Below, one piece after another: positions 1 through 64,000 of a DNA stretch of 64,000 nucleotides. The notes under the pieces were generated by a model. That model made no database searches and was not told the DNA's origin. It saw only the letters and a list, made by a program, of their open reading frames with translations. Origin of the DNA: an uncultured delta proteobacterium (GTDB lineage: Bacteria > Myxococcota_A > Polyangia > Polyangiales > Houyiibacteriaceae); the NCBI GenBank assembly GCA_963699755.1, contig CAVOVB010000002.1, forward strand, positions 128,001 to 192,000, in the 5' to 3' direction. The stretch's first letter is position 1. Every line of letters begins with the position of its first letter. The translations under genes and the position numbers were made by a program.

Positions 1-275
1 CGCTGGATGTTGAGCGACAGGTCTCTCGAAAACAACCGAGGTACGTGCGTGCCTACCGATGCACCGACGCTGGTGGTCACGCCGTAAATATTGATCTCGT
101 CCTCGTGGAGCCGTGCAATCAGATCGGCGCTGGCCTGCATTCGGCTGCGCGCGGCACCACTCAGTTGCGGGACCGCAACCCCCTCCGCGAGGGCGATGAT
201 ATCGTCGATGCTCAACGCCTCGGCGCCGACCTCGATAGCGAAGCGTGCCTCTCTCGAAGCCTCAGTCGCCGTCAT
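1..275 (-). CDS. Aromatic amino acid ammonia-lyase (HAL/PAL/TAL family), N-terminal part; runs off the window edge
   Basis: Manual translation from ATG at 275: MTATEASREARFAIEVGAEALSIDDIIALAEG...MQASADLIARLHEDEINIYGVTTSVGASV. This matches the 'L(S/T)I..+..+A...IYGVTTG(F/V)G' N-terminus of MIO lyases. The start overlaps the stop of the upstream acyltransferase. Absent from the ORF track. Confidence 0.8.
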   Translation of the reverse strand, partial: MTATEASREARFAIEVGAEALSIDDIIALAEGVAVPQLSGAARSRMQASADLIARLHEDEINIYGVTTSVGASVGTHVPRLFSRDLSLNIQ

Positions 276-1167
276 TGTCTCGTTCGCCCCAGAAGTCATA
301 GAAATTGAACCAGTTGTCGGGTGCTTTCCGGCAGAATCTCTCCACCGCCTTGGCATATTGCTGAACCATGTGTTGCAAGGCTTGACCCCGCTCGCCGCGG
401 GGTAGCTCGATGCGCTCCGCAAATGGTTCGCAATAGAGCTCGTAGCGATCTGGTTCGTAATATAGACCGAAAACCAGATAAACGGGGGCCCGAAGTGCCG
501 CAGCCAAAATGAAAGGCGCAGCGGGAAAAAGGGCAGATTTCCCGAAAAAATCGACGCTGACTGTCTTCTGGTTGAGCCCGATGCGATCTCCGAGGACCGC
601 GATCATGTGACCTTGCTCGAGGCGGTCTCGGATGGCGAGCGCAAAGGCGACCGGATCGTCGCCGACGTGAACCACGCTGTCGGCCATCTTCGGATCGATC
701 TCGGACAGGAGCGCGTTGATCATTCGGGCATTCTCGAAGTGTCCGACGATGCTCACCGGAAAGGACTCCTCGTCCGCGCTGACTCGCATCGCCTCGAAGC
801 TGCCGAGGTGCGCACCCAGAAGAATCGCGCCTCGCCGTTCCCGGGCGAGCTCGATTAGATGCTCGTTGCCGGTGCGAGTGATCTTGAACATCTTGGTCTT
901 GCCCTCGAGCAGGAAGATCCGATCGAGCGCCACCTGGGCGAAGATCGAGATGTGATGATAGACGTCGAGCCAGCCAACGGGACGAGCGTACACCCTCTCG
1001 AGCCAGGCCCACGACGCGCGCTTCGCGTTCTGGTCGAACGCCGCATAGAACAGCGCGACCAAGCGGACGAACTGCCGCGCCGGCCAGCGGCCGAATAGCG
1101 TCGCGAGCCAGAACACGAATCGAATGCCGAGCACGGCGCCGCGCTCCCGTTGGCTGAGCCAGGTCAC
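262..1167 (-). CDS. LpxL/HtrB-like acyltransferase of aryl-polyene clusters
   Basis: W...ERG N-terminus, GAHLGSFEAMR, LGDR, P.NWFNFYDFW C-terminus. Start placed at GTG 1167 (GTGA overlap with the upstream stop). Confidence 0.85.
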   Translation of the reverse strand: MTWLSQRERGAVLGIRFVFWLATLFGRWPARQFVRLVALFYAAFDQNAKRASWAWLERVYARPVGWLDVYHHISIFAQVALDRIFLLEGKTKMFKITRTGNEHLIELARERRGAILLGAHLGSFEAMRVSADEESFPVSIVGHFENARMINALLSEIDPKMADSVVHVGDDPVAFALAIRDRLEQGHMIAVLGDRIGLNQKTVSVDFFGKSALFPAAPFILAAALRAPVYLVFGLYYEPDRYELYCEPFAERIELPRGERGQALQHMVQQYAKAVERFCRKAPDNWFNFYDFWGERDNDGD

Positions 1168-1925
1168 GGCCCGAGCCTCAGCCGCCGTGTGAACCAGCGC
1201 CAAAGCCCGGCAACGCAGAGCCTCGTGTGCAGCCACGACAAACGCAAATTGTCGCCAAACGCCCTAAAGTGAGACGTCCCGCCTTCCTCTTGGCTCAGGT
1301 AGCGAACCCCGACGGGCAGGTTGATGACCGGAACGGCGGCGCGAGCCATGCGCACGGCGATCTCGACGTCGAAATCCATTCGATTCCCGCGAACCGGAAC
1401 CTCCATCGCCGCCACAAGCGGGTAGACCCGAAAGCCCACCATGGCGTCTCTGACGATGTCCGCCGAGCCGAGCTCGAGGCTCACCCAGAACTGGGTGATT
1501 CGCCGCGCGAGGAGACGCCCCTTGGGTGCGCTGGTATCGTAGATTGGATAGCCGAGGAGAAGTGCGTCGGGACGCGCCCGTGCCTGGTCTAGGAATGCTG
1601 GAATGCGCCCTAGGTCATGTTGCCCGTCCGCATCGACCTGGAGCGCGTGGCTGAATCCGAGCTCTCTTGCGACTTCGAACCCGGCCTTCACTGCGGCTCC
1701 CTTGCCACCATTGCTCTTGCGCCTGGTGACATGGGCCAAGCCTTCCTCGGCGATCGCCGCACAGGCGAGCCGGCCCAGATCGTCGCTGCCATCATCGATG
1801 ACGATGACATCCGGACAGTGCTGACGGGCGCGGGTGACGACGTCGTGGATGGTCACCGGATTGTCGTACGTTGGCACGATCACGCAGGGGCGAAATCTTT
1901 CTGGCACATCCCCGGTCACGTGCAT
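1164..1925 (-). CDS. Glycosyltransferase family 2 (aryl-polyene cluster type)
   Basis: VIVPTYD, VIDDGSDD, NGGKGAA, QVDADGQHD, GFRVYPL, RMDFDVEI. The start may be GTG at 1919. Confidence 0.88.
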   Translation of the reverse strand: MHVTGDVPERFRPCVIVPTYDNPVTIHDVVTRARQHCPDVIVIDDGSDDLGRLACAAIAEEGLAHVTRRKSNGGKGAAVKAGFEVARELGFSHALQVDADGQHDLGRIPAFLDQARARPDALLLGYPIYDTSAPKGRLLARRITQFWVSLELGSADIVRDAMVGFRVYPLVAAMEVPVRGNRMDFDVEIAVRMARAAVPVINLPVGVRYLSQEEGGTSHFRAFGDNLRLSWLHTRLCVAGLWRWFTRRLRLGP

Positions 1926-3625
1926 TCCTCTTCAAAGACGATGCGCCCCCCGGAGCAAACCTTGTCTCCGCGGCTCAAGGTGAAGTCGACTGCCGGTTTG
2001 CCTAGGGTCCAACTCAACGTCAGCTCGAGTTGGTCGTCTGGGACGATGCGACCGAGGAACTTGAGCCTGCGAACCGCTCGAACCGCTCCGAGGTCGGGGC
2101 GAAGCGCCCGTACGCGCGGCAGCACGAGGTCGTGGAGTTGGAAGGCTGCAGCCAAGATCGGATAACCGGGGAAGTGCCCTTCGAAAGCGCCATAGGTATC
2201 CGGGACATGAACGGACACACGCTGCGAGACCCTGCCCTCGTCGACGCTCTCGACCACCTCACCCCAGTCGAGGTCCCAGCGGATCGGCTTGTCCTCCGCG
2301 TTGAGCCCAAAGAGCTGCAAAATGCGGCGGCGTGGGAGCTTGCCGTTGTCTTCGCGCGGAAGACGATCGGTCAACAAGATGCGACGCGGAAGCGCGGAGG
2401 CCTGGAAGCTCAGAGCCATGGCCTCTCGCAAGCGCCGTGCAGTCCAGTTTGGCGCGACGACCGCAGCGAGCAACTGCACATCGCGGAGGCCCTCGGTCCG
2501 GACAGCAACCAGTGCGGCATCGTCCACACCCTGCTGTTCGTAGAGCCATTGCTCCATCGCCGGGAGGGAGACGCGTTGACCGCCGATCTTGACGATGCCG
2601 TCCGCCCGACCGAGGTGCAACAAGCTCCCATCAGGCTGCAGTTTCGCGAGGTCGGCGGTGCGAACCGGCGCATCCCCAGCTACAAACGGCGAGCGAACCC
2701 AGAGGATCCCGTCTTGGTCGACATCGATCTCGACCTCGGGAAGAGGCTGCCACGCTTCCATGGGTGGGCGCTCGCGCCATGCGATACCACCGGTTTCAGT
2801 CGAGCCGAGGATCTCCGTCACCGGCATTTGATGCACGCTGAAAAACGCTTGCGCAGTCTTGGCCCGGAGCGGGGCGGTGGAACAAAACACCCGCCTCAGA
2901 GACGCAAGGGATTCCGCGTCGACGTTGCTGAGCCCACTGAGGTGCGCCGGCACGGTGACCAAGCTGCGCGCGCGGTAGGCCTTGACCTTGCTGGCGATCG
3001 CCTCCGCGTGAAATGGCGTCTCGCGGATGAAGGCGCCGCCGCTGACCAGTGGCACGAGCACCGAAAAGAGCAATCCGTAGATATGGGAGGGCTGCGCGCT
3101 GGCGACCAGTCGCTCTCCGGGAGCCGCGCCGAACGCCTCTGCCAAGACCACGGCTTCCGTCATAAGCTGGGCCTCGCTCTTGGGGCAAGGGGTCATCGCG
3201 CTCTCGGTGCCGGAGGTAAAAACGGTGGCGACCGTCGCGCGAGTAGGCACCGTCACCGCGGCCAAGCCCTGCCCTCGAGGTCGAGCCGACGCAAACGGCT
3301 CGATGCGGATGGGCCTTCCCGCGTCCGTATCGTGCAGCATCGCAACCACGTCGGGGCGACCGAGGACGCTCAGCACCGAGTCCCGGCTGGTGTTCGGCGG
3401 CAGGGCGACGCCGTGCCCCGCAGCCCATGCGCCCAGAAGCGAGGTCGCAAAGGCGTAGCGGTCATTCTTGAAAACAAGCAGGACCTGCGAACCCTCTGTC
3501 GGTGGAGGGAGCTCGGCGACGAGCATGGCTGCGTCCGCAAGCAAGTCCGCGGCGCTTCGCTCCCCGCCCCGGCCGAACGCAACCAAGTCGGTCGCCGCAT
3601 GCCGCCCGAGCAATGGAGCGTTCAT
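1916..3625 (-). CDS. AMP-dependent acyl-CoA/acyl-ACP ligase fused to a C-terminal hotdog (FabZ/ApeI-like) dehydratase
   Basis: FTSGT, HIYGLLF, ILGSTETGGIAWR, LGRADGIVKIGG, NGKL. C-terminal FEGHFPGYPILAA...LKFLGRIVP dehydratase motif. Confidence 0.85.
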   Translation of the reverse strand: MNAPLLGRHAATDLVAFGRGGERSAADLLADAAMLVAELPPPTEGSQVLLVFKNDRYAFATSLLGAWAAGHGVALPPNTSRDSVLSVLGRPDVVAMLHDTDAGRPIRIEPFASARPRGQGLAAVTVPTRATVATVFTSGTESAMTPCPKSEAQLMTEAVVLAEAFGAAPGERLVASAQPSHIYGLLFSVLVPLVSGGAFIRETPFHAEAIASKVKAYRARSLVTVPAHLSGLSNVDAESLASLRRVFCSTAPLRAKTAQAFFSVHQMPVTEILGSTETGGIAWRERPPMEAWQPLPEVEIDVDQDGILWVRSPFVAGDAPVRTADLAKLQPDGSLLHLGRADGIVKIGGQRVSLPAMEQWLYEQQGVDDAALVAVRTEGLRDVQLLAAVVAPNWTARRLREAMALSFQASALPRRILLTDRLPREDNGKLPRRRILQLFGLNAEDKPIRWDLDWGEVVESVDEGRVSQRVSVHVPDTYGAFEGHFPGYPILAAAFQLHDLVLPRVRALRPDLGAVRAVRRLKFLGRIVPDDQLELTLSWTLGKPAVDFTLSRGDKVCSGGRIVFEEECT

Positions 3626-4236
3626 CGACCATTCTCTCCGGAAGAAGCCGATTCCCGCAGCGCCTCGTCACGAACGCCACCAAACTTCAAGTGGCGAAGC
3701 AGGAGCTCGACGGCAAACAAGAGACCGATCAGGCCGTAGGCGATCAGACCGTTGTAGAGCGTCCACCATTGCAGAGGTGCGAGAAGGGCGAGGGCAGCAG
3801 CGACGGCGGCATTGAGCGCGAAGAAGCCGCACCAAATCCAGGTCCAGTTCCGACACCAGCTCGCCTTGGCATCCGACAGCTCAGGCTCCTGCAGGCGCGC
3901 GAAGCGCTCGATCATCGGTGGACCCCAGTGAAGCGTCGGTCCAAAGGTGGCGAGCAAGCCGAGGTTCACGAAAACCGGCACAGCCAAGATGAAGCCCGCC
4001 GCATCGAGGGCTGCACTCAACGAGAGAAGCCCAACCGTAACCAAGGGTACGAAGGCAATCGCTCGAACCTCCGAAGCTCCATACCTCTTGAGACGCGCGA
4101 TCGCCGCCGGCGCAATCAAGACCAGAAGCACGAGCGCGGCGGCTCGGGGGTCCCAGCGGCTCAGGCCCACGTAGACAGCGAACGGGTACAGTAGCAATGC
4201 GAGCGCGGCGACGATCTGGACAGTCCTTCCAAACAT
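3622..4236 (-). CDS. Membrane protein typical of aryl-polyene clusters (COG4648-like)
   Basis: LLYPFAVY, PVFVN, PPMIERFAR, W.GFFALNA, WTLYNGLIAY; multiple TM segments. Confidence 0.8.
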   Translation of the reverse strand: MFGRTVQIVAALALLLYPFAVYVGLSRWDPRAAALVLLVLIAPAAIARLKRYGASEVRAIAFVPLVTVGLLSLSAALDAAGFILAVPVFVNLGLLATFGPTLHWGPPMIERFARLQEPELSDAKASWCRNWTWIWCGFFALNAAVAAALALLAPLQWWTLYNGLIAYGLIGLLFAVELLLRHLKFGGVRDEALRESASSGENGR

Positions 4237-4245
4237 CGCGTGGGG

Positions 4246-4554
4246 TCACTGCGCTTTCGACTGCTGCTCCTCGCCGATCGCCGGGGCGCTTGGATTCGCT
4301 TGCTCCGCCCGGATGAAATCCGACAAGCTCTTCACGGAGAAGAAGATTTCGCGGTTGCGCTCGTCCTCGGCCGAGGTGCGAACCCCAAACTCCTTGTGGA
4401 CGGCCAACGCGAGCTCGAGCGCATCGATTGAATCCAAGCCCAGGCCCTCGACGAAAAGCGGCGCCTCATCCTCGATTTCCTCGGGAACGACGTCGTCCAA
4501 CATCAACGCTTCAACGATGAGCCGCTTGAGCCGACTCTCGATTGATTCCAGCAT
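4246..4554 (-). CDS. Acyl carrier protein
   Basis: PLFVEGLGLDSIDALELAL phosphopantetheine attachment motif; small and acidic. Confidence 0.92.
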   Translation of the reverse strand: MLESIESRLKRLIVEALMLDDVVPEEIEDEAPLFVEGLGLDSIDALELALAVHKEFGVRTSAEDERNREIFFSVKSLSDFIRAEQANPSAPAIGEEQQSKAQ

Positions 4555-5335
4555 TGTACCCTTCTAACTCCCTGGCCGAATCCACCTTCAGACGCGCATG
4601 AAACGTGCTCTCTACCACATCCTTAAGTGCCCGGCTAGAGCCCTCAAGCTCGCTCGGATAGATCGGAGACAAGGCCTGGAGACGCAGCTGCGTGGGGCCC
4701 TTGGGCATGGCGAAAAGCCGACAATTTTTCGACAGCCAGGGGTGCTTCCAGTGCAAGAGCACCGGCACGACGGGAACGTCGGCGCGACATGCGATCTCAA
4801 AGGCGGTCCGTCCGAAGGGTAGCAGTTGATCGTCAGGCGCGCGGGTGCCCTCGGGAAACAGAAGGAACCTGGTCCCGCGCCGGGCGCTCCTCGCCGCGGC
4901 ATCGAGCATATTCCCCAGGTCCAAGGGATTGATCGATGCCCCTTCGATGAACCCTGCGCTCTCGATCAATGGTCGCAACCACCACATGCGGTAGATCTGC
5001 GGCTTCACTGCGGCCGTCATCGGTCCGAAGGACGCCATGATCGAGGTGATGTCGGTGAGGGTTCGATGATTCGCGACCACGATGCAAGGGCCCTCAGGAA
5101 GAGCGCCTTCGACTTCCCTCGGATTGAAGTCGATGATGCGAATCACCCGCAGCCAGTCGTGCATGGTGCGGAACCCCCAGCAGACAATCCCTTGCAGGCG
5201 TGTCGCACGGGCGTCGGGATCGCGCGTGGGAAGCAAGCTCAGCAAGGTCAGGACGGCATAGCCTACGGGCGCCAGCACGATGAAGTAGACCGCCAGCGAC
5301 ACGATGACCAGGAGAAATCGCCAGGCTCTGCGCAA
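4511..5335 (-). CDS. Lysophospholipid (PlsC-like) acyltransferase
   Basis: NHRTLTD (HX4D) and FPEGTR motifs; N-terminal TM segment. Confidence 0.88.
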   Translation of the reverse strand: MRRAWRFLLVIVSLAVYFIVLAPVGYAVLTLLSLLPTRDPDARATRLQGIVCWGFRTMHDWLRVIRIIDFNPREVEGALPEGPCIVVANHRTLTDITSIMASFGPMTAAVKPQIYRMWWLRPLIESAGFIEGASINPLDLGNMLDAAARSARRGTRFLLFPEGTRAPDDQLLPFGRTAFEIACRADVPVVPVLLHWKHPWLSKNCRLFAMPKGPTQLRLQALSPIYPSELEGSSRALKDVVESTFHARLKVDSARELEGYNAGINRESAQAAHR

Positions 5336-5425
5336 GGCGAGAAACTATCATCGAGCCATACCCTCGTCAACGCCGCGGCTAGCGTGTATAGAGCAGAACC
5401 AAACGCTTTGTTGGAGAGGCGGAGG

Positions 5426-7198
5426 ATGCAAACCTCGTTCGATGTGTTGATCTGCGGTGCCGGCATGGCCGGCCTTACGCTGGCACGCCAGTTGCGCCGC
5501 GAGCACTCGGAGCTGAGCATCGCAGCCGTCGACAGAACGAGCCGCCCACTTCCGGAAGCTGCGCACAAGGTCGGCGAGTCGAGCGTGGAGCTCGGCTCTC
5601 AGTACCTGGAGCGTCTAGGCCTCCGCGAATACCTGGAGAAAAATCATCTTCTCAAGTTTGGGCTTCGTTTCTACCCGGGCGGGGGGCATTTGCCGCTCGA
5701 GGAACGAACTGAAATCGGTCCATCTTCGGAGCCCATCGTTCAGTCGTACCAGATCGATCGGGGGATCTTCGAGTCCGACCTGCGCGCCATGTTGGTCGAA
5801 GACGGCGTCACCCTCTTCGAGGGCCACACCGTCACCGAAGTGGAGCTGGGCGTCGGCGAACAAGAGCATCGGGTTCAGGTGCTGGGTCCTTCCGGGAATA
5901 TTGGGTTGCAGGCACGTTGGCTCATCGACGCAACGGGGCGCGCGGCATTCCTTCGCCGCAAGATGAAGCTGACGCGCCGCACGGGCCATTCATCATCGTC
6001 GGGATGGTTTCGAGTAAAGGGCAAGCTCGACGTCAACGAGCTCGTCCCCGACGACGTTCGCAACTGGCACGATAAGGCCTTTGCCTCCGAGCGATGGCGC
6101 TCGACCAACCACCTGATGGGCGATGGCTACTGGGTCTGGATCATCCCGCTGTCGTCGGGCAACACCAGTGTCGGCGTCGTCGCACACTCGGAGTACCACG
6201 ACTTCAAGCGGGTTCAGACCTTGGATCGGCTCCGCGATTTCATCGCGGAGCACGAGCCTGTGCTCGCCAAGCATTTGGCCGAGCGCGAGGTGCTCGATTT
6301 CCTCTGCATTCGTGACTACAGCCACACGCTCGGCCGCTGCTGGTCGGTGGACCGCTGGGGCATCGTCGGCGAAGCTGGCGCATTCGTCGACCCCCTCTAC
6401 AGTCCGGGCAACGACTTCATCGCGCTCGCAAACTCGTTCACCGAAGAGCTCATTCGGGTCGACTTGGCCGGAGAAGACCTCGAAACGCGCACTCGAGAGC
6501 TCAACATCCAGTATCGCGTGCTCGTCGCCGGCGCGCTTGACATCTTTCGAGACGCAGCTCCCATCTACGGGCACGCGCCCGCCATGTTGGCAAAGGTCTA
6601 CTGGGACAATTTCTCGTATTGGACGTTCCTCTGTCAGTACTTCCTGCGCGAGATCTACAGGCTCAGCGGTGCCAAGCACACGGTACAGGTCGAAGCCGGC
6701 CAGCGTATCTTCGAGATCTCCAACTACGTCCAGTTGCTTCTGCGTCAGTGGGCGCTGGTCGCACCGTGCGAGCCCGAGGCTCGTTTCGAGGACGTGCCAG
6801 CCTTTCCATCCATCCTGGTCGATACGCACGTGGCGCTCCAGGACGACATGACGCCAGACGAAACTCTCGCATACGTTCGCAAACGAGCGCGGGAGGCGGA
6901 GGAAATCGCAGGAGAGCTCCTGGTCAAGGTCGTCTCTCAACTCGGCGAGCCCAAAGCACGCGAGCTCGTGTCCAGGCTCGGCCTCGATCGCTGGACGCTC
7001 CGCATCAGGGCGGGTCGCATTCGAGCCGAAAAAGAAAAGGGCCTGGCCCGTCGCCGCGCCTTGTCATCCGTCGCCAGGGATGTCGAACGCGCTCTGGGGC
7101 GCACCCCGGCGAGGACCGATGAAGCGATGATGTTCGAGCTTCTAGGGCCCGTGCTTGCCGAGACCGAATCGGAATCCCTTCTGCGAGCCGGAGTGTGA
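5426..7198 (+). CDS. FAD-dependent halogenase
   Basis: ATG at 5426 after a purine-rich RBS region. GAGMAG, HKVGES, LLKFG (candidate catalytic Lys), WVWIIP (WxWxIP) and FVDPLYSPG (FxxPxxSxG). The N-terminal extension of the ORF-track call from 4826 is spurious. Confidence 0.8.
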   Translation: MQTSFDVLICGAGMAGLTLARQLRREHSELSIAAVDRTSRPLPEAAHKVGESSVELGSQYLERLGLREYLEKNHLLKFGLRFYPGGGHLPLEERTEIGPSSEPIVQSYQIDRGIFESDLRAMLVEDGVTLFEGHTVTEVELGVGEQEHRVQVLGPSGNIGLQARWLIDATGRAAFLRRKMKLTRRTGHSSSSGWFRVKGKLDVNELVPDDVRNWHDKAFASERWRSTNHLMGDGYWVWIIPLSSGNTSVGVVAHSEYHDFKRVQTLDRLRDFIAEHEPVLAKHLAEREVLDFLCIRDYSHTLGRCWSVDRWGIVGEAGAFVDPLYSPGNDFIALANSFTEELIRVDLAGEDLETRTRELNIQYRVLVAGALDIFRDAAPIYGHAPAMLAKVYWDNFSYWTFLCQYFLREIYRLSGAKHTVQVEAGQRIFEISNYVQLLLRQWALVAPCEPEARFEDVPAFPSILVDTHVALQDDMTPDETLAYVRKRAREAEEIAGELLVKVVSQLGEPKARELVSRLGLDRWTLRIRAGRIRAEKEKGLARRRALSSVARDVERALGRTPARTDEAMMFELLGPVLAETESESLLRAGV

Positions 7199-8217
7199 GC
7201 GCCTCTGCCGAAGAGCAAGAGGCAGCCCTGAAGCTTCTGAAGTTGCTCGGCGGCAAGTGGGTCGCAGCGGCTATCTCGGCCGCGGCCCAGCTCGGGATCG
7301 CCGAGGCCCTCGAAAACGGACCCATGGCTGATACCGAGCTCGCAACGAGGATCGGTTGTGACCAGGATGCGCTCAGCCGACTACTGGGCGCGCTTGCCGC
7401 GGAAGGCTTGCTCGAAACCGACGAGATGGGACGCTTTCGAACCACTGTGCTGGGCGCACAGCTTCGGCAGCGGGCACTCGGACCGCTTGCACGATACGTG
7501 GGTGCTCCGTTTTCCTGGTCGCCATGGCTCCGCCTCAAAGAGGCGGTGCAGACTGGGGAGGCGGCCTTCGAGATCGAGCATGGCCAGAAGCTGTTCGACT
7601 ATCTCGCTGACCACCCCGCGGAGTCGGAGATCTACAACGCCGGCGTGGACGCGTTCACACGGCATGACGCCCGGGCGCTCGCCACGGCGTTCGATTTTTC
7701 CGGCTTCGAAACCGTGGCCGACATCGGCGGGGGAATGGGAACGCTGTTGATCGAGCTTCTCCGAGGATGGCCTCATCTACGCGGAGTCCTTTTCGACAAG
7801 GAGCACGTCGTCTGTGCTGCCGAATCACGCTTGCGTGAAGCCGGGGTGCTCTCTCGCTGCAGCAGCCTAGCCGGTGATTTCTTCGTCGAGGTGCCCGCCG
7901 GCGTGGACCTCTACATCGTCAGGCACATCGTGCACAACTGGGGCGACGCCGAGGCAGCGCTGATTCTGCGGAACTGCGCAACCGCTCTTCGGCCCGGTGG
8001 CAAGGTCCTGGTCGTCGAGGGCATCGTTTTGCCGGGGCATCGCAAAGACACGACGCGGCTGCTCGACCTGGAGATGATGGTCCTGTCGGGAACGGGGCGG
8101 GAGCGAAGCAAACCAGAATTCCGGCGGCTCTTCAGTGAAGCCGGACTGCGCCTTGCGTCTACGATTCCGCTTGCAAGCACGGCCCGCTTGATCGTCGGTG
8201 AACCTCGACAAGGCTAG
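7195..8217 (+). CDS. SAM-dependent O-methyltransferase with dimerisation domain
   Basis: VADIGGGMG, GDFF, RHIVHNWGD, GRERS; GTGA coupling to the halogenase. Confidence 0.88.
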   Translation: MSASAEEQEAALKLLKLLGGKWVAAAISAAAQLGIAEALENGPMADTELATRIGCDQDALSRLLGALAAEGLLETDEMGRFRTTVLGAQLRQRALGPLARYVGAPFSWSPWLRLKEAVQTGEAAFEIEHGQKLFDYLADHPAESEIYNAGVDAFTRHDARALATAFDFSGFETVADIGGGMGTLLIELLRGWPHLRGVLFDKEHVVCAAESRLREAGVLSRCSSLAGDFFVEVPAGVDLYIVRHIVHNWGDAEAALILRNCATALRPGGKVLVVEGIVLPGHRKDTTRLLDLEMMVLSGTGRERSKPEFRRLFSEAGLRLASTIPLASTARLIVGEPRQG

Positions 8218-8239
8218 ACCGATATGTGACAAAAGGCGC

Positions 8240-9529
8240 ATGTCACCTGGTCCCCGGCGAGGGGTTCGTATCGATGCGCTGCATCAATGCCTGCTCATCG
8301 TGCTCATCGCTGCAGAGCTCGGCGGCTGCGCCAACTTCCGGCGGCTCCGTAGGAATCTCGAGGAAATGGAGCGAACCGGCACCGTCTCGGGACGCGTGAA
8401 AGCCGGAGACTGGAAAGGCGGCCCCATCGACGTGTACTTGTTCGACGTGGACGAGCATGTCGGCAAGCCGGTCCGCATCAGCCAGTATCAGACGCTCAAG
8501 GAACCAGGGAAATACTCGTTCGGAGTGCGTCCGGGATACTACATGATCGGCGCGGCCGAGGACTTGAACGCTGACGGCGAGCTCAACCCGGGCGAGCCAC
8601 ATGCCGTCTACAACGACTTCGAGATCCTCAACATCGCTCCCAAGGGCAGGCGTTCCAGGTTGGACATGAAGCTCAGCGAAGAGCGGGCGCCGGCTCTGGA
8701 TCGGGTCGCGGCACAAGGCGTACCCGTGCGGTACGAGCTGCAGATGGGAGCGCTGGCAACGCTCGACGACCCGCGCTTCGACCCATCGAGCGGGCCACTC
8801 GGGATGTGGCAACCTCGCGATTTCTTCGATAAGTATGGCGCGGGCGTGTTCATGTTACAGGAGTACGCTGCGGGGAAGACGCCCGTACTGTTCATCCATG
8901 GCATGTCAGGGCACCCGCGCGAATTCACGACGCTGATCGAGGGGCTCGATCCCGCGCTCTATCAGGCCTGGGTCTTCCAGTACCCGAGCGGTGTTCGGAT
9001 CCAGTCCGCTGTGGACGCGCTTCAGAAGATCTTGGAATCCATGCATGCGAAACAGGGATTCGACCGGCTCTGCATCGTGGCCCACAGCATGGGCGGGCTC
9101 CTCGCCCATCAGCTCGTCCGCGACCAAGTCGACGCACACACCGACCGCTACGTCCGATTTCTCGCCACGATCGCCTCGCCACTCGGCGGGATTCCGAGCG
9201 CTGACACCGGGGTCCGAATGGCGCCCGAAGTCGTACCCGCCTGGCGCGATGTCGGGCCCAAAAGCGAATTCGTTCGGTTCCTCTTCGATAGGCCCTTCCC
9301 GCCCGACCTCGAGTACGTGCTCTACTTCGCGTTCGGAAGCAGCTCCAAGCGATCCAAGCAGGGAACGGACGGCACGGTGCTGGTCCGGGACGCGCTGCCT
9401 CGGCAAGCGCAGGATTGCGCAACGGTCGTTTCAGGGTTTGCGGAGACGCATGCGGGAATCCTCTGGAGCTCGGCCACGGTCGCGCAGCTCAACAAGGACT
9501 TGGCGGCGCTCTGCCTCGCCGACGACTGA
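8240..9529 (+). CDS. Secreted/lipoprotein alpha/beta hydrolase (lipase/esterase-like)
   Basis: LGGC lipobox-like, VLFIHGMSG, AHSMGG nucleophile elbow, DGTV, ETHAGIL. Start uncertain. Confidence 0.75.
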   Translation: MSPGPRRGVRIDALHQCLLIVLIAAELGGCANFRRLRRNLEEMERTGTVSGRVKAGDWKGGPIDVYLFDVDEHVGKPVRISQYQTLKEPGKYSFGVRPGYYMIGAAEDLNADGELNPGEPHAVYNDFEILNIAPKGRRSRLDMKLSEERAPALDRVAAQGVPVRYELQMGALATLDDPRFDPSSGPLGMWQPRDFFDKYGAGVFMLQEYAAGKTPVLFIHGMSGHPREFTTLIEGLDPALYQAWVFQYPSGVRIQSAVDALQKILESMHAKQGFDRLCIVAHSMGGLLAHQLVRDQVDAHTDRYVRFLATIASPLGGIPSADTGVRMAPEVVPAWRDVGPKSEFVRFLFDRPFPPDLEYVLYFAFGSSSKRSKQGTDGTVLVRDALPRQAQDCATVVSGFAETHAGILWSSATVAQLNKDLAALCLADD

Positions 9530-9711
9530 GCCTGGTCCCCGGTTCTCGGCCGAGGCCTTGCGCTGTCGGCACGGAGCTCATACGTCGTGCCCTCGGCGAG
9601 GGTGATCTCGTCATCGAAGCTACTCCCAGTTGTCTCGGCCTGGGCCCTTGTAGACGAGCTGGCTTCGAATTCGGTCCTCGCTGCGACGGTTTCGTGTCAG
9701 TACTTGCGGAA

Positions 9712-10248
9712 ATGAGGGAGTCGAGGACAGCGCCTTCGCCCTGGGTCGAGCGTTTCGCACCGCTCGTTCGCCCCGGAGGGATGATCTTGGACCTCGCCTG
9801 TGGGAGTGGGCGCCACTCGCGATATTTGACATCACTCGGGTATCGGCTGGTGGCGGTGGACATCGACGTCTCCGGACTGGAGGACCTGAGAGGCGTGGAA
9901 ACCGTCGAAATCGTCGAGCTCGATCTGGAAGGCGGCGATTGGCCGCTCAGGGGGCGGGGCTTCGATGGCATCGTGGTGACCGATTACCTGCATCGTCCTC
10001 ATCTGCCGCTGCTGATAGACGCGCTCCGTCCCGAAGGCGTGCTGATCTACGAAACCTTCGCCAAAGGAAACGAGAAACACGGCCGCCCGAGCAACCCTGC
10101 GTTTCTTCTGGAGCCGGGTGAGCTGCTCGACGCGTACGCTGGCCGCCTGAGGGTCGTCGCTTACGAGCACGCCGCGGAAGCGCTGCCCAGGCCCGCAGTT
10201 CGCCAACGTATCTGCGCGGTCAATCTTGGCCGGCGGGCTGACCGGTAA
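9712..10248 (+). CDS. Class I SAM-dependent methyltransferase
   Basis: PSPWVERF, ILDLACGSGRH, YLHRP, LIYETF, NPAFLL.PGEL. Confidence 0.85.
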   Translation: MRESRTAPSPWVERFAPLVRPGGMILDLACGSGRHSRYLTSLGYRLVAVDIDVSGLEDLRGVETVEIVELDLEGGDWPLRGRGFDGIVVTDYLHRPHLPLLIDALRPEGVLIYETFAKGNEKHGRPSNPAFLLEPGELLDAYAGRLRVVAYEHAAEALPRPAVRQRICAVNLGRRADR

Positions 10249-10831
10249 GACAACGCAGCCGTCTCCACGACAAATCGATCTTGAACAAAGCCTTCGAGTC
10301 ATAGCGGACGCCGGCGAGGTTGACCCGGAGCCGGTCGTAGTGGGTTTGCAGGTCGGCGCTCCGAAGCTCGACGGTGCTCACGGTCAAATCGACGGTCGCC
10401 GATTCGAGCGCGGGATCGCCGCAGCGGCGCGTGAAATGGAGCACGTAGCCTTCGAACTCCGAGTTGGGAAAGACCCCCGGCCCACGCACGTTCGAGAAGT
10501 CGAAGATGATGCTTGGACCATCGACGTCAACCTCGATTTCGGGCATCGGGCTGTCGGCACACGGCGCCGCGAGTGCCTTCGTCTCATGGATGGAGAACTC
10601 GATTCCCGAACCGAGCTCGGCGATGGTGGGGCCCGTTGCGGCCCGCCCGCACCGGGTGGACTCACGATGCAATCGCACCGTCGATCCTTCGAGTGGTGCC
10701 GGGAGCTCCGCCGGAACGGTGCGCCCGGGCTCGTCGGCAACCAGGCCCGGGTCACCACATCCAGCGACCAAAGCGCATGTGAACAGCAATCGGGCGACGG
10801 GACCAGGGCGGGCTGGAGGGTTCTTCGACAT
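10220..10831 (-). CDS. Hypothetical lipoprotein
   Basis: Lipobox LVAGC; GGAGG RBS upstream; no recognised domain. Confidence 0.6.
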   Translation of the reverse strand: MSKNPPARPGPVARLLFTCALVAGCGDPGLVADEPGRTVPAELPAPLEGSTVRLHRESTRCGRAATGPTIAELGSGIEFSIHETKALAAPCADSPMPEIEVDVDGPSIIFDFSNVRGPGVFPNSEFEGYVLHFTRRCGDPALESATVDLTVSTVELRSADLQTHYDRLRVNLAGVRYDSKALFKIDLSWRRLRCLTGQPAGQD

Positions 10832-10845
10832 GCCTCGGCCTCCTG

Positions 10846-10861
10846 TGCAGCGATCGTGCCA
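10846..10861 (-). promoter_or_regulatory. Possible sigma54 (-24/-12) promoter
   Basis: Minus strand reads TGGCACG-ATCG-CTGCA (GG-N10-GC). It lies unusually close to the ATG at 10831. Confidence 0.35.
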
Positions 10862-10971
10862 GCTGCAAATTCCGCTTCTTGGTGAGCAACTGAATCGGCT
10901 TTTTCGTCGTCTTGCCGACGGGCGTCGTCACTTGCTGACGCTCATCGTCGAAAAGAGGGACGCTGGGCGGC

Positions 10972-11361
10972 TCAGCGGAACAGGCGACGCAGCGCCCAAA
11001 TGGCGACGCCGAAGGTAGCCGCGGCACCCAGGCCGAAGAGCAGCCGCGTAAGCGCGTCGTTGACCGAGGCTGGAATGAACGGGAGATAGCGCTCGACGGT
11101 CCCTTCGGGAGCATAGAAGGTGAGCCAACCCGTGAACGCGGCGATGCTGAGCAGAATGATCGTCATGCCCACGTCGGCGGCGCGATGGTCGCGCGCGAAC
11201 AGCATGAAGCCGAAGAGGACGGACGCCACGCCCGCGCCAAAGACGACCTCCCGCGGCGCCTCGAAGATGACGTAGTGCTCAGGCAGGAGGCCGAGCGAAG
11301 CCGCGCAGGCGGCGATTCCCCCCAACAGGCACAGCGATGCAACCAACTTCCCCACTGCCAA
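10972..11361 (-). CDS. Hypothetical membrane protein
   Basis: About four hydrophobic segments. Confidence 0.65.
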   Translation of the reverse strand: MAVGKLVASLCLLGGIAACAASLGLLPEHYVIFEAPREVVFGAGVASVLFGFMLFARDHRAADVGMTIILLSIAAFTGWLTFYAPEGTVERYLPFIPASVNDALTRLLFGLGAAATFGVAIWALRRLFR

Positions 11362-11375
11362 ACAGTGTAACCGAT

Positions 11376-11993
11376 CTAGTCGGCAGCTGCGCTACCCCAG
11401 TAGTTGTAGGAGAGGAAGCGAACGCCTGGAATGTACATCCGCTCGTCGACATCCACCCGAAAGCCGCTCGATTTCAGCAATTGTGGGATGTCCCGATTGA
11501 CGTTGCAGCCACCAGCGAGCTTGCGCCAGCCAGGGTTGATTCGGTTTTGCCATTTTCGAACAGCCTCATCTGGGGCTATTCCATGCTCGCAGAAGAGAAG
11601 CTTGCCGCCCGGGCGCAGGACGCGATGCATGCCCTGAAGCGCGCGCTGCACATCGGGAATCGTGCACAGCGTGTACGTGACCACAACCGAGTCGATGCTG
11701 TTGGTATCGAGCGGGATCTCTTCGCCAGGAAGGTCGATCACTTCGAGCTCGAGGTCGGCGCCGGAGAAGTTCTTGCGAGCGAGCTGACGCATCCCTGCCG
11801 AAGGCTCGAGGCCCCAAACCTTCCGAACCTTGCTGCGATCGTAGAAACCGAGATTCAAGCCGCTCCCCATGCCGATTTCGAGAACCTCGCCTTCGGCAAG
11901 CGGAACGATCTTCTGTCGCTGCTTCATGTTGGGCTTGGACGAGCAAGCCAGGTTGATGACCCGAGGGAGGATGTAGTGATCGTAGAAGCCCAT
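11376..11993 (-). CDS. Class I SAM-dependent methyltransferase (phospholipid N-methyltransferase-like)
   Basis: MGFYDHYILPR, VLEIGMGSGLN, TLCTIPD, LLFCEHG, GGCNVNRDI. Confidence 0.85.
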   Translation of the reverse strand: MGFYDHYILPRVINLACSSKPNMKQRQKIVPLAEGEVLEIGMGSGLNLGFYDRSKVRKVWGLEPSAGMRQLARKNFSGADLELEVIDLPGEEIPLDTNSIDSVVVTYTLCTIPDVQRALQGMHRVLRPGGKLLFCEHGIAPDEAVRKWQNRINPGWRKLAGGCNVNRDIPQLLKSSGFRVDVDERMYIPGVRFLSYNYWGSAAAD

Positions 11994-12052
11994 CGCGGCG
12001 GATCTGTACCAGCTCTCGCAGCCCTGCGCCCGGACTGGGACGGTGCGAGCTC

Positions 12053-13075
12053 TCAGCTCGCCGAAGCGGGCGGAAACTTCACGTATTCTCCGACGAGCGT
12101 CTCGGCCAGCTCGCGGTTGGAAGGCCGGTTGCGGCCAATGCGGCCGCGGTCTTGGAGGTCAGCGCAGAGCGTGTCGAGCACCGTGTCCGCGTCCAAGTCG
12201 TCTTGGTGATTGCGCCAAACGTCGCGCTCTGCTTGATCGCGGAAACAGTAGGCCTTCCATGAGATCGAGAAGCGCATGTCGTCCCATCGATAGCGACCGA
12301 TTTCCTCTTCGCCATCGCGCACGACCCACTCGCCGTCGCCCTCGGCGACAAGCCGCATGCGAGGCAAGAACGTTGGAATGGGCCCGTCGATTTCCATGAC
12401 GCGATCGACACCATGGAAGACGCTGTCCGTGTCCATGATGACCGCCGTATTGAAGTGCACGTCACGAGCTCGAGCCGGACGGTCGATGCCATCCGGATAA
12501 AAGGCGAACTCGCCGCCCTTGCTGTCCTGGTACCAAGAAACCGATGTGGCGATGGGCATTCGGTACTCGTCGAAGAGACCGGAATGGTGCGCGACGACGA
12601 TCAGCCATTGCGGGTGAAGCTTGCGATTGAGGCCACGAAACTCGGGGACATCGGTATGGACGGCCAACTCCTGTCCCGGAAGCAAGATGTTCGCGTAAAC
12701 GATAGCGGGTTCGACGATGGGGCGATCGAAGATTCCCCTGGCCGCCTCGACCAGGCGCTGATTCCGATAGAGCGGCTCGATGCCAGGCGCAAAAATCTGG
12801 TCGCCGTACGCATAGGTCTCGCGGAAGTAGTTTGTCCGAGCAACGAGCGTTCCGAGGTCGGTATCGCGAAGCCCCAGGCGGCCGCCCGTACGCAGGAAAT
12901 TGAAGGCGGCGTCGAAGCGCTGAGGGAGCCCTTCGCCGATCCCCTCGTTGAGACCCTCCTCGGAGTACATGCCATAGCTGCCGAAGTCCTCGCAGAGCTG
13001 AACCATCGCGCGCGCCTGCACCTCATCGAGGAAGGGATCGAGCTCGAAATAGCGATTGAAGAAGTGGCTCTGCAT
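12053..13075 (-). CDS. Hypothetical protein, possible 2OG-Fe(II) oxygenase fold
   Basis: HTD...GGEF...FHGV.R pattern (HxD...H); start placed at ATG 13075. Confidence 0.65.
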   Translation of the reverse strand: MQSHFFNRYFELDPFLDEVQARAMVQLCEDFGSYGMYSEEGLNEGIGEGLPQRFDAAFNFLRTGGRLGLRDTDLGTLVARTNYFRETYAYGDQIFAPGIEPLYRNQRLVEAARGIFDRPIVEPAIVYANILLPGQELAVHTDVPEFRGLNRKLHPQWLIVVAHHSGLFDEYRMPIATSVSWYQDSKGGEFAFYPDGIDRPARARDVHFNTAVIMDTDSVFHGVDRVMEIDGPIPTFLPRMRLVAEGDGEWVVRDGEEEIGRYRWDDMRFSISWKAYCFRDQAERDVWRNHQDDLDADTVLDTLCADLQDRGRIGRNRPSNRELAETLVGEYVKFPPASAS

Positions 13076-13261
13076 GGGAGCGGCCGACGTGGCGGTTTCG
13101 GTTGCGATTCTACCATGATGCCTCGCTCGCGAAAGTCTCGACCCCCTGAGAAAGCGGGCTCTGGCTCGTCTGGGGCGATCATCGCGATGGCAAAACCTCG
13201 CAGAGCACATTACAAGGGGACCGGCGGCCGCGACGGACAAGCACGCCCGAGGAGGAGCCTC

Positions 13262-13657
13262 ATGAAGCAGATCCCCAAATCCCACGCCGACATCCTGGGC
13301 AAGCCCGCGTTTGCGCACCTGTCGACGATCATGTCGGATGGCAGCCCTCAGGCCAGTGCAGTCTGGATTGACACCGACGGGCCATCAATCCTGGTCAACT
13401 CGGCCGAAGGGCGGCTCAAGGACCGCAACATACGGCGCGACCCAAGGGTCGCCATCTCAGTGACTGACCCGGACAATCCCTACCGCTCGCTCATGATACG
13501 GGGCCGCGTTGCGAAAATCACGAACGAAGGCGCGGACGAACACATCGATCGAATGGCGAAGAAGTACATGGGCGTCGACGCCTATCCATTCCGTCAGCCT
13601 GGCGAGGTGCGCGTGCTCTACTACATCGAGCCAGAGCGAGTCGCGGTCATGGGCTGA
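13262..13657 (+). CDS. PPOX-class (split beta-barrel) F420/flavin-dependent oxidoreductase
   Basis: AHLSTIMSDGSPQASAVW, K.RNIRRDPRVAISV.D..NPY, KKYMG..YP; AGGAG RBS. Confidence 0.88.
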   Translation: MKQIPKSHADILGKPAFAHLSTIMSDGSPQASAVWIDTDGPSILVNSAEGRLKDRNIRRDPRVAISVTDPDNPYRSLMIRGRVAKITNEGADEHIDRMAKKYMGVDAYPFRQPGEVRVLYYIEPERVAVMG

Positions 13658-13671
13658 GGCAAAAGGCTCCC

Positions 13672-14211
13672 TCAGTTTCGGGGAAGCTCTGCCCAGAAGA
13701 CACCCCGGAAGTCGCCGGCCGCATAGCCAACGGCCTGGTCATTCGGGTAAAGCTCACTGAGCTTCGCCTGCAGATCGGGGGCCAAGGTGGCGCCATGACA
13801 GGTCACGCAGAGCGGCTGCATGAAGATCGGCTCGAGGTAACCGACGGTGTTTTCGTCGATCGCGACCACGGCCGGTTCTCTGCGATCGGGGTCCATCTGA
13901 TAGAGGTCTAGGGTCGCCTGCATCCAGGGCTTCGCTGCATTGCTCGGATTGCGAAGCTTCCCGCTCGTCCGGCCAACCCTGACACCGCCCGTGCTCTCTT
14001 GCTCTGCGAGCTTGGGCGCCTGGACGCGACAGACGGAAATCGCTGCCACGGGCCCACCCTCCAGCCCGGCTACGAGGGCGCCTTTCAGGCTTTTCTTGAA
14101 TGGAAGCACGGCTTCGGCACCCGCGGCCTTCCACTTTGCTTGGTCGAGCTCGGCGCGTTTGCAGGCTGAAAGGGCCGCCAGAAGCGACAGTACAATGGCC
14201 ACACGCAGCAT
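13672..14211 (-). CDS. c-type heme lipoprotein, DUF3365/Tll0287-like
   Basis: LSAC lipobox, RTS.KLRNP.N, CVTCHG, YPND.A.GY..GDFRG. Confidence 0.82.
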   Translation of the reverse strand: MLRVAIVLSLLAALSACKRAELDQAKWKAAGAEAVLPFKKSLKGALVAGLEGGPVAAISVCRVQAPKLAEQESTGGVRVGRTSGKLRNPSNAAKPWMQATLDLYQMDPDRREPAVVAIDENTVGYLEPIFMQPLCVTCHGATLAPDLQAKLSELYPNDQAVGYAAGDFRGVFWAELPRN

Positions 14212-14296
14212 GGAGCATGGTTTGCCGCGGACGGTGGTCTCGATCAAGCCGCCGCAGAAGCGTGCCCGGCACCCATGGCTACGTTAGGATGTTCCC

Positions 14297-14962
14297 ATGC
14301 GATTCTGCTGCCTCGGGCTCTTCCTGACCCTTCTGGCGATCTGGCCGGCGAGCGCGCGCGCCCATTTGGGTTTGAACACGCCGGCGTCGCGATACGGGCC
14401 CAAGGTCCTCAAGACGGGGCCGTGCGGGGTCGCCGGCGGGGAGCGGAGCATGAACGTCACCACCTACGAACCGGGCGAGACGATCGAAGTGAGCTGGGAC
14501 GAATACGTCGACCATCCGGGACACTACCGAATCGCCTTCGACGATGACGGTGACGACGACTTCGTGGACCCAGCCGACATCTTGGAGCGCGACTCCAGCC
14601 CCACGGTGCTGCTCGATGGCATCACCGACAAGGGTCAGGGCGAGCGTGACTACCTCGTGACCGTCACTCTTCCGGACGTCAGCTGCGACAATTGCACGCT
14701 CCAGGTGATTCAGGTGATGTACGACAAACCGCCCTACACCACACCAGGCAATGACATCTACTACCAGTGCGCAGACCTGGTGCTCCGCAAAGGCGGAGCG
14801 TTGCCCGACGCAGGGATCGATGCTGGCACAGACACTGGCATCGACGCTGGGGGTGGAGGCTGCAGCGCTGCGAATCGACCCCTTGGCGAGGCCGGCCTGC
14901 TGCCGATCTTCGTGCTTCTTCTCCTCAGACGTGTTGCCCGGCGGCAACGCTTGCCCATATAG
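14297..14962 (+). CDS. SCE4755-family polysaccharide-monooxygenase-like (His-brace) protein with MYXO-CTERM-like tail
   Basis: Signal peptide ends ARA|H, giving His1. KTGPCG, DHPGHYRIAF, CDNCTLQVIQ, YYQCADL; C-terminal GGGC-hydrophobic-RR. Confidence 0.78.
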   Translation: MRFCCLGLFLTLLAIWPASARAHLGLNTPASRYGPKVLKTGPCGVAGGERSMNVTTYEPGETIEVSWDEYVDHPGHYRIAFDDDGDDDFVDPADILERDSSPTVLLDGITDKGQGERDYLVTVTLPDVSCDNCTLQVIQVMYDKPPYTTPGNDIYYQCADLVLRKGGALPDAGIDAGTDTGIDAGGGGCSAANRPLGEAGLLPIFVLLLLRRVARRQRLPI

Positions 14963-14971
14963 AAAGGCGTC

Positions 14972-15835
14972 ATGCGCATCGCTGACTTGTACACGGCTGA
15001 CGACGGCCCGGTTCTCTCACTCGAGTTCTTCACCCCGAACGACGATGAGGGGCGGAAAGCCCTGTTTCGGGCAGTCGAACGCCTCCAGGCGATCAAGCCG
15101 GGTTTCGTCTCCATCACCTGCGGGGCCGCAGGCTCCACGCGTGAGCGGACCGCCGACCTGGCGATCGCGCTGCAGAGGGAGTTCGGGCTCACCGCGATGG
15201 CCCACCTCGTGTGCACCGGAACGACGCAGTCCGAGCTTGATGAAACGCTGCGCCACATGCAGGCAAACGGCATCGAAAACATCTTGGCCTTGCGCGGCGA
15301 CCCACCGAAAGGCGCAAGCAACTGGACCCCCGTCGAAGGTGGATTCTCTCATGCCAACGAGCTCGCGGCATTCGTCCGCGAGCGATTTTCTTTCGGACTG
15401 GGCGGCGCCTGCTATCCCGAGAAGCACCATGAAGCGTCGAGCCTCGCCTCAGACGTCCGGAATCTCAAGCTCAAGGTAGAGGCAGGCGCCGAGTTCCTGA
15501 TCACGCAGCTTTTCTTCGACAACGAGAAGTACTGGAGCTTCGTCGAGCTGCTCCGCGCGGAGGGCATCGATGTGCCGGTCGTCCCCGGGATCATGCCGGT
15601 GCTGAACCTCACCAACCTGCAGCGCATCGCTTCGCTGTCACCAGGCACCACCATTCCGGTCGAGCTCGAACACGCGCTCCGCGAAGCAGGTGGAGACGAC
15701 GAAGCAGCACTGCGAGCCGGCACGGGCTTCGCCGCGAAGCAGTGCCGCGACCTGCTCTCGAAGGGCGCCCCCGGAATCCATTTCTACACGCTCAATCGCT
15801 CCAAGCCCACACTGCAAACAGTCGCACAGCTCTAG
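14972..15835 (+). CDS. metF: 5,10-methylenetetrahydrofolate reductase
   Basis: SLEFF.P, SITCGAAGS, AHLVC, LALRGDPP, YPEKH, ITQLFFDN, HFYTLN. Confidence 0.95.
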   Translation: MRIADLYTADDGPVLSLEFFTPNDDEGRKALFRAVERLQAIKPGFVSITCGAAGSTRERTADLAIALQREFGLTAMAHLVCTGTTQSELDETLRHMQANGIENILALRGDPPKGASNWTPVEGGFSHANELAAFVRERFSFGLGGACYPEKHHEASSLASDVRNLKLKVEAGAEFLITQLFFDNEKYWSFVELLRAEGIDVPVVPGIMPVLNLTNLQRIASLSPGTTIPVELEHALREAGGDDEAALRAGTGFAAKQCRDLLSKGAPGIHFYTLNRSKPTLQTVAQL

Positions 15836-15869
15836 CGCGCTGACGCCGGCTTGGTCGCAATCTCCGCCC

Positions 15870-16232
15870 CTAGACGCCCCGAATCAGCGCCATCGAGACC
15901 CCGGCCCCCATCATCAATAGGCCGACGCAGATCACGAGGAAGCCAAACCCTCCGACGTAGCACCAGGCCATGACGCTCGCTCGTTCCTCGGGGCGGAGGC
16001 AGGAATTGAAGCGGAGGGGTCTCCAGTACCATCGGGGCGGGAGCTCTCCTCGTGGGTGCAGCACCTGGTAGAGGCGGACGTGGTAGAGAAAACCGGTCGG
16101 GACGCCGAGCAACAGACCCGCTGCGACGAGCCATATTCCATCGTAGTAGAGCGTTTCCCAGGCTGAGAGCCAGACCCCACTCAGCAAGCACATGAGGGCG
16201 CTGATCGCAGCGACGATGCCGAGCTCACGCAT
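15870..16232 (-). CDS. Hypothetical membrane protein
   Basis: Three hydrophobic segments; GVPTG.LYH and PPRWYW.P motifs. Confidence 0.65.
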   Translation of the reverse strand: MRELGIVAAISALMCLLSGVWLSAWETLYYDGIWLVAAGLLLGVPTGFLYHVRLYQVLHPRGELPPRWYWRPLRFNSCLRPEERASVMAWCYVGGFGFLVICVGLLMMGAGVSMALIRGV

Positions 16233-16247
16233 GGCTCGTCATTCGTC

Positions 16248-18407
16248 CTACCGGCAGTCCTCGAAGGCCAATGTGTCCCAGTCGCGCAGATCTCGACGGT
16301 CTTGCCCCAGGGAGTAGACGGGCGGACTCCCGAGCGGCGCCTCGACCACGCTCCGCTGACCGCCTTGTACCGCCTCGCCGTTCCAGATCTTGTACCAGGT
16401 GCCCGCAGGAAAATAGACCGAGCGCGACGTGGCGCCTTCCTCGGTGACGGGGGCCACCAAGAGCGAGTCGCCGACCATGAACTGATCGCTGATGCCCCAG
16501 GTTTCGCGATCGTTCGGGAAGACGAGCATCAGATGGCGGAGGATAGGCGCGCCGGTTTCCTCAGCTTCGGCTGCCAGCATCATGAAATCGTTCATGAGGG
16601 CGCAGTGCACGTAGGTGAACTTGCGAAAGTGGCTCGTGGTTTCTTCGTCCCTGTTCCAGCGCCAATTGTTCACTTTGTCCGCGCCCTGGTGGGTCCGCAT
16701 GACCGGAGCAAACGCGCCGAGCTCCGTCCAGCGCATGTACAGCTCCTTCGTGCTTGGCCCCGCCCCAACCGCGAAGCCGGCGATGTCGAGCGACACGAAC
16801 GGCTGACCGGCGAGGCCGAGATTGAGAAGTGCAGGCGTCACTGTTGGCAGGCCATCGAGCTTCCCCCAGTCGGTTTGCTGGTCGCCGACCCAGTGAATTT
16901 GCGCTGCACCTTGGACGAAGGTGAAACCTGAGCGCGCAATCATCGCCCAGTCGCCGTCAGGCCGCGCCTGCTCCAACGCGTCGCGGTTGACTTGGTGCCA
17001 ATCGACCGGAAAACGATTCCGACGCTCGTCCGCATTGCTCCCATCCGAATGGACCGAATCAAACGGAATGTACTCGCCGAAGTCAGCCATCCAGCCGTCG
17101 ACGCCGTAGGTTTCGACGATGTTCGCGAGCGCCTCACGGATGAACTCGGCCGTCTCCGGTTTCGAGAAATCGGGGTGCGCGTCTTGCTGCGGAAAGTTCG
17201 CGACGGCCCCATCGCGGTATGTGTCCCCATTTCGGTTCTTCACGAGAAGCCCCATCGCATCCATGGCCTCGAAACGGGTGGCGAAGCGTGCGGGGTCGTC
17301 GGCTTCCTTGACGCTGGCCGGATGGACGATGAAGGGGTTTACGTACGTGAGGAACTTGTATCCTTGGTCGTGCAAACCGGAGATCATTTCCGCGAAGCCC
17401 GGATAGCAGACGTCGTCTTCGCTACTGCAAGTCTCCTTCGGCTCCCAGAGATATTGGACGCCGAAGCCTCCTTCCGGATTCTCTCGCGCTCCGGTCCAAT
17501 CTTGGACCCAGAGCGCGGATGCGGGGATGTTCGCCGCCTCGAGCTGCTCCACCTCGGCGAGTACCGTGTCCCGACCTCCCTGCGACCCGAGCCAGAGATT
17601 GTAGGCCCAGGAAGGCGGTTGCGTGGGTCTCCCTACCAAATCGCCAAGTTGCCGAATCACCTCCAAGGCCGTCGGCCCATGAAACACGCGCCAGCTGACC
17701 GCCCCACGACCGATGACCTCGACCCAGGCGATGCCGGGGTCGGTCGCACAGATATCGACATTCACTCGGTGGCGAGTGTCGAAGAGCGCTCCAAATCCTC
17801 GCGCATCGATGTAGTACGGCATCGGGAAATAGGTCGTGTGCGAATCGCCAACGTTGATCCCAGCGCTACCGTCGCGGCCATTGCCCTGTTCATTCACGAA
17901 CAGCGCAAACTTCTCTCCCCGCTGGTCGGTTCCGTTGTATTGCATGCCGAAGCCGTGGAACGTTCCATCTTCGTCGCAGCGGATGCCCACGGCAATGGAG
18001 TCGGCCGCGACGGCGGTGCCAGCTAGCTCGAGCTGGAACTCGCTGACCTCGTCATCGACGGCAACGGCGGACAAGGTTGCGATCCGCGAGCCGTCGCCGC
18101 TCGCGTAGGCGACCGTTGCGCTCGTGCCGCGATTCTCGATCGAGCGGACGGAGAGCGGGATGGTGACCTCATCGCTACGAGTGAACTCGATCGTTCCGGC
18201 ACCGCTAGGCTTGTCGGTGAAGGTCCGCGCGACCGGCCCCGTGGCCGCCAAGGCGAAGATCGCTTTGCCACCGACGACGACTTCAACCGTTCCGTCGTCT
18301 GCAGCGACGATTTGAACGTTCCCATTGGAGTTTTCGGGCTCGTTGCTGCATGCAGCAGCGCCCGTCATCCACAGGACCCCCAAGCCAAGAAGCCAAATCC
18401 GCACCAT
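16248..18407 (-). CDS. GH31 glycoside hydrolase lipoprotein (YihQ/sulfoquinovosidase-related)
   Basis: Start MVRIWLL...AAAC after AGGAG. WVQDWTG, GWMADFGEY (nucleophile), WVGDQ (acid/base), RWTELGAF.PVMRTH, QFMVGDSLLVAPV. Confidence 0.88.
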   Translation of the reverse strand: MVRIWLLGLGVLWMTGAAACSNEPENSNGNVQIVAADDGTVEVVVGGKAIFALAATGPVARTFTDKPSGAGTIEFTRSDEVTIPLSVRSIENRGTSATVAYASGDGSRIATLSAVAVDDEVSEFQLELAGTAVAADSIAVGIRCDEDGTFHGFGMQYNGTDQRGEKFALFVNEQGNGRDGSAGINVGDSHTTYFPMPYYIDARGFGALFDTRHRVNVDICATDPGIAWVEVIGRGAVSWRVFHGPTALEVIRQLGDLVGRPTQPPSWAYNLWLGSQGGRDTVLAEVEQLEAANIPASALWVQDWTGARENPEGGFGVQYLWEPKETCSSEDDVCYPGFAEMISGLHDQGYKFLTYVNPFIVHPASVKEADDPARFATRFEAMDAMGLLVKNRNGDTYRDGAVANFPQQDAHPDFSKPETAEFIREALANIVETYGVDGWMADFGEYIPFDSVHSDGSNADERRNRFPVDWHQVNRDALEQARPDGDWAMIARSGFTFVQGAAQIHWVGDQQTDWGKLDGLPTVTPALLNLGLAGQPFVSLDIAGFAVGAGPSTKELYMRWTELGAFAPVMRTHQGADKVNNWRWNRDEETTSHFRKFTYVHCALMNDFMMLAAEAEETGAPILRHLMLVFPNDRETWGISDQFMVGDSLLVAPVTEEGATSRSVYFPAGTWYKIWNGEAVQGGQRSVVEAPLGSPPVYSLGQDRRDLRDWDTLAFEDCR

Positions 18408-18483
18408 CTCACCGCTCCTAACCAAGTCTTGGCGCCATATTTCGCCGATTTGCGCTTCGCGAGCAAGCCGACGTTCCTGGCCC

Positions 18484-19563
18484 TCATCGAAGCGATCTGA
18501 CGCTGATCCGACCCCACTTGGGCTCGGTGAGACTCCCGATGAAGAGCCAGTCGCCCACCTGTTCGGCGCTCGTGGACTTCGAGAAGTTGACGCCGTCTGC
18601 GTCCTGCAAGTTGTACACGACCTTGCCACCGGCATCGAGCCCCAACACGAACGGGTGGCGCCTGGGTTTCGGTTGAAGCGCGGCGGGAATCCGATGGATC
18701 ACTCTGCGCAACCAGGGACTGGGCCCGGCAGCGTCCAAGAGTGGGTTACGGGGTGCATAGATCGCCAACCAGAAGATCCCGTCTACGCCCGTGGAGATGC
18801 CGTCCGGAAAACCGGGAAGATTGTCGATGAACACGTCGACTTGGCCGGCTCGTGGCCCGCGAACGTACACGCGCTTGGTACGATACCGCATCGTTTCGTT
18901 CACCAAGACGTAGCTCTCGTCTGGTGATACGGCGACTCCGTTGGCGAAGAAGAGCTCGCTCAGGACCACTGAGCATTCCCCGGTCGAGATGTCGTACTTG
19001 AGGAGGCGGCCGTTGGGCCTGCTCTCGAGCACTTCGTGCATCACCTGGTGCTGGTCCCATTTATACGAAGCGTCGGAGAACCAGGCGACGTTCTGAGAAT
19101 CGACATCGACGTCGTCGGTGAACGCGAAGGGCTGAGAGCCAGCCTCGGTGCACAGGACTTCGATTGCCCCGCTTGGATCCACCGAAAGCAGGCCCTTGAA
19201 GGCATCCGCGACGATGAGATTGCCATCGCGGTCGAAGTCGAGGCCAAGCGGCCGTCCGCCCGTGTCGGCGAATAGCTGGGGATCGGAGCCGTCTGCGGCG
19301 TAGCGAAGGATCTGTCCCTCGTCCACGCCAACGTAGATGCGTCCCTCTGCATCGACCGCGACGTCTTCGGGACCGTGACCATTCGGCGTCGCGGAAAGCT
19401 CCATCCCCTGCAGAACGCGATTCGCGGCGAAGTCCCCCTCGAGCGCCGGCACCGGCTGCGGCTGCCAAGCGACTGGGTCGATGCTGACGGGCCAGGCAAA
19501 CGAGTAGAGCAGCACGAAAAGCAGAGCGCCGCCCAGCCAAGCAATCACCTTCTTTGCCATCAT
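18484..19563 (-). CDS. Strictosidine synthase-like / SMP-30 family beta-propeller
   Basis: GPED, GGRPLGL, FTDD, FSDAS, GRLLKYD, FANGVA, NLPGFPDGI; N-terminal anchor. Confidence 0.9.
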   Translation of the reverse strand: MMAKKVIAWLGGALLFVLLYSFAWPVSIDPVAWQPQPVPALEGDFAANRVLQGMELSATPNGHGPEDVAVDAEGRIYVGVDEGQILRYAADGSDPQLFADTGGRPLGLDFDRDGNLIVADAFKGLLSVDPSGAIEVLCTEAGSQPFAFTDDVDVDSQNVAWFSDASYKWDQHQVMHEVLESRPNGRLLKYDISTGECSVVLSELFFANGVAVSPDESYVLVNETMRYRTKRVYVRGPRAGQVDVFIDNLPGFPDGISTGVDGIFWLAIYAPRNPLLDAAGPSPWLRRVIHRIPAALQPKPRRHPFVLGLDAGGKVVYNLQDADGVNFSKSTSAEQVGDWLFIGSLTEPKWGRISVRSLR

Positions 19564-20432
19564 CCCTCCCAAAACCAGCGGAGAGCTTGCACTTGGGTCC
19601 CCGCCTCGTTGAGCTCGGCGACGAATCCCGCATCCCGCTTATGTGCGCCCCATTCGATCGTCGCAAGGCCCGAGACGCTTCGGCCCGAGGCAAGCAGATC
19701 ACGAACCTCGAGCGCGGTGCAGCCTTCGAGGAACTCGTCCGAGGTAAGCTTGCCAGCGCCGGGCAGCTCCACCGTGGCACCAGGAGCAAACGCATCGCCT
19801 GCGTCGTGCCCGAGCAAGTGCGCAAGGCGCTCGATCAGCTCCTTGCCCGATCGGCCCACACCCTGCTGTGACGACTTGAAGTACGCCAAGAGCCACTTCG
19901 GCCCGAAGGCTCGCAGCATGCTCCAGTTCATGACGGCAATCGTTTGCAAGCCGCGTGCGCCCTCGGCCATCAAGATGCGGCTCATCCGGTTGAGCTCCCA
20001 GTGCGCCTGCATTCGTTTGATCGCGAGGCCGCCCGCGCGCGGAACGATTTCGTAGAGAAGGTTGGCGGGCACCTTCATCTTCAGGCCCGTCTTCAGGTTG
20101 GTCGTATGGATGTCGACCGCGCGAAACACGTGCATGTCCGAGACGATGTCCTTGCGCGCGACCATGTCGATCCCGCTCGCAGCAATGAACGCCTCGTAGA
20201 ACCGACCTACCTCATCACCCAGGCGGCCGGGGCGCCGCCCCTTGTGAGAGGCGGGGGTACCCACCGGGTCCTCGAGGATCGCGTCGTCGGCATACAACGC
20301 GAGCCAGCGTTCCTTGTCGTGCTGTCCTGCGATCTCGGGAGATGCCTTTGCTGTCTGGAGGATGGCGTCGCGGTCGTGGGAAGACGGAGCTGTCGAAAGC
20401 GATGGTTCAACCATGGGCAATTGTTCTACCAC
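19560..20432 (-). CDS. NTF2/SnoaL-like (ketosteroid isomerase-related) protein
   Basis: HDKERWLALYADDAILEDPVG, RFYEAFIA, AHWEL. Confidence 0.75.
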   Translation of the reverse strand: MVEQLPMVEPSLSTAPSSHDRDAILQTAKASPEIAGQHDKERWLALYADDAILEDPVGTPASHKGRRPGRLGDEVGRFYEAFIAASGIDMVARKDIVSDMHVFRAVDIHTTNLKTGLKMKVPANLLYEIVPRAGGLAIKRMQAHWELNRMSRILMAEGARGLQTIAVMNWSMLRAFGPKWLLAYFKSSQQGVGRSGKELIERLAHLLGHDAGDAFAPGATVELPGAGKLTSDEFLEGCTALEVRDLLASGRSVSGLATIEWGAHKRDAGFVAELNEAGTQVQALRWFWEG

Positions 20433-20441
20433 AGCCGCGCC

Positions 20442-21089
20442 CTAGTCGCTCTCACCAGAACCAGCCTCGGGCTCGTCGGAATCTGGCGCTTCCTTCGCGG
20501 GGGCAGCATCGTTGATCAGCCCCATGACGGTCACTGCAAGCAAGTCTTCGTCGGGCTTACCGAGCGGGCAGAGCTGCTTGCCCAGGTATTTGCAGGCCTC
20601 GCGCCGTACCTTGTCCGGGTCATCGACGTACTTTCCGTCGCGGGTGTACCAGATGCCATCCGAGCTTCGAGCGAGTATGCCGTTTGGGTACACCCATTTG
20701 CCAAGCGCGCTTTTTGCCTTCGCGCCGCTCGGGTAGAACCACTCGCCGCTGCGGCTCTTGGCACGACGCCCGTTGGGATGGTTGAGCTCGAGATAGCCAC
20801 GCACGATCATCCGCCCGTTGGACCAGGTCGTGGTGGGTTGGCGGGTCACGCGATAGCCCACGTAGGGTGCACAGACTTCTCGTCGAAGTTGCGACAGGTC
20901 GCGACGATCCTGGACTTCGAGTCCTCGCTTGTGGCGGCCTGATTCCTCGTCGAGTCGAGCGAGGAAATCCATAATCGTCAGCTCCTCGCAGGTCGGGGAT
21001 GCCGTCAGGACGCGTTGCGAGGATCCCGAAGCCGCCCCCAGAACGCCAAGGGCGAAGGGCAGCAAGAACAATGGAAGCTTTGCATTCAT
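20442..21089 (-). CDS. Hypothetical secreted protein with short (H/Y)P(N/S)G repeats
   Basis: Signal peptide-like MNAKLPLFLLPFALG; HPNG/YPSG/YPNG repeats. Confidence 0.6.
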   Translation of the reverse strand: MNAKLPLFLLPFALGVLGAASGSSQRVLTASPTCEELTIMDFLARLDEESGRHKRGLEVQDRRDLSQLRREVCAPYVGYRVTRQPTTTWSNGRMIVRGYLELNHPNGRRAKSRSGEWFYPSGAKAKSALGKWVYPNGILARSSDGIWYTRDGKYVDDPDKVRREACKYLGKQLCPLGKPDEDLLAVTVMGLINDAAPAKEAPDSDEPEAGSGESD

Positions 21090-21115
21090 GGAAAGCCGTG
21101 CTGGGCAGAATCTCG

Positions 21116-23311
<2,196 letters not shown>

Positions 23312-23437
23312 GGAAAGGACTTGGTGATTTGCCAGTGTAGCCCGCAATCGTCGTTGGGATCTAGGTGCGTAAATGCACAGGGGCTAGTCATTCCTTGGTT
23401 TTTCCGGTAAATCCGGCGGTGAAGGCGCTCCCAAGGG

Positions 23438-24088
23438 ATGGCGAACGAGAAGACCGATCAGCTCACTCCGCGTAGGAGGCCCCGTCAGGACCGTTCGCGC
23501 GACCGCGTGGAGCGCATCTTGGATGCGACCTCTACGCTGCTCGGGGGTACGCCGGTGGACAAGATCACGACCGCCGCAATTGCGGAAGAAGCGGGCGTGC
23601 CGATCGGCTCGGTCTACCAATACTTCCCGAACAAGCTCGCCGTGCTGGCGGAGCTCGCGCGGCGCGTGATGGAAGAAGTGGACTTGAAGACAGCGAGCTT
23701 GATCACAGAGGATTTCGGCGTTCTGCCCTGGGACGAGGCGATCGACCGAGCGATCGACGCGACCATCCAAGGCTACGCGGCGCAGCCTGGCTATTTGCAG
23801 TTGCTGCTGAGCATTCGTCCTACGCCGGAGTTTCGCGCCATCACAGACGAATCGAACGAACGCGTGGCTGCCATGCTCGCGATTCACCCAGCGCTGCAGA
23901 AGTTGATCCCCGCCGATCGGATTCAGCTCGTCACCAGGGCAGCCATCCAAGCGGCGAACTCCTTACAGGACTGGGCGCTCTCCGAGGAGGACCCCGAAAC
24001 CAGGAATCGCATCATCATCGAGATGAAGACGCTCCTCAAAGGCTACCTCGCGGTTTACATGGACGACGCCAGCCCCTATCGCGACTGA
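23438..24088 (+). CDS. TetR/AcrR family transcriptional regulator
   Basis: PRQDRSR, TT..IAEEAGVPIGSVYQYFPNK helix-turn-helix. Confidence 0.93.
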   Translation: MANEKTDQLTPRRRPRQDRSRDRVERILDATSTLLGGTPVDKITTAAIAEEAGVPIGSVYQYFPNKLAVLAELARRVMEEVDLKTASLITEDFGVLPWDEAIDRAIDATIQGYAAQPGYLQLLLSIRPTPEFRAITDESNERVAAMLAIHPALQKLIPADRIQLVTRAAIQAANSLQDWALSEEDPETRNRIIIEMKTLLKGYLAVYMDDASPYRD

Positions 24089-24128
24089 AAAACCAACAAT
24101 TCAGGTACTTAGCGAACAGGTCGCAATT

Positions 24129-24143
24129 GTGAGCTTTGCTCAC
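24129..24143. promoter_or_regulatory. Palindrome, candidate operator upstream of the beta-helix operon
   Basis: GTGAGC-TTT-GCTCAC in an AT-richer intergenic region 60 bp upstream of ATG 24204. Confidence 0.4.
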
Positions 24144-24203
24144 TTTTGCTTTCTTCCGTTCCGTGTTACAACGGCGCAACTTTCGGAGCAGGAGACCCGA
24201 TAC

Positions 24204-25703
24204 ATGAATTTCAAAGTACTTATCAGCGGGATTTTCGCCTGCCTACTGGCAGTCACAGCTTGCAGCAGCGACGACGGCAACAACGGCAGCGGCGGTAGCG
24301 CAGGTAGCGCTGGTAGCGGCGGCGCGGGCGGCGGCGCTAGCGGGATCTGCGATACGGGCTTCGGCGGATTCCCCGCGGCCGATTGCGATAACTTGCCGGA
24401 CTTGACTGGGTACGTGGTTGGCGACTTTTATGACAGCGTCCCGGCGACCCCCAACGATGATTGCACTGAGCTGTTCGAGGGCTCTGACTCGAACGCCGCT
24501 GACCTCAACATCCTCCTCAACAACGCCGATCGCGGGGCCATCATTTGCATAGCAGAAGGCACCTACGAGATGGAGGCTACGCTCACAGTTCCGATTCCCG
24601 AGCTGACGCTCAAAGGTATCGGCGACTCACCTGACAAGACCGTGCTCAACTTCGGCGGCCCCGGCACCGGTAAGGGCATCCTCGTCCAGCAGAACGACGT
24701 CACGATCGAGAACATGTGGGTCAAGAACACCGGTGACAACGCGGTTCAGCAGGAAGCCGTGACAGGCTCCGTATTCCGAAAGCTCCACGTGAGCTGGGAC
24801 ATCAACGGTGAAAATATGTCCCTAAACGGCGCGTACGCGCTCTACCCGACCGACTGCGAGAAGACACTCGTCGAGTACAACCAGCTTCAGGGCGCCTCCG
24901 ATGCCGGCATCTACGTCGGCAAGTGCGGCTGGGGCGACGACACGACCGACGGAGGTATCGTTCGATACAATGTCGTTCATGAGAACGTACTGGGCCTCGA
25001 GGTGGAGAACAGCCTAGATGTGGTCGTCCACGACAATACGATGTTGAACAACGCTGCCGGCTTACTCTCCCTCACGCAGCCCATCTCCGTCGAGAAGCCA
25101 TCGAACACGAACATCATCTGGTACGACAACAATAGCTATTGCAACAATCATCCGAACTTTGCAGCCACGGGCGTTGCGCAGATCGCTCCGCCTGGCTCTG
25201 GTGCTATCGTCTACAGCGGCGACGGGCAGGAGCTCTGTAACAACCGATTCCAGAACAACGTCACCGCTGGCATTCTGATCATCAGCAATTACTTCGTTTG
25301 TCAGTTGGAACCCCCAACAGACTGCAACGTGCCGGACGGGTACATCCCCTACCCGCAGAACATCTACACGCATGACAACTACTTCGCCGGCAACGGGACT
25401 GATCCACAGGGACAATTTGCTCTTATCTTCGAGCTCCTAGGAGTCGGCACTCCTGAGAAACCGGTCGAAGACGTCTTCTGGGACGGCTATGTCTATCCCG
25501 GCGCGCCAAACGGAGACCCAGGAATCTGCCTGGGCGCAGACAACACCGCGTCGTACCGCGACGTGACCCAAGACATGTGCCAGGACGTCGATTGCACGGG
25601 ACTCTCGAAGGACCTCTGCCAGGCCGCGATCATCGGCTGCGGTGTGACCAACACCACCACCGAAACGACCGGCCGTCTCTGCGACGCGCCAGTACCACTT
25701 TGA
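24204..25703 (+). CDS. Parallel beta-helix repeat lipoprotein (TIGR03805-like)
   Basis: LAVTAC lipobox, Gly/Ser linker, NGAYALYP, GASDAGIYVG, NVLGLEVENS, NNHPNFA; AGGAG RBS. Confidence 0.85.
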   Translation: MNFKVLISGIFACLLAVTACSSDDGNNGSGGSAGSAGSGGAGGGASGICDTGFGGFPAADCDNLPDLTGYVVGDFYDSVPATPNDDCTELFEGSDSNAADLNILLNNADRGAIICIAEGTYEMEATLTVPIPELTLKGIGDSPDKTVLNFGGPGTGKGILVQQNDVTIENMWVKNTGDNAVQQEAVTGSVFRKLHVSWDINGENMSLNGAYALYPTDCEKTLVEYNQLQGASDAGIYVGKCGWGDDTTDGGIVRYNVVHENVLGLEVENSLDVVVHDNTMLNNAAGLLSLTQPISVEKPSNTNIIWYDNNSYCNNHPNFAATGVAQIAPPGSGAIVYSGDGQELCNNRFQNNVTAGILIISNYFVCQLEPPTDCNVPDGYIPYPQNIYTHDNYFAGNGTDPQGQFALIFELLGVGTPEKPVEDVFWDGYVYPGAPNGDPGICLGADNTASYRDVTQDMCQDVDCTGLSKDLCQAAIIGCGVTNTTTETTGRLCDAPVPL

Positions 25704-25728
25704 GAGACGGAAAGGGCATGCAAAGCAA

Positions 25729-27069
25729 ATGAAGAACAGGCTTAGCTTAGCGCTCGTCCTTCTTCTCTCCGTGCTAGTGGGCTGCAGCGGTAGCGACGAG
25801 TCGGGTCCCGCGGGGACCGGGGGCCTGGGTGGAGCTGGCGGTGGCGGCGGCGGTGCTGGCGGCGGCGGTGCTGGCGGCGACGGTGCTGGTGGCGGCGGCA
25901 TGGGAGGCGAAGGCGGCGGTGGAGGCATCGTCCTCGGCAACTGTCACCCAAGCGTTCCCGATCGTCTCTCGGACTGGGGGCTCTTCAACAACATTCGCGA
26001 CCAAGTCCCCGCCGATGACGTCGCACCCTACACGGTCACTTCGCCCTTGTTCACCGACTATGCCCTCAAGCCCCGGTTCGTGACCCTTCGCGGTGCATCA
26101 GGCAAGATCGACTACGCGGATCCCGAACGCTGGCAAAGCCCCGTCGGGACGATCTACGTGAAGACCTTCGCCTACCCTCCGAACGAGCTGGCGGACCCGC
26201 CTCAGACCAAGGACCAGCTGATCGAGACTCGTCTCCTGGTTCACGACGCGGCCGAAGATGATCGACTGGGCTGCCTCGGCGCCGACTCGTGCTGGAACGC
26301 GTACGTCTACGTCTATACGGAAGATCAGACCGACGCGATTTGCGAGTCTGGCGGCGTGACCAAATCGGTGACCTTCACGGACCCGCTCACCGAAGAACAG
26401 GTGACGATCGAGGACTACCACGTGCCGGTCAGCCCAGGAGAATGCGGTCAGTGCCACGGTCGACGAGGGCCAGATACGCGGACACTGGGGCCCTCGACGG
26501 GCATGCTGAACCTGGGGAACGAATACCAGGGCAACATGGTCGAAAACCAAATCGACGCATTCTATGATGCGGAGTGGTTGGCGGCTGATGAGCTGCCGCC
26601 ATCCGGCGCGCGGACGACCTATGCCAATCCAGTCGAGCTCATCGCGGGCTGCACGACACCTGCCTGCTACCACGAGGCGGTGCGCTCCTTCTTCGACTCG
26701 AACTGCGCTCACTGCCATGCGGCTGATGGAGAGATCGAAGATCAGGGTCTGTTCCTCGACTATACCAACATGGACCCGGCGGGCCCGACCTTCGAGGAGT
26801 TCAACTCCTGGGGTGTCTGCCGGACGCCGACGTCGGCCGGCAACCTCACCGAGGCCTGCCGTGACAAGCCAGTAGACATCTGGCCTGGCAATCCCGACAA
26901 GTCACTTCTGCTTTGCCGACTCGAGTCGGTCACTCCTGGAGAGATGATGCCGACGCTCGGCCGATCGGTTCAGGACACGGAGGTAATCGCGATCGTCCGG
27001 CAGTGGATCATCGACCTGCCGACGCTATTCCCGACGATTCCGCTCTGCGGCGCCCAAGCAAGCCAGTGA
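25729..27069 (+). CDS. SO2930/HNE_0200-like diheme c-type cytochrome lipoprotein
   Basis: LVGC lipobox, Gly-rich tether, LSDWGLF, PLFTDYA.K.RF, PVGT..KTF, IETRLL, CGQCH, CAHCH, MMP.LGRS. Confidence 0.85.
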   Translation: MKNRLSLALVLLLSVLVGCSGSDESGPAGTGGLGGAGGGGGGAGGGGAGGDGAGGGGMGGEGGGGGIVLGNCHPSVPDRLSDWGLFNNIRDQVPADDVAPYTVTSPLFTDYALKPRFVTLRGASGKIDYADPERWQSPVGTIYVKTFAYPPNELADPPQTKDQLIETRLLVHDAAEDDRLGCLGADSCWNAYVYVYTEDQTDAICESGGVTKSVTFTDPLTEEQVTIEDYHVPVSPGECGQCHGRRGPDTRTLGPSTGMLNLGNEYQGNMVENQIDAFYDAEWLAADELPPSGARTTYANPVELIAGCTTPACYHEAVRSFFDSNCAHCHAADGEIEDQGLFLDYTNMDPAGPTFEEFNSWGVCRTPTSAGNLTEACRDKPVDIWPGNPDKSLLLCRLESVTPGEMMPTLGRSVQDTEVIAIVRQWIIDLPTLFPTIPLCGAQASQ

Positions 27070-28124
27070 GTCCTCGGGCATTCGCCGTCCTGATCCTCGC
27101 GGCGGTCGTAGCCTCCTGTGGCGATTCGGCCGAATCGGGGCACGACGCGAACACCCCGTGGCCGCCGTCCGAATTCCCGCCACTTCCCGAGGGGATGAAG
27201 GACGTGCCCGCAGCAAGGATAGAGCTCGGGCATCTCCTTTTCTACGATGCCGTCCTCTCCGTCGATCAGCAAACCTCTTGCTCGACTTGTCACAGCGAGC
27301 GCTGGGGTTTGAGCGATGCGCTGCGAAGGTCGGTCGGCCACGGAGCGGGTCTTCTCGCGGGTCCCGGTCGAGCGGGCCCAAACACAGTGCGCCGCAACTC
27401 TCCGACCCTCTATAACCTCGCATTCCGCGAGACCCTCACCTGGGACGGTTCCGCCGGTTCGCTCGAAGAACAGGTCCTCATCCCACTCTTCGACGATGAC
27501 GAGATGGCTGCGGACCCCGAAACCATCGTCAGGGACTTGTCCGATGTCCCAGAGTACGTCGCCATGTTCTCCGAAGCGTTCCCCGACAACCCCGAGATCT
27601 CGGTCGAAAACCTGGCCGCTGCATTGGCTGCGTACCAACGAACGTTCCTCTCCATGGATGCGCTATACGATAAACACGCGGCGGGCAGAACTCTGGTGAT
27701 GACCGAGGATATGATCGACGGGATGTTTCGATTCGCGGAAATGGGGTGCCACGACTGTCACGCCCCACCGCTCTTCGAATCGGAGACCTTTGCAGACCGA
27801 GGTGTTGCAGAGGTCGAGGGCATCGTCGACGATGGCCGCGAAGAAATCACTGCACGTCCGGAAGACCGTGGAAAGTTTCGTGCGGTGACCTTGCGAAATA
27901 TCGTCTTCACGGCGCCGTATTTCCACAACGGCACTGTCGACTCGCTCCAAGATGCGGTTCGACACGAGCTCGCACAAGGCGAGCGGCCGTTTACCGACGA
28001 AGACGTCCGCCTGATCGCGCTGTTCATCGGGCAAGGGCTTCGCGATGAAACAAACGAAGCGATCCGCCCGGCCTCCCTTCCAAGCGGGCTCCCGCTCTCG
28101 GTCGACGACCCTGGAAGCCGCTAG
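27066..28124 (+). CDS. Diheme cytochrome c peroxidase (bCcP/MauG superfamily) lipoprotein
   Basis: GTG 27066 overlaps the upstream stop. VASC lipobox, LG.LLFYD, SCSTCH, RNSPTL, WDG, LEEQ, CHDCH, LRN...TAPYFHNG, PSGLP. Confidence 0.88.
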   Translation: MSPRAFAVLILAAVVASCGDSAESGHDANTPWPPSEFPPLPEGMKDVPAARIELGHLLFYDAVLSVDQQTSCSTCHSERWGLSDALRRSVGHGAGLLAGPGRAGPNTVRRNSPTLYNLAFRETLTWDGSAGSLEEQVLIPLFDDDEMAADPETIVRDLSDVPEYVAMFSEAFPDNPEISVENLAAALAAYQRTFLSMDALYDKHAAGRTLVMTEDMIDGMFRFAEMGCHDCHAPPLFESETFADRGVAEVEGIVDDGREEITARPEDRGKFRAVTLRNIVFTAPYFHNGTVDSLQDAVRHELAQGERPFTDEDVRLIALFIGQGLRDETNEAIRPASLPSGLPLSVDDPGSR

Positions 28125-28128
28125 CGCC

Positions 28129-29790
28129 TCAGATCATCAACCTGGTTTCGGCGAGCGTGCTCTCCTCCTCGATCAGGTCGATGCGGCTTCTGGCGAAGCG
28201 CCGTGCCGCGGCCAAGGCGCGCTCGCCCTTCCCCTGATCGAGACACCACTGGGCGTGATTGGCCAATAGCGCGAGCTCGGTCGCTCGACCCAGGGTCATT
28301 GCGAATCGGCGTGCACCTGCTTCGAGTTGCTCGCGTTCGGAGAGCTTGTCTTGCAGCCATCGCCCAGCATGCTGAACGGCCGCTCGGCTGCGCTCGACGG
28401 CTGACTGCAGGCCCGCATCGGTCGCGGCTTCGAGAGCCGTGCGAATCTCGTCGACGAAGGCTTCCCAGACGCCCTCCTGCTTGAGTGCGCGGAGCGCATC
28501 GAGGGACAGGACATTGGTCGTGCCTTCCCAAATTGGAAGCACCTGCGCGTCGGCGAGGAGCTTCGGAAGGCCGGTGTCATTCACGTAGCCCGCGCCTCCA
28601 AAAGATTCGAGCGCCTCAGAGGCCACCGCAACGGCTTGTTTGCCGGTCGTGAGCTTTCCGATGGGCGTGAGCAGGCGGCTCAGGAGTTGCTCGGCTCTGC
28701 TAGCCTCGCCCGACTCGATGCGACCGAGGAGCTCGACGACGCGAAACGCCAGCAAGAACGCGCCCTGCGTCTCGGCGACCATCTCGGCCATGGTGTCGAT
28801 GTGAAGGGGCTTGTCGATGAGGGCTGCGCCGAACGCTTTGCGCTTGAGCGCATAATCGCGGGTGAGCGCAACCGCCCTCTGCATTCCGAGCACCGCTGCG
28901 ACGGCGTTCCAGGTCCGGGTGACGTTCAGCATGGGGGTGATGTTGCGGACTCCGCTGTCGAGACCCGCAACCGGAATGGCTTCGACGCCGTCCAAGGTCA
29001 GCTCGGCGGTCGGCAGCTTGCGCGTCCCGAACTTGTCTTTGAGCCGATTGATGTGGAGGTTCTGGAGCTTTCCGTCCTGGTCGCGAAGCTCGAGGTAGAA
29101 CATCGCCAAGCCGCGGCCGCCAGGCGGGTTTCCTTCGGGCCGTGCAAGCGTGAGCGCCATGTCGGCAGTGGTCGCAGAGGTGAACCACTTGGTGCCATAC
29201 AGACGCCAGCGGTCGCCGTCGCGTCGCGCGACTGTCTCAGTCTGCCCGACGTCCGAGCCACCGATGCGCTCGGTCATCCATTGACCCGAGGTCCACATGG
29301 TGGCTGGGTCGCGAGACAAGAGACGCGGAAGCGCGCGATCGATCAGCTCTTGGTTACCAGAATCGAGCAGGGTGCGCGCCGCGCCATCGGTCATCGCCAG
29401 CGGGCAGTTATAGGTGTCGAGCGAGGCTTGGGCGACGTAGTTCAAGACGTGCTGATGGATGCGCGCATAGGGCCCGAGCTCCCTGTCGTAGCCGGCGGCG
29501 ACCAGGCCATGCTTCGCGCAGATCTGCTGCGCGCGCTTCCAGACCTCGGTGACCGCGACCTCGTCGATCCGATTGCCCCATGGATCCCAGACCGTGTGTA
29601 CCGGCTCGTTTTCGAGGTCGGCCAAGGAGAGCCGATAGAGCTCGCCGCCATTGAGCTCGCCGAGCTCCCGGTACTCGGGTTCGAAGCGCAAACGTAGCGC
29701 CGCTGCCATGTTTCGGTCCAGGTACTCTCGGAGGAGCGAGTCAGAATCGTATTGATTTCCAAGGCTTGGAGGCACCTGGTAAAAGGCCAT
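28129..29790 (-). CDS. Acyl-CoA dehydrogenase, AidB-like subfamily
   Basis: CPLAMTDGA, GQWMTERIGGSDV, KWFTS, RLKDKFGT..LPTAE, IWEGTTN. Confidence 0.9.
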   Translation of the reverse strand: MAFYQVPPSLGNQYDSDSLLREYLDRNMAAALRLRFEPEYRELGELNGGELYRLSLADLENEPVHTVWDPWGNRIDEVAVTEVWKRAQQICAKHGLVAAGYDRELGPYARIHQHVLNYVAQASLDTYNCPLAMTDGAARTLLDSGNQELIDRALPRLLSRDPATMWTSGQWMTERIGGSDVGQTETVARRDGDRWRLYGTKWFTSATTADMALTLARPEGNPPGGRGLAMFYLELRDQDGKLQNLHINRLKDKFGTRKLPTAELTLDGVEAIPVAGLDSGVRNITPMLNVTRTWNAVAAVLGMQRAVALTRDYALKRKAFGAALIDKPLHIDTMAEMVAETQGAFLLAFRVVELLGRIESGEASRAEQLLSRLLTPIGKLTTGKQAVAVASEALESFGGAGYVNDTGLPKLLADAQVLPIWEGTTNVLSLDALRALKQEGVWEAFVDEIRTALEAATDAGLQSAVERSRAAVQHAGRWLQDKLSEREQLEAGARRFAMTLGRATELALLANHAQWCLDQGKGERALAAARRFARSRIDLIEEESTLAETRLMI

Positions 29791-29904
29791 ACATTACTCG
29801 ACTTGGCAGAGAATGACGATTGACGAAATCATCATACGCCCCGCTCCAGGAGCAGTCAATCCTCAAAGAGGCTCCCAGGCGCGGAGCGGTGCTAGAGATG
29901 GGGC

Positions 29905-31860
29905 ATGATCCCGATCAAGGTCGCGACCGCGTCGTTGAATCAGACGCCGCTCGACTGGGCTGGCAATCAGGAGCGCATCGAGAGGGTGTTGCGGCAGGCT
30001 CGATCCGAAGGCGCAACGCTGCTCGTACTCCCCGAGCTCTGTACGACCGGCTACGGCTGCGAGGACGCCTTTCTCGGACCCGACGTCGCTAGGCGCGCCT
30101 GGTCGATGCTGGTGGAGCTCCTGCCCCAAACCGGGGGCATGGTCGTGAGCATTGGGATGCCGGTGCGTCACAGAGGCGGCCTCTACAACACGGCCTGCGT
30201 CGTCGCGGACGGCCGTATCATCGGCTTCGCGGCAAAGGAGCACCTGGCGGGTGAAGGCCTGCACTACGAGCCGCGCTGGTTCAAGCCTTGGCCCAACAAT
30301 CAAGTGGTCGAGCTCGAGCGCGACGGCAAGAGCTACCCATTTGGCGACGTCTTCTTCGATTTCGCAGGCGTGCGGATCGGCTTCGAGATCTGCGAAGATG
30401 CCTGGGTTGCGCAACGCAGAGGGGCGCTCGACGGCCATGCGATGGACATCATCGTGAACCCGAGCGCGAGTCACTTCGCCTTTGGGAAGCACGAGGTGCG
30501 CGAACGCCTGGTACTCGAAGGGTCACGCTCGATGGCGGTGAGCTATCTCTACGCCAACCTGCTCGGCAACGAGGCGGGCCGTGTGATCTACGATGGCGGT
30601 TGCTACATCGCGCAAAATGGCAAGATGTTAGCCCGGTCGCAGCGGCTCACCTTCGACGATTCGGTCTTGACGAGCGCGGTCGTCGACGTCGAAGCCTCTC
30701 AAACCGAACAGGTTCGGACCACGAGCTTTCAGGCGGATAGCAGCGACCCGGGTGCCAAGAGAGTCAGCGTGGACTTCGAGTTTCCCCGCGCGAAGATGGA
30801 GCGCAGCGCGCCGAGCTCACCCAAATGGGAAGCCAGCACAAACCACAAAGAAGAGGAATTCATGCGGGCGATCACGCTCGCGCTCTTCGACTATCTGCGA
30901 AAGAGCCACTCGCGCGGCTTCGTGCTGAGCATCAGCGGAGGTGCGGACTCCGCGGCGGCCGCTTGCCTGGTCTCGCTCATGGTCGATCGCGCACTCGCAG
31001 AGCTAGGCGCCGAACGCTTCGCCGAAAAGCTCGGCACGAAAGCCGAGGCCAGCGCCCGAGACTGGGTCCACAACCTCCTCTGCTGCGCCTACCAGCCCAC
31101 CGAAAACAGCGGAGAGGTGACCCGAAACGCTGCCAGGGCCGTTGCTGAGGCGATCGGCGCCACGTTCTACATCCTCGACGTGCAGCACATCGTCGATGCC
31201 TACGAGCGACTGATTTCCGACGCCGTCGAGCGTCCCCTGACCTGGGAACAAGACGACATCACGCTCCAGAACATCCAGGCCCGCGCACGGGGTCCGAGCG
31301 TCTGGATGCTCGCCAACATGCGAGGCGCACTGCTCCTGTCGACGAGCAATCGCTCCGAAGCTGCGGTCGGCTACGCGACGATGGACGGCGACACCTGCGG
31401 AGGACTCAGTCCGATTGCCGGAATTGACAAGGCCTTTCTTCGTCGCTGGCTCCTCTGGCTCGAGCGCAAGGGCCCCGAGGGCATGCAGCCGATCACGGCG
31501 CTTCATGCGGTCAACGTGCAAACGCCGACTGCCGAGCTTCGCCCCAAGAGCAGTGAGCAGACCGATGAAGGCGACCTGATGCCCTACCCGGTGCTCGACG
31601 CCATCGAACGGCTCGCGATCGGAGACAAGCTGCCGCCCGCCGACTGTCTGGAGATTTTGCAAAGTGAATTCTCAGAGTACGACGAGGACACTCTCCGCGG
31701 CTGGGTCAAGCGCTTCTTCCAGCTCTGGTCGCGAAATCAATGGAAGCGCGAGCGCTACGCGCCTTCGTTTCACGTCGACGACAAGAACCTCGACCCGAAG
31801 ACCTGGTGCCGCTTTCCGATCTTGTCGGGCGGCTTCGAGCGCGAGCTATCGGAGCTCTGA
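29905..31860 (+). CDS. nadE: Glutamine-dependent NAD+ synthetase
   Basis: Nitrilase domain (PEL, K, EICED) plus SGGADS, QNIQAR, TSNRSE, PTAEL, QWKRER. Confidence 0.95.
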   Translation: MIPIKVATASLNQTPLDWAGNQERIERVLRQARSEGATLLVLPELCTTGYGCEDAFLGPDVARRAWSMLVELLPQTGGMVVSIGMPVRHRGGLYNTACVVADGRIIGFAAKEHLAGEGLHYEPRWFKPWPNNQVVELERDGKSYPFGDVFFDFAGVRIGFEICEDAWVAQRRGALDGHAMDIIVNPSASHFAFGKHEVRERLVLEGSRSMAVSYLYANLLGNEAGRVIYDGGCYIAQNGKMLARSQRLTFDDSVLTSAVVDVEASQTEQVRTTSFQADSSDPGAKRVSVDFEFPRAKMERSAPSSPKWEASTNHKEEEFMRAITLALFDYLRKSHSRGFVLSISGGADSAAAACLVSLMVDRALAELGAERFAEKLGTKAEASARDWVHNLLCCAYQPTENSGEVTRNAARAVAEAIGATFYILDVQHIVDAYERLISDAVERPLTWEQDDITLQNIQARARGPSVWMLANMRGALLLSTSNRSEAAVGYATMDGDTCGGLSPIAGIDKAFLRRWLLWLERKGPEGMQPITALHAVNVQTPTAELRPKSSEQTDEGDLMPYPVLDAIERLAIGDKLPPADCLEILQSEFSEYDEDTLRGWVKRFFQLWSRNQWKRERYAPSFHVDDKNLDPKTWCRFPILSGGFERELSEL

Positions 31861-32736
31861 GCCTACCAGCTGAGCCATGCGCTCGATTTCGTCGACCACG
31901 ATGTCGGGCCGCTCCATCGCCATGAAGTGCGTGACGTCTTCGAGGAGCAGGAGCCTGGTCTCGGGCCGGCAGCGCATGAAAGCCTTGCGCGACTCTCGGG
32001 TGAACGGCGGGCCGCTTTGCTCGCGCGCGAACAAGGTGATCGGGCAGCGCACTTTTTGGAGCGCGCGATACGGATTGACCGTCGCCGTGGCGAAGGTCTT
32101 GCTCTCCCAAGCCCGGTCGCAGCTCAGGCGAACCGTCCCGTCGTCGTTTTCGACCGTGCCGCCTTCGACGTAGCGTTCGATCCATTCGCGCTGCCAGGTT
32201 CGAAATGGCCCCTTGCCGACATAGTTCTCGACGGCTGCGGCTTTGGACGGAAACTCCATGCGCCGGCGCGCCGCCATCTTCGCGATCGGCACGATGCGTT
32301 CCGCCAGCCCGAGCGTGCGAGCCACGGCCAGCATCGGGATCTGAGCTGGGGGAACGATCACCGGGTCGATGAGCACCAGGCCGCAGACCAGGTCGGGGCG
32401 CGCCGCTGCAAGCTCCATGCTGACGGTCGCGCCCATCGAATGCCCGGCGAGAACGAGAGGCTGCGGGAGAGTGCTTGCAAAGGCTTCGAGGTCTTTCCGA
32501 TACGGCCGCCAGGATCGAAGCTTCCTCGGATCCGCGCTCGCTCGGGATCTGCCGTGTCCTCGCGCATCCATCAGATATAGGCCGATCGCCGGGTCGACCA
32601 CCGCTAGCAGAGCACTGTAGGTCTCCGCGTTGAAGCCCGTCGCGTGCGCGAAGTGAACTGTGACGGTCTCTTCGCCGCTCGGTTCGCGGCGGAGCACGCT
32701 GAAGTCTCCGAAACGCTCGCGTCGAACGGTCAGCAC
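31846..32736 (-). CDS. Alpha/beta hydrolase
   Basis: HATGF, DARGHG, GHSMG, THFMAME. Confidence 0.88.
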   Translation of the reverse strand: MLTVRRERFGDFSVLRREPSGEETVTVHFAHATGFNAETYSALLAVVDPAIGLYLMDARGHGRSRASADPRKLRSWRPYRKDLEAFASTLPQPLVLAGHSMGATVSMELAAARPDLVCGLVLIDPVIVPPAQIPMLAVARTLGLAERIVPIAKMAARRRMEFPSKAAAVENYVGKGPFRTWQREWIERYVEGGTVENDDGTVRLSCDRAWESKTFATATVNPYRALQKVRCPITLFAREQSGPPFTRESRKAFMRCRPETRLLLLEDVTHFMAMERPDIVVDEIERMAQLVGSELR

Positions 32737-32738
32737 GG

Positions 32739-33560
32739 CTACCGCGGGGAGATCCTCTTGAACACGCGCGCAACGATGCCGTCCGCGGTTGCAGGCATCA
32801 AACGCTTGAGCGCGTCCGCCACGCGCGTTTCTTTGGTGATCAAGACGCGGGGCGAATTCTGCTCGATGGCCTTGACGATCCGCGCCGCGACGACATCGGG
32901 CGTGGTGCCGAGGCGATCGAACAGCTCCTGCGTCCTGTCCCGAAGCTTCTGGTGCGTGTCGGTGACCAAACGAGCGTTCTGAATGATGTTGGTCTTGATC
33001 GCGCCGGGATGGACCGAAGTCACGCCGACCTTGTCTTCAGCCAACTCCGCCCTCAAGGACTCGCTGAAGCCTCGCACCGCAAACTTGCTCGCGACGTAGC
33101 TGGTTTGAAGCGGTGGGGCGATGATGCCGAACACGCTAGATAGGTTGACGATGTGGCCTTCCCCTGCAGCCTTGAGATGGGGCAGGAAGAACTTGCAACC
33201 GTAGATTACTCCCCAGAGGTTCACGCCGAGGATCCATTCGAGGTCCTCGACGCTGTGCTCTTCGAACGAGGCGTAGACGGTGACTCCGGCGTTGTTGATG
33301 AGGATGTTGGCGGCGCCGTGCGCACGGACGACCTCGGCCGCGAAGCCTTGCATTTGTGCCCTGTCGGAGACGTCGACCTGGTGGGCCGTCACGGTGGCGC
33401 CCCGGAGCTCGAGCTCATGGCGAACCCCCTCGAGCGCGGCCTCGTTCACATCACAAATCGCAAGTCGGCACCCCCTGCCCCCGAGGGCCAACGCCGTTTC
33501 GCGGCCGATGCCGTGCCCCGCTCCGGTCACAACCGCAACTTTCCCCTCGATTTCGCGCAT
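32739..33560 (-). CDS. Short-chain dehydrogenase/reductase
   Basis: TGAGHGIG, NNAG, YVASK; ATG at 33560 after GGAGG. Confidence 0.92.
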   Translation of the reverse strand: MREIEGKVAVVTGAGHGIGRETALALGGRGCRLAICDVNEAALEGVRHELELRGATVTAHQVDVSDRAQMQGFAAEVVRAHGAANILINNAGVTVYASFEEHSVEDLEWILGVNLWGVIYGCKFFLPHLKAAGEGHIVNLSSVFGIIAPPLQTSYVASKFAVRGFSESLRAELAEDKVGVTSVHPGAIKTNIIQNARLVTDTHQKLRDRTQELFDRLGTTPDVVAARIVKAIEQNSPRVLITKETRVADALKRLMPATADGIVARVFKRISPR

Positions 33561-33767
33561 CCGCCCTCCGGACCGGACCGTACAGGACCGCGTTCGGCAT
33601 GCAAGCCCCACCGTGCGGCCCCACCTGATCTAGCGTCCCAGCGAGGCCGATGGCGTCAGCACCAACACGGGAGCTGAACACTACCGTGGGGCTCGTACGC
33701 ACAAGCCGAGACGCCGGAAGATGGTGTCTTTTTCCGGGGCGCCTATCTGTTATGCTCGCGCGTCTTC

Positions 33768-35393
33768 ATGGCTAGGAAGAGCAACTACGACGCCGAGGTG
33801 CTCGTCATTGGCGCCGGCCTCGCCGGGATGGTGACGGCGCTCGAGCTCCTCGATGCGGGCAAGCGGGTGCTGGTGCTGGACGCCGCTTCGCGGGATCGCT
33901 TCGGCGGGCTCGCGCGTTGGTCGTTTGGCGGCATGTTCTTCGTCGACTCGCCCGAGCAACGAAAGAGCGGCATCAAGGACTCGGTCGACCTGGCAATGCG
34001 AGACTGGGTTCGCTACGGCGAGCTCGATCCCAACGATGTCTGGCCCTATCGCTGGGCCGAGGCGTACGTCCATCGTTGCACCGAAGAAGTGCGCGGCTGG
34101 CTCGCCGAACGGGACGTCAGCTTCTTCCGCGCTGTCAACTGGACAGAGCGTGGCTACTTCGTACCGGGCAACTCCGTGCCCCGCTTCCACATCGTCTGGG
34201 GCACGGGCGAAGGGATTGTGCTGCCCTTGATCCCGCGGCTCGAGGAGCACGAAAGAGCCGGGCGGCTCGAGCTCCACTTCGATCATCGCGTCGAAGGCCT
34301 GACCCAAGACGGCGGTCAAGTCGTCGGCTGCCACGGCGTCAATGGCGCTGCTCCATTCGAAGCACGGGGCGACGCGGTGGTGATCGCGGCTGGGGGAATC
34401 GCCGGCGACCACGACAAGGTGCGCGAGTTCTGGCCTCGAGATCAATGGGGTGAGCCCCCCGAGCCGATGCTCAATGGCTCGATTCCCGAAGCCGACGGCA
34501 AGCTCCTGGACCGGGCGGCGGCGCTCGGTGCCAACCTGACCCATCTGGAGAAGATGTGGAATTACGCCGCTGGGGTTCGACACTGGGAACCTCTATTCCC
34601 GAAGCACGGTCTGAGCTTGGTACCGATGAAATCGCCACTCTGGGTCAACTACCAAGGGCGCCGCTTCGTCGACCCGCCGCTCGTCGGCTCCTACGACACG
34701 CTCCTGCTCGTCGACAGAATTTGCCGCGAAGAGAAGAAGTACTCCTGGCAGGTCATGAACCGGAAGATCGCCAACAAGGAATTCGCGGTCTCTGGAGCGG
34801 AGTTCAATGAGGCCGTGCGCGAAAAAAAGCTCTTGGCGTTCATCGCTCGGCTCCTGCAGGGCAATGGCGAACAGGTCCAGGAGTTCATCGACCACTGCCC
34901 GGACTTCGTCACCGCGGGGAGCGTGGCTGAGCTGGCCGACAAGATGAACGCCTTGGCCGGCAGCGAAGACGTCGACGCCCAGATGCTCGAACGGGAAATC
35001 TCCGAGTACGACGCCAACATCGCGCGCGGCCCGAAGTTTCAAAACGACGACCAGCTTCGCCGAATTGCCCATGTTCGCCAGTACCTCGGCGACCGGCTGC
35101 GCACCTGCAGCATGGCACCCATTCTCGACCCGAACGCCATGCCGCTGATCGCGATTCGCACGCAGATCCTCACGCGCAAGAGCCTCGGAGGCCTCCAAGT
35201 CGATCTCGATGCGAAGGTTCTCGACACGGAGGGCAGGCCGATCCCCAATCTCTTCGCGGTCGGCGAGGCCTGTGGCTTCGGAGGCGGCGGTATGCACGGA
35301 AAGCGCGCGCTCGAGGGGACATTCCTCGGAGGCTGTGTGTATTCCGGTCGGGTCGCGGCTCGAGCTATCAACAGCGGTAAAGGGGTGAGGTAA
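33768..35393 (+). CDS. FAD-binding dehydrogenase (KsdD-like, COG3573-type)
   Basis: GAGLAG, WSFGG, GNSVPRFH..WGTG, TRKSLGG, GEACGFGGGG.HG.RALEGTFLGGC. Confidence 0.88.
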   Translation: MARKSNYDAEVLVIGAGLAGMVTALELLDAGKRVLVLDAASRDRFGGLARWSFGGMFFVDSPEQRKSGIKDSVDLAMRDWVRYGELDPNDVWPYRWAEAYVHRCTEEVRGWLAERDVSFFRAVNWTERGYFVPGNSVPRFHIVWGTGEGIVLPLIPRLEEHERAGRLELHFDHRVEGLTQDGGQVVGCHGVNGAAPFEARGDAVVIAAGGIAGDHDKVREFWPRDQWGEPPEPMLNGSIPEADGKLLDRAAALGANLTHLEKMWNYAAGVRHWEPLFPKHGLSLVPMKSPLWVNYQGRRFVDPPLVGSYDTLLLVDRICREEKKYSWQVMNRKIANKEFAVSGAEFNEAVREKKLLAFIARLLQGNGEQVQEFIDHCPDFVTAGSVAELADKMNALAGSEDVDAQMLEREISEYDANIARGPKFQNDDQLRRIAHVRQYLGDRLRTCSMAPILDPNAMPLIAIRTQILTRKSLGGLQVDLDAKVLDTEGRPIPNLFAVGEACGFGGGGMHGKRALEGTFLGGCVYSGRVAARAINSGKGVR

Positions 35394-35472
35394 GCAAGGT
35401 GACGCTCAGCCGGTTCCCAATCCGCCACAAAGTCAGGTACATTGGGCGTGCGCTCGAGCGCGAGACCAGCGA

Positions 35473-36108
35473 ATGAAGGGTTCAATGTTCAGTCGTCCAA
35501 TCCATGCAGCCTCATCGATCGCTTTGATGGTCTTGATGGTCTCGGGCGGCCTGGTCGGCGTCGTCCCGGCAGCATTGGCAGATGGCGCGCCCGAGACACC
35601 GAGCACCCCGAAGAACATCGACGCGACGCCTCCGCTGGTCCCCATTCCCAATGCCCGGGTTACCAAGACCGGCCTGCTCATCGGAGGCCAGCCCTCCCCT
35701 GGTCAGCTGAAAGCGATTCGGGACGCCGGGTACCAGACCGTCATCAGCCTCCGAACGGACAGCGAGCATGGCGACGAAGGTGAGCAAGTCGCGGTCGAGC
35801 GTCTCGGTATGAGGTTCGTGTCCATACCGGTCGCGGGTGCGGCAGGGCTCACCGCAGAGAACGCGCGCGCGCTCGCCAAGGAGCTCGGAGTGCAGGACGC
35901 GCTGCCCGCCGTCGTGCATTGCAAGTCAGGACAGCGAGTGAGCGCATTACTGGGCCTGAAGGCTTTCGTCGTGGACCGCGTCAGCGCTGCGGCGGCGATC
36001 GATTTGGCGAAGAGTCTCGGCATGACGAAGCTCGAAGCGGCGCTTCGAGAGCGAATCGCCGAGATCTGCAAGGCGGACAAGTCGCGCAACTGCGAAGAGG
36101 CGCCATGA
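35473..36108 (+). CDS. Secreted DUF442/Blh-like phosphatase-fold sulfurtransferase
   Basis: Signal peptide, GGQP, VISLR, HCKSGQR. Confidence 0.75.
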   Translation: MKGSMFSRPIHAASSIALMVLMVSGGLVGVVPAALADGAPETPSTPKNIDATPPLVPIPNARVTKTGLLIGGQPSPGQLKAIRDAGYQTVISLRTDSEHGDEGEQVAVERLGMRFVSIPVAGAAGLTAENARALAKELGVQDALPAVVHCKSGQRVSALLGLKAFVVDRVSAAAAIDLAKSLGMTKLEAALRERIAEICKADKSRNCEEAP

Positions 36109-36674
36109 GCGGCAAGCCAACGGCCTTGGTACTCCTCACGCAGGGCAGCGAGGAGATGGAAGCCGTCATCAGCATCGATGTGCTACGGCGTGCCGGAATC
36201 GAGGTCACCGTCGCTGGGGTCGAGGGCAGCGAGCCGATTCGATGCAGCCGTGGCGTGCTGATCACCCCGGACGTAGGGCTCGACAGCGTGGAGGGCGACT
36301 TCGACGTTCTCGTCCTTCCTGGCGGAGCGGAAGGCGCGCAACGGCTCGCGCTTTCCGAAAAAGTCGGAACGCTTCTCCGACGGCAAGAACAAAGCGGCCG
36401 CTGGGTCGCCGCAATCTGCGCCGCCCCGATCGCGCTCCAGGCGCACGGGGTTTTTCGACATCGTCAACTCACCAGTCATCCAAGCGTCAAGAGGATGCTC
36501 GAAGGTTGGGGCGAGTACAGCGAACACTCTGTCGTCGCCGATGGAAACCTGATCACGAGTCGGGGTCCAGGCACGGCGTTCCCGTTCGCCCTGCGGATCG
36601 TGGGCGCGCTGGTCGACGCGCAACGCATGGTCGAGGTGCGTGCGCCCATGATGTTCCCCGTGCAGGTTTCCTAG
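36105..36674 (+). CDS. DJ-1/PfpI family (ThiJ/YajL-like) glyoxalase III
   Basis: GSEEMEAV..DVLRRAG, LPGG..GA, AICAAP, TSRGPGT; ATGA overlap. Confidence 0.92.
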   Translation: MSGKPTALVLLTQGSEEMEAVISIDVLRRAGIEVTVAGVEGSEPIRCSRGVLITPDVGLDSVEGDFDVLVLPGGAEGAQRLALSEKVGTLLRRQEQSGRWVAAICAAPIALQAHGVFRHRQLTSHPSVKRMLEGWGEYSEHSVVADGNLITSRGPGTAFPFALRIVGALVDAQRMVEVRAPMMFPVQVS

Positions 36675-37354
36675 TCGGGCGGCCCGGGTGGCTGCGTCGC
36701 GCCGGGGCGAACCGAAACCTTGGCGCGAGCCGCGTAGGACAAGAGCTTGTGGACCGCGGTGCCGGCGAAGAACCCAGGAGCGGTGGGCGTCCGGTCAGGC
36801 TCAGGAACGGGCATCGTCGCGATGATCGCCCCGTCGCCCGCGTGGCTGAACTTCACCTCGGGGCTCAGCGCCTCGATCATCCGTTTCGACGCCGCGTTTT
36901 CGGCCAGCAACTCGTTCCGAAACCAGCGGATGTCGCGCTCCCAGGCGGCTTCGATCAGCCGCTGCAAGAGGATGGAGCCGAGTCCTTTGCCCTGGAACTC
37001 ATCCAGAACCGTCACCGCGGCTTCGGCGGTGTCCGGCTCGCCGGTAAGGCGCACGAAGCGCGCACTTCCAATGCCCTCGTCTTTCGAGACGAAGCGACGC
37101 CGAATGGCGCCCATCGCGAAATGGTCAATCCCGTCGACCTCGGTGAGGTATCGCAACTCCCTCTCGCTAAGCCGGGACTTGGGCGCCATGAAGCGCGCAT
37201 AGCGGGACTCGGGCGATAGGTGCTCGAAGCCCTCGCGGAGCATCTCCTTGTCCGATGGACGCATCAGACGCAGATGTACCCGCTGTCCGTCGTTGAGATA
37301 AACGGTTTCTTCGTACCCGCTGTCATACCGATACGCCTGCGTGGATCCCCCCAT
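36671..37354 (-). CDS. GNAT acetyltransferase (Pat-type stand-alone domain)
   Basis: L.DG..V.LR.MRP.D, F..LSPESRY.RF, AEAAVTVLDEFQGKGLG, LAEN. Confidence 0.85.
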   Translation of the reverse strand: MGGSTQAYRYDSGYEETVYLNDGQRVHLRLMRPSDKEMLREGFEHLSPESRYARFMAPKSRLSERELRYLTEVDGIDHFAMGAIRRRFVSKDEGIGSARFVRLTGEPDTAEAAVTVLDEFQGKGLGSILLQRLIEAAWERDIRWFRNELLAENAASKRMIEALSPEVKFSHAGDGAIIATMPVPEPDRTPTAPGFFAGTAVHKLLSYAARAKVSVRPGATQPPGPPD

Positions 37355-37366
37355 GACAGGACCAGC

Positions 37367-38134
37367 CTAGGCACGATCGAGCGCGCGCACAACCGCATCC
37401 ATGGCAGCCGCTGCGCCCGCACGAAGCCGGTAGTCGACGATGTGTGACACTTCGCTGATACCTGGATTGACCTCGACGGTCAGCGCGCCTCGGCGTCGCG
37501 CATCGACTACAGGCTCGGCGATGTATGGGAACACGCTGGTGGTCCCAATGGTGAACACCGCGTCGAAGCCACGCATCAGCTGCTCTTGAAGCAAGCTGGC
37601 GCGATCCATGGGCAACATCTCGCCGAACAAGACGACCTCGGGCCTGACCAAGGAGGCACACTCGGGGCAGGACGGCGGAATGTCGAGCCCCAGGTAGCTG
37701 CCTACGCGCCACCGGTGACCACAGCGGGTGCAGCGCAAACGATGCACGTCTCCATGAATGTCGATGACCTGGACGCTGCCCGCCGCATGATGGAGGCCAT
37801 CGACGTTCTGGGTCAGCGTCCAGACCCGTTCGAAACGGCTCTCGAGCTCAGCGATGACCTGGTGGGCACGGTTTGGACCTGCGTGTCTGCACGAGCTTTC
37901 GATCTGGTGGATGTACTTCCAGGTGACCCGGGGATCTCGCTGGAACATCGCCCCCGAGAGCGCCGCCTCGATGGGGATGCCTTCGTCGGTTTCCTCTTGC
38001 TCGTAGAGCCCTCCGATGCCCCGATAGGTCGGCAGACCCGAATCCGCAGAGATCCCCGCCCCTGTGATGAACAGGACGCTCCGGCTGCTCCGCAGCCGTT
38101 TGGCGATCTCCGAAACGTGTAGCTCCTCCATCAA
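37367..38134 (-). CDS. cobB: NAD-dependent protein deacylase (sirtuin)
   Basis: [25 protein letters not shown], CxxC...CxxC, RP.VVLFGE, GT(T)S. Confidence 0.9.
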
Positions 38135-38218
38135 GCTTGGTTATCGTACTATCGTCTGAACGCCAAGTCGGGGCCCGAGGCACTAGCGCCACGGCCAAAG
38201 TTCCCTATAGGATCTGGG

Positions 38219-38866
38219 ATGTTCTTCGGTTCCGAAAAGAAGCTTCGAATGCCTGCTCGCGAGCAGGCCCTCCCCGGACGCGACGCGAAGATGCCTGTCG
38301 CGAAGCGCCATTTCGTCCTCGGAACACCACTCGAGGGCCCGTTCCCCGAGGACACACGAAAAGCCATGTTCGGCCTTGGGTGCTTCTGGGGCGCGGAGCG
38401 AAAGTTCTGGCAAGCTCGGGGTGTGTTCACCACGGCGGTAGGCTATGCGGCGGGCCTCACTCCGAACCCCACGTACCAAGAGGTTTGCTCGGGCATGACC
38501 GGGCACAACGAGGTCGTGCTGGTCGTCTACCGGCCCGCCGAGGTCAGCTACGAAGAGCTTCTCGAGATGTTCTGGGAAAGCCATGACCCGACCCAGGGCA
38601 TGCGACAGGGCAACGACCGCGGTACGCAATACCGGTCGGGTATCTACTATTTCGATGATGACCAGCGCCAACTGGCGACTGAGTCGATGCAGCGCTACCA
38701 GCGCGCGCTCAACGACGCAGGGTATCCACCGATCGCCACCGAGATCATCGCGGCTCCGACGTTTTACTATGCTGAGAAGTACCATCAGCAGTACCTCGCG
38801 AAAAACCCGGCCGGCTATTGTGGCCTGGGCGGCACCGGGGTGACCTGCCCCAGCAAGCTCGTGTAG
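38219..38866 (+). CDS. msrA: Peptide methionine sulfoxide reductase A
   Basis: GCFWG, NPTY.EVCSG.TGH.E, HDPTQ..RQGND.GTQYRS, AE.YHQQYL. Confidence 0.97.
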
Positions 38867-39012
38867 CTCTGAGAGACAGCGAGTAAAGCTCGGAGATCAG
38901 CTGGATACTTGTGCCTCATCAAGGCCCTTTTTTGGTTGACCTATCGGCGTGCTTTGAATGTATCCTGCGCCGACCCGCCAGGTCGGACGCTGGGTAGAGG
39001 AGCCCCCCCGTA

Positions 39013-40455
39013 ATGAAGCACAAACTCTTGACGGCGTGCCTGCTGATAGGCTTGCTGACTCCGGCGCTTGCGAGCGCCAATCCCGAGCCCACCGCCTACG
39101 ACAGCCGAAGCATCGGGATGGGGCTCACCGGGGTGACCTATCTGGATCATGCGTCCGCGCTCGTGCTCAACCCAGCGAACCTGGAAGGAATCGAGAAGCT
39201 CGGCTTCACGATCAACTTCACCGCTCTGTTCGTGAACCAGCGAGCGCCGGTGATCGGCCCCGGCACCCGGCTCGATTCAGGCGTGGGCTTTGGTCCCTTG
39301 CCGTCTGGGTTCATCGCGGGAAGGATCGCCCCGCGCGTCGTCTTCGCAGGCGGCATCTACATCGAGACCGGCTACGGCTCGTCCTTCAGTCAGGTGCGGT
39401 GCTTGGATGGCGCGACCGTGGGAGGACCGCCCGACTACGCGCCGGACACCGATCCGGCGACCTGCTTGAATCCGACTCCCGAAGACCTCGACGTGACGTT
39501 CTTCGTCGGCGAGTTCTCGGCGGGCTTTTCCTTCAAGGCCCACGAGAAGTTTTCGCTTGGGCTCGCGCTCCGCCTGCCCTTTTCGAAGCAGACCGCTGAC
39601 CTCTATCAGAACATCGGTGCGGCCACGGAAATTCTTGCGAGCCCAACCTATGGACGGGTGAAGAACGACCTCGGCGGCGTGGGCGTTCCCTCGCTTCGAT
39701 TCGGCTTCACCATCAAGCCACACCGCAAGGTCCGGATCAGCGGAATGTACCGCATGGCTACCAAAATCAAGCTCACGGGAACGACCGAAACGGCGCTCGC
39801 CCCGTCGCTTCCCCCTGTGACTCTCGACGGCGAAGCGGACTGGTTTCTGCCGCATGCGGTCGCCTTTGGTGTCTCTTATCAAGCCAACAGCCATCTGCTC
39901 TTGGCGTTCGAAGGACGGATCCAGTTCCACGCGGCCAAGAAGAGCGGCAACCAGAATCAGACCGTGACCGCAACGGACCCCAATGGCGCGTTTCCTGACA
40001 CGCGCCTCGTCGTGCCCTTTGGCTGGGAGAACGCCTGGAGCGCCAAGATCGGCTTTGAATATCGCTTCAACAAAGATTTCCTGGCGCTTCGACTGGGCGC
40101 CAACGTTGCCAAGGGAGCCACCAGCGCCGAGTGGGCACAGTACTTCACTCCGCCTCCCGCTCCCGCCGGCCTTCAAACCGTGACCGCCGGCCTGGGCTTT
40201 TACTGGGATGACCGGAACGACCCGAGCATCAAAGACAAGTACAGGCTCGACCTCGGGGGCCTCTTCGCCTTCACCAAAGACACCATTGGCTACGAATATA
40301 TCGGCCAGCAGGCTCTGGTGCCGGGCGGCGACCCGGATAACCCAGTTGACAATCCGCGGATCTGTTCTGCGGATCAAGTCGTCCGCACCGGCTGCCCTGG
40401 AGAGTACCGCGTATATAGCTACTGGGCTTCGGTCTCGTTCACTCTGCAGTACTAG
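39013..40455 (+). CDS. Outer-membrane OmpP1/FadL family transporter
   Basis: Signal peptide, RSIGMG, A...NPA.L, amphipathic beta-strands, C-terminal aromatic residue. Confidence 0.75.
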   Translation: MKHKLLTACLLIGLLTPALASANPEPTAYDSRSIGMGLTGVTYLDHASALVLNPANLEGIEKLGFTINFTALFVNQRAPVIGPGTRLDSGVGFGPLPSGFIAGRIAPRVVFAGGIYIETGYGSSFSQVRCLDGATVGGPPDYAPDTDPATCLNPTPEDLDVTFFVGEFSAGFSFKAHEKFSLGLALRLPFSKQTADLYQNIGAATEILASPTYGRVKNDLGGVGVPSLRFGFTIKPHRKVRISGMYRMATKIKLTGTTETALAPSLPPVTLDGEADWFLPHAVAFGVSYQANSHLLLAFEGRIQFHAAKKSGNQNQTVTATDPNGAFPDTRLVVPFGWENAWSAKIGFEYRFNKDFLALRLGANVAKGATSAEWAQYFTPPPAPAGLQTVTAGLGFYWDDRNDPSIKDKYRLDLGGLFAFTKDTIGYEYIGQQALVPGGDPDNPVDNPRICSADQVVRTGCPGEYRVYSYWASVSFTLQY

Positions 40456-41908
40456 CGGGCTCTATCTCGACGCCTAGGATGGGCGCGTAGAGGGTTCGGT
40501 CGCGACGGCTCCACCAGTCGCCCGTGGCCTTTCTTTCGTCAACGCTGGTGAGCTCGTAGCGATAGATGACGGCCCGGATCTGCTTGGGTGGATGATCCTC
40601 GAACGGATTCTCATCGAGGAGCGCCAGGACCGTCGGCTGGCCTTGCAGGAGCCGCCTCATCAGATTGCCGAGCCAGAGGTTTCGGCGGTAGTCTCCGAGC
40701 GCGGCGAACCATATCTGCCAATCGAGCCGCGGTTGATGCGGGGAGCTCCAGACGGGCGCTCGGTCGAGGGGGCCCGGCTTGTAGCGGAACCTGTACGGCT
40801 TCCAGTTCTCGCCGTCGTCGCTGCCTTCGATCTCGATCTCCGGTCGCTCCCTGGTCATCACCGCAAACAGCCCGTAGTTGTTGACCGTGCTGAAGGGGTA
40901 GATCGGCCTCAGCCAGCGGGGCGGGCCCTGACCAAAGGTGCCCGAGAGGAAGACCACGGCCGACAGCGCAATGACGAGGGCAGGCGCTGCGCCAGGCCAA
41001 GCGTTCCATTTCGCTTTGCGATTGGGCGTCGGGTCTCGATCGGAGAATCGACCTCCAACGAAGCGGGCGAGCAGGCGGTCGTCCAAAAGTGGAATGCAGA
41101 GCACCATCGTGAGCAGGTTGAAGAATCCGTAGTTTCCCGTGAGCGCAATCAGGAGCATGAGGGCGCCGATCGCCGCGGCGGCGGTGCGGCGGGACCAGGA
41201 CCAGGGAAGCCAGATGAAAACGGGCGCGCCAAACTCGACTGCAAACATCAGCAGGCAGGAGAGCTTTTGAAACCAGTCGGGGAGCAGGTTCGCGTACCAG
41301 GCGAAAACCGTCGGCAGCGGCTGTGTCCAGTAATGGTAGCTGAGCGCGCTCAGATCCGCCCAAGCCGGATCTCCGCTCGCGAGCTTCACCCAAGCCGACC
41401 GGAATACGAGCCGAAACAGGAGCCACCAGAGGGCCCATCGCGCGATCGAGTGCGGAGAAGGATGTCCGGCCGGCCGATCCCAGACGCGCAAAGGGACGAA
41501 GAAGAAGGCGGTGAAGGACACCTCGAGCAGAAGCGTGTCCCACTGAAACGACATGAACGGCCAGCCCAGGCTGACGAAGGAGAGATAGGCGAACCAAGCG
41601 ACAGGCAGGGCAAGCTTCGGCACCAAGCCCACGAGCAACGCGAGCGCCGCGAGCACACCGACGAGCCAAACCAGAGCGATCATCGAGTCGGTTGCCCTCC
41701 ACCAGAGCGCGCTCGGGTGCTGCCCGAAGCTGTGGCCTGCGCTCTGGGCCTGCTCGACCAGCGTCGCGATCGGCATCACCCCATTGGCGCCAAAGAGCCC
41801 CCTTGCTTGAACGCCCAGCGAAATGAAGGCGATGAAGAGCACTGCCCCAAGCGCCCGCGCAAAGAGCCAAGAGGAGACAGAATAAGTCTGGCGAGGCCCG
41901 GACGTCAC
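40439..41908 (-). CDS. Lipase maturation factor (LMF1) family membrane protein
   Basis: F.SFQWDTLLLE, LFRL.F...VKL, HYWTQPLP, TGNYGFFN, YGLFAVMT.ER.EI, PHQPRLDWQ.WF. Start uncertain. Confidence 0.88.
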   Translation of the reverse strand: MTSGPRQTYSVSSWLFARALGAVLFIAFISLGVQARGLFGANGVMPIATLVEQAQSAGHSFGQHPSALWWRATDSMIALVWLVGVLAALALLVGLVPKLALPVAWFAYLSFVSLGWPFMSFQWDTLLLEVSFTAFFFVPLRVWDRPAGHPSPHSIARWALWWLLFRLVFRSAWVKLASGDPAWADLSALSYHYWTQPLPTVFAWYANLLPDWFQKLSCLLMFAVEFGAPVFIWLPWSWSRRTAAAAIGALMLLIALTGNYGFFNLLTMVLCIPLLDDRLLARFVGGRFSDRDPTPNRKAKWNAWPGAAPALVIALSAVVFLSGTFGQGPPRWLRPIYPFSTVNNYGLFAVMTRERPEIEIEGSDDGENWKPYRFRYKPGPLDRAPVWSSPHQPRLDWQIWFAALGDYRRNLWLGNLMRRLLQGQPTVLALLDENPFEDHPPKQIRAVIYRYELTSVDERKATGDWWSRRDRTLYAPILGVEIEPASTAE

Positions 41909-41988
41909 TCCTGGCGTGATTATCACAGTGTCTGCGCCAGCGCCGGCAATGCTCAACGATACGATCGGAGAACGGCTAGCGAGGGACG

Positions 41989-42187
41989 TACCGGGGCGCG
42001 GAAAAGGGCGCGATATGGGGTGGAGTCGACGTAGCGAGTGACAATCGGCAAGATAGCAACCACCCCGATTGGCCGCGAGCTCCGAGGCTCGGCTTGCGTG
42101 GCCAAAGCCAACCAGTGAATCCGGCCACCTTTGCAAGCCGAGCCGTTCGATGGAACCCCATATCGCGCCCTTTTCCGCGCCCCGGTA
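41989..42187. mobile_element. MITE-like non-coding element with perfect terminal inverted repeats
   Basis: TACCGGGGCGCGGAAAAGGGCGCGATATGGGGT (41989-42021) is exactly inverted at 42155-42187. Terminal TA may be a target duplication. Internal hairpins; no transposase. Confidence 0.6.
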
Positions 42188-42188
42188 G

Positions 42189-43052
42189 CTACGTCCATGC
42201 GTTGCGGTTGCGCTCTACGAATTCAGACAGGCTCGTGGCCGGCCGGCCGATGATTCGCGTCAAAGCCGGATCGACCGCAGCCTCTCCGCCGGCCTTCGCG
42301 TGCGCAAACACCGCGAGCCCCGCCTCGACCAGCCAGGGCGGACTGCCCATCTGCAGCATCATCTCCTTGGCCTGTTCCTCGCCGATGTCGATGTACGTCA
42401 CGGGCTTGTTGATGACTCGCCCGATCTCTGCAGCCACGCCCTTGGCGCCGTACGCCCGTGCGCCGGTGAGCACGTAGGTCTTGTCCCGGTGCTCGTCCGG
42501 GTTCATCAGACACTCGGCTGCTGCTTCTCCAATGTCCAAGGCGTCGATATAGGAAATCAGACCGTCGCCTTGCGGAACGATGATCGAGGACATGGTTCGG
42601 ATCGTTTCTGCCTGGTAGTTGATGAAGTTCTGGAAGAACGAGCACGGCCGCAGAATTGCCCAGCTCGCGCCGGACTCCTTCACGGCGTCGTCGATCTCCC
42701 GATGCCAGGCGCGGAGCGCGGAGCGCTGGTCCCAGCCCACCGCTCGAGACGACAGCCGCACGATGTACGGAACACCGGCTTCGATGGCCGCATCCAACAC
42801 ACGGCGGGATGCCGAAACTTGGTTCTCGATCAAGGGTGTCATGAAGAAGAAGGAATCGATGCCATCGAAAAGCTCCGCAGAGATCGCGTCGTCCTCGAAA
42901 TCGAGGATGACCCGATCCCGCACGTCCCGAAGGGCGCTGGACACGTCACTCGAGGTACGCGTGGCGACCCGAACCTCCGCACCTCGCGTGAGAAGCCCGC
43001 GATAGACTTCGCGACCCACGGCCCCGGTCGCCCCTGTGAGAAATGCTCGCAC
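42189..43052 (-). CDS. NmrA-like NAD(P)-binding oxidoreductase
   Basis: TGATGAVG, LRP..FFQN, ISYIDA.DI. Confidence 0.88.
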   Translation of the reverse strand: MRAFLTGATGAVGREVYRGLLTRGAEVRVATRTSSDVSSALRDVRDRVILDFEDDAISAELFDGIDSFFFMTPLIENQVSASRRVLDAAIEAGVPYIVRLSSRAVGWDQRSALRAWHREIDDAVKESGASWAILRPCSFFQNFINYQAETIRTMSSIIVPQGDGLISYIDALDIGEAAAECLMNPDEHRDKTYVLTGARAYGAKGVAAEIGRVINKPVTYIDIGEEQAKEMMLQMGSPPWLVEAGLAVFAHAKAGGEAAVDPALTRIIGRPATSLSEFVERNRNAWT

Positions 43053-43167
43053 GATTCCGATCCACCTCGATCATCGCCGATCGGAGGCCGATCTGCACGA
43101 TCCCGGGCCTTTGCCAGAGGATCTGAACCGGTCAGAGCCCGACTTGAAGTGCTAAGGAGACGATTCG

Positions 43168-44343
43168 ATGTCGACGCAGCTGAAGCCTTCGGCCCCGAGC
43201 CACAATCGGCGGCTCCTGTCACGCGAGTTCCTGCTCCTGCTCGCCTCGGTTTCACTATTTGGATTCTCCTGGTCCTTCTATTTGATCCTGCCGAAATTCT
43301 TCGCGGCCGAGCTCGGCATGGACGCGGCGGCAATCGGTCGCGCGGTGGCGATCCAAGGGCTCACCGCCTTTGCCTTCACGCCTCTGGTCGGCTGGCTCGT
43401 CGATCGCTACGGCCGCAGGCCATGGCTCATTGCCGGAAACCTCATGCTCGCGTTGACTGGAGTGGTCTATCTCTTCGTCGATCAAGAAGGTCCCCTGCTG
43501 TTCCTCGCGCAGATGTCCTGGGGCATCGGAATGGTCATGGGTTTCAATTCGGCGGGCACGATGACTGCGGACATCGCGCCGAGCGACCGAATGGCGCAGG
43601 CGCTCGGCCTGTTCGGGGCCGCGAACCTCGGGATGAACGCAGTCTCACCCACGATCGGGGAGGTTCTCGCGGACTCCGTAGGCTGGCAGTACGTATTCGC
43701 CGCGAGCGCGAGCGCAGGCCTTCTCGCCACGGTGCTCAGCACGCGTTTGCGGGAGCCCGCTCGATATCAAGCGCAGGGGCATGAAGCTCGCCGACCGATC
43801 TTCGGCGGCTCGCTGATGCGGGTGTACGCGGCAACTTTCGTGATGACCGCTGCGTTCACTGCGCTGTTCACGCTCCATCAGCCCTTTGCGCTCGAGCTAG
43901 GCGTCACCGAGGTTCGGAGCTTCTTCATCGGCTTTGCGATCGTCGCGCTCACCGTTCGGCTCGGTGGCGGACGCCTCATCGATCGCTTTGGTGTGCTTCG
44001 GTCTTCGGTCATCGCGTTTTGCCTGTACTCCGCAGTCCCACCGATGCTCGGCATTCTCGGGCCCGGTCATCTCTTTGCGATCGGCGCCATGATGGGCCTC
44101 GGGCACGGCATCGCCTATCCCGCGGTGACGGCCCTCGGAATCGAACGGGCCGACGGATCCTCGCGCGGCATGGTGGTCTCGATCGTCCACGGCGCGTTCA
44201 ACGGAGGACATGCATTTTTTGCGTATGCCCTCGGTTTCGTGGCGGCAGCCTGGGGCTACGACGTGGCTTTTGGGGCCGCTGGCGCGGTGACCTTGTCTGG
44301 AGCCTTCATTCTAAGCGTCAGCCGTCGCACCAAAGTCCTTTAA
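43168..44343 (+). CDS. MFS transporter
   Basis: About 12 TM segments; GWLVDRYGRR and GRLIDRFG motifs. Confidence 0.9.
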   Translation: MSTQLKPSAPSHNRRLLSREFLLLLASVSLFGFSWSFYLILPKFFAAELGMDAAAIGRAVAIQGLTAFAFTPLVGWLVDRYGRRPWLIAGNLMLALTGVVYLFVDQEGPLLFLAQMSWGIGMVMGFNSAGTMTADIAPSDRMAQALGLFGAANLGMNAVSPTIGEVLADSVGWQYVFAASASAGLLATVLSTRLREPARYQAQGHEARRPIFGGSLMRVYAATFVMTAAFTALFTLHQPFALELGVTEVRSFFIGFAIVALTVRLGGGRLIDRFGVLRSSVIAFCLYSAVPPMLGILGPGHLFAIGAMMGLGHGIAYPAVTALGIERADGSSRGMVVSIVHGAFNGGHAFFAYALGFVAAAWGYDVAFGAAGAVTLSGAFILSVSRRTKVL

Positions 44344-44400
44344 CGCCGACACGAGGGCTGGTCCTTCTGGTATTTTCCACCCGGGTAGTTTGGATTCGGC

Positions 44401-44772
44401 ATGAAACGGAACGACGACAGCAATCGCCCCGGCTCCGACGCAAAGAGCAAGCTCACTCGCTTGCTCGAAACAGAAGCGCAACTCGAGGGGATGCTCAAAG
44501 AAGCCAGGCGCGAGGCAGCGCAGCTCGTCGAATTGGCCCGCGAAGAAGCGAAGCAGCGCGTCCGCGACTTCGAGTCAGAGCTCGAAAGCGAACATCGCCA
44601 GCTCCGGGATCGAATTGCGCGCGAGCGAGACGAAGCTGTGAAGTCGATCCGAGAGGAGGCGCGGGAGGAAACCGAACGGCTCGTCGGGCTCGACGATGCG
44701 ACGGTCCACCAGCTGGCTCAGCACGTGGTGGGTCTTCTGCTGAATCGAACCGAGTCTGGGGGCTCTCCTTGA
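44401..44772 (+). CDS. V/A-type ATPase peripheral stalk subunit G/H
   Basis: Charged coiled-coil (EARREA...AREEA); first gene of the operon. Confidence 0.75.
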   Translation: MKRNDDSNRPGSDAKSKLTRLLETEAQLEGMLKEARREAAQLVELAREEAKQRVRDFESELESEHRQLRDRIARERDEAVKSIREEAREETERLVGLDDATVHQLAQHVVGLLLNRTESGGSP

Positions 44773-46661
44773 TTCTGAAGATGTCCCGTATCCGAATGCT
44801 CGGCCCGAGAGAACGGCTCCAGTCATGCTTGGCCTGCATCCAGGACCTCGGCTTGGTTCAATTGGTCGAACCCGCCGAGACCGAGTCCCTCAGCCCGCTT
44901 GGGCTCACGCCGGAGCAGGAGCATCACGTGCGCAGCGTTCGCGACGTGGTCCAGGACGTGGACATGGCGCTCGAGCTACTCGGAGAAACGCCAAGCCCGC
45001 CCAGAGCGGCCGAAGACCTGCCGCTAACCGAGGCAGCGTTGATCGCGGGCCGAGCTCGAAGAGAGCTTGAAGCTCTGGCTGAGCAGCGCCAAAGCCTCGA
45101 AGAGGAGCGAGCGCTCATCTTGAAGTTTCGTCCGTTCTTCTCGGCTTTTCGAAAGATCGGCGACTCGGGTCTCGACCTCGACGGCATTCGAGTGTTCTAC
45201 CTCGTGTTGCGCGAGGACGGCGAGGAGGAGCTTCGCCGAATGCGTGCCGCGCTGCGCCAGGCCCTCGGCGAGGGTTTCGAGCTGCTCAGCCAGCCCTCGG
45301 AGTCTGGCGAATCGGCGATGCTTCTGGCCGTGCCCATGGCCGATGCCGCGAAAGCCGAGCAACTTCTCAGTGAGGCCGGCGTCCAATCGCTCTCCCTTCC
45401 CGCCCAGTTCGAAGAGCAGGGCGTGAGCGCGACGATCCAACGCATGCAGGCTCGTCTAGAGGAACTGCCCAAGGAGCTTGCCGCGCTGGAGCAAGAGCGC
45501 GCACGAATCGCCCGTGAGCGCGGCCGAAAGCTCGCGTGGATTCAGGCGAGCGTTCGAGACCACTTGGCGACCGTCGTAGCCATGGAGAAGGCCGTGGTCA
45601 CGCCGCGAGCCTTCGTTCTCGAAGGTTGGGTTCCGAAGGCGGTTCAGCCCGACCTCGAGCGGCGACTCAGCTCACGTTGCGGTCCGGGGTTCGAAATCGA
45701 GACGGTGTCCTCCGAAGAGTGGTCGGGCGACACTGCGCCGGTCGTCCTGCATAACCCTCGTCTGTTTCGTCCATTCGAGGCGATTACGCGGATGATGCCC
45801 CTCCCGAAGTACGGGACGGTCGATCCGACGCCTTTCGTCGCGGTCTTCTTCCCGATGTTCTTCGGCGTCGTCCTCGGTGACGTCGGTTACGGGACCCTCC
45901 TCGCGGCCGTGTCGCTCATCCTGCGCCTCCGTTCAAAGGCCGACACCACTCTGCGATCGGTGTCAGAGATTGGACTCGCCTGCGCCCTATTCTCGGTCAT
46001 CTTCGGCTTCTTGTATGGTGAGCTCTTTGGCGATCTCGGTCACCGGATCGGTCTGCATCCAATCATCTTCAATCGTGAAGAGGCGTTCTTTCCGTTCCTC
46101 GGCTTCGCCATCGCGCTGGGCCTCGTCCACATCGTGGTCGGCTTGCTCGTGGGCGCTGTGAAGATGTTTCGCGGAGACAAACGGCGCGCGCTTGGAAAGG
46201 GCATGGCAGCTTTGATGGTCGTCCTCATCGCGCTCGCGCTCTTGGCGGCGTTCGACATGCTCCCGGAGCGTTTTTTCACGCCGCTGGTGATCACCACGCT
46301 GGTCGCCCTACCCATCTTGATCGTAGGCGAAGGCGTTCTCGCGCCCATCGAGTTCGTCTCCACGTTGGGCAATGTCTTGTCCTACGCGCGCATCATGGCG
46401 GTCGGCACCGCTTCGGTCATGATGGCGGTCGTCGCAAATCGAATGGTCGGCGCCTTCGGCTCGGTCATCGTCGGCATCCTCTTCGCCCTCGTTTTTCATC
46501 TGATCAACTTCGTCCTCGGCGTCTTCAGCCCGACGATTCACGTGCTGCGACTTCACTACGTGGAGTTCTTTGGAAAGTTCTACAGCCCGGGCGGTGCGCA
46601 GTACCGGCCGTTTCGACATTGGTCCCCGCGCGAAAGCGCTTCCGACGAGAGGAGCGAGTGA
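44769..46661 (+). CDS. atpI: V/A-type ATP synthase subunit I (a)
   Basis: TTG 44769 overlaps the upstream stop. EGWVP, P.YG.VDPT, FG...GDVGYG, SYARIMA (essential Arg), LRLHYVEFF.KFY. Confidence 0.93.
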   Translation: MILKMSRIRMLGPRERLQSCLACIQDLGLVQLVEPAETESLSPLGLTPEQEHHVRSVRDVVQDVDMALELLGETPSPPRAAEDLPLTEAALIAGRARRELEALAEQRQSLEEERALILKFRPFFSAFRKIGDSGLDLDGIRVFYLVLREDGEEELRRMRAALRQALGEGFELLSQPSESGESAMLLAVPMADAAKAEQLLSEAGVQSLSLPAQFEEQGVSATIQRMQARLEELPKELAALEQERARIARERGRKLAWIQASVRDHLATVVAMEKAVVTPRAFVLEGWVPKAVQPDLERRLSSRCGPGFEIETVSSEEWSGDTAPVVLHNPRLFRPFEAITRMMPLPKYGTVDPTPFVAVFFPMFFGVVLGDVGYGTLLAAVSLILRLRSKADTTLRSVSEIGLACALFSVIFGFLYGELFGDLGHRIGLHPIIFNREEAFFPFLGFAIALGLVHIVVGLLVGAVKMFRGDKRRALGKGMAALMVVLIALALLAAFDMLPERFFTPLVITTLVALPILIVGEGVLAPIEFVSTLGNVLSYARIMAVGTASVMMAVVANRMVGAFGSVIVGILFALVFHLINFVLGVFSPTIHVLRLHYVEFFGKFYSPGGAQYRPFRHWSPRESASDERSE

Positions 46662-46662
46662 G

Positions 46663-46890
46663 ATGGAAATAGAGACGGTTTTCCTTTACGTGAGCGCCGC
46701 TTTGGCGGTGGGCATACCCGCCCTCGCCACGGCTTGGGCTCAGTCCCGGATCGGCCCTGCCGCCGCGGCGGCGCTCGCCGAGAAGCCCGAGCTCACGGTC
46801 ACGGTCGTGCTTCTGATCGCCATCCCGGAGACCCTGGCCATCCTCGGCTTCGTCGTCGCGGTCCTGATCCTCATGCAGGGGGGCGGCTGA
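46663..46890 (+). CDS. atpK: V/A-type ATP synthase subunit K/L (c-ring proteolipid, single hairpin)
   Basis: 75 aa; AWAQSRIG...AEKPE...IPETLAILGFV with the ion-carrying Glu. Confidence 0.92.
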   Translation: MEIETVFLYVSAALAVGIPALATAWAQSRIGPAAAAALAEKPELTVTVVLLIAIPETLAILGFVVAVLILMQGGG

Positions 46891-46897
46891 AGCGCCA

Positions 46898-47479
46898 ATG
46901 ATCAGCTCCGACCTCGATACCGAATTGCGCCGTGCCGCGGACAAGACGGCCGAGTCCATCATGAAGGCCGCTCGCGCCGAGGCCGAGGAAATCGCTGCAG
47001 AGGCCAAGCGCTCGATCGAGGAACAGCGCAGAGAGCTCATGGCGGACAAGGAGGCCGAGTACGGTGCGGACGTTCGTCGTGCAATTGCCGCGGAGAGGCA
47101 TGCCGCGATGCGCGACGTGCTCCTGGCGCGGACAGCGCTCGTCGGCCGAGTGCTGGAGCGAGCCAGGGCCCTCCTCCCCCAAGCGGTGGAAAGCCAAGAC
47201 TATTTGTCGGGTCTAGACTCCGAGCTCGCCGAGACCTTGAAGTTCGTCGAGGGCGACGAGGTCGTCGTGCGCTGTTCCCCGACGCTCGAGTCCGCGGTTC
47301 GCAAAGCGCTCACCGAAAGGCCGCAAGTCGAGGTCGAAGCGGAAACCGGTACTGGCAGCGGCTTCATCGTCCTTGGCGGAGGCGGGACCGTGCTCGTCGA
47401 CGGCTGGCTCGATACGCGCATCGATCGCCTAGCCTCATCGTTCGCGATCGAGATCCATGCGCGCTTGAAGGAGCTCTAG
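46898..47479 (+). CDS. atpE: V/A-type ATP synthase subunit E
   Basis: N-terminal coiled coil, C-terminal GF....VLVD..LD.RI; operon position. Confidence 0.8.
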   Translation: MISSDLDTELRRAADKTAESIMKAARAEAEEIAAEAKRSIEEQRRELMADKEAEYGADVRRAIAAERHAAMRDVLLARTALVGRVLERARALLPQAVESQDYLSGLDSELAETLKFVEGDEVVVRCSPTLESAVRKALTERPQVEVEAETGTGSGFIVLGGGGTVLVDGWLDTRIDRLASSFAIEIHARLKEL

Positions 47480-47481
47480 CG

Positions 47482-48498
47482 ATGGCGCGATACTTCGGTG
47501 ACATCAGTGTGCGCGCGCGCGGCCTTCGTACCCATCTGCTGCCATCATCGGATTTGGAGCGGCTCGCGCGGGCAACGAGCCTCCTCACACTGCAGCGAGA
47601 GCTCAGCGCGCTTGGCTTGGTCCGATCGGAGGCTCCGGCGACCCCAGCGAGCCTGGAGAAAGGGATCCGCCATCACGCCGCGAGCCGAATGCGAGTTCTC
47701 GAACGCTGGTGCAGTGACGACCGGCGCCTCGCGTTCTCGGTCCTTTTCGAGGACGAGGATCGACGATCGATTCAAGCGATCCTACGTGGCACGGAACAAG
47801 GCGTGGCATCAGAGGCGCGCATGGCGGGCCTGGTTCCGACTTCGAGTCTATCGGAACGCGCGCTCTTGACCCTGGCGAGTCAGCCCACTCCGGCTGACGT
47901 GGTTCGCATGCTCCTACTCTGGAACCACCCCTTCGGCCTGCCACTCGTCGAGGCCGCGAGCAGAGCGCGTCCGTCCTTGTTTGAAATCGAGGTCGCGCTG
48001 GAGCGCGCATTCGCCCGGAGAGCTTCGTCGCGGGCACGAGAAGGTGGCGCGCAACTAATCGAATACGTCGGTCAGATCATCGATCTGATGAACGCCTGGT
48101 CGGCCTTGCTGCACTTCGTCGAGCGCGACCCGAGGATCGTCGAGCTGACGTTCGTCGAAGGTGGACAGTGGCTCACGCGGGACGCGTTGGAGAGGCTCAT
48201 GGGCCTCCCTACCCTGGAAGACGTCGGGAGGGAGCTCGCCTGGGAGCTCCGCAAGTCAGGGCTCGGTTCGGCGTTTGCCGGAGGCATCGACGACCTCGCG
48301 GGCTTGGAAGGCGCGGCTCTTCGTGCCCAGATCGATTGGCTCAAACGATCGTTGCGCATCGATCCGAGCGGCGCCGCACCGGTGATTGGCTTTGCGATTG
48401 AGCTTCGCGCGGAAGTCCTGAACTTGAGACGCATCATCTGGGGCGTTGCCTTGCGGGCGCCTTCGGCGCTCATCCAGGCCGAAATGGTGCTCGCATGA
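47482..48498 (+). CDS. atpC: V/A-type ATP synthase subunit C (d)
   Basis: VRARGLR..LL, IDL.N, EV.NLR.I.WG; operon position. Confidence 0.85.
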   Translation: MARYFGDISVRARGLRTHLLPSSDLERLARATSLLTLQRELSALGLVRSEAPATPASLEKGIRHHAASRMRVLERWCSDDRRLAFSVLFEDEDRRSIQAILRGTEQGVASEARMAGLVPTSSLSERALLTLASQPTPADVVRMLLLWNHPFGLPLVEAASRARPSLFEIEVALERAFARRASSRAREGGAQLIEYVGQIIDLMNAWSALLHFVERDPRIVELTFVEGGQWLTRDALERLMGLPTLEDVGRELAWELRKSGLGSAFAGGIDDLAGLEGAALRAQIDWLKRSLRIDPSGAAPVIGFAIELRAEVLNLRRIIWGVALRAPSALIQAEMVLA

Positions 48499-48824
48499 AG
48501 GAGCAACGACTAGTGGTGATCGCAAGCCAAGGTTTGAGCACCGGATTTGCATTGGCCGGGGTGCCCGTTTTCGAGGCAAGCGACGGAGTCGATGCAGCCA
48601 ATCAGATCGATCGCTTGGCAGAGAGCGACGGCGCGGGAATCATCATCATCGACGAACCTCTCTACCGGGACATCCCGGAGGAAGCTCGGCGGGCCCTTCA
48701 GCGATCCGCGCTCCCTGTCGTCATTCCAGTGCCCGGCCCCGACTGGACCACCGAGGCTACGGCTCACGAATACATCGTCGAGATCCTTCGGCGCGCGATC
48801 GGCTATCGGGTGAAGCTCCAATGA
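48495..48824 (+). CDS. atpF: V/A-type ATP synthase subunit F
   Basis: GFALAGV, GIIIID, LPVVIPVP, RRAIG. Confidence 0.92.
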   Translation: MKEQRLVVIASQGLSTGFALAGVPVFEASDGVDAANQIDRLAESDGAGIIIIDEPLYRDIPEEARRALQRSALPVVIPVPGPDWTTEATAHEYIVEILRRAIGYRVKLQ

Positions 48825-50557
48825 CCGAGGCGCGCATCATCCGAGTCGCCGGCGCGATCGCCGAAGCACAGCCGCTTGGCGATGTCGGCCTCTACGAGCT
48901 CGTCGAAGTTGGCGAACGTAGGCTGCTCGGCGAGGTGATTCGTCTCCAAGACGACGTCGCGACCATCCAGGTCTTCGAAGAAACCAGCGGCCTCGGGCTG
49001 CATGAACCAGTGCGCCCCACTGGGAGTGCGCTCATGACCCGCCTGGGGCCGGGCTTGCTCGGCTCCATTCTCGACGGCGTCGGGCGGCCGCTGGCAGGCC
49101 TCGCCGAACGCTCGGGTGACTTCATGGCGCCTGGAATGACCTTGCCCACCCTCGACCCCGAGACCCGCTGGTCGTTCTCGCCAGCGGTCCAAGCGGGCAC
49201 CGAGGTGAATGCTGGCGACGTCTTGGGTCTGATCGAAGAGCGCCCAGCAATGATGCACCGGGTTCTGGTGCCACCCGGACTGACGGGTCGGGTCGCAGAC
49301 ATTCAGGAGGGAAGCTTCACTGTTGCCGACACGATCGGCGCCTTGGATGACGGAACGCCCCTCACGCTTTCGCAACCCTGGGCGATTCGCCAACGGCGTC
49401 CGTTCGCGCGACGTCTCCCCGGCGACCGCCCGTTCATCACCGGGCAGCGAGTCTTCGATCTGCTCTTTCCCGTCGTCGAGGGGGGTTCGGTCGCCGTGCC
49501 GGGCGGGTTCGGCACCGGCAAGACCGTGATCGAGCAGTCGCTGGCCAAGTACGCCAAGGCCGACATCATGGTCTACATCGGCTGCGGCGAGCGCGGGAAC
49601 GAAATGGCCGAGGTCCTCCACGACTTCAGCCGCCTCACCGATCCCAAAACCGGTCGACCGATCATGGATCGAACGATCCTGATCGTGAACACCTCGAACA
49701 TGCCCGTCGCTGCGCGAGACGCGTCTGTCTATCTCGGGATGACGATCGCCGAGTACTACCGAGACATGGGCTACCACGTCGCCATCCTGGCGGATTCCCT
49801 TTCACGCTGGGCCGAGGCGCTCCGGGAAATCGCCGCCCGCCTTCAAGAGATGCCCGGCGAGGAAGGCTACCCAACCTATCTTGCCAATCGAATGAGCCGT
49901 CTATACGAACGCGCTGGTCGAGTCGAGACTCAGGGCACACCCGGGCGCACTGGCGCAGTGACATTCATCAGCGCGATTTCTCCGCCGGGTGGTGACTTCG
50001 CCGAGCCTGTGACTCAAGCCTCGCTGCGCGTGGTCGGTGCGCTATGGGCGCTCGATCCGCGCCTCGCGCATCAACGTCAATTTCCCGCCGTAGACTGGGA
50101 CATCAGCTACAGCCTCTATGCCGACGGCACGAGGGCTTGGTTCTCGGAGGCAGGCGGGCCGGATTGGTCGGAGCTCAGAGTTGAAACGGTTCGACTCCTG
50201 CAACGGGATCGGGAGCTCCGGGAAATCGCCGGCCTCGTTGGGGTCGACGCGCTCGAAGACGAAGATCGCCTCGTGCTCGAAGGCGCAAGGATCGCCCGCG
50301 AGTTTCTCATAGGGCAGAACGCCTTCCATCCACACGACGCCTTTTCGAGCGTGGAAAAGACCTACCAGCTGGTGAAGCTGCTCTGGTCTTTCATGCAGAC
50401 GGGAGAGGCGGCTCTAAGGGAAGGCGTCGGCTTCGAGAAGCTCGACCTCGCGGCCGTCCGAGTCGCGTTCGGGTCCGTGAAGACGGCGGCCCCCGACGAC
50501 TTGGGTCAGCAGATTTCAGAAGCTCAGCAAACCATCGCGGAGATGAGGCCAGCATGA
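48821..50557 (+). CDS. atpA: V/A-type ATP synthase subunit A (catalytic)
   Basis: GGFGTGKT P-loop, GCGERGNEM, NTSNMPVAAR, EMPGEEGYP; ATGA overlap at 48821. Confidence 0.96.
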   Translation: MTEARIIRVAGAIAEAQPLGDVGLYELVEVGERRLLGEVIRLQDDVATIQVFEETSGLGLHEPVRPTGSALMTRLGPGLLGSILDGVGRPLAGLAERSGDFMAPGMTLPTLDPETRWSFSPAVQAGTEVNAGDVLGLIEERPAMMHRVLVPPGLTGRVADIQEGSFTVADTIGALDDGTPLTLSQPWAIRQRRPFARRLPGDRPFITGQRVFDLLFPVVEGGSVAVPGGFGTGKTVIEQSLAKYAKADIMVYIGCGERGNEMAEVLHDFSRLTDPKTGRPIMDRTILIVNTSNMPVAARDASVYLGMTIAEYYRDMGYHVAILADSLSRWAEALREIAARLQEMPGEEGYPTYLANRMSRLYERAGRVETQGTPGRTGAVTFISAISPPGGDFAEPVTQASLRVVGALWALDPRLAHQRQFPAVDWDISYSLYADGTRAWFSEAGGPDWSELRVETVRLLQRDRELREIAGLVGVDALEDEDRLVLEGARIAREFLIGQNAFHPHDAFSSVEKTYQLVKLLWSFMQTGEAALREGVGFEKLDLAAVRVAFGSVKTAAPDDLGQQISEAQQTIAEMRPA

Positions 50558-51963
50558 AGCGAGCACATGCACCGATTGCTCGAACGTACACGGGTGCCGC
50601 CTCGGCAGCGGGTCCACTGATTTTCGTCCGTTCCACAAGGCGCGCGAGGCTTGGCGAGTGGGTTCGCATCGGAGGCATCGGCCAGGAGGATCGACGGGGG
50701 CAGGTCATCGACGTCGGCGACGAGATCACCGTCATCCAGGTGTTCGAGGACACCCTTGGGCTCAAGCCTTCAGACGCTAGGATTACCTTGACCGGCGAGA
50801 CGGCAACGACGGTGGTCGGCCTGGACCTGCTCGGGCGAGCGCTCAGCGGCACCGGCGAACCGCTCGACGGGCTCCCACCGTCGATCGGCGAAGCCCGTCT
50901 TCCCATCTGGGGCGCTCCCATCAACCCAGTTCGAAGGCAACACCCGTCGGATTTCATCGAAACCGGAGTGTCGGCCATCGACGGAATGAACACCCTCGTA
51001 CGGGGCCAGAAGCTCCCGGTGTTTTCGGCGCCCGGCCTGCCGGGGGTGGAGCTTGCAGCCGACATCGTGGAGAACGCGCGGCCTGCTCGCGGAGAGCCCT
51101 TTGCAGTGGTGTTCGCCGCCATGGGGATCACCGAGCGCGAAACACAGTCGTTCGTATCCCGGTTTCGCGAGAGCGAGGTGATGGAGCGCACTGTGCTCTT
51201 CCTCAACCAGGCGAGCGACCCGACCATCGAGCGCCTGCTCACCCCGCGAGTTGCGCTGACGGCTGCCGAGCACCTCGCGTTCACGCACGGGATTCACGTT
51301 CTCGTCGTGATGGCTGACATCACCCACTACGCGGAGGCTCTTCGCGAAATCGCCGCCGCGCGCGAAGAGATTCCGGGACGGCGCGGGTATCCCGGCTACA
51401 TGTACACCGATCTGGCATCGCTGTTCGAGCGCGCCGGAGTTCTCAAGGGCGGCACCGGCTCGGTCACACAGTTGCCGGTCGTCTCTCTTCCCGATGGCGA
51501 CATGACCCATCCGATTCCCGATCTCACCGGATACATCACCGAGGGGCAAATCGTCTTGAGCCGCGAGCTGCATCAACGCGGCGTGTACCCGCCGATCGAC
51601 GTCCTCCCTTCGCTTTCCCGCTTGATGAACGCCGGCATCGGCGAGGGGCGGACCGTGCCAGAGCATCGCGAGTGGGCGAACCAGCTCTATGCGATTTACG
51701 CGCGAGGCCGCGAAGCAAAGCTCATGGCGGCGATCGTCGGGAGCGAAGGGCTCGCGCCGGGCGACCGACGCGCCCTCGACTTCGTCGACGCGTTCGAAAC
51801 GCAGCTCATCGATCAAAGTGGCGCGCGGCGCTCTTTGGCCGAGACGATCCGGGTTGGCTGGTCGCTCCTCGAGACACTGCCTCGCGACGAGCTCAGTCGC
51901 ATCTCGGAAGAGGCTTGGAAATCGCACACAGGCACCGTCAAGACTGGGGAGGCCCGGCAATGA
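50554..51963 (+). CDS. atpB: V/A-type ATP synthase subunit B
   Basis: RGQKLPVFS, PGRRGYPGYMYTDL, THPIPDLTGYITEGQI, LPSLSRLM. Confidence 0.96.
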   Translation: MKRAHAPIARTYTGAASAAGPLIFVRSTRRARLGEWVRIGGIGQEDRRGQVIDVGDEITVIQVFEDTLGLKPSDARITLTGETATTVVGLDLLGRALSGTGEPLDGLPPSIGEARLPIWGAPINPVRRQHPSDFIETGVSAIDGMNTLVRGQKLPVFSAPGLPGVELAADIVENARPARGEPFAVVFAAMGITERETQSFVSRFRESEVMERTVLFLNQASDPTIERLLTPRVALTAAEHLAFTHGIHVLVVMADITHYAEALREIAAAREEIPGRRGYPGYMYTDLASLFERAGVLKGGTGSVTQLPVVSLPDGDMTHPIPDLTGYITEGQIVLSRELHQRGVYPPIDVLPSLSRLMNAGIGEGRTVPEHREWANQLYAIYARGREAKLMAAIVGSEGLAPGDRRALDFVDAFETQLIDQSGARRSLAETIRVGWSLLETLPRDELSRISEEAWKSHTGTVKTGEARQ

Positions 51964-52595
51964 GCACGCGTTCGGTGCCGCCGACTCGCTCCGGGCTCGT
52001 TCGCGCGAGCGCGCAGCTTGGACGCGTGAAGAAAGGCCGCGAGCTCCTCAATCGCAAACGTGAAGCCTTGATCACGGAGCTCTTCAAGAGCGCGCGGCCG
52101 GCATTGAATGCTCGTCGAGAAGTCGAGGAGCGCGCCGGCAAGGCCTACGATGCGCTCCTCGACGCCTTAGCTGCACGCGGAGGAGCGAGCTTGCAAAGCG
52201 ATGCGTGGCCCGCCCGAGAGGTCGCGGTCGAGCTCGAACACAAGCTGATTTGGGGCATCGCCGTGCCTTCGGTCGTTTCACACAGCCCAATCCTGCGCAC
52301 CTTGACCGCCCGCGATACCGCCGCCGCCTCGATAGGCCCGGCAGCCGCACAGACCGCCACCGAGTTCGAGCGATTGGTCGAGCTGGTCCTCGACGCGCTT
52401 CCCAAGGAACAGCTGGTTCGACGCCTCGGCGACGCGCTTGCAAAGGCGACACGCCAAGTCAATACGCTTCAGCTGCGCGTCGAGCCGACGCTGACCGCGG
52501 AGCTGAGCTCTGTGAAACGAATGCTCGAGGAACGGGAGCGCGACGAGCGCTCGAGGTTGCGCCACGTGCTGCGCCGCCGAAAGAAGATGAGCTGA
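51960..52595 (+). CDS. atpD: V/A-type ATP synthase subunit D
   Basis: PTR..L, G.ELL.RKR.AL, R.VN.L, LEERERDE..RL; ATGA overlap. Confidence 0.9.
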   Translation: MSTRSVPPTRSGLVRASAQLGRVKKGRELLNRKREALITELFKSARPALNARREVEERAGKAYDALLDALAARGGASLQSDAWPAREVAVELEHKLIWGIAVPSVVSHSPILRTLTARDTAAASIGPAAAQTATEFERLVELVLDALPKEQLVRRLGDALAKATRQVNTLQLRVEPTLTAELSSVKRMLEERERDERSRLRHVLRRRKKMS

Positions 52596-52598
52596 CGC

Positions 52599-54137
52599 TC
52601 AGCGCGCTCGACGGCGCCGCCAATACCAGGCGCCGATTGCAAGGGCGATCAGGAGCCAAGCCGTATCGCGATCGGACGCACTCACGAGCCTGCAACTGCA
52701 ACCACTGGAGCTTTCGACTGGGTCGAGTGCAACCGCCGCTCGAAGCCAGACGTAGCTGCCGACGGTCAGCGGACCGAGCTCGTTGACGACCTGATGCCGA
52801 TAGCGATCTTCGCCCTCGGACGGCGCTTCGACGCTCATTTCGTGTGTGAACGGATCGCTGTCGATCGATAGCCTCTCCACCTCGGCCCCGTTCTTGATGA
52901 CCAGAAGGCTCTGGCCGATACCCCCGGTGACCCGCACCGAAAGACTCGTCTTGTCGGCGAAGACCGTGTCGCCAACGCGCTCGCCGCTCAGCTCGGTTTC
53001 GAGCATCGGGTCGTCGATACCGTTCACCTTGATGACCGTCCTTCCACTGCGAACTCCCTCGAGGATGGCGTCGACGCTGAGCTTCTCCGCGAACACCATG
53101 GTCGTCGGCGTTCCCATGGGAGCGTAGAAGATGCCGCTGCCCTGGCCGCCTTCGTGATCGTCGCTTCCGCCAAGCGCAGTCGCGTGCGAGCCCTCCGCGC
53201 AGATCTGCTCCCAAAATACGATCGAGTTCAAGATGCCGCCTTGCGCTTCGACGCCTTGGACCACGGCCGGGTCGACCTCCAGGTCCCAGAAGCAGCCGAT
53301 GCAGAAATCGCCGTTTGGCACGAATGGGTGGTCGATCGAGAAGATGGCGCCCTGTTCTTGAATCGCCTCGATGGCGCCATCGAGGGTGACGCCGCGCACA
53401 CCGATCTTCTGGTCGACCCATTGGAGCGCCCCGATCGCATGGGCATGCCCCGAATAGCTCGTCCACTCGAACCCCGGCACCATGAGAAGCGTCGGGAAGT
53501 CCTGCTGCAGGCTCCGGTAGAGCGTGAGCCCACTTTGGGTGTTGTGCTCGGAAAGCATGATGAAATCCAGGCCCAGCCCATCGGCGAACTCGAGCGCTTC
53601 GCGCATCTCGGGCCTGCCATCACTCTCCACCGTGTGCACGTGGAAGTCGCCGGCGTACCAACGAGCCTCCTCGTCGAGGACGCCCGGATCCTGGTAAGGC
53701 ATACGCGGCTGCGGATCCAAGGTCGCCTCGGTCCGCAAAATGATGCAGACGTCGTACTCGGCCGGAGTTTCGATGATCTTCGCCTTGCCGACGACGAGCT
53801 CCCAGGTGCCCGCCGGTATTGGCCCTGGAACGTAGCTCGGGGACGCAGCCTGGAGGCCCACGATCGCAGGGTTCTCAGGGCCGCTCTTCCCTCCGCCCCA
53901 GCCGCGGAATCCGTTCGGGTCGTCGAGCCCCCAATCGAGAATGTTCTCGGTCGAGAGGTCGTCGTGAATGACCTCGATTTCGACGATGCCTTGGGGGACT
54001 TCGAAGGGAACAAAGAAGTGCCTCTCCGGGCCATCGGGCACCATCCCCTGGATGCGCTTCGAACAGGGCTCTTGGGCGCGCGCGATGTTGGCGGCGAGAA
54101 CGAGGCCCAAGACGAAGCAGGCGAGATGAAACGGCAT
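52599..54137 (-). CDS. CehA/McbA-family PHP metallohydrolase with MYXO-CTERM
   Basis: WYAGDFHVHT..SDG, SEHN, G.EWT...GHA, DHP, GGSDDH; tail GCSC-TM-RRRR. Confidence 0.85.
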   Translation of the reverse strand: MPFHLACFVLGLVLAANIARAQEPCSKRIQGMVPDGPERHFFVPFEVPQGIVEIEVIHDDLSTENILDWGLDDPNGFRGWGGGKSGPENPAIVGLQAASPSYVPGPIPAGTWELVVGKAKIIETPAEYDVCIILRTEATLDPQPRMPYQDPGVLDEEARWYAGDFHVHTVESDGRPEMREALEFADGLGLDFIMLSEHNTQSGLTLYRSLQQDFPTLLMVPGFEWTSYSGHAHAIGALQWVDQKIGVRGVTLDGAIEAIQEQGAIFSIDHPFVPNGDFCIGCFWDLEVDPAVVQGVEAQGGILNSIVFWEQICAEGSHATALGGSDDHEGGQGSGIFYAPMGTPTTMVFAEKLSVDAILEGVRSGRTVIKVNGIDDPMLETELSGERVGDTVFADKTSLSVRVTGGIGQSLLVIKNGAEVERLSIDSDPFTHEMSVEAPSEGEDRYRHQVVNELGPLTVGSYVWLRAAVALDPVESSSGCSCRLVSASDRDTAWLLIALAIGAWYWRRRRAR

Positions 54138-54222
54138 CGGAGCGCATTGGAACGCAGATCGGGGGCGGCATCAAGCACTAAGGAAGGGGCGTCCCGTGCC
54201 GAGACGATGCTAGGCTCGTGTC

Positions 54223-55002
54223 GTGACACCGGTGCTCGATCTTCACGTCGAAACCTTCACCCGCGACGGCGTCGACATCCTGCGGGACATCGAGTGGCAG
54301 GTGATGCCGGCCGACCACTGGGTGGTTCTCGGAGCGAACGGCGCCGGCAAGAGCTCTCTTCTTTCCATCGTCGCCGGCTACGAATGGCCGAGCAGGGGTC
54401 GCGTCGCGGTACTCGGGGAGACCTATGGCGAATGCGACATGCGGGCCCTCAAGGAGCGGATCGGCTGGGCCAGCTCGGCGCTCTTCGCGTGGCTCCCCGC
54501 CCGCCAAAGCGCCCGACAAGTGGCAGCTACGGGCATCCATGCCACGATCGGCAACTGGCACGAGTTGAGCGCCCAAGACCTCATCCGAGCGGACGACGCT
54601 CTTCGCACCATCGGCGCCTACGCATTTCGCAACAAGCGCTACGGTGTTTTGTCGCAGGGCGAGAAGCAGCGAGTCATGATCGCGCGCTCGCTGATCACCA
54701 AGCCTGCGCTTCTCATCCTCGACGAGCCCTGCGCCGGCCTGGATCCTGGCGCCCGCGAACGCCTCATCCGTGACGTGGATCGCCTCTGCGCAAAGCGTAA
54801 CGGCCCGACGCTGATCCTAGTCAGCCACCACGTCGAGGAGATCCCAGCTCAGGCCACCCACGCCTTGCTCCTCAAGGAAGGCGGCGTCCTGGCGTCCGGT
54901 CCGCTCGGAGAAGTGCTGACCGACGAACTGCTGACAGAGCTGTACGAGTACCCGTGCAAGATTGGAGCAACCGAGGGTCGCTACTGGCTACACGGTCGCT
55001 GA
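54223..55002 (+). CDS. ABC transporter ATP-binding protein (ModF/YlmA-like, orphan)
   Basis: GANGAGKS, LSQGEKQR, LILDEP, SHH. Confidence 0.9.
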   Translation: MTPVLDLHVETFTRDGVDILRDIEWQVMPADHWVVLGANGAGKSSLLSIVAGYEWPSRGRVAVLGETYGECDMRALKERIGWASSALFAWLPARQSARQVAATGIHATIGNWHELSAQDLIRADDALRTIGAYAFRNKRYGVLSQGEKQRVMIARSLITKPALLILDEPCAGLDPGARERLIRDVDRLCAKRNGPTLILVSHHVEEIPAQATHALLLKEGGVLASGPLGEVLTDELLTELYEYPCKIGATEGRYWLHGR

Positions 55003-55014
55003 CACGGCACTGGG

Positions 55015-55428
55015 CTACTTCAGCAGCCCCTTACCCGGCACAAAATTGATCTCCAGACGGATCCCATCCGGGTCCTCGAACAGAATCGAGTAGTAGCCCG
55101 GAGCCCAAATGGCTTCTTCGGGGCCGTGAATGATCGTGGCGCCCAGGCTCTTCACGAGCTCGTGAGCCTCATCGACGTCTTCGCGGCTGCGGGCGCGAAA
55201 GCAGATGTGGTGGAGGCCGACTCGGTGTTGGTCGAAGCGCTCGCCGCGGTGCTCTTGGGGCGCCTCGCGGATCGCAAAGCCGGTACGGCCGCCGACGCAA
55301 TAGTACGTTCCCGGGATGTCCATGACGTTCTTCATGCCAAGGAAGGGCAGAAGCTGGCGATAGAAGGCCCGAGCCCGGTCGAAATCTCCCACGGTGACGA
55401 AGGTGTGAGCGATTCCGTTGATTTCCAT
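55015..55428 (-). CDS. VOC/glyoxalase family protein
   Basis: GIAH, GLHHICF, YY..FEDPDGIRLE. Confidence 0.9.
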   Translation of the reverse strand: MEINGIAHTFVTVGDFDRARAFYRQLLPFLGMKNVMDIPGTYYCVGGRTGFAIREAPQEHRGERFDQHRVGLHHICFRARSREDVDEAHELVKSLGATIIHGPEEAIWAPGYYSILFEDPDGIRLEINFVPGKGLLK

Positions 55429-55441
55429 GACGCCCTCCCCC

Positions 55442-56650
55442 TCAGCGAAGCTCCGACGAGCGCTTCCCGAGCAGCCGGCGGGCGACGATCAGCAACTGAA
55501 TCTGCTGGGTGCCCTCGAAGATATCGAGGATCTTGGAATCACGCGCCCACTTCTCGAGAAGCTCGCCTTCGGAGTAGCCGAGCCCGCCGCAAAGCTCGAC
55601 ACAGCGCAAGGTGATTTGATTGCCGACCCGAGCAGCCTTGGCCTTCGACATCGAGGACTCGGTCGAATTCGGAATCCCGTTGTCCGCCATCCATGCGGCC
55701 TTGAGCATGAGCAAACGGCCCGCTTCCCAGTCCGCCTCCATGCGAATCAGCTCGGCTTCGGCGGCGCTCTTCGCAAAGAGCGGACCACGGTAACGCACCT
55801 CGACCCCTTCCTCTTCGAGGAGCTTCCTGGTGTGCTCGAGCGCTGCGCGGGCCACGCCGACCGCCATGCCCGCCACGATGGGGCGCGTGTTGTCGAAGGT
55901 CTGCATCACCCCGCCGAAGCCCGCCTTGGTGTCGATGTCGGGAGTGCCGAGAAGGTTTTCTTTCGGAATGCGGCAGTCGGTCAGTGTGATGCTCGCGGTA
56001 TCCGACGCGCGGATACCCAGCTTCTTGTCGAGACGGACCACTTCCATTCCAGGCGTCCCGTGCGGCACCACGAACGACTTGATCGCCGCACGCCCTAGAT
56101 TCCGGTCGAGGGTCGCCCAAACGACGACCGAGTCTGCCCGGCTCCCCGCCGTCACGTAGATCTTTTCGCCGTTGAGCACCCACTCGTCGCCGTCGAGCCG
56201 GGCAGTCGTACGGATGTTCGCCGAGTCCGAGCCTGCACCCGGTTCCGTGATCGCCATGGCCGCCCAAACGCCATCGAAGCGCTTCTGTTGTTCCGCGTCG
56301 GCGACGGCCGCGATCGCGGCGTTGCCCAATCCTTGGCGCGGAATGGAAAGCGCCAAGCCCACGTCGCCCCAGCAGAGCTCGGTCAGTCCGAGACAGGTCG
56401 ACATGTTGCCGCCGTTGCGGACACCTTCGTCCGTGCTCTGTTCGCGATGAAGCGCATCAGCACCCGCGCCCTTTTGGCCGCCACCGGCGCTCAAGCCGTC
56501 CATCAGGGCGGCGAGCATGTCGAGCTCCTTCGGATACTCGTGCTCGGCGCGATCGTACTTGCGCGAAATCGGACGAAAGATGTGCTTCGCAACCTGATGC
56601 GCCTGGTTGACGATGGGCTTGAGGTGTCTTGGAACTTCCAAATAGATCAT
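55442..56650 (-). CDS. Acyl-CoA dehydrogenase (FadE23-like)
   Basis: RPISRKYD.AEH.YPKELD, AITEP..GSD, KILDIFEGTQQIQ. Confidence 0.92.
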   Translation of the reverse strand: MIYLEVPRHLKPIVNQAHQVAKHIFRPISRKYDRAEHEYPKELDMLAALMDGLSAGGGQKGAGADALHREQSTDEGVRNGGNMSTCLGLTELCWGDVGLALSIPRQGLGNAAIAAVADAEQQKRFDGVWAAMAITEPGAGSDSANIRTTARLDGDEWVLNGEKIYVTAGSRADSVVVWATLDRNLGRAAIKSFVVPHGTPGMEVVRLDKKLGIRASDTASITLTDCRIPKENLLGTPDIDTKAGFGGVMQTFDNTRPIVAGMAVGVARAALEHTRKLLEEEGVEVRYRGPLFAKSAAEAELIRMEADWEAGRLLMLKAAWMADNGIPNSTESSMSKAKAARVGNQITLRCVELCGGLGYSEGELLEKWARDSKILDIFEGTQQIQLLIVARRLLGKRSSELR

Positions 56651-56659
56651 CTGAACCCC

Positions 56660-57985
56660 TCAGAGCAACAGGTTGCCATCCATCACGCCGATAGCGCGGA
56701 GCTGTCGATACCAAAGCTCGACCGGGTGGTCCTTGATGAAGCCTGCGCCGCCGAGCAGCTGAACCCCATTGGTTCCGATCTCCATTGCCTTCTCAGAGCA
56801 AAGCGTGCGCGCAAGATACGCCTCGCGCTGGAACCTGAGACCCGCGTCGATGCGCCCCGCTGCTCGATACACCAACATCCGCATGGACTCGATTTCGATC
56901 GCGATGTCCGCAACCATGAACGCAACGGCTTGGCGATGGGAAATCGGCTCTCCAAACGCCAACCGTTCGTTGCAGTACGGAATCACATAGTCCAGCAGCG
57001 CCTGTGCGGTTCCGATCGCCATCGCACCCCAGGCGACGCGCCCGCGATTCACAGCGTCTTCATAGGCTGCCTTGCCCTCCGCCTTCAGGGCCCCTTCACC
57101 GCCAAGCAGCCCTTCGGCAGCAACCCGGACCTTGTCGAGCTTCAAGCGACCGAGGCTTGCTGAGCGTAAGCCCATGGCTGGCTCGTCGAGAACCTCGACC
57201 CCGACAGCATCGCGCTCGACCAAGAAGAAGCGAGGGCCGACCTTGGGAATCTCGGCCCCGACCAGAAACCACTTCGCACGGTCGGCCAGAGCTACCATCG
57301 ACTTCTCACCATTGAGCACGTAGTCCGGGCCTCGCTTCTTCGCAGTGGCTCGGACGGCAAGCGGATCGAAGAAGGGATGAGGCTCTACGACAGCCAAGGT
57401 CGCGCTGCTCGCGTGCCCTTCGAGAAACGACGGCAGTAAGCTTGCCTGCTGCTCTTCGGTCCCCCAATGAACCAGCGCGTTGACGAAGGACAAAGGAGAG
57501 AGCGCGGCGTACGCCAAGCCCATGTCACCGCGCGCAAGATCCTCCACGATGAGCATCTGAGACACAGCCGAGACCCGCTCGGCCGCGCCACCGAGCACCT
57601 CGGGCACCGCCATCGCAATCGCGCCGAGCTCGCCGAAGGTCTCGAGAAGCGCGTCGGGCACAGCGGAACGATCATCGGCTTCTCGCGCCGCTGGCTGCAT
57701 CACGTCGTCGGCAAACCGTCTGAGCGTATCCCGCATCAGCTGCTGTTCCTCGCTCAAGCTCAAGTCGAACTTCTTCGAGCTTCGCGGGTGGTCGTGACGG
57801 CGCTTCGAGGAAAACCGTTTTGCAGCTCTCGCGGCGGTCTCGGCCGCACGCTTGGCGCCTTCGTACACGAGCTTCTGAGCTCGATCCTCGAGCCCGAGTC
57901 GTTCGACGAGCGGCGAGTCGACGACCCGGCTAAGCATGCGCAGGCCGCTGCCCATCACGTCGTTCATGAGCTTCTCGTTGTCCAC
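56660..57985 (-). CDS. Acyl-CoA dehydrogenase (FadE24-like partner subunit)
   Basis: FDLSLSEEQ, GDMGLA, ER.AFGEPISHRQAVAF, GVQLLGG.GF..DHPVE.WYR.LRA; short C-terminus lacking the IxEGT motif. Confidence 0.88.
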   Translation of the reverse strand: MDNEKLMNDVMGSGLRMLSRVVDSPLVERLGLEDRAQKLVYEGAKRAAETAARAAKRFSSKRRHDHPRSSKKFDLSLSEEQQLMRDTLRRFADDVMQPAAREADDRSAVPDALLETFGELGAIAMAVPEVLGGAAERVSAVSQMLIVEDLARGDMGLAYAALSPLSFVNALVHWGTEEQQASLLPSFLEGHASSATLAVVEPHPFFDPLAVRATAKKRGPDYVLNGEKSMVALADRAKWFLVGAEIPKVGPRFFLVERDAVGVEVLDEPAMGLRSASLGRLKLDKVRVAAEGLLGGEGALKAEGKAAYEDAVNRGRVAWGAMAIGTAQALLDYVIPYCNERLAFGEPISHRQAVAFMVADIAIEIESMRMLVYRAAGRIDAGLRFQREAYLARTLCSEKAMEIGTNGVQLLGGAGFIKDHPVELWYRQLRAIGVMDGNLLL

Positions 57986-58111
57986 CGAGGAAGGCTGATC
58001 CGCGTCTTAACGGCGGTCAATGAGCTCCGTTGGGGTCGGCCTTCTCGCGTATCAGCCTCCCGAGGTCCTTCTTCCACTTGAATTCACGCACTACTGGGCC
58101 AAATTAGGACT

Positions 58112-59398
58112 ATGGGGTTAAGAATCTTCTTGGTCTGTGCGGTCCTCGTGGCCGCGTGCGGGGAGTCGGGGAGCAGTACAGGCGCCGGCGGCGACGCGGG
58201 TTCGGCGGGGATGGCTGGTGCAGGAGGCATGGTTGGCTCGGGCGGCATGGTTGGCTCGGGCGGGACGCTTGGCTCGGGCGGGACGCTTGGCTCGGGCGGG
58301 ACGCTTGGCTCGGGCGGGACGCTTGGCTCGGGCGGCGTTGGCGGGGGGAGCGGGGCCCCAGCTTTGAACGTCACGCCCTACATCTCCGGTCTCGACAACC
58401 CCTGGGACATCGCTTGGCTTCCGAATGGAACGGTGCTGGTCACCGAGAGGCCTGGTCGACTCAACGTGTACGTCAACGGCGTGGACGCAGCTCCGTTCAT
58501 CATCGCCCCGACAGACCTCGTCGCAAACAGCGAGGGCGGGTTGTTGGGCCTCGAGGTCGATCCCGACTTCGCGAACAACGGCTATGTCTACGTCTGCATG
58601 GCCTCGAACGCAGACATGTCCACCGACGTGCGCCTGGTCCGCTACGAGCTTGAGAGACCCAATGGCGATGCCTTGATCGCGCGTGCCGACATCGTGACCG
58701 GGATGCCGTACAGCTCGGGAAGACACAGCGGGTGTCGGCCTCGCTTCGGACCCTACGGCTACCTTTGGGTCGGCACTGGGGACGCCGCAATCGGGACGAC
58801 ACCCCAGGACGACAACTCCCTCGGCGGGAAAGTGCTTCGAATCGATCGAAACGGCAACGCTGCACCCGGCAACCCGGGCGGCTACAAGTGGTTTTCCAAA
58901 GGCCATCGCAACGTTCAAGGCGTGGCTTTTCGCGCCTCGGACAATCTGGGCGTCTCGGCCGAGCATGGGCCTTCGCGGGATGACGAAATCAATCTCCTGG
59001 TGGCGGGCAACTTCGGCTGGGACCCGGCGCCAGCGGGCGGGGGCCCAGGCTACAACGAATCGGTTCCGATGACCGATATCGCGGCGTTTCCAGATGCGGT
59101 CGAGGCGATTTGGTCGAGCGGTGTGCCTACGCTTGCCCTCTCGGGCGCGACCTTCCTCGAGGGAAGCGCATGGGGCAACTGGGACGGGGTACTTGCCGTC
59201 GCGACCCTCAAAGCGACGCACATTCACATCTACTTCGTAGGCACCCAAGGTGAGGTCACCGACGATTTTCGCGTGATCGAGAACGAAGGACGTCTTCGCT
59301 CGCCGCGACAAGGCCCCGACGGCCTCCTCTACATCACCAACGATGGCAGCGGCGCCGGTGGCCAAGTGCTTCAGGTGACCCCCGTCACCTCACCTTAG
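58112..59398 (+). CDS. PQQ-dependent sugar (glucose/sorbosone) dehydrogenase-like lipoprotein
   Basis: VAAC lipobox, PWDIAWLP.G, TERPGR, GGLLG, H.G.R..FGP, GHRNVQG, EHGP..DDEIN. Confidence 0.88.
   Translation: MGLRIFLVCAVLVAACGESGSSTGAGGDAGSAGMAGAGGMVGSGGMVGSGGTLGSGGTLGSGGTLGSGGTLGSGGVGGGSGAPALNVTPYISGLDNPWDIAWLPNGTVLVTERPGRLNVYVNGVDAAPFIIAPTDLVANSEGGLLGLEVDPDFANNGYVYVCMASNADMSTDVRLVRYELERPNGDALIARADIVTGMPYSSGRHSGCRPRFGPYGYLWVGTGDAAIGTTPQDDNSLGGKVLRIDRNGNAAPGNPGGYKWFSKGHRNVQGVAFRASDNLGVSAEHGPSRDDEINLLVAGNFGWDPAPAGGGPGYNESVPMTDIAAFPDAVEAIWSSGVPTLALSGATFLEGSAWGNWDGVLAVATLKATHIHIYFVGTQGEVTDDFRVIENEGRLRSPRQGPDGLLYITNDGSGAGGQVLQVTPVTSP
58226..58333 (+). repeat. In-frame 18-bp tandem repeat, 6 copies
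   Basis: 2 x GGCATGGTTGGCTCGGGC followed by 4 x GGGACGCTTGGCTCGGGC, encoding G(M/T)(V/L)GSG. Confidence 0.95.
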
Positions 59399-59778
59399 AT
59401 CGAAAGCAGCCGCCCTACGCGCCGATACTTCCCGTTGAACATGTCGATCCACTCTTCGAGCTTGTCGAGCTCGTCCGTTTCCAGCCCTTCGATGTCTCCG
59501 GTGAAAAGCTCGGCGTCGAACGACACCTTGGCAAGCGCGCGCGTACAGTCCTTGCCGGCAAACATTTCGTAGGGGCCGCCGGGGCCATAGAAGTCCCGAC
59601 CGCGCGTCACGTCGTACACTTGGCCTCGGATGGCGATGAGGAGAGGCTTGTCCGGATCGGAGCCATCATAACGGGCGAGCTCCGAAAGCGAGTAGTCACG
59701 CTCCTCGGCTTCGGGCAGCGGCACTTCTTGTGGCGACCGCTTTCCCAACAAGCTAGCGATGAGACGGCGCAGACCCAT
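59395..59778 (-). CDS. Cytochrome b5-like heme/steroid-binding protein, MAPR (PGRMC1/Dap1/neudesin)-like
   Basis: EL.RYDGSD..KPLLIAIRGQVYDVTRGRDFYGPGGPYEMFAGKDCTRALAK...W...F..KY..VGRLL. Confidence 0.9.
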   Translation of the reverse strand: MGLRRLIASLLGKRSPQEVPLPEAEERDYSLSELARYDGSDPDKPLLIAIRGQVYDVTRGRDFYGPGGPYEMFAGKDCTRALAKVSFDAELFTGDIEGLETDELDKLEEWIDMFNGKYRRVGRLLSI

Positions 59779-59837
59779 GCCCGAGACCTACGACGAACCC
59801 AGCTCGGGGACAATCGGTCTTCGGCGTAGAGCCGCGG

Positions 59838-61070
59838 CTACTCGGTCAGCGCGCCGGCGCCACCCATGTGGTAGCCCTCTTCGCCATGCAGATTGGTATC
59901 GAGCCCTTCGCTCTCTTCGTCGCCGCTCACGCGCAGGCCAAGCGTGGCATCGAGGATCTTCAGGATGACGAAAGTCAGGACGACCGAATAGGCTGCGGCC
60001 GCGAGCACGCCGATGATGTTCTCTACGAAGAGCTGGCTGTTGCCGCCGATCAAACCGTCGGTTCCGCCCCAGAGGGCACTCGCGAATACCCCGGTCAAGA
60101 CTGCTCCGAGCGCGCCGCCCACACCATGAATGCCAAACGCGTCGAGCGCGTCGTCGTAGCCGATTTTGCCCTTCAGCATCACGGCGCCGTAGCAGACCGG
60201 ACCGGCCACGAGCCCCATCAGCACTGCTGAGGTGGGGCCGACATAGCCCGCAGCCGGCGTGATGCACACTAGACCGGCTACCAAACCCGAGGCGACACCG
60301 AGTGCAGTAGGTTTCCCTTGCTTGATCCATTCGACGAGGGCCCAGGCCAACGCTGCAGCGCCAGCCGACAGGTGAGTATTCACCAGTGCGAGCGCGGCAT
60401 TCTCATTCGAGGCAAGGGCGCTGCCCGCATTGAACCCGAACCAGCCAAACCAAAGCATCCCAGCCCCGAGCAAGGTCAAGGTCAGATTGTGCGGCGGGCC
60501 GGGACGAGAACGGCGCCCGATGACCAGAGCGCAAACCAACGCCGCAGCCCCTGAGGAGAGATGAACGACGGTGCCGCCCGCGAAGTCGAGCGCGCCGCGA
60601 GCGCGGAGCCAACCGTCCGGCCCCCAGACCCAGTGGCAAATCGGGTCATAGACCAGAGTCGCCCACAAGAGGATGAACAAGAAGTAGGACGAGAATTTCA
60701 TCCTCTCGGCGATGGCGCCGGAAATCAGCGCCGGCGTGATGATCGCGAACATCATCTGGAAGGCCATGAACAAGATATGCGGAATGGTGGAGCCCGCTTG
60801 CGGCTCCAGCCCGACACCGTTCAACAAAGCGTATTCGAAACCGCCAATGAAGCCTCCGCCCAGGTCCGAGCCGAACGAAAGCGAGTAGCCGATCACCACC
60901 CATTGAAGCGTGATGATTCCGAGCGCGATGAAGCTGTGCATGAACGAGGACAGCACGTTCTTGGAGCCGACCATGCCGCCATAAAAAAGCGCCAAGCCCG
61001 GTGTCATCAGCATCACGAGTGCACACGACACCATGAGCCATGCCGTATCCGCCTGGTTGAGAGCATCCAT
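59838..61070 (-). CDS. amtB: Ammonium transporter
   Basis: MTPGLALFYGG, FQMMFAIIT.ALISGA.AER, DFAGGTVVH, WFGWFGFNAGS, DDALDAFGIHG. Confidence 0.96.
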   Translation of the reverse strand: MDALNQADTAWLMVSCALVMLMTPGLALFYGGMVGSKNVLSSFMHSFIALGIITLQWVVIGYSLSFGSDLGGGFIGGFEYALLNGVGLEPQAGSTIPHILFMAFQMMFAIITPALISGAIAERMKFSSYFLFILLWATLVYDPICHWVWGPDGWLRARGALDFAGGTVVHLSSGAAALVCALVIGRRSRPGPPHNLTLTLLGAGMLWFGWFGFNAGSALASNENAALALVNTHLSAGAAALAWALVEWIKQGKPTALGVASGLVAGLVCITPAAGYVGPTSAVLMGLVAGPVCYGAVMLKGKIGYDDALDAFGIHGVGGALGAVLTGVFASALWGGTDGLIGGNSQLFVENIIGVLAAAAYSVVLTFVILKILDATLGLRVSGDEESEGLDTNLHGEEGYHMGGAGALTE

Positions 61071-61306
61071 CCCCGGTTCCTCCTTTGAAGTTGGCGGAGC
61101 GTAGATCCGGGGTGTTTCAGGCCGATGTGTCGAGCATTTCCGGCTTGTTTCAACGCGCTGACAGACCCCAAACCCCGAAATTGCTGCATTTTCGACCTTC
61201 GACAGGGGTGCATGCAGCGGTGATTTCGGTTACAACTGCCGTCCGGCAGGCCACACCCCCGGGAGCGGGTGGAAACGGCGGCCGACAACCAAGAGAGGCA
61301 AGTTCA

Positions 61307-61648
61307 ATGAAATCTGCAGCCGAGTTCTTCGAGAAGTTTGAGAAGAGAGCCGCCGAAAACACCGACGCGGCCACCGCCCCCAACGCGATCTACCAGTTCA
61401 ACATCACGGGTGACGATGGGGGTGAGTGGAGCTTGGACTGTACGAAGGGCAAGACCAGCGACTTCGTCAGCAAGGGCACTCACGCGAGCCCCGGCGCGAC
61501 CATTACCGTGTCCGCTGAAGATTGGCTTGGGATGCTCAACGGCTCACTGAACCCCATGCAGGCCTTCATGTCCGGCAAGATCAAAATCGACGGCGACATG
61601 ACGTTGGCCATGAGCCTCCAGCAGGTGATGAACCTGGCTCAAGACTGA
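61307..61648 (+). CDS. SCP2 sterol/lipid-binding domain protein
   Basis: YQF.ITG..GGEW, G.LNPMQAFMSGKIKIDGDM.LAM.L; ATG at 61307. Confidence 0.9.
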   Translation: MKSAAEFFEKFEKRAAENTDAATAPNAIYQFNITGDDGGEWSLDCTKGKTSDFVSKGTHASPGATITVSAEDWLGMLNGSLNPMQAFMSGKIKIDGDMTLAMSLQQVMNLAQD

Positions 61649-61672
61649 GCCATCGTAATTCTGACTGGATTG

Positions 61673-61704
61673 GGGTGGCTTCTAGTTTTGGGGCCACCCT
61701 TTTT
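61673..61704 (+). terminator. Intrinsic terminator after the SCP2 gene
   Basis: GGGTGGC...GCCACCC stem followed by TTTTT. Confidence 0.65.
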
Positions 61705-61713
61705 CGTGAGCCG

Positions 61714-62328
61714 ATGCCTTCAAGCAACCGACCAAGCGATCCTTCCCGCACCAGGCTCAGCCCTGAAGAGCGTCAACAGCAGCTCTTGCGAGTCACATCG
61801 GACATCATCGCCGCCGCCGGTGTCGATAACGTACGCATTCCCTATGTCGCCGCAGCCGCGGGAATCACCAGGCCGGTCGTGTACAAGTTCTTTCCGAACC
61901 GACATGAGTTGATCAAGGGCGTGCTGGAGGATTTCCGAGAGGACTTCGCGCGCCGCACGCCGGACATCCTGCATTCGGAACAAGACGCCGACATCGCAAC
62001 GATCGCCCGCGGCTTCATCGACGCCGCCTGCGACACGATAGAGGCAAAGGGCTCAGGTGGCTGGCAGTTGCTTCGCTCGGTCGGTCCCGATCAGGAGATC
62101 TCCGCGATTAGCAAGGATTTCCGGGGGCAGCTCGTCCAGCCCTGGCTCCTCCCGCTGCGCGAGCTCACCGGGGTGGATGACGCCGAGGCCGAGGCGCTCG
62201 CTGACATGTTTCTCACGGGCGCCGGCGAAATCCTACAGCGATGGATCGAGGGTGAGTTTTCGCGGCAGCAGGTCGCCACGCTACTTGGCCGAATCATCCT
62301 CGCCGTGCTGAGCGAGTTCACGGAGTAA
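61714..62328 (+). CDS. TetR/AcrR family transcriptional regulator
   Basis: RLSPEER..QLL, VAAAAGITRPVVYKFFPNR helix-turn-helix. Confidence 0.9.
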   Translation: MPSSNRPSDPSRTRLSPEERQQQLLRVTSDIIAAAGVDNVRIPYVAAAAGITRPVVYKFFPNRHELIKGVLEDFREDFARRTPDILHSEQDADIATIARGFIDAACDTIEAKGSGGWQLLRSVGPDQEISAISKDFRGQLVQPWLLPLRELTGVDDAEAEALADMFLTGAGEILQRWIEGEFSRQQVATLLGRIILAVLSEFTE

Positions 62329-62329
62329 G

Positions 62330-63232
62330 ATGACGATGGTTTCCGAGATATTCGACCGGTCCAAGTGGACCGAGGTTCGAGGCTTCGAGCTCGAAGACAT
62401 CACCTATCACCGTGCAAAGGAACACGGCACGGTCCGCATCGCCTTCAACCGACCCGAGGTGCGTAACGCGTTTCGTCCGGGCACGGTCGACGAGCTCTAC
62501 CGGGCGCTCGACCATGCGCGGCAGAGCTCCGACGTAGGCTGCGTGCTCCTCACGGGCAACGGGCCTTCTCCCAAGGACGGAGGCTGGGCGTTCTGCTCGG
62601 GCGGCGACCAGCGCATCCGGGGCAAGGACGGCTACAAATACGAAACCGATTCCGCCGGGGAGATCGATCCGGCGCGCCTCGGTCGTTTGCACATCCTCGA
62701 AGTGCAACGCCTGATCCGTTTCATGCCCAAGATCGTGATCGCAGTCGTCCCGGGTTGGGCGGTAGGCGGCGGACACAGCCTGCACGTCGTCTGCGACCTG
62801 ACCATCGCCAGCGAGGAGCATGCTGTCTTCAAACAGACCGACCCGGACGTCGCGAGCTTCGATAGCGGCTATGGCTCCGCCCTTCTCGCGCGACAGGTCG
62901 GTCAGAAGAAAGCCCGTGAGGTGTTCTTCGTGGGCCTCAACTACAGCGCCCAAGAAGCTGCCGAAATGGGCATGGTCAACGCCGTGGTGCCCCATGCCGA
63001 GCTTGAGGATTTCGCCCTCGGCTGGGCCAAAGAGGTCAATTCGAAGAGCCCGACCGCCATGCGAATGCTGAAGTTCGGATTCAACATGGTCGACGATGGC
63101 CTCGTCGGGCAGCAGCTGTTCGCAGGTGAGGCCACCCGCTTGGCCTACGGAACCGAGGAGGCTCGAGAAGGCCGCGACGCCTTCCTCGAAAAGCGTCCAC
63201 AGGATTACAAAAAGTTCCCCTGGCACTACTGA
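62330..63232 (+). CDS. menB: 1,4-dihydroxy-2-naphthoyl-CoA synthase
   Basis: RPEVRNAFRP.TVDEL, AFCSGGDQR.RG, GGGHSLHVVCD, SFD.GYG, QQLFAGEATRLAY. Confidence 0.96.
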   Translation: MTMVSEIFDRSKWTEVRGFELEDITYHRAKEHGTVRIAFNRPEVRNAFRPGTVDELYRALDHARQSSDVGCVLLTGNGPSPKDGGWAFCSGGDQRIRGKDGYKYETDSAGEIDPARLGRLHILEVQRLIRFMPKIVIAVVPGWAVGGGHSLHVVCDLTIASEEHAVFKQTDPDVASFDSGYGSALLARQVGQKKAREVFFVGLNYSAQEAAEMGMVNAVVPHAELEDFALGWAKEVNSKSPTAMRMLKFGFNMVDDGLVGQQLFAGEATRLAYGTEEAREGRDAFLEKRPQDYKKFPWHY

Positions 63233-63335
63233 GCCAAGGCTATTGCCAACAAAAAGTCCGATCTGGGGTACACTTCTCCAATTGGACCCAAACCAAAAAC
63301 GTGCCAATTGAGCACATCGGAGAACGGAGCAAGTC

Positions 63336-63794
63336 ATCTCAAGCAAGATATTCGTAGGGAACCTCAACTTTGGCACGACCGACGAAGAGCTACGTGAGCT
63401 CTTCGGGGAGATCGGGGAGGTCGTTGATGTTCACATTCCCAAGGATCGCGAATCCGGACGTCCCAGAGGGTTCGCATTCGTCCGGTTCGCGGCTGAAGAG
63501 CATGCCGCCCAAGCCGTCGAGAAGTTCCACGGACGCGAAGTCGGCGGACGCGAGCTGCGGCTGGACATCGCGGAGGACCGGCCCCGGCCCCCACGTCAGC
63601 GGCGCGATTTCGGCGGCCCGCCACCGGACCGCTACAATCGCGGTGGCGACCCGGGCGGCGGAGACTTCGATCGCGGCGGCAGTTACGACCGTGGCGGCGG
63701 CTACGAACGCGGCGGCGACGGTCGCTCGTTCGAGAAGCCGAAGAAGCCCAAAGGTAGTCGCCGAGGTCTGCGCGGCAAGAAGCGAAGCCTGTAG
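63336..63794 (+). CDS. RRM (RNP-1) RNA-binding protein with RGG-rich and basic tail; probable non-canonical ATC start
   Basis: Manual translation: (I/M)SSKIFVGNLNFGTTDEELRELFGEIGEVVDVHIPKDRESGRPRGFAFVRF...KGSRRGLRGKKRSL*. RNP2 (IFVGNL) and RNP1 (RGFAFVRF) are intact. In-frame TGA at 63309; GGAG 6 nt before ATC. Confidence 0.88.
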   Translation: MSSKIFVGNLNFGTTDEELRELFGEIGEVVDVHIPKDRESGRPRGFAFVRFAAEEHAAQAVEKFHGREVGGRELRLDIAEDRPRPPRQRRDFGGPPPDRYNRGGDPGGGDFDRGGSYDRGGGYERGGDGRSFEKPKKPKGSRRGLRGKKRSL

Positions 63795-63861
63795 CGGCCT
63801 GGTCCTCGTGGGGCGTATTGCGCCCCTCGAGCAGTGCCCACAGCTTCTGTGGCTCAAAAAA

Positions 63862-63891
63862 TCTCGGGCGAGGCGTTAGCCCCGCCCGAGA
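63862..63891. terminator. GC-rich hairpin downstream of the RRM gene (possible terminator)
   Basis: TCTCGGGCG...CGCCCGAGA stem, preceded by an A-run and followed shortly by a T-run. Confidence 0.5.
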
Positions 63892-64000
63892 GCCCGTTTT
63901 TCTTGTACCCCCAAGGAGTGTGAACGCGATCTACCGTGTCGAAGGGTCGCTGGAGAGCCGTCGACAGTCGTACGGTAAAGCTCCGAAGCCACCGTTGTCA

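Follow-up and report, generated by a model that had tools for sequence, protein, structure and literature searches.

An RRM RNA-binding protein gene of a marine myxobacterium with a probable ATC start codon, conserved as ATC or ATT in its close relatives

This study identified, in a marine myxobacterium, an intact gene for an RRM RNA-binding protein that has no normal start codon and is most likely translated from ATC, or from ATT in many of its relatives. The gene lies near the end of the window, which is the whole stretch of 64,000 nucleotides analyzed here. In the clade in which the gene is linked to menB, the 45 distinct orthologues carried ATC (28) or ATT (17) at the start position and none carried ATG or ATA. 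Based on comparative sequence evidence, we are nearly certain that ATC at 63336 is the start codon. It further appears likely, on balance, that this weak start makes the output of the gene depend on start-codon scrutiny by initiation factor IF3, as in infC. The features of the locus are as follows.

62330..63232, plus strand: menB (1,4-dihydroxy-2-naphthoyl-CoA synthase; NF006186 above cut-off), upstream of the RRM gene
63309..63311, plus strand: in-frame upstream stop TGA
63326..63329, plus strand: Shine-Dalgarno (SD) core GGAG, 6 nt 5' of ATC
63336..63794, plus strand: RRM protein gene of the KGSRR-tail subfamily, 152 codons (frame, Pfam, alignment)
63336..63338, plus strand: ATC, putative initiation codon (ATC/ATT column in orthologues, ATG/GTG in sister copies)
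63339..63365, plus strand: codons 2-10, nucleotides near-invariant in the genus clade
63348..63560, plus strand: RRM domain (Pfam PF00076; RNP2 63348-63365, RNP1 63465-63488)
63582..63749, plus strand: Gly/Arg/Asp-rich linker of variable length (alignment), predicted to be disordered (low pLDDT in relative P0084)
63750..63791, plus strand: basic C-terminal tail KGSRRxxRxKKRSL, the subfamily hallmark (invariant alignment columns)
63792-63794, plus strand: stop codon TAG of the RRM gene

The frame comprises 160 codons from stop to stop and contains zero in-frame ATG, GTG or TTG codons, and the default ORF list of the window shows nothing in it. The initial annotation had described this lack of start codons together with GGAG placed 6 nt before ATC, and both were confirmed in the window sequence. 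It had also named an ATG hidden by an assembly error as a weak point; contigs from four runs in four studies cover 63336-63338 with ATC, no ATG and no difference listed, and one matching contig had 0 differences across 63285-63384, in a check that used contigs, not raw reads, and for which the source sample may itself have supplied the best run. An assembly error was rejected because the contigs of four studies agree at the start codon, and a pseudogene because the RRM frames are intact and their divergence is synonymous.

The 45 distinct sequences of the menB-linked (main) clade represent its pooled and de-duplicated loci. Among close relatives, namely Myxococcota/Polyangiales MAGs including SG8_38, the loci with a 5' end showed ATC (19) or ATT (10) in 29/29 cases (30 loci, including that of the window), and those of the genome collection showed ATC (26) or ATT (17) in 43/43 cases (44 loci); the two sets overlap, and one locus in each lacks its 5' end. 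The ATG that would have been expected at the Met1 column under a recent loss of the gene, as the initial annotation had considered, was thus present in none of the orthologues of this clade. On the DNA tree of 43 sequences, the third base of the start codon switched six times between C and T and never to G or A. Of the 29 four-fold degenerate sites in the same genes, 28 showed G and not one was confined to C/T. Since the third base of the start codon is never G, the comparison indicates that the main clade avoids ATG at this position and that the weak codon is maintained by selection. The menB gene stood immediately 5' of the RRM gene in 43/43 loci of the genus, an adjacency that is not kept outside the genus.

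Sister copies bear on the role of this column. In the second copy found in the genus, the start column held ATT in L028, L029, L031, L033 and L035, ATG in L032, L036, L037 and L110, and GTG in L111; therefore, the ATC/ATT (ATY) column is taken as the initiator column. Similarly, the two tail-less RRM paralogues of the window genome have ATG in the same register. An in-frame stop occurs at codon -2 in 29/45 main-clade sequences, mostly as TAA, which leaves only GTC at codon -1, the ATY codon itself or downstream codons as possible starts; in related strains, this TAA arises from C->T at 63330, where the window has CAA (63330-63332). Serine at codon 2 was encoded by both TCN (73) and AGY (6) among the 87 ATY members, which argues that the constraint on the protein begins right after the ATY codon. 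Outside the clade, ATT made up 33/42 of the start columns versus 72/264 of the internal Ile codons, so that ATY in the start column does not behave as ordinary Ile. Taken together, the comparison supports the initial annotation's proposal of ATC as the initiator well, with ATC/ATT in 45/45 orthologues and ATG/GTG in the same column of sister copies.

The sequence upstream of the start was also distinctive, since GGAG or GAGG at a spacer of 5-9 was present in 45/45 main-clade sequences and in 37/42 other ATY members (82/87 of all ATY-start RRM genes), compared with 11/21 ATG/GTG members with the tail and 4/31 plain ATG-type RRM genes. The base at -1 was C in 79/87 ATY-start genes. The sequences behind these SD and -1 counts are related, so that the counts overstate their independence.

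A C-terminal KGSRRxxRxKKRSL tail distinguishes the RRM subfamily to which the window protein belongs, and the initial annotation, which treated the start as a feature of a single gene, proved too narrow in scope, since the ATY start was found to be a family-wide and cross-phylum trait. Across all loci, the distinct sequences with ATY comprised the 45 members of the main clade and 42 others (33 ATT, 9 ATC); ATG/GTG stood in 21 sequences that have the tail and in 31 plain RRM genes, and 5 sequences were out of register. The 87 non-NTG starts, read from DNA, were ATT or ATC only, with no ATA and no CTG. The metagenome scan covered the best 80 of at least 593 loci, of which 66 were read by the motif script and 14 were missed. 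In a distant set of 119 proteins, 62 tail proteins had been extended upstream by gene callers, and 57/62 of them had Ile in the initiator column; another 50 begin at this column with M or V, and one distant database protein (P0157) has Leu there. The proteins with Ile in the column include named Binatia and Thermoanaerobaculia (Acidobacteriota) proteins. As judged from these sequences, the ATY trait spans at least three phylum-level groups, namely Myxococcota, Binatia and Acidobacteriota. Among 401 Myxococcota genomes searched by alignment or tail pattern, with the top candidates scored per genome, nearly all members of the subfamily came from the family of the window; the exceptions were a GTG-start relative from the same order and a single further pattern match. 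One ATT relative belongs to another family of the same order.

In a tree of 91 de-replicated RRM domains, ATY starts were located on many deep branches within the tail subfamily; the start state changed about 11 times (bootstrap range 10-12; shuffled mean 30), and a further analysis gave a similar picture. This tree is based on 83 columns, has many open forks and unsettled bootstrap support, and its outgroup does not fall on one side of a branch. The pattern fits an old ATY start followed by several reversions, with the ancestral state not fixed by the tree. The 21 ATG/GTG members and the approximately 11 state changes suggest that some lineages can do without the ATY start.

Concerning the product, Pfam RRM_1 (PF00076) matched residues 5-75 with 84.4 bits and an E value of 5e-24, passing the gathering cut-off of 20.7. 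RNP2 (IFVGNL) occupies residues 5-10 and RNP1 (RGFAFVRF) residues 44-51, and the intact aromatic residues of these motifs suggest that the protein binds single-stranded RNA. The structure model, made for relative P0084 and not for the window protein, predicted the beta-alpha-beta-beta-alpha-beta fold of an RRM with pLDDT over 90 and a disordered remainder; in a Foldseek search, the P0084 model matched RRM structures including Porphyromonas PG1 (7jly, 43% identity). The Bacteroides-type family NF058537 (Rbp_regulator) scored 76.8 bits, below its cut-off of 100.

The second copy of the genus was located after a DEAD-box helicase gene in 9/10 loci, usually in the order RRM, DEAD-box, tail RRM, and in 8/10 loci no more than about 20 nt separated its start from the helicase stop. 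Because the protein combines an RRM with a basic tail and the second copy sits in a DEAD-box operon, the product may be an RNA chaperone or a ribosome-associated factor. This DEAD-box operon is an indirect link to cold-inducible chaperones, the "cold-inducible" names in JGI being automatic labels. The RRM, DEAD-box, tail RRM operon was observed in part of the genus (L031:1433-3197, L032, L033, L035, L037, L110 and L111), and in several such operons the helicase apparently starts at a GTG that overlaps the stop of the first RRM gene. In the window genome, a first RRM gene with a downstream DEAD motif was present near 801206 of contig C2, with no tail RRM within 3 kb.

A parallel with infC is suggested by the genomes themselves. 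The infC gene of the window genome is located on another contig (C11, minus strand), with GAGGAG, a 6-nt spacer and ATC at 66333, and has 187 codons. The infC loci of the genus and order showed an SD with an in-frame ATC in 27/29 cases, with one ATA and one ATG, and in the genus the GGAG-N6 spacing was the same as in the RRM gene, often with the same AGTC before ATC. Set beside infC, the RRM gene has, by comparison, an AUU/AUC initiator, a well-spaced SD in the 82 of 87 ATY members and apparent selection on the weak codon in the main clade, with the codon lost in 21 subfamily members; its product is not IF3. As described in the accessible part of PMC5499595, IF3 accepts AUG, GUG and UUG and rejects AUU/AUC complexes, which is the basis of infC autoregulation, and this discrimination of AUU/AUC is reported to be weaker in the cold. 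Immature 30S subunits escape the IF3 check, according to the accessible text of PMC6868393.

Because a strong SD is combined with AUU/AUC, and this codon is kept against ATG and is never ATA or CTG in 87 members, dependence of the output on IF3 scrutiny is the reading that we favor. In such a mechanism, the strong SD would recruit the 30S complex and fMet-tRNA would decode AUC/AUU, with IF3 dissociating most of these complexes, so that little RRM protein would be made in the normal state. When scrutiny slackens, owing to low free IF3 per 30S, immature 30S or possibly low temperature, more RRM protein would be produced. The supply of this protein, if it serves as an RNA chaperone or ribosome-associated factor, would then track the state of the translation machinery.

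Several observations weigh against tuning by IF3. The 21 distinct tail members with ATG/GTG do without such a codon, and the pairing of a strong SD with a weak codon may be no more than compensation. No neighborhood was common to the lineages, and apart from the DEAD-box operon that holds the second copy, no conserved neighborhood with translation genes was detected (75 of 127 neighbor frames scanned). The cold link is ambiguous, as the accessible text of PMC6511846 gives an approximately 3-fold rise in the IF/ribosome ratio of E. coli after cold shock, which would repress such a gene. On the separate question of start-codon choice in the window genome as a whole (5319 frames), an SD with ATC near coding onsets was 1.04-fold enriched and ATT 0.73-fold, versus 3.5 for ATG and 1.7 for GTG, in a weak test in which TTG was also 1.0 and infC was unflagged and which excludes only a frequent use of ATC. 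A general relaxation of start-codon choice in the genome was rejected on this weak test, since ATC was not enriched.

Alternatively, the ATY codon may act as a constitutive limiter of dosage that keeps a dose-sensitive, basic RNA-binding protein scarce, as in E. coli pcnB, with sensitivity to IF3 being incidental; we regard this as possible, though on the unlikely side. In E. coli, pcnB is the second gene with an AUU start and is called "translationally limited" in the title of a paper cited by PMC5499595, which itself gives near-cognate starts 1-2% of AUG output. Consistent with this, all five second copies with ATG/GTG occur in genomes that also have an ATY copy. However, a weak SD would equally give low output, as would TTG, CTG or ATA as the start codon; the ATY members instead use only ATT/ATC, and their SD (mean -6.7 and -9.2 kcal/mol) is as strong as or stronger than that of ATG-type RRM genes (-5.3 kcal/mol); moreover, ATG/GTG is tolerated in 21 members.

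A broader form of the IF3 reading, toward which we are doubtful and which we put forward as speculation, would regard the KGSRR-tail RRM proteins as ancient, cross-phylum, translation-linked RNA chaperones within an "IF3 regulon". The ancestral AUU/AUC start would sense initiation fidelity or immature 30S and would raise a ribosome-binding helper when quality control falters.

In the genus clade, codons 2-10 hardly varied in nucleotide sequence, with for example TCA in 40/41, AAG in 41/41, ATA in 40/41, GTA in 41/41 and CTC in 41/41 sequences, among them the rare codons ATA and GTA, and the predicted local structure around these codons was weak. These near-invariant nucleotides could reflect self-repression, in which the RRM binds its own frozen initiation region and the slow ATY start makes initiation repressible. 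GC-rich genes often have AT-rich 5' codons, and outside the clade the ATY start is kept but the frozen stretch is not; self-repression is therefore improbable. The Bacteroides RRM proteins offer a precedent, as they are cold-induced and repress their own expression, partly post-transcriptionally, in the accessible text of PMC13370968, which is silent on start codons and IF3. A hairpin hiding the SD was rejected, since the local folding energy was no stronger than in ATG-type genes. No Rfam element was matched near the RRM gene at E up to 0.5 (10 loci), and the Sigma-70 scan of 63100-64000 gave no promoter for the gene.

Finally, it is highly improbable that ATY is an ordinary Ile codon, with translation beginning upstream, at GTC (-1) or at ATA (codon 5), or that the gene is a pseudogene or an assembly error. 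In favor of another start, GTC is invariant (45/45) and ATA nearly so in the main clade, and residue 5 is the first residue of three NCBI proteins (P0001, P0012 and P0016). Against it, these codons lie 3 nt and 18 nt from the SD and neither is kept outside the clade (GCC, ACC, ACG, CCC or GTC varying freely at -1, and Val or Leu at codon 5), residues 2-4 are constrained as amino acids, the sister ATG falls exactly on the ATY column, and intact frames, synonymous divergence and agreeing independent contigs speak against decay or error.

Downstream of the RRM gene, on the opposite strand, a separate element was observed.

63854-63966, minus strand: small-RNA-like element of about 113 nt, convergent with the RRM gene, conserved and single-copy
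63972-63977 and 63996-64001, minus strand: promoter-like -10 and -35 of this element, 18-nt spacer

The element is predicted to form a hairpin at its 5' end, in which compensatory changes occur, and a terminator hairpin; it also has an anti-SD-like CUCCUU motif and had no Rfam match. It was present in 43/47 genomes of the genus and in 0/26 other genomes of the family; in G008 and G014 it is not linked to the RRM gene. Regulation of the RRM gene by this opposite-strand RNA was rejected because its pairing with the initiation region was weaker than that of 97% of 3328 start regions of the genome. Based on the weak pairing and the lack of linkage in two genomes, the element was treated as separate. 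The top raw duplex scores, obtained with no control, included the start region of a presumably htpX-like gene.

Two other loci may be recorded. A RiPP-like cluster is located just past the end of the window (G000:C2 about 192500-194700; L085:3164-4567), with a short Cys-rich repeat peptide and a radical SAM protein, identified by search in the L085 homologue; the frames after the radical SAM gene are, by eye, presumably PqqD-like and kinase-like. The gene at 58112-59398 presumably encodes a lipoprotein whose N-terminal linker carries GGTLGS tandem repeats and precedes a glucose/sorbosone dehydrogenase-like domain, as judged by eye.

The unusual start has consequences for annotation. Of the 42 database proteins of the menB-linked clade, one has the correct start, 14 are extended and 27 are truncated, so that public databases hold wrong N-termini in 41/42 entries, many of them without RNP2. 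The initial annotation had stated that standard gene callers miss the gene; the wrong starts bear out the underlying concern, yet the gene is usually mis-started and not always missed, and only 7/43 complete orthologues lack any in-frame NTG.

Selection is known to maintain AUU/AUC starts in very few bacterial genes, those in the cited papers being infC, pcnB and Deinococcus dnaA. An ATY subfamily across Myxococcota, Binatia and Acidobacteriota suggests that IF3 scrutiny may regulate more than IF3, and the natural ATT, ATC, ATG and GTG alleles of one gene are material for testing why such starts persist. Literature listings, whose coverage leaves out most subscription papers and supplements, yielded no account of a bacterial RRM gene that starts at a non-AUG codon.

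Among myxobacteria, dsg of M. xanthus has an AUC start. Like the Bacteroides proteins RbpA-C, Porphyromonas PG1 (7JLY) and cyanobacterial Rbp, the window protein combines one RRM, in which RNP1 and RNP2 are present, with a Gly/Arg-rich tail, and unlike them it has the distinct KGSRRxxRxKKRSL tail; a non-AUG start is not described for the Bacteroides proteins in the accessible text of PMC13370968. Other ATY-start genes include infC and pcnB (accessible part of PMC5499595) and Deinococcus dnaA, for which N-terminal proteomics showed an ATC start with Ser2 exposed (accessible part of PMC2830850). Similarly to E. coli pcnB (AUU) and Deinococcus dnaA (ATC), the RRM gene is a non-IF3 gene with an ATY start; those two occur in narrow lineages as far as the accessible text of the cited papers goes, whereas the ATY start of the RRM genes spans a subfamily in at least three phylum-level groups. 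The closest comparison is with infC, which, in the accessible part of PMC5499595, likewise has an AUU/AUC initiator behind a good SD that is conserved across lineages, here in the same GGAG-N6-ATC layout. In contrast to infC, the RRM product is not IF3, so that a direct autoregulatory loop is absent; the RRM start toggles between ATC and ATT, whereas infC in these genomes is almost always ATC; and the RRM subfamily has apparently reverted to ATG/GTG in several lineages, its dependence on IF3 being probable by analogy with infC.
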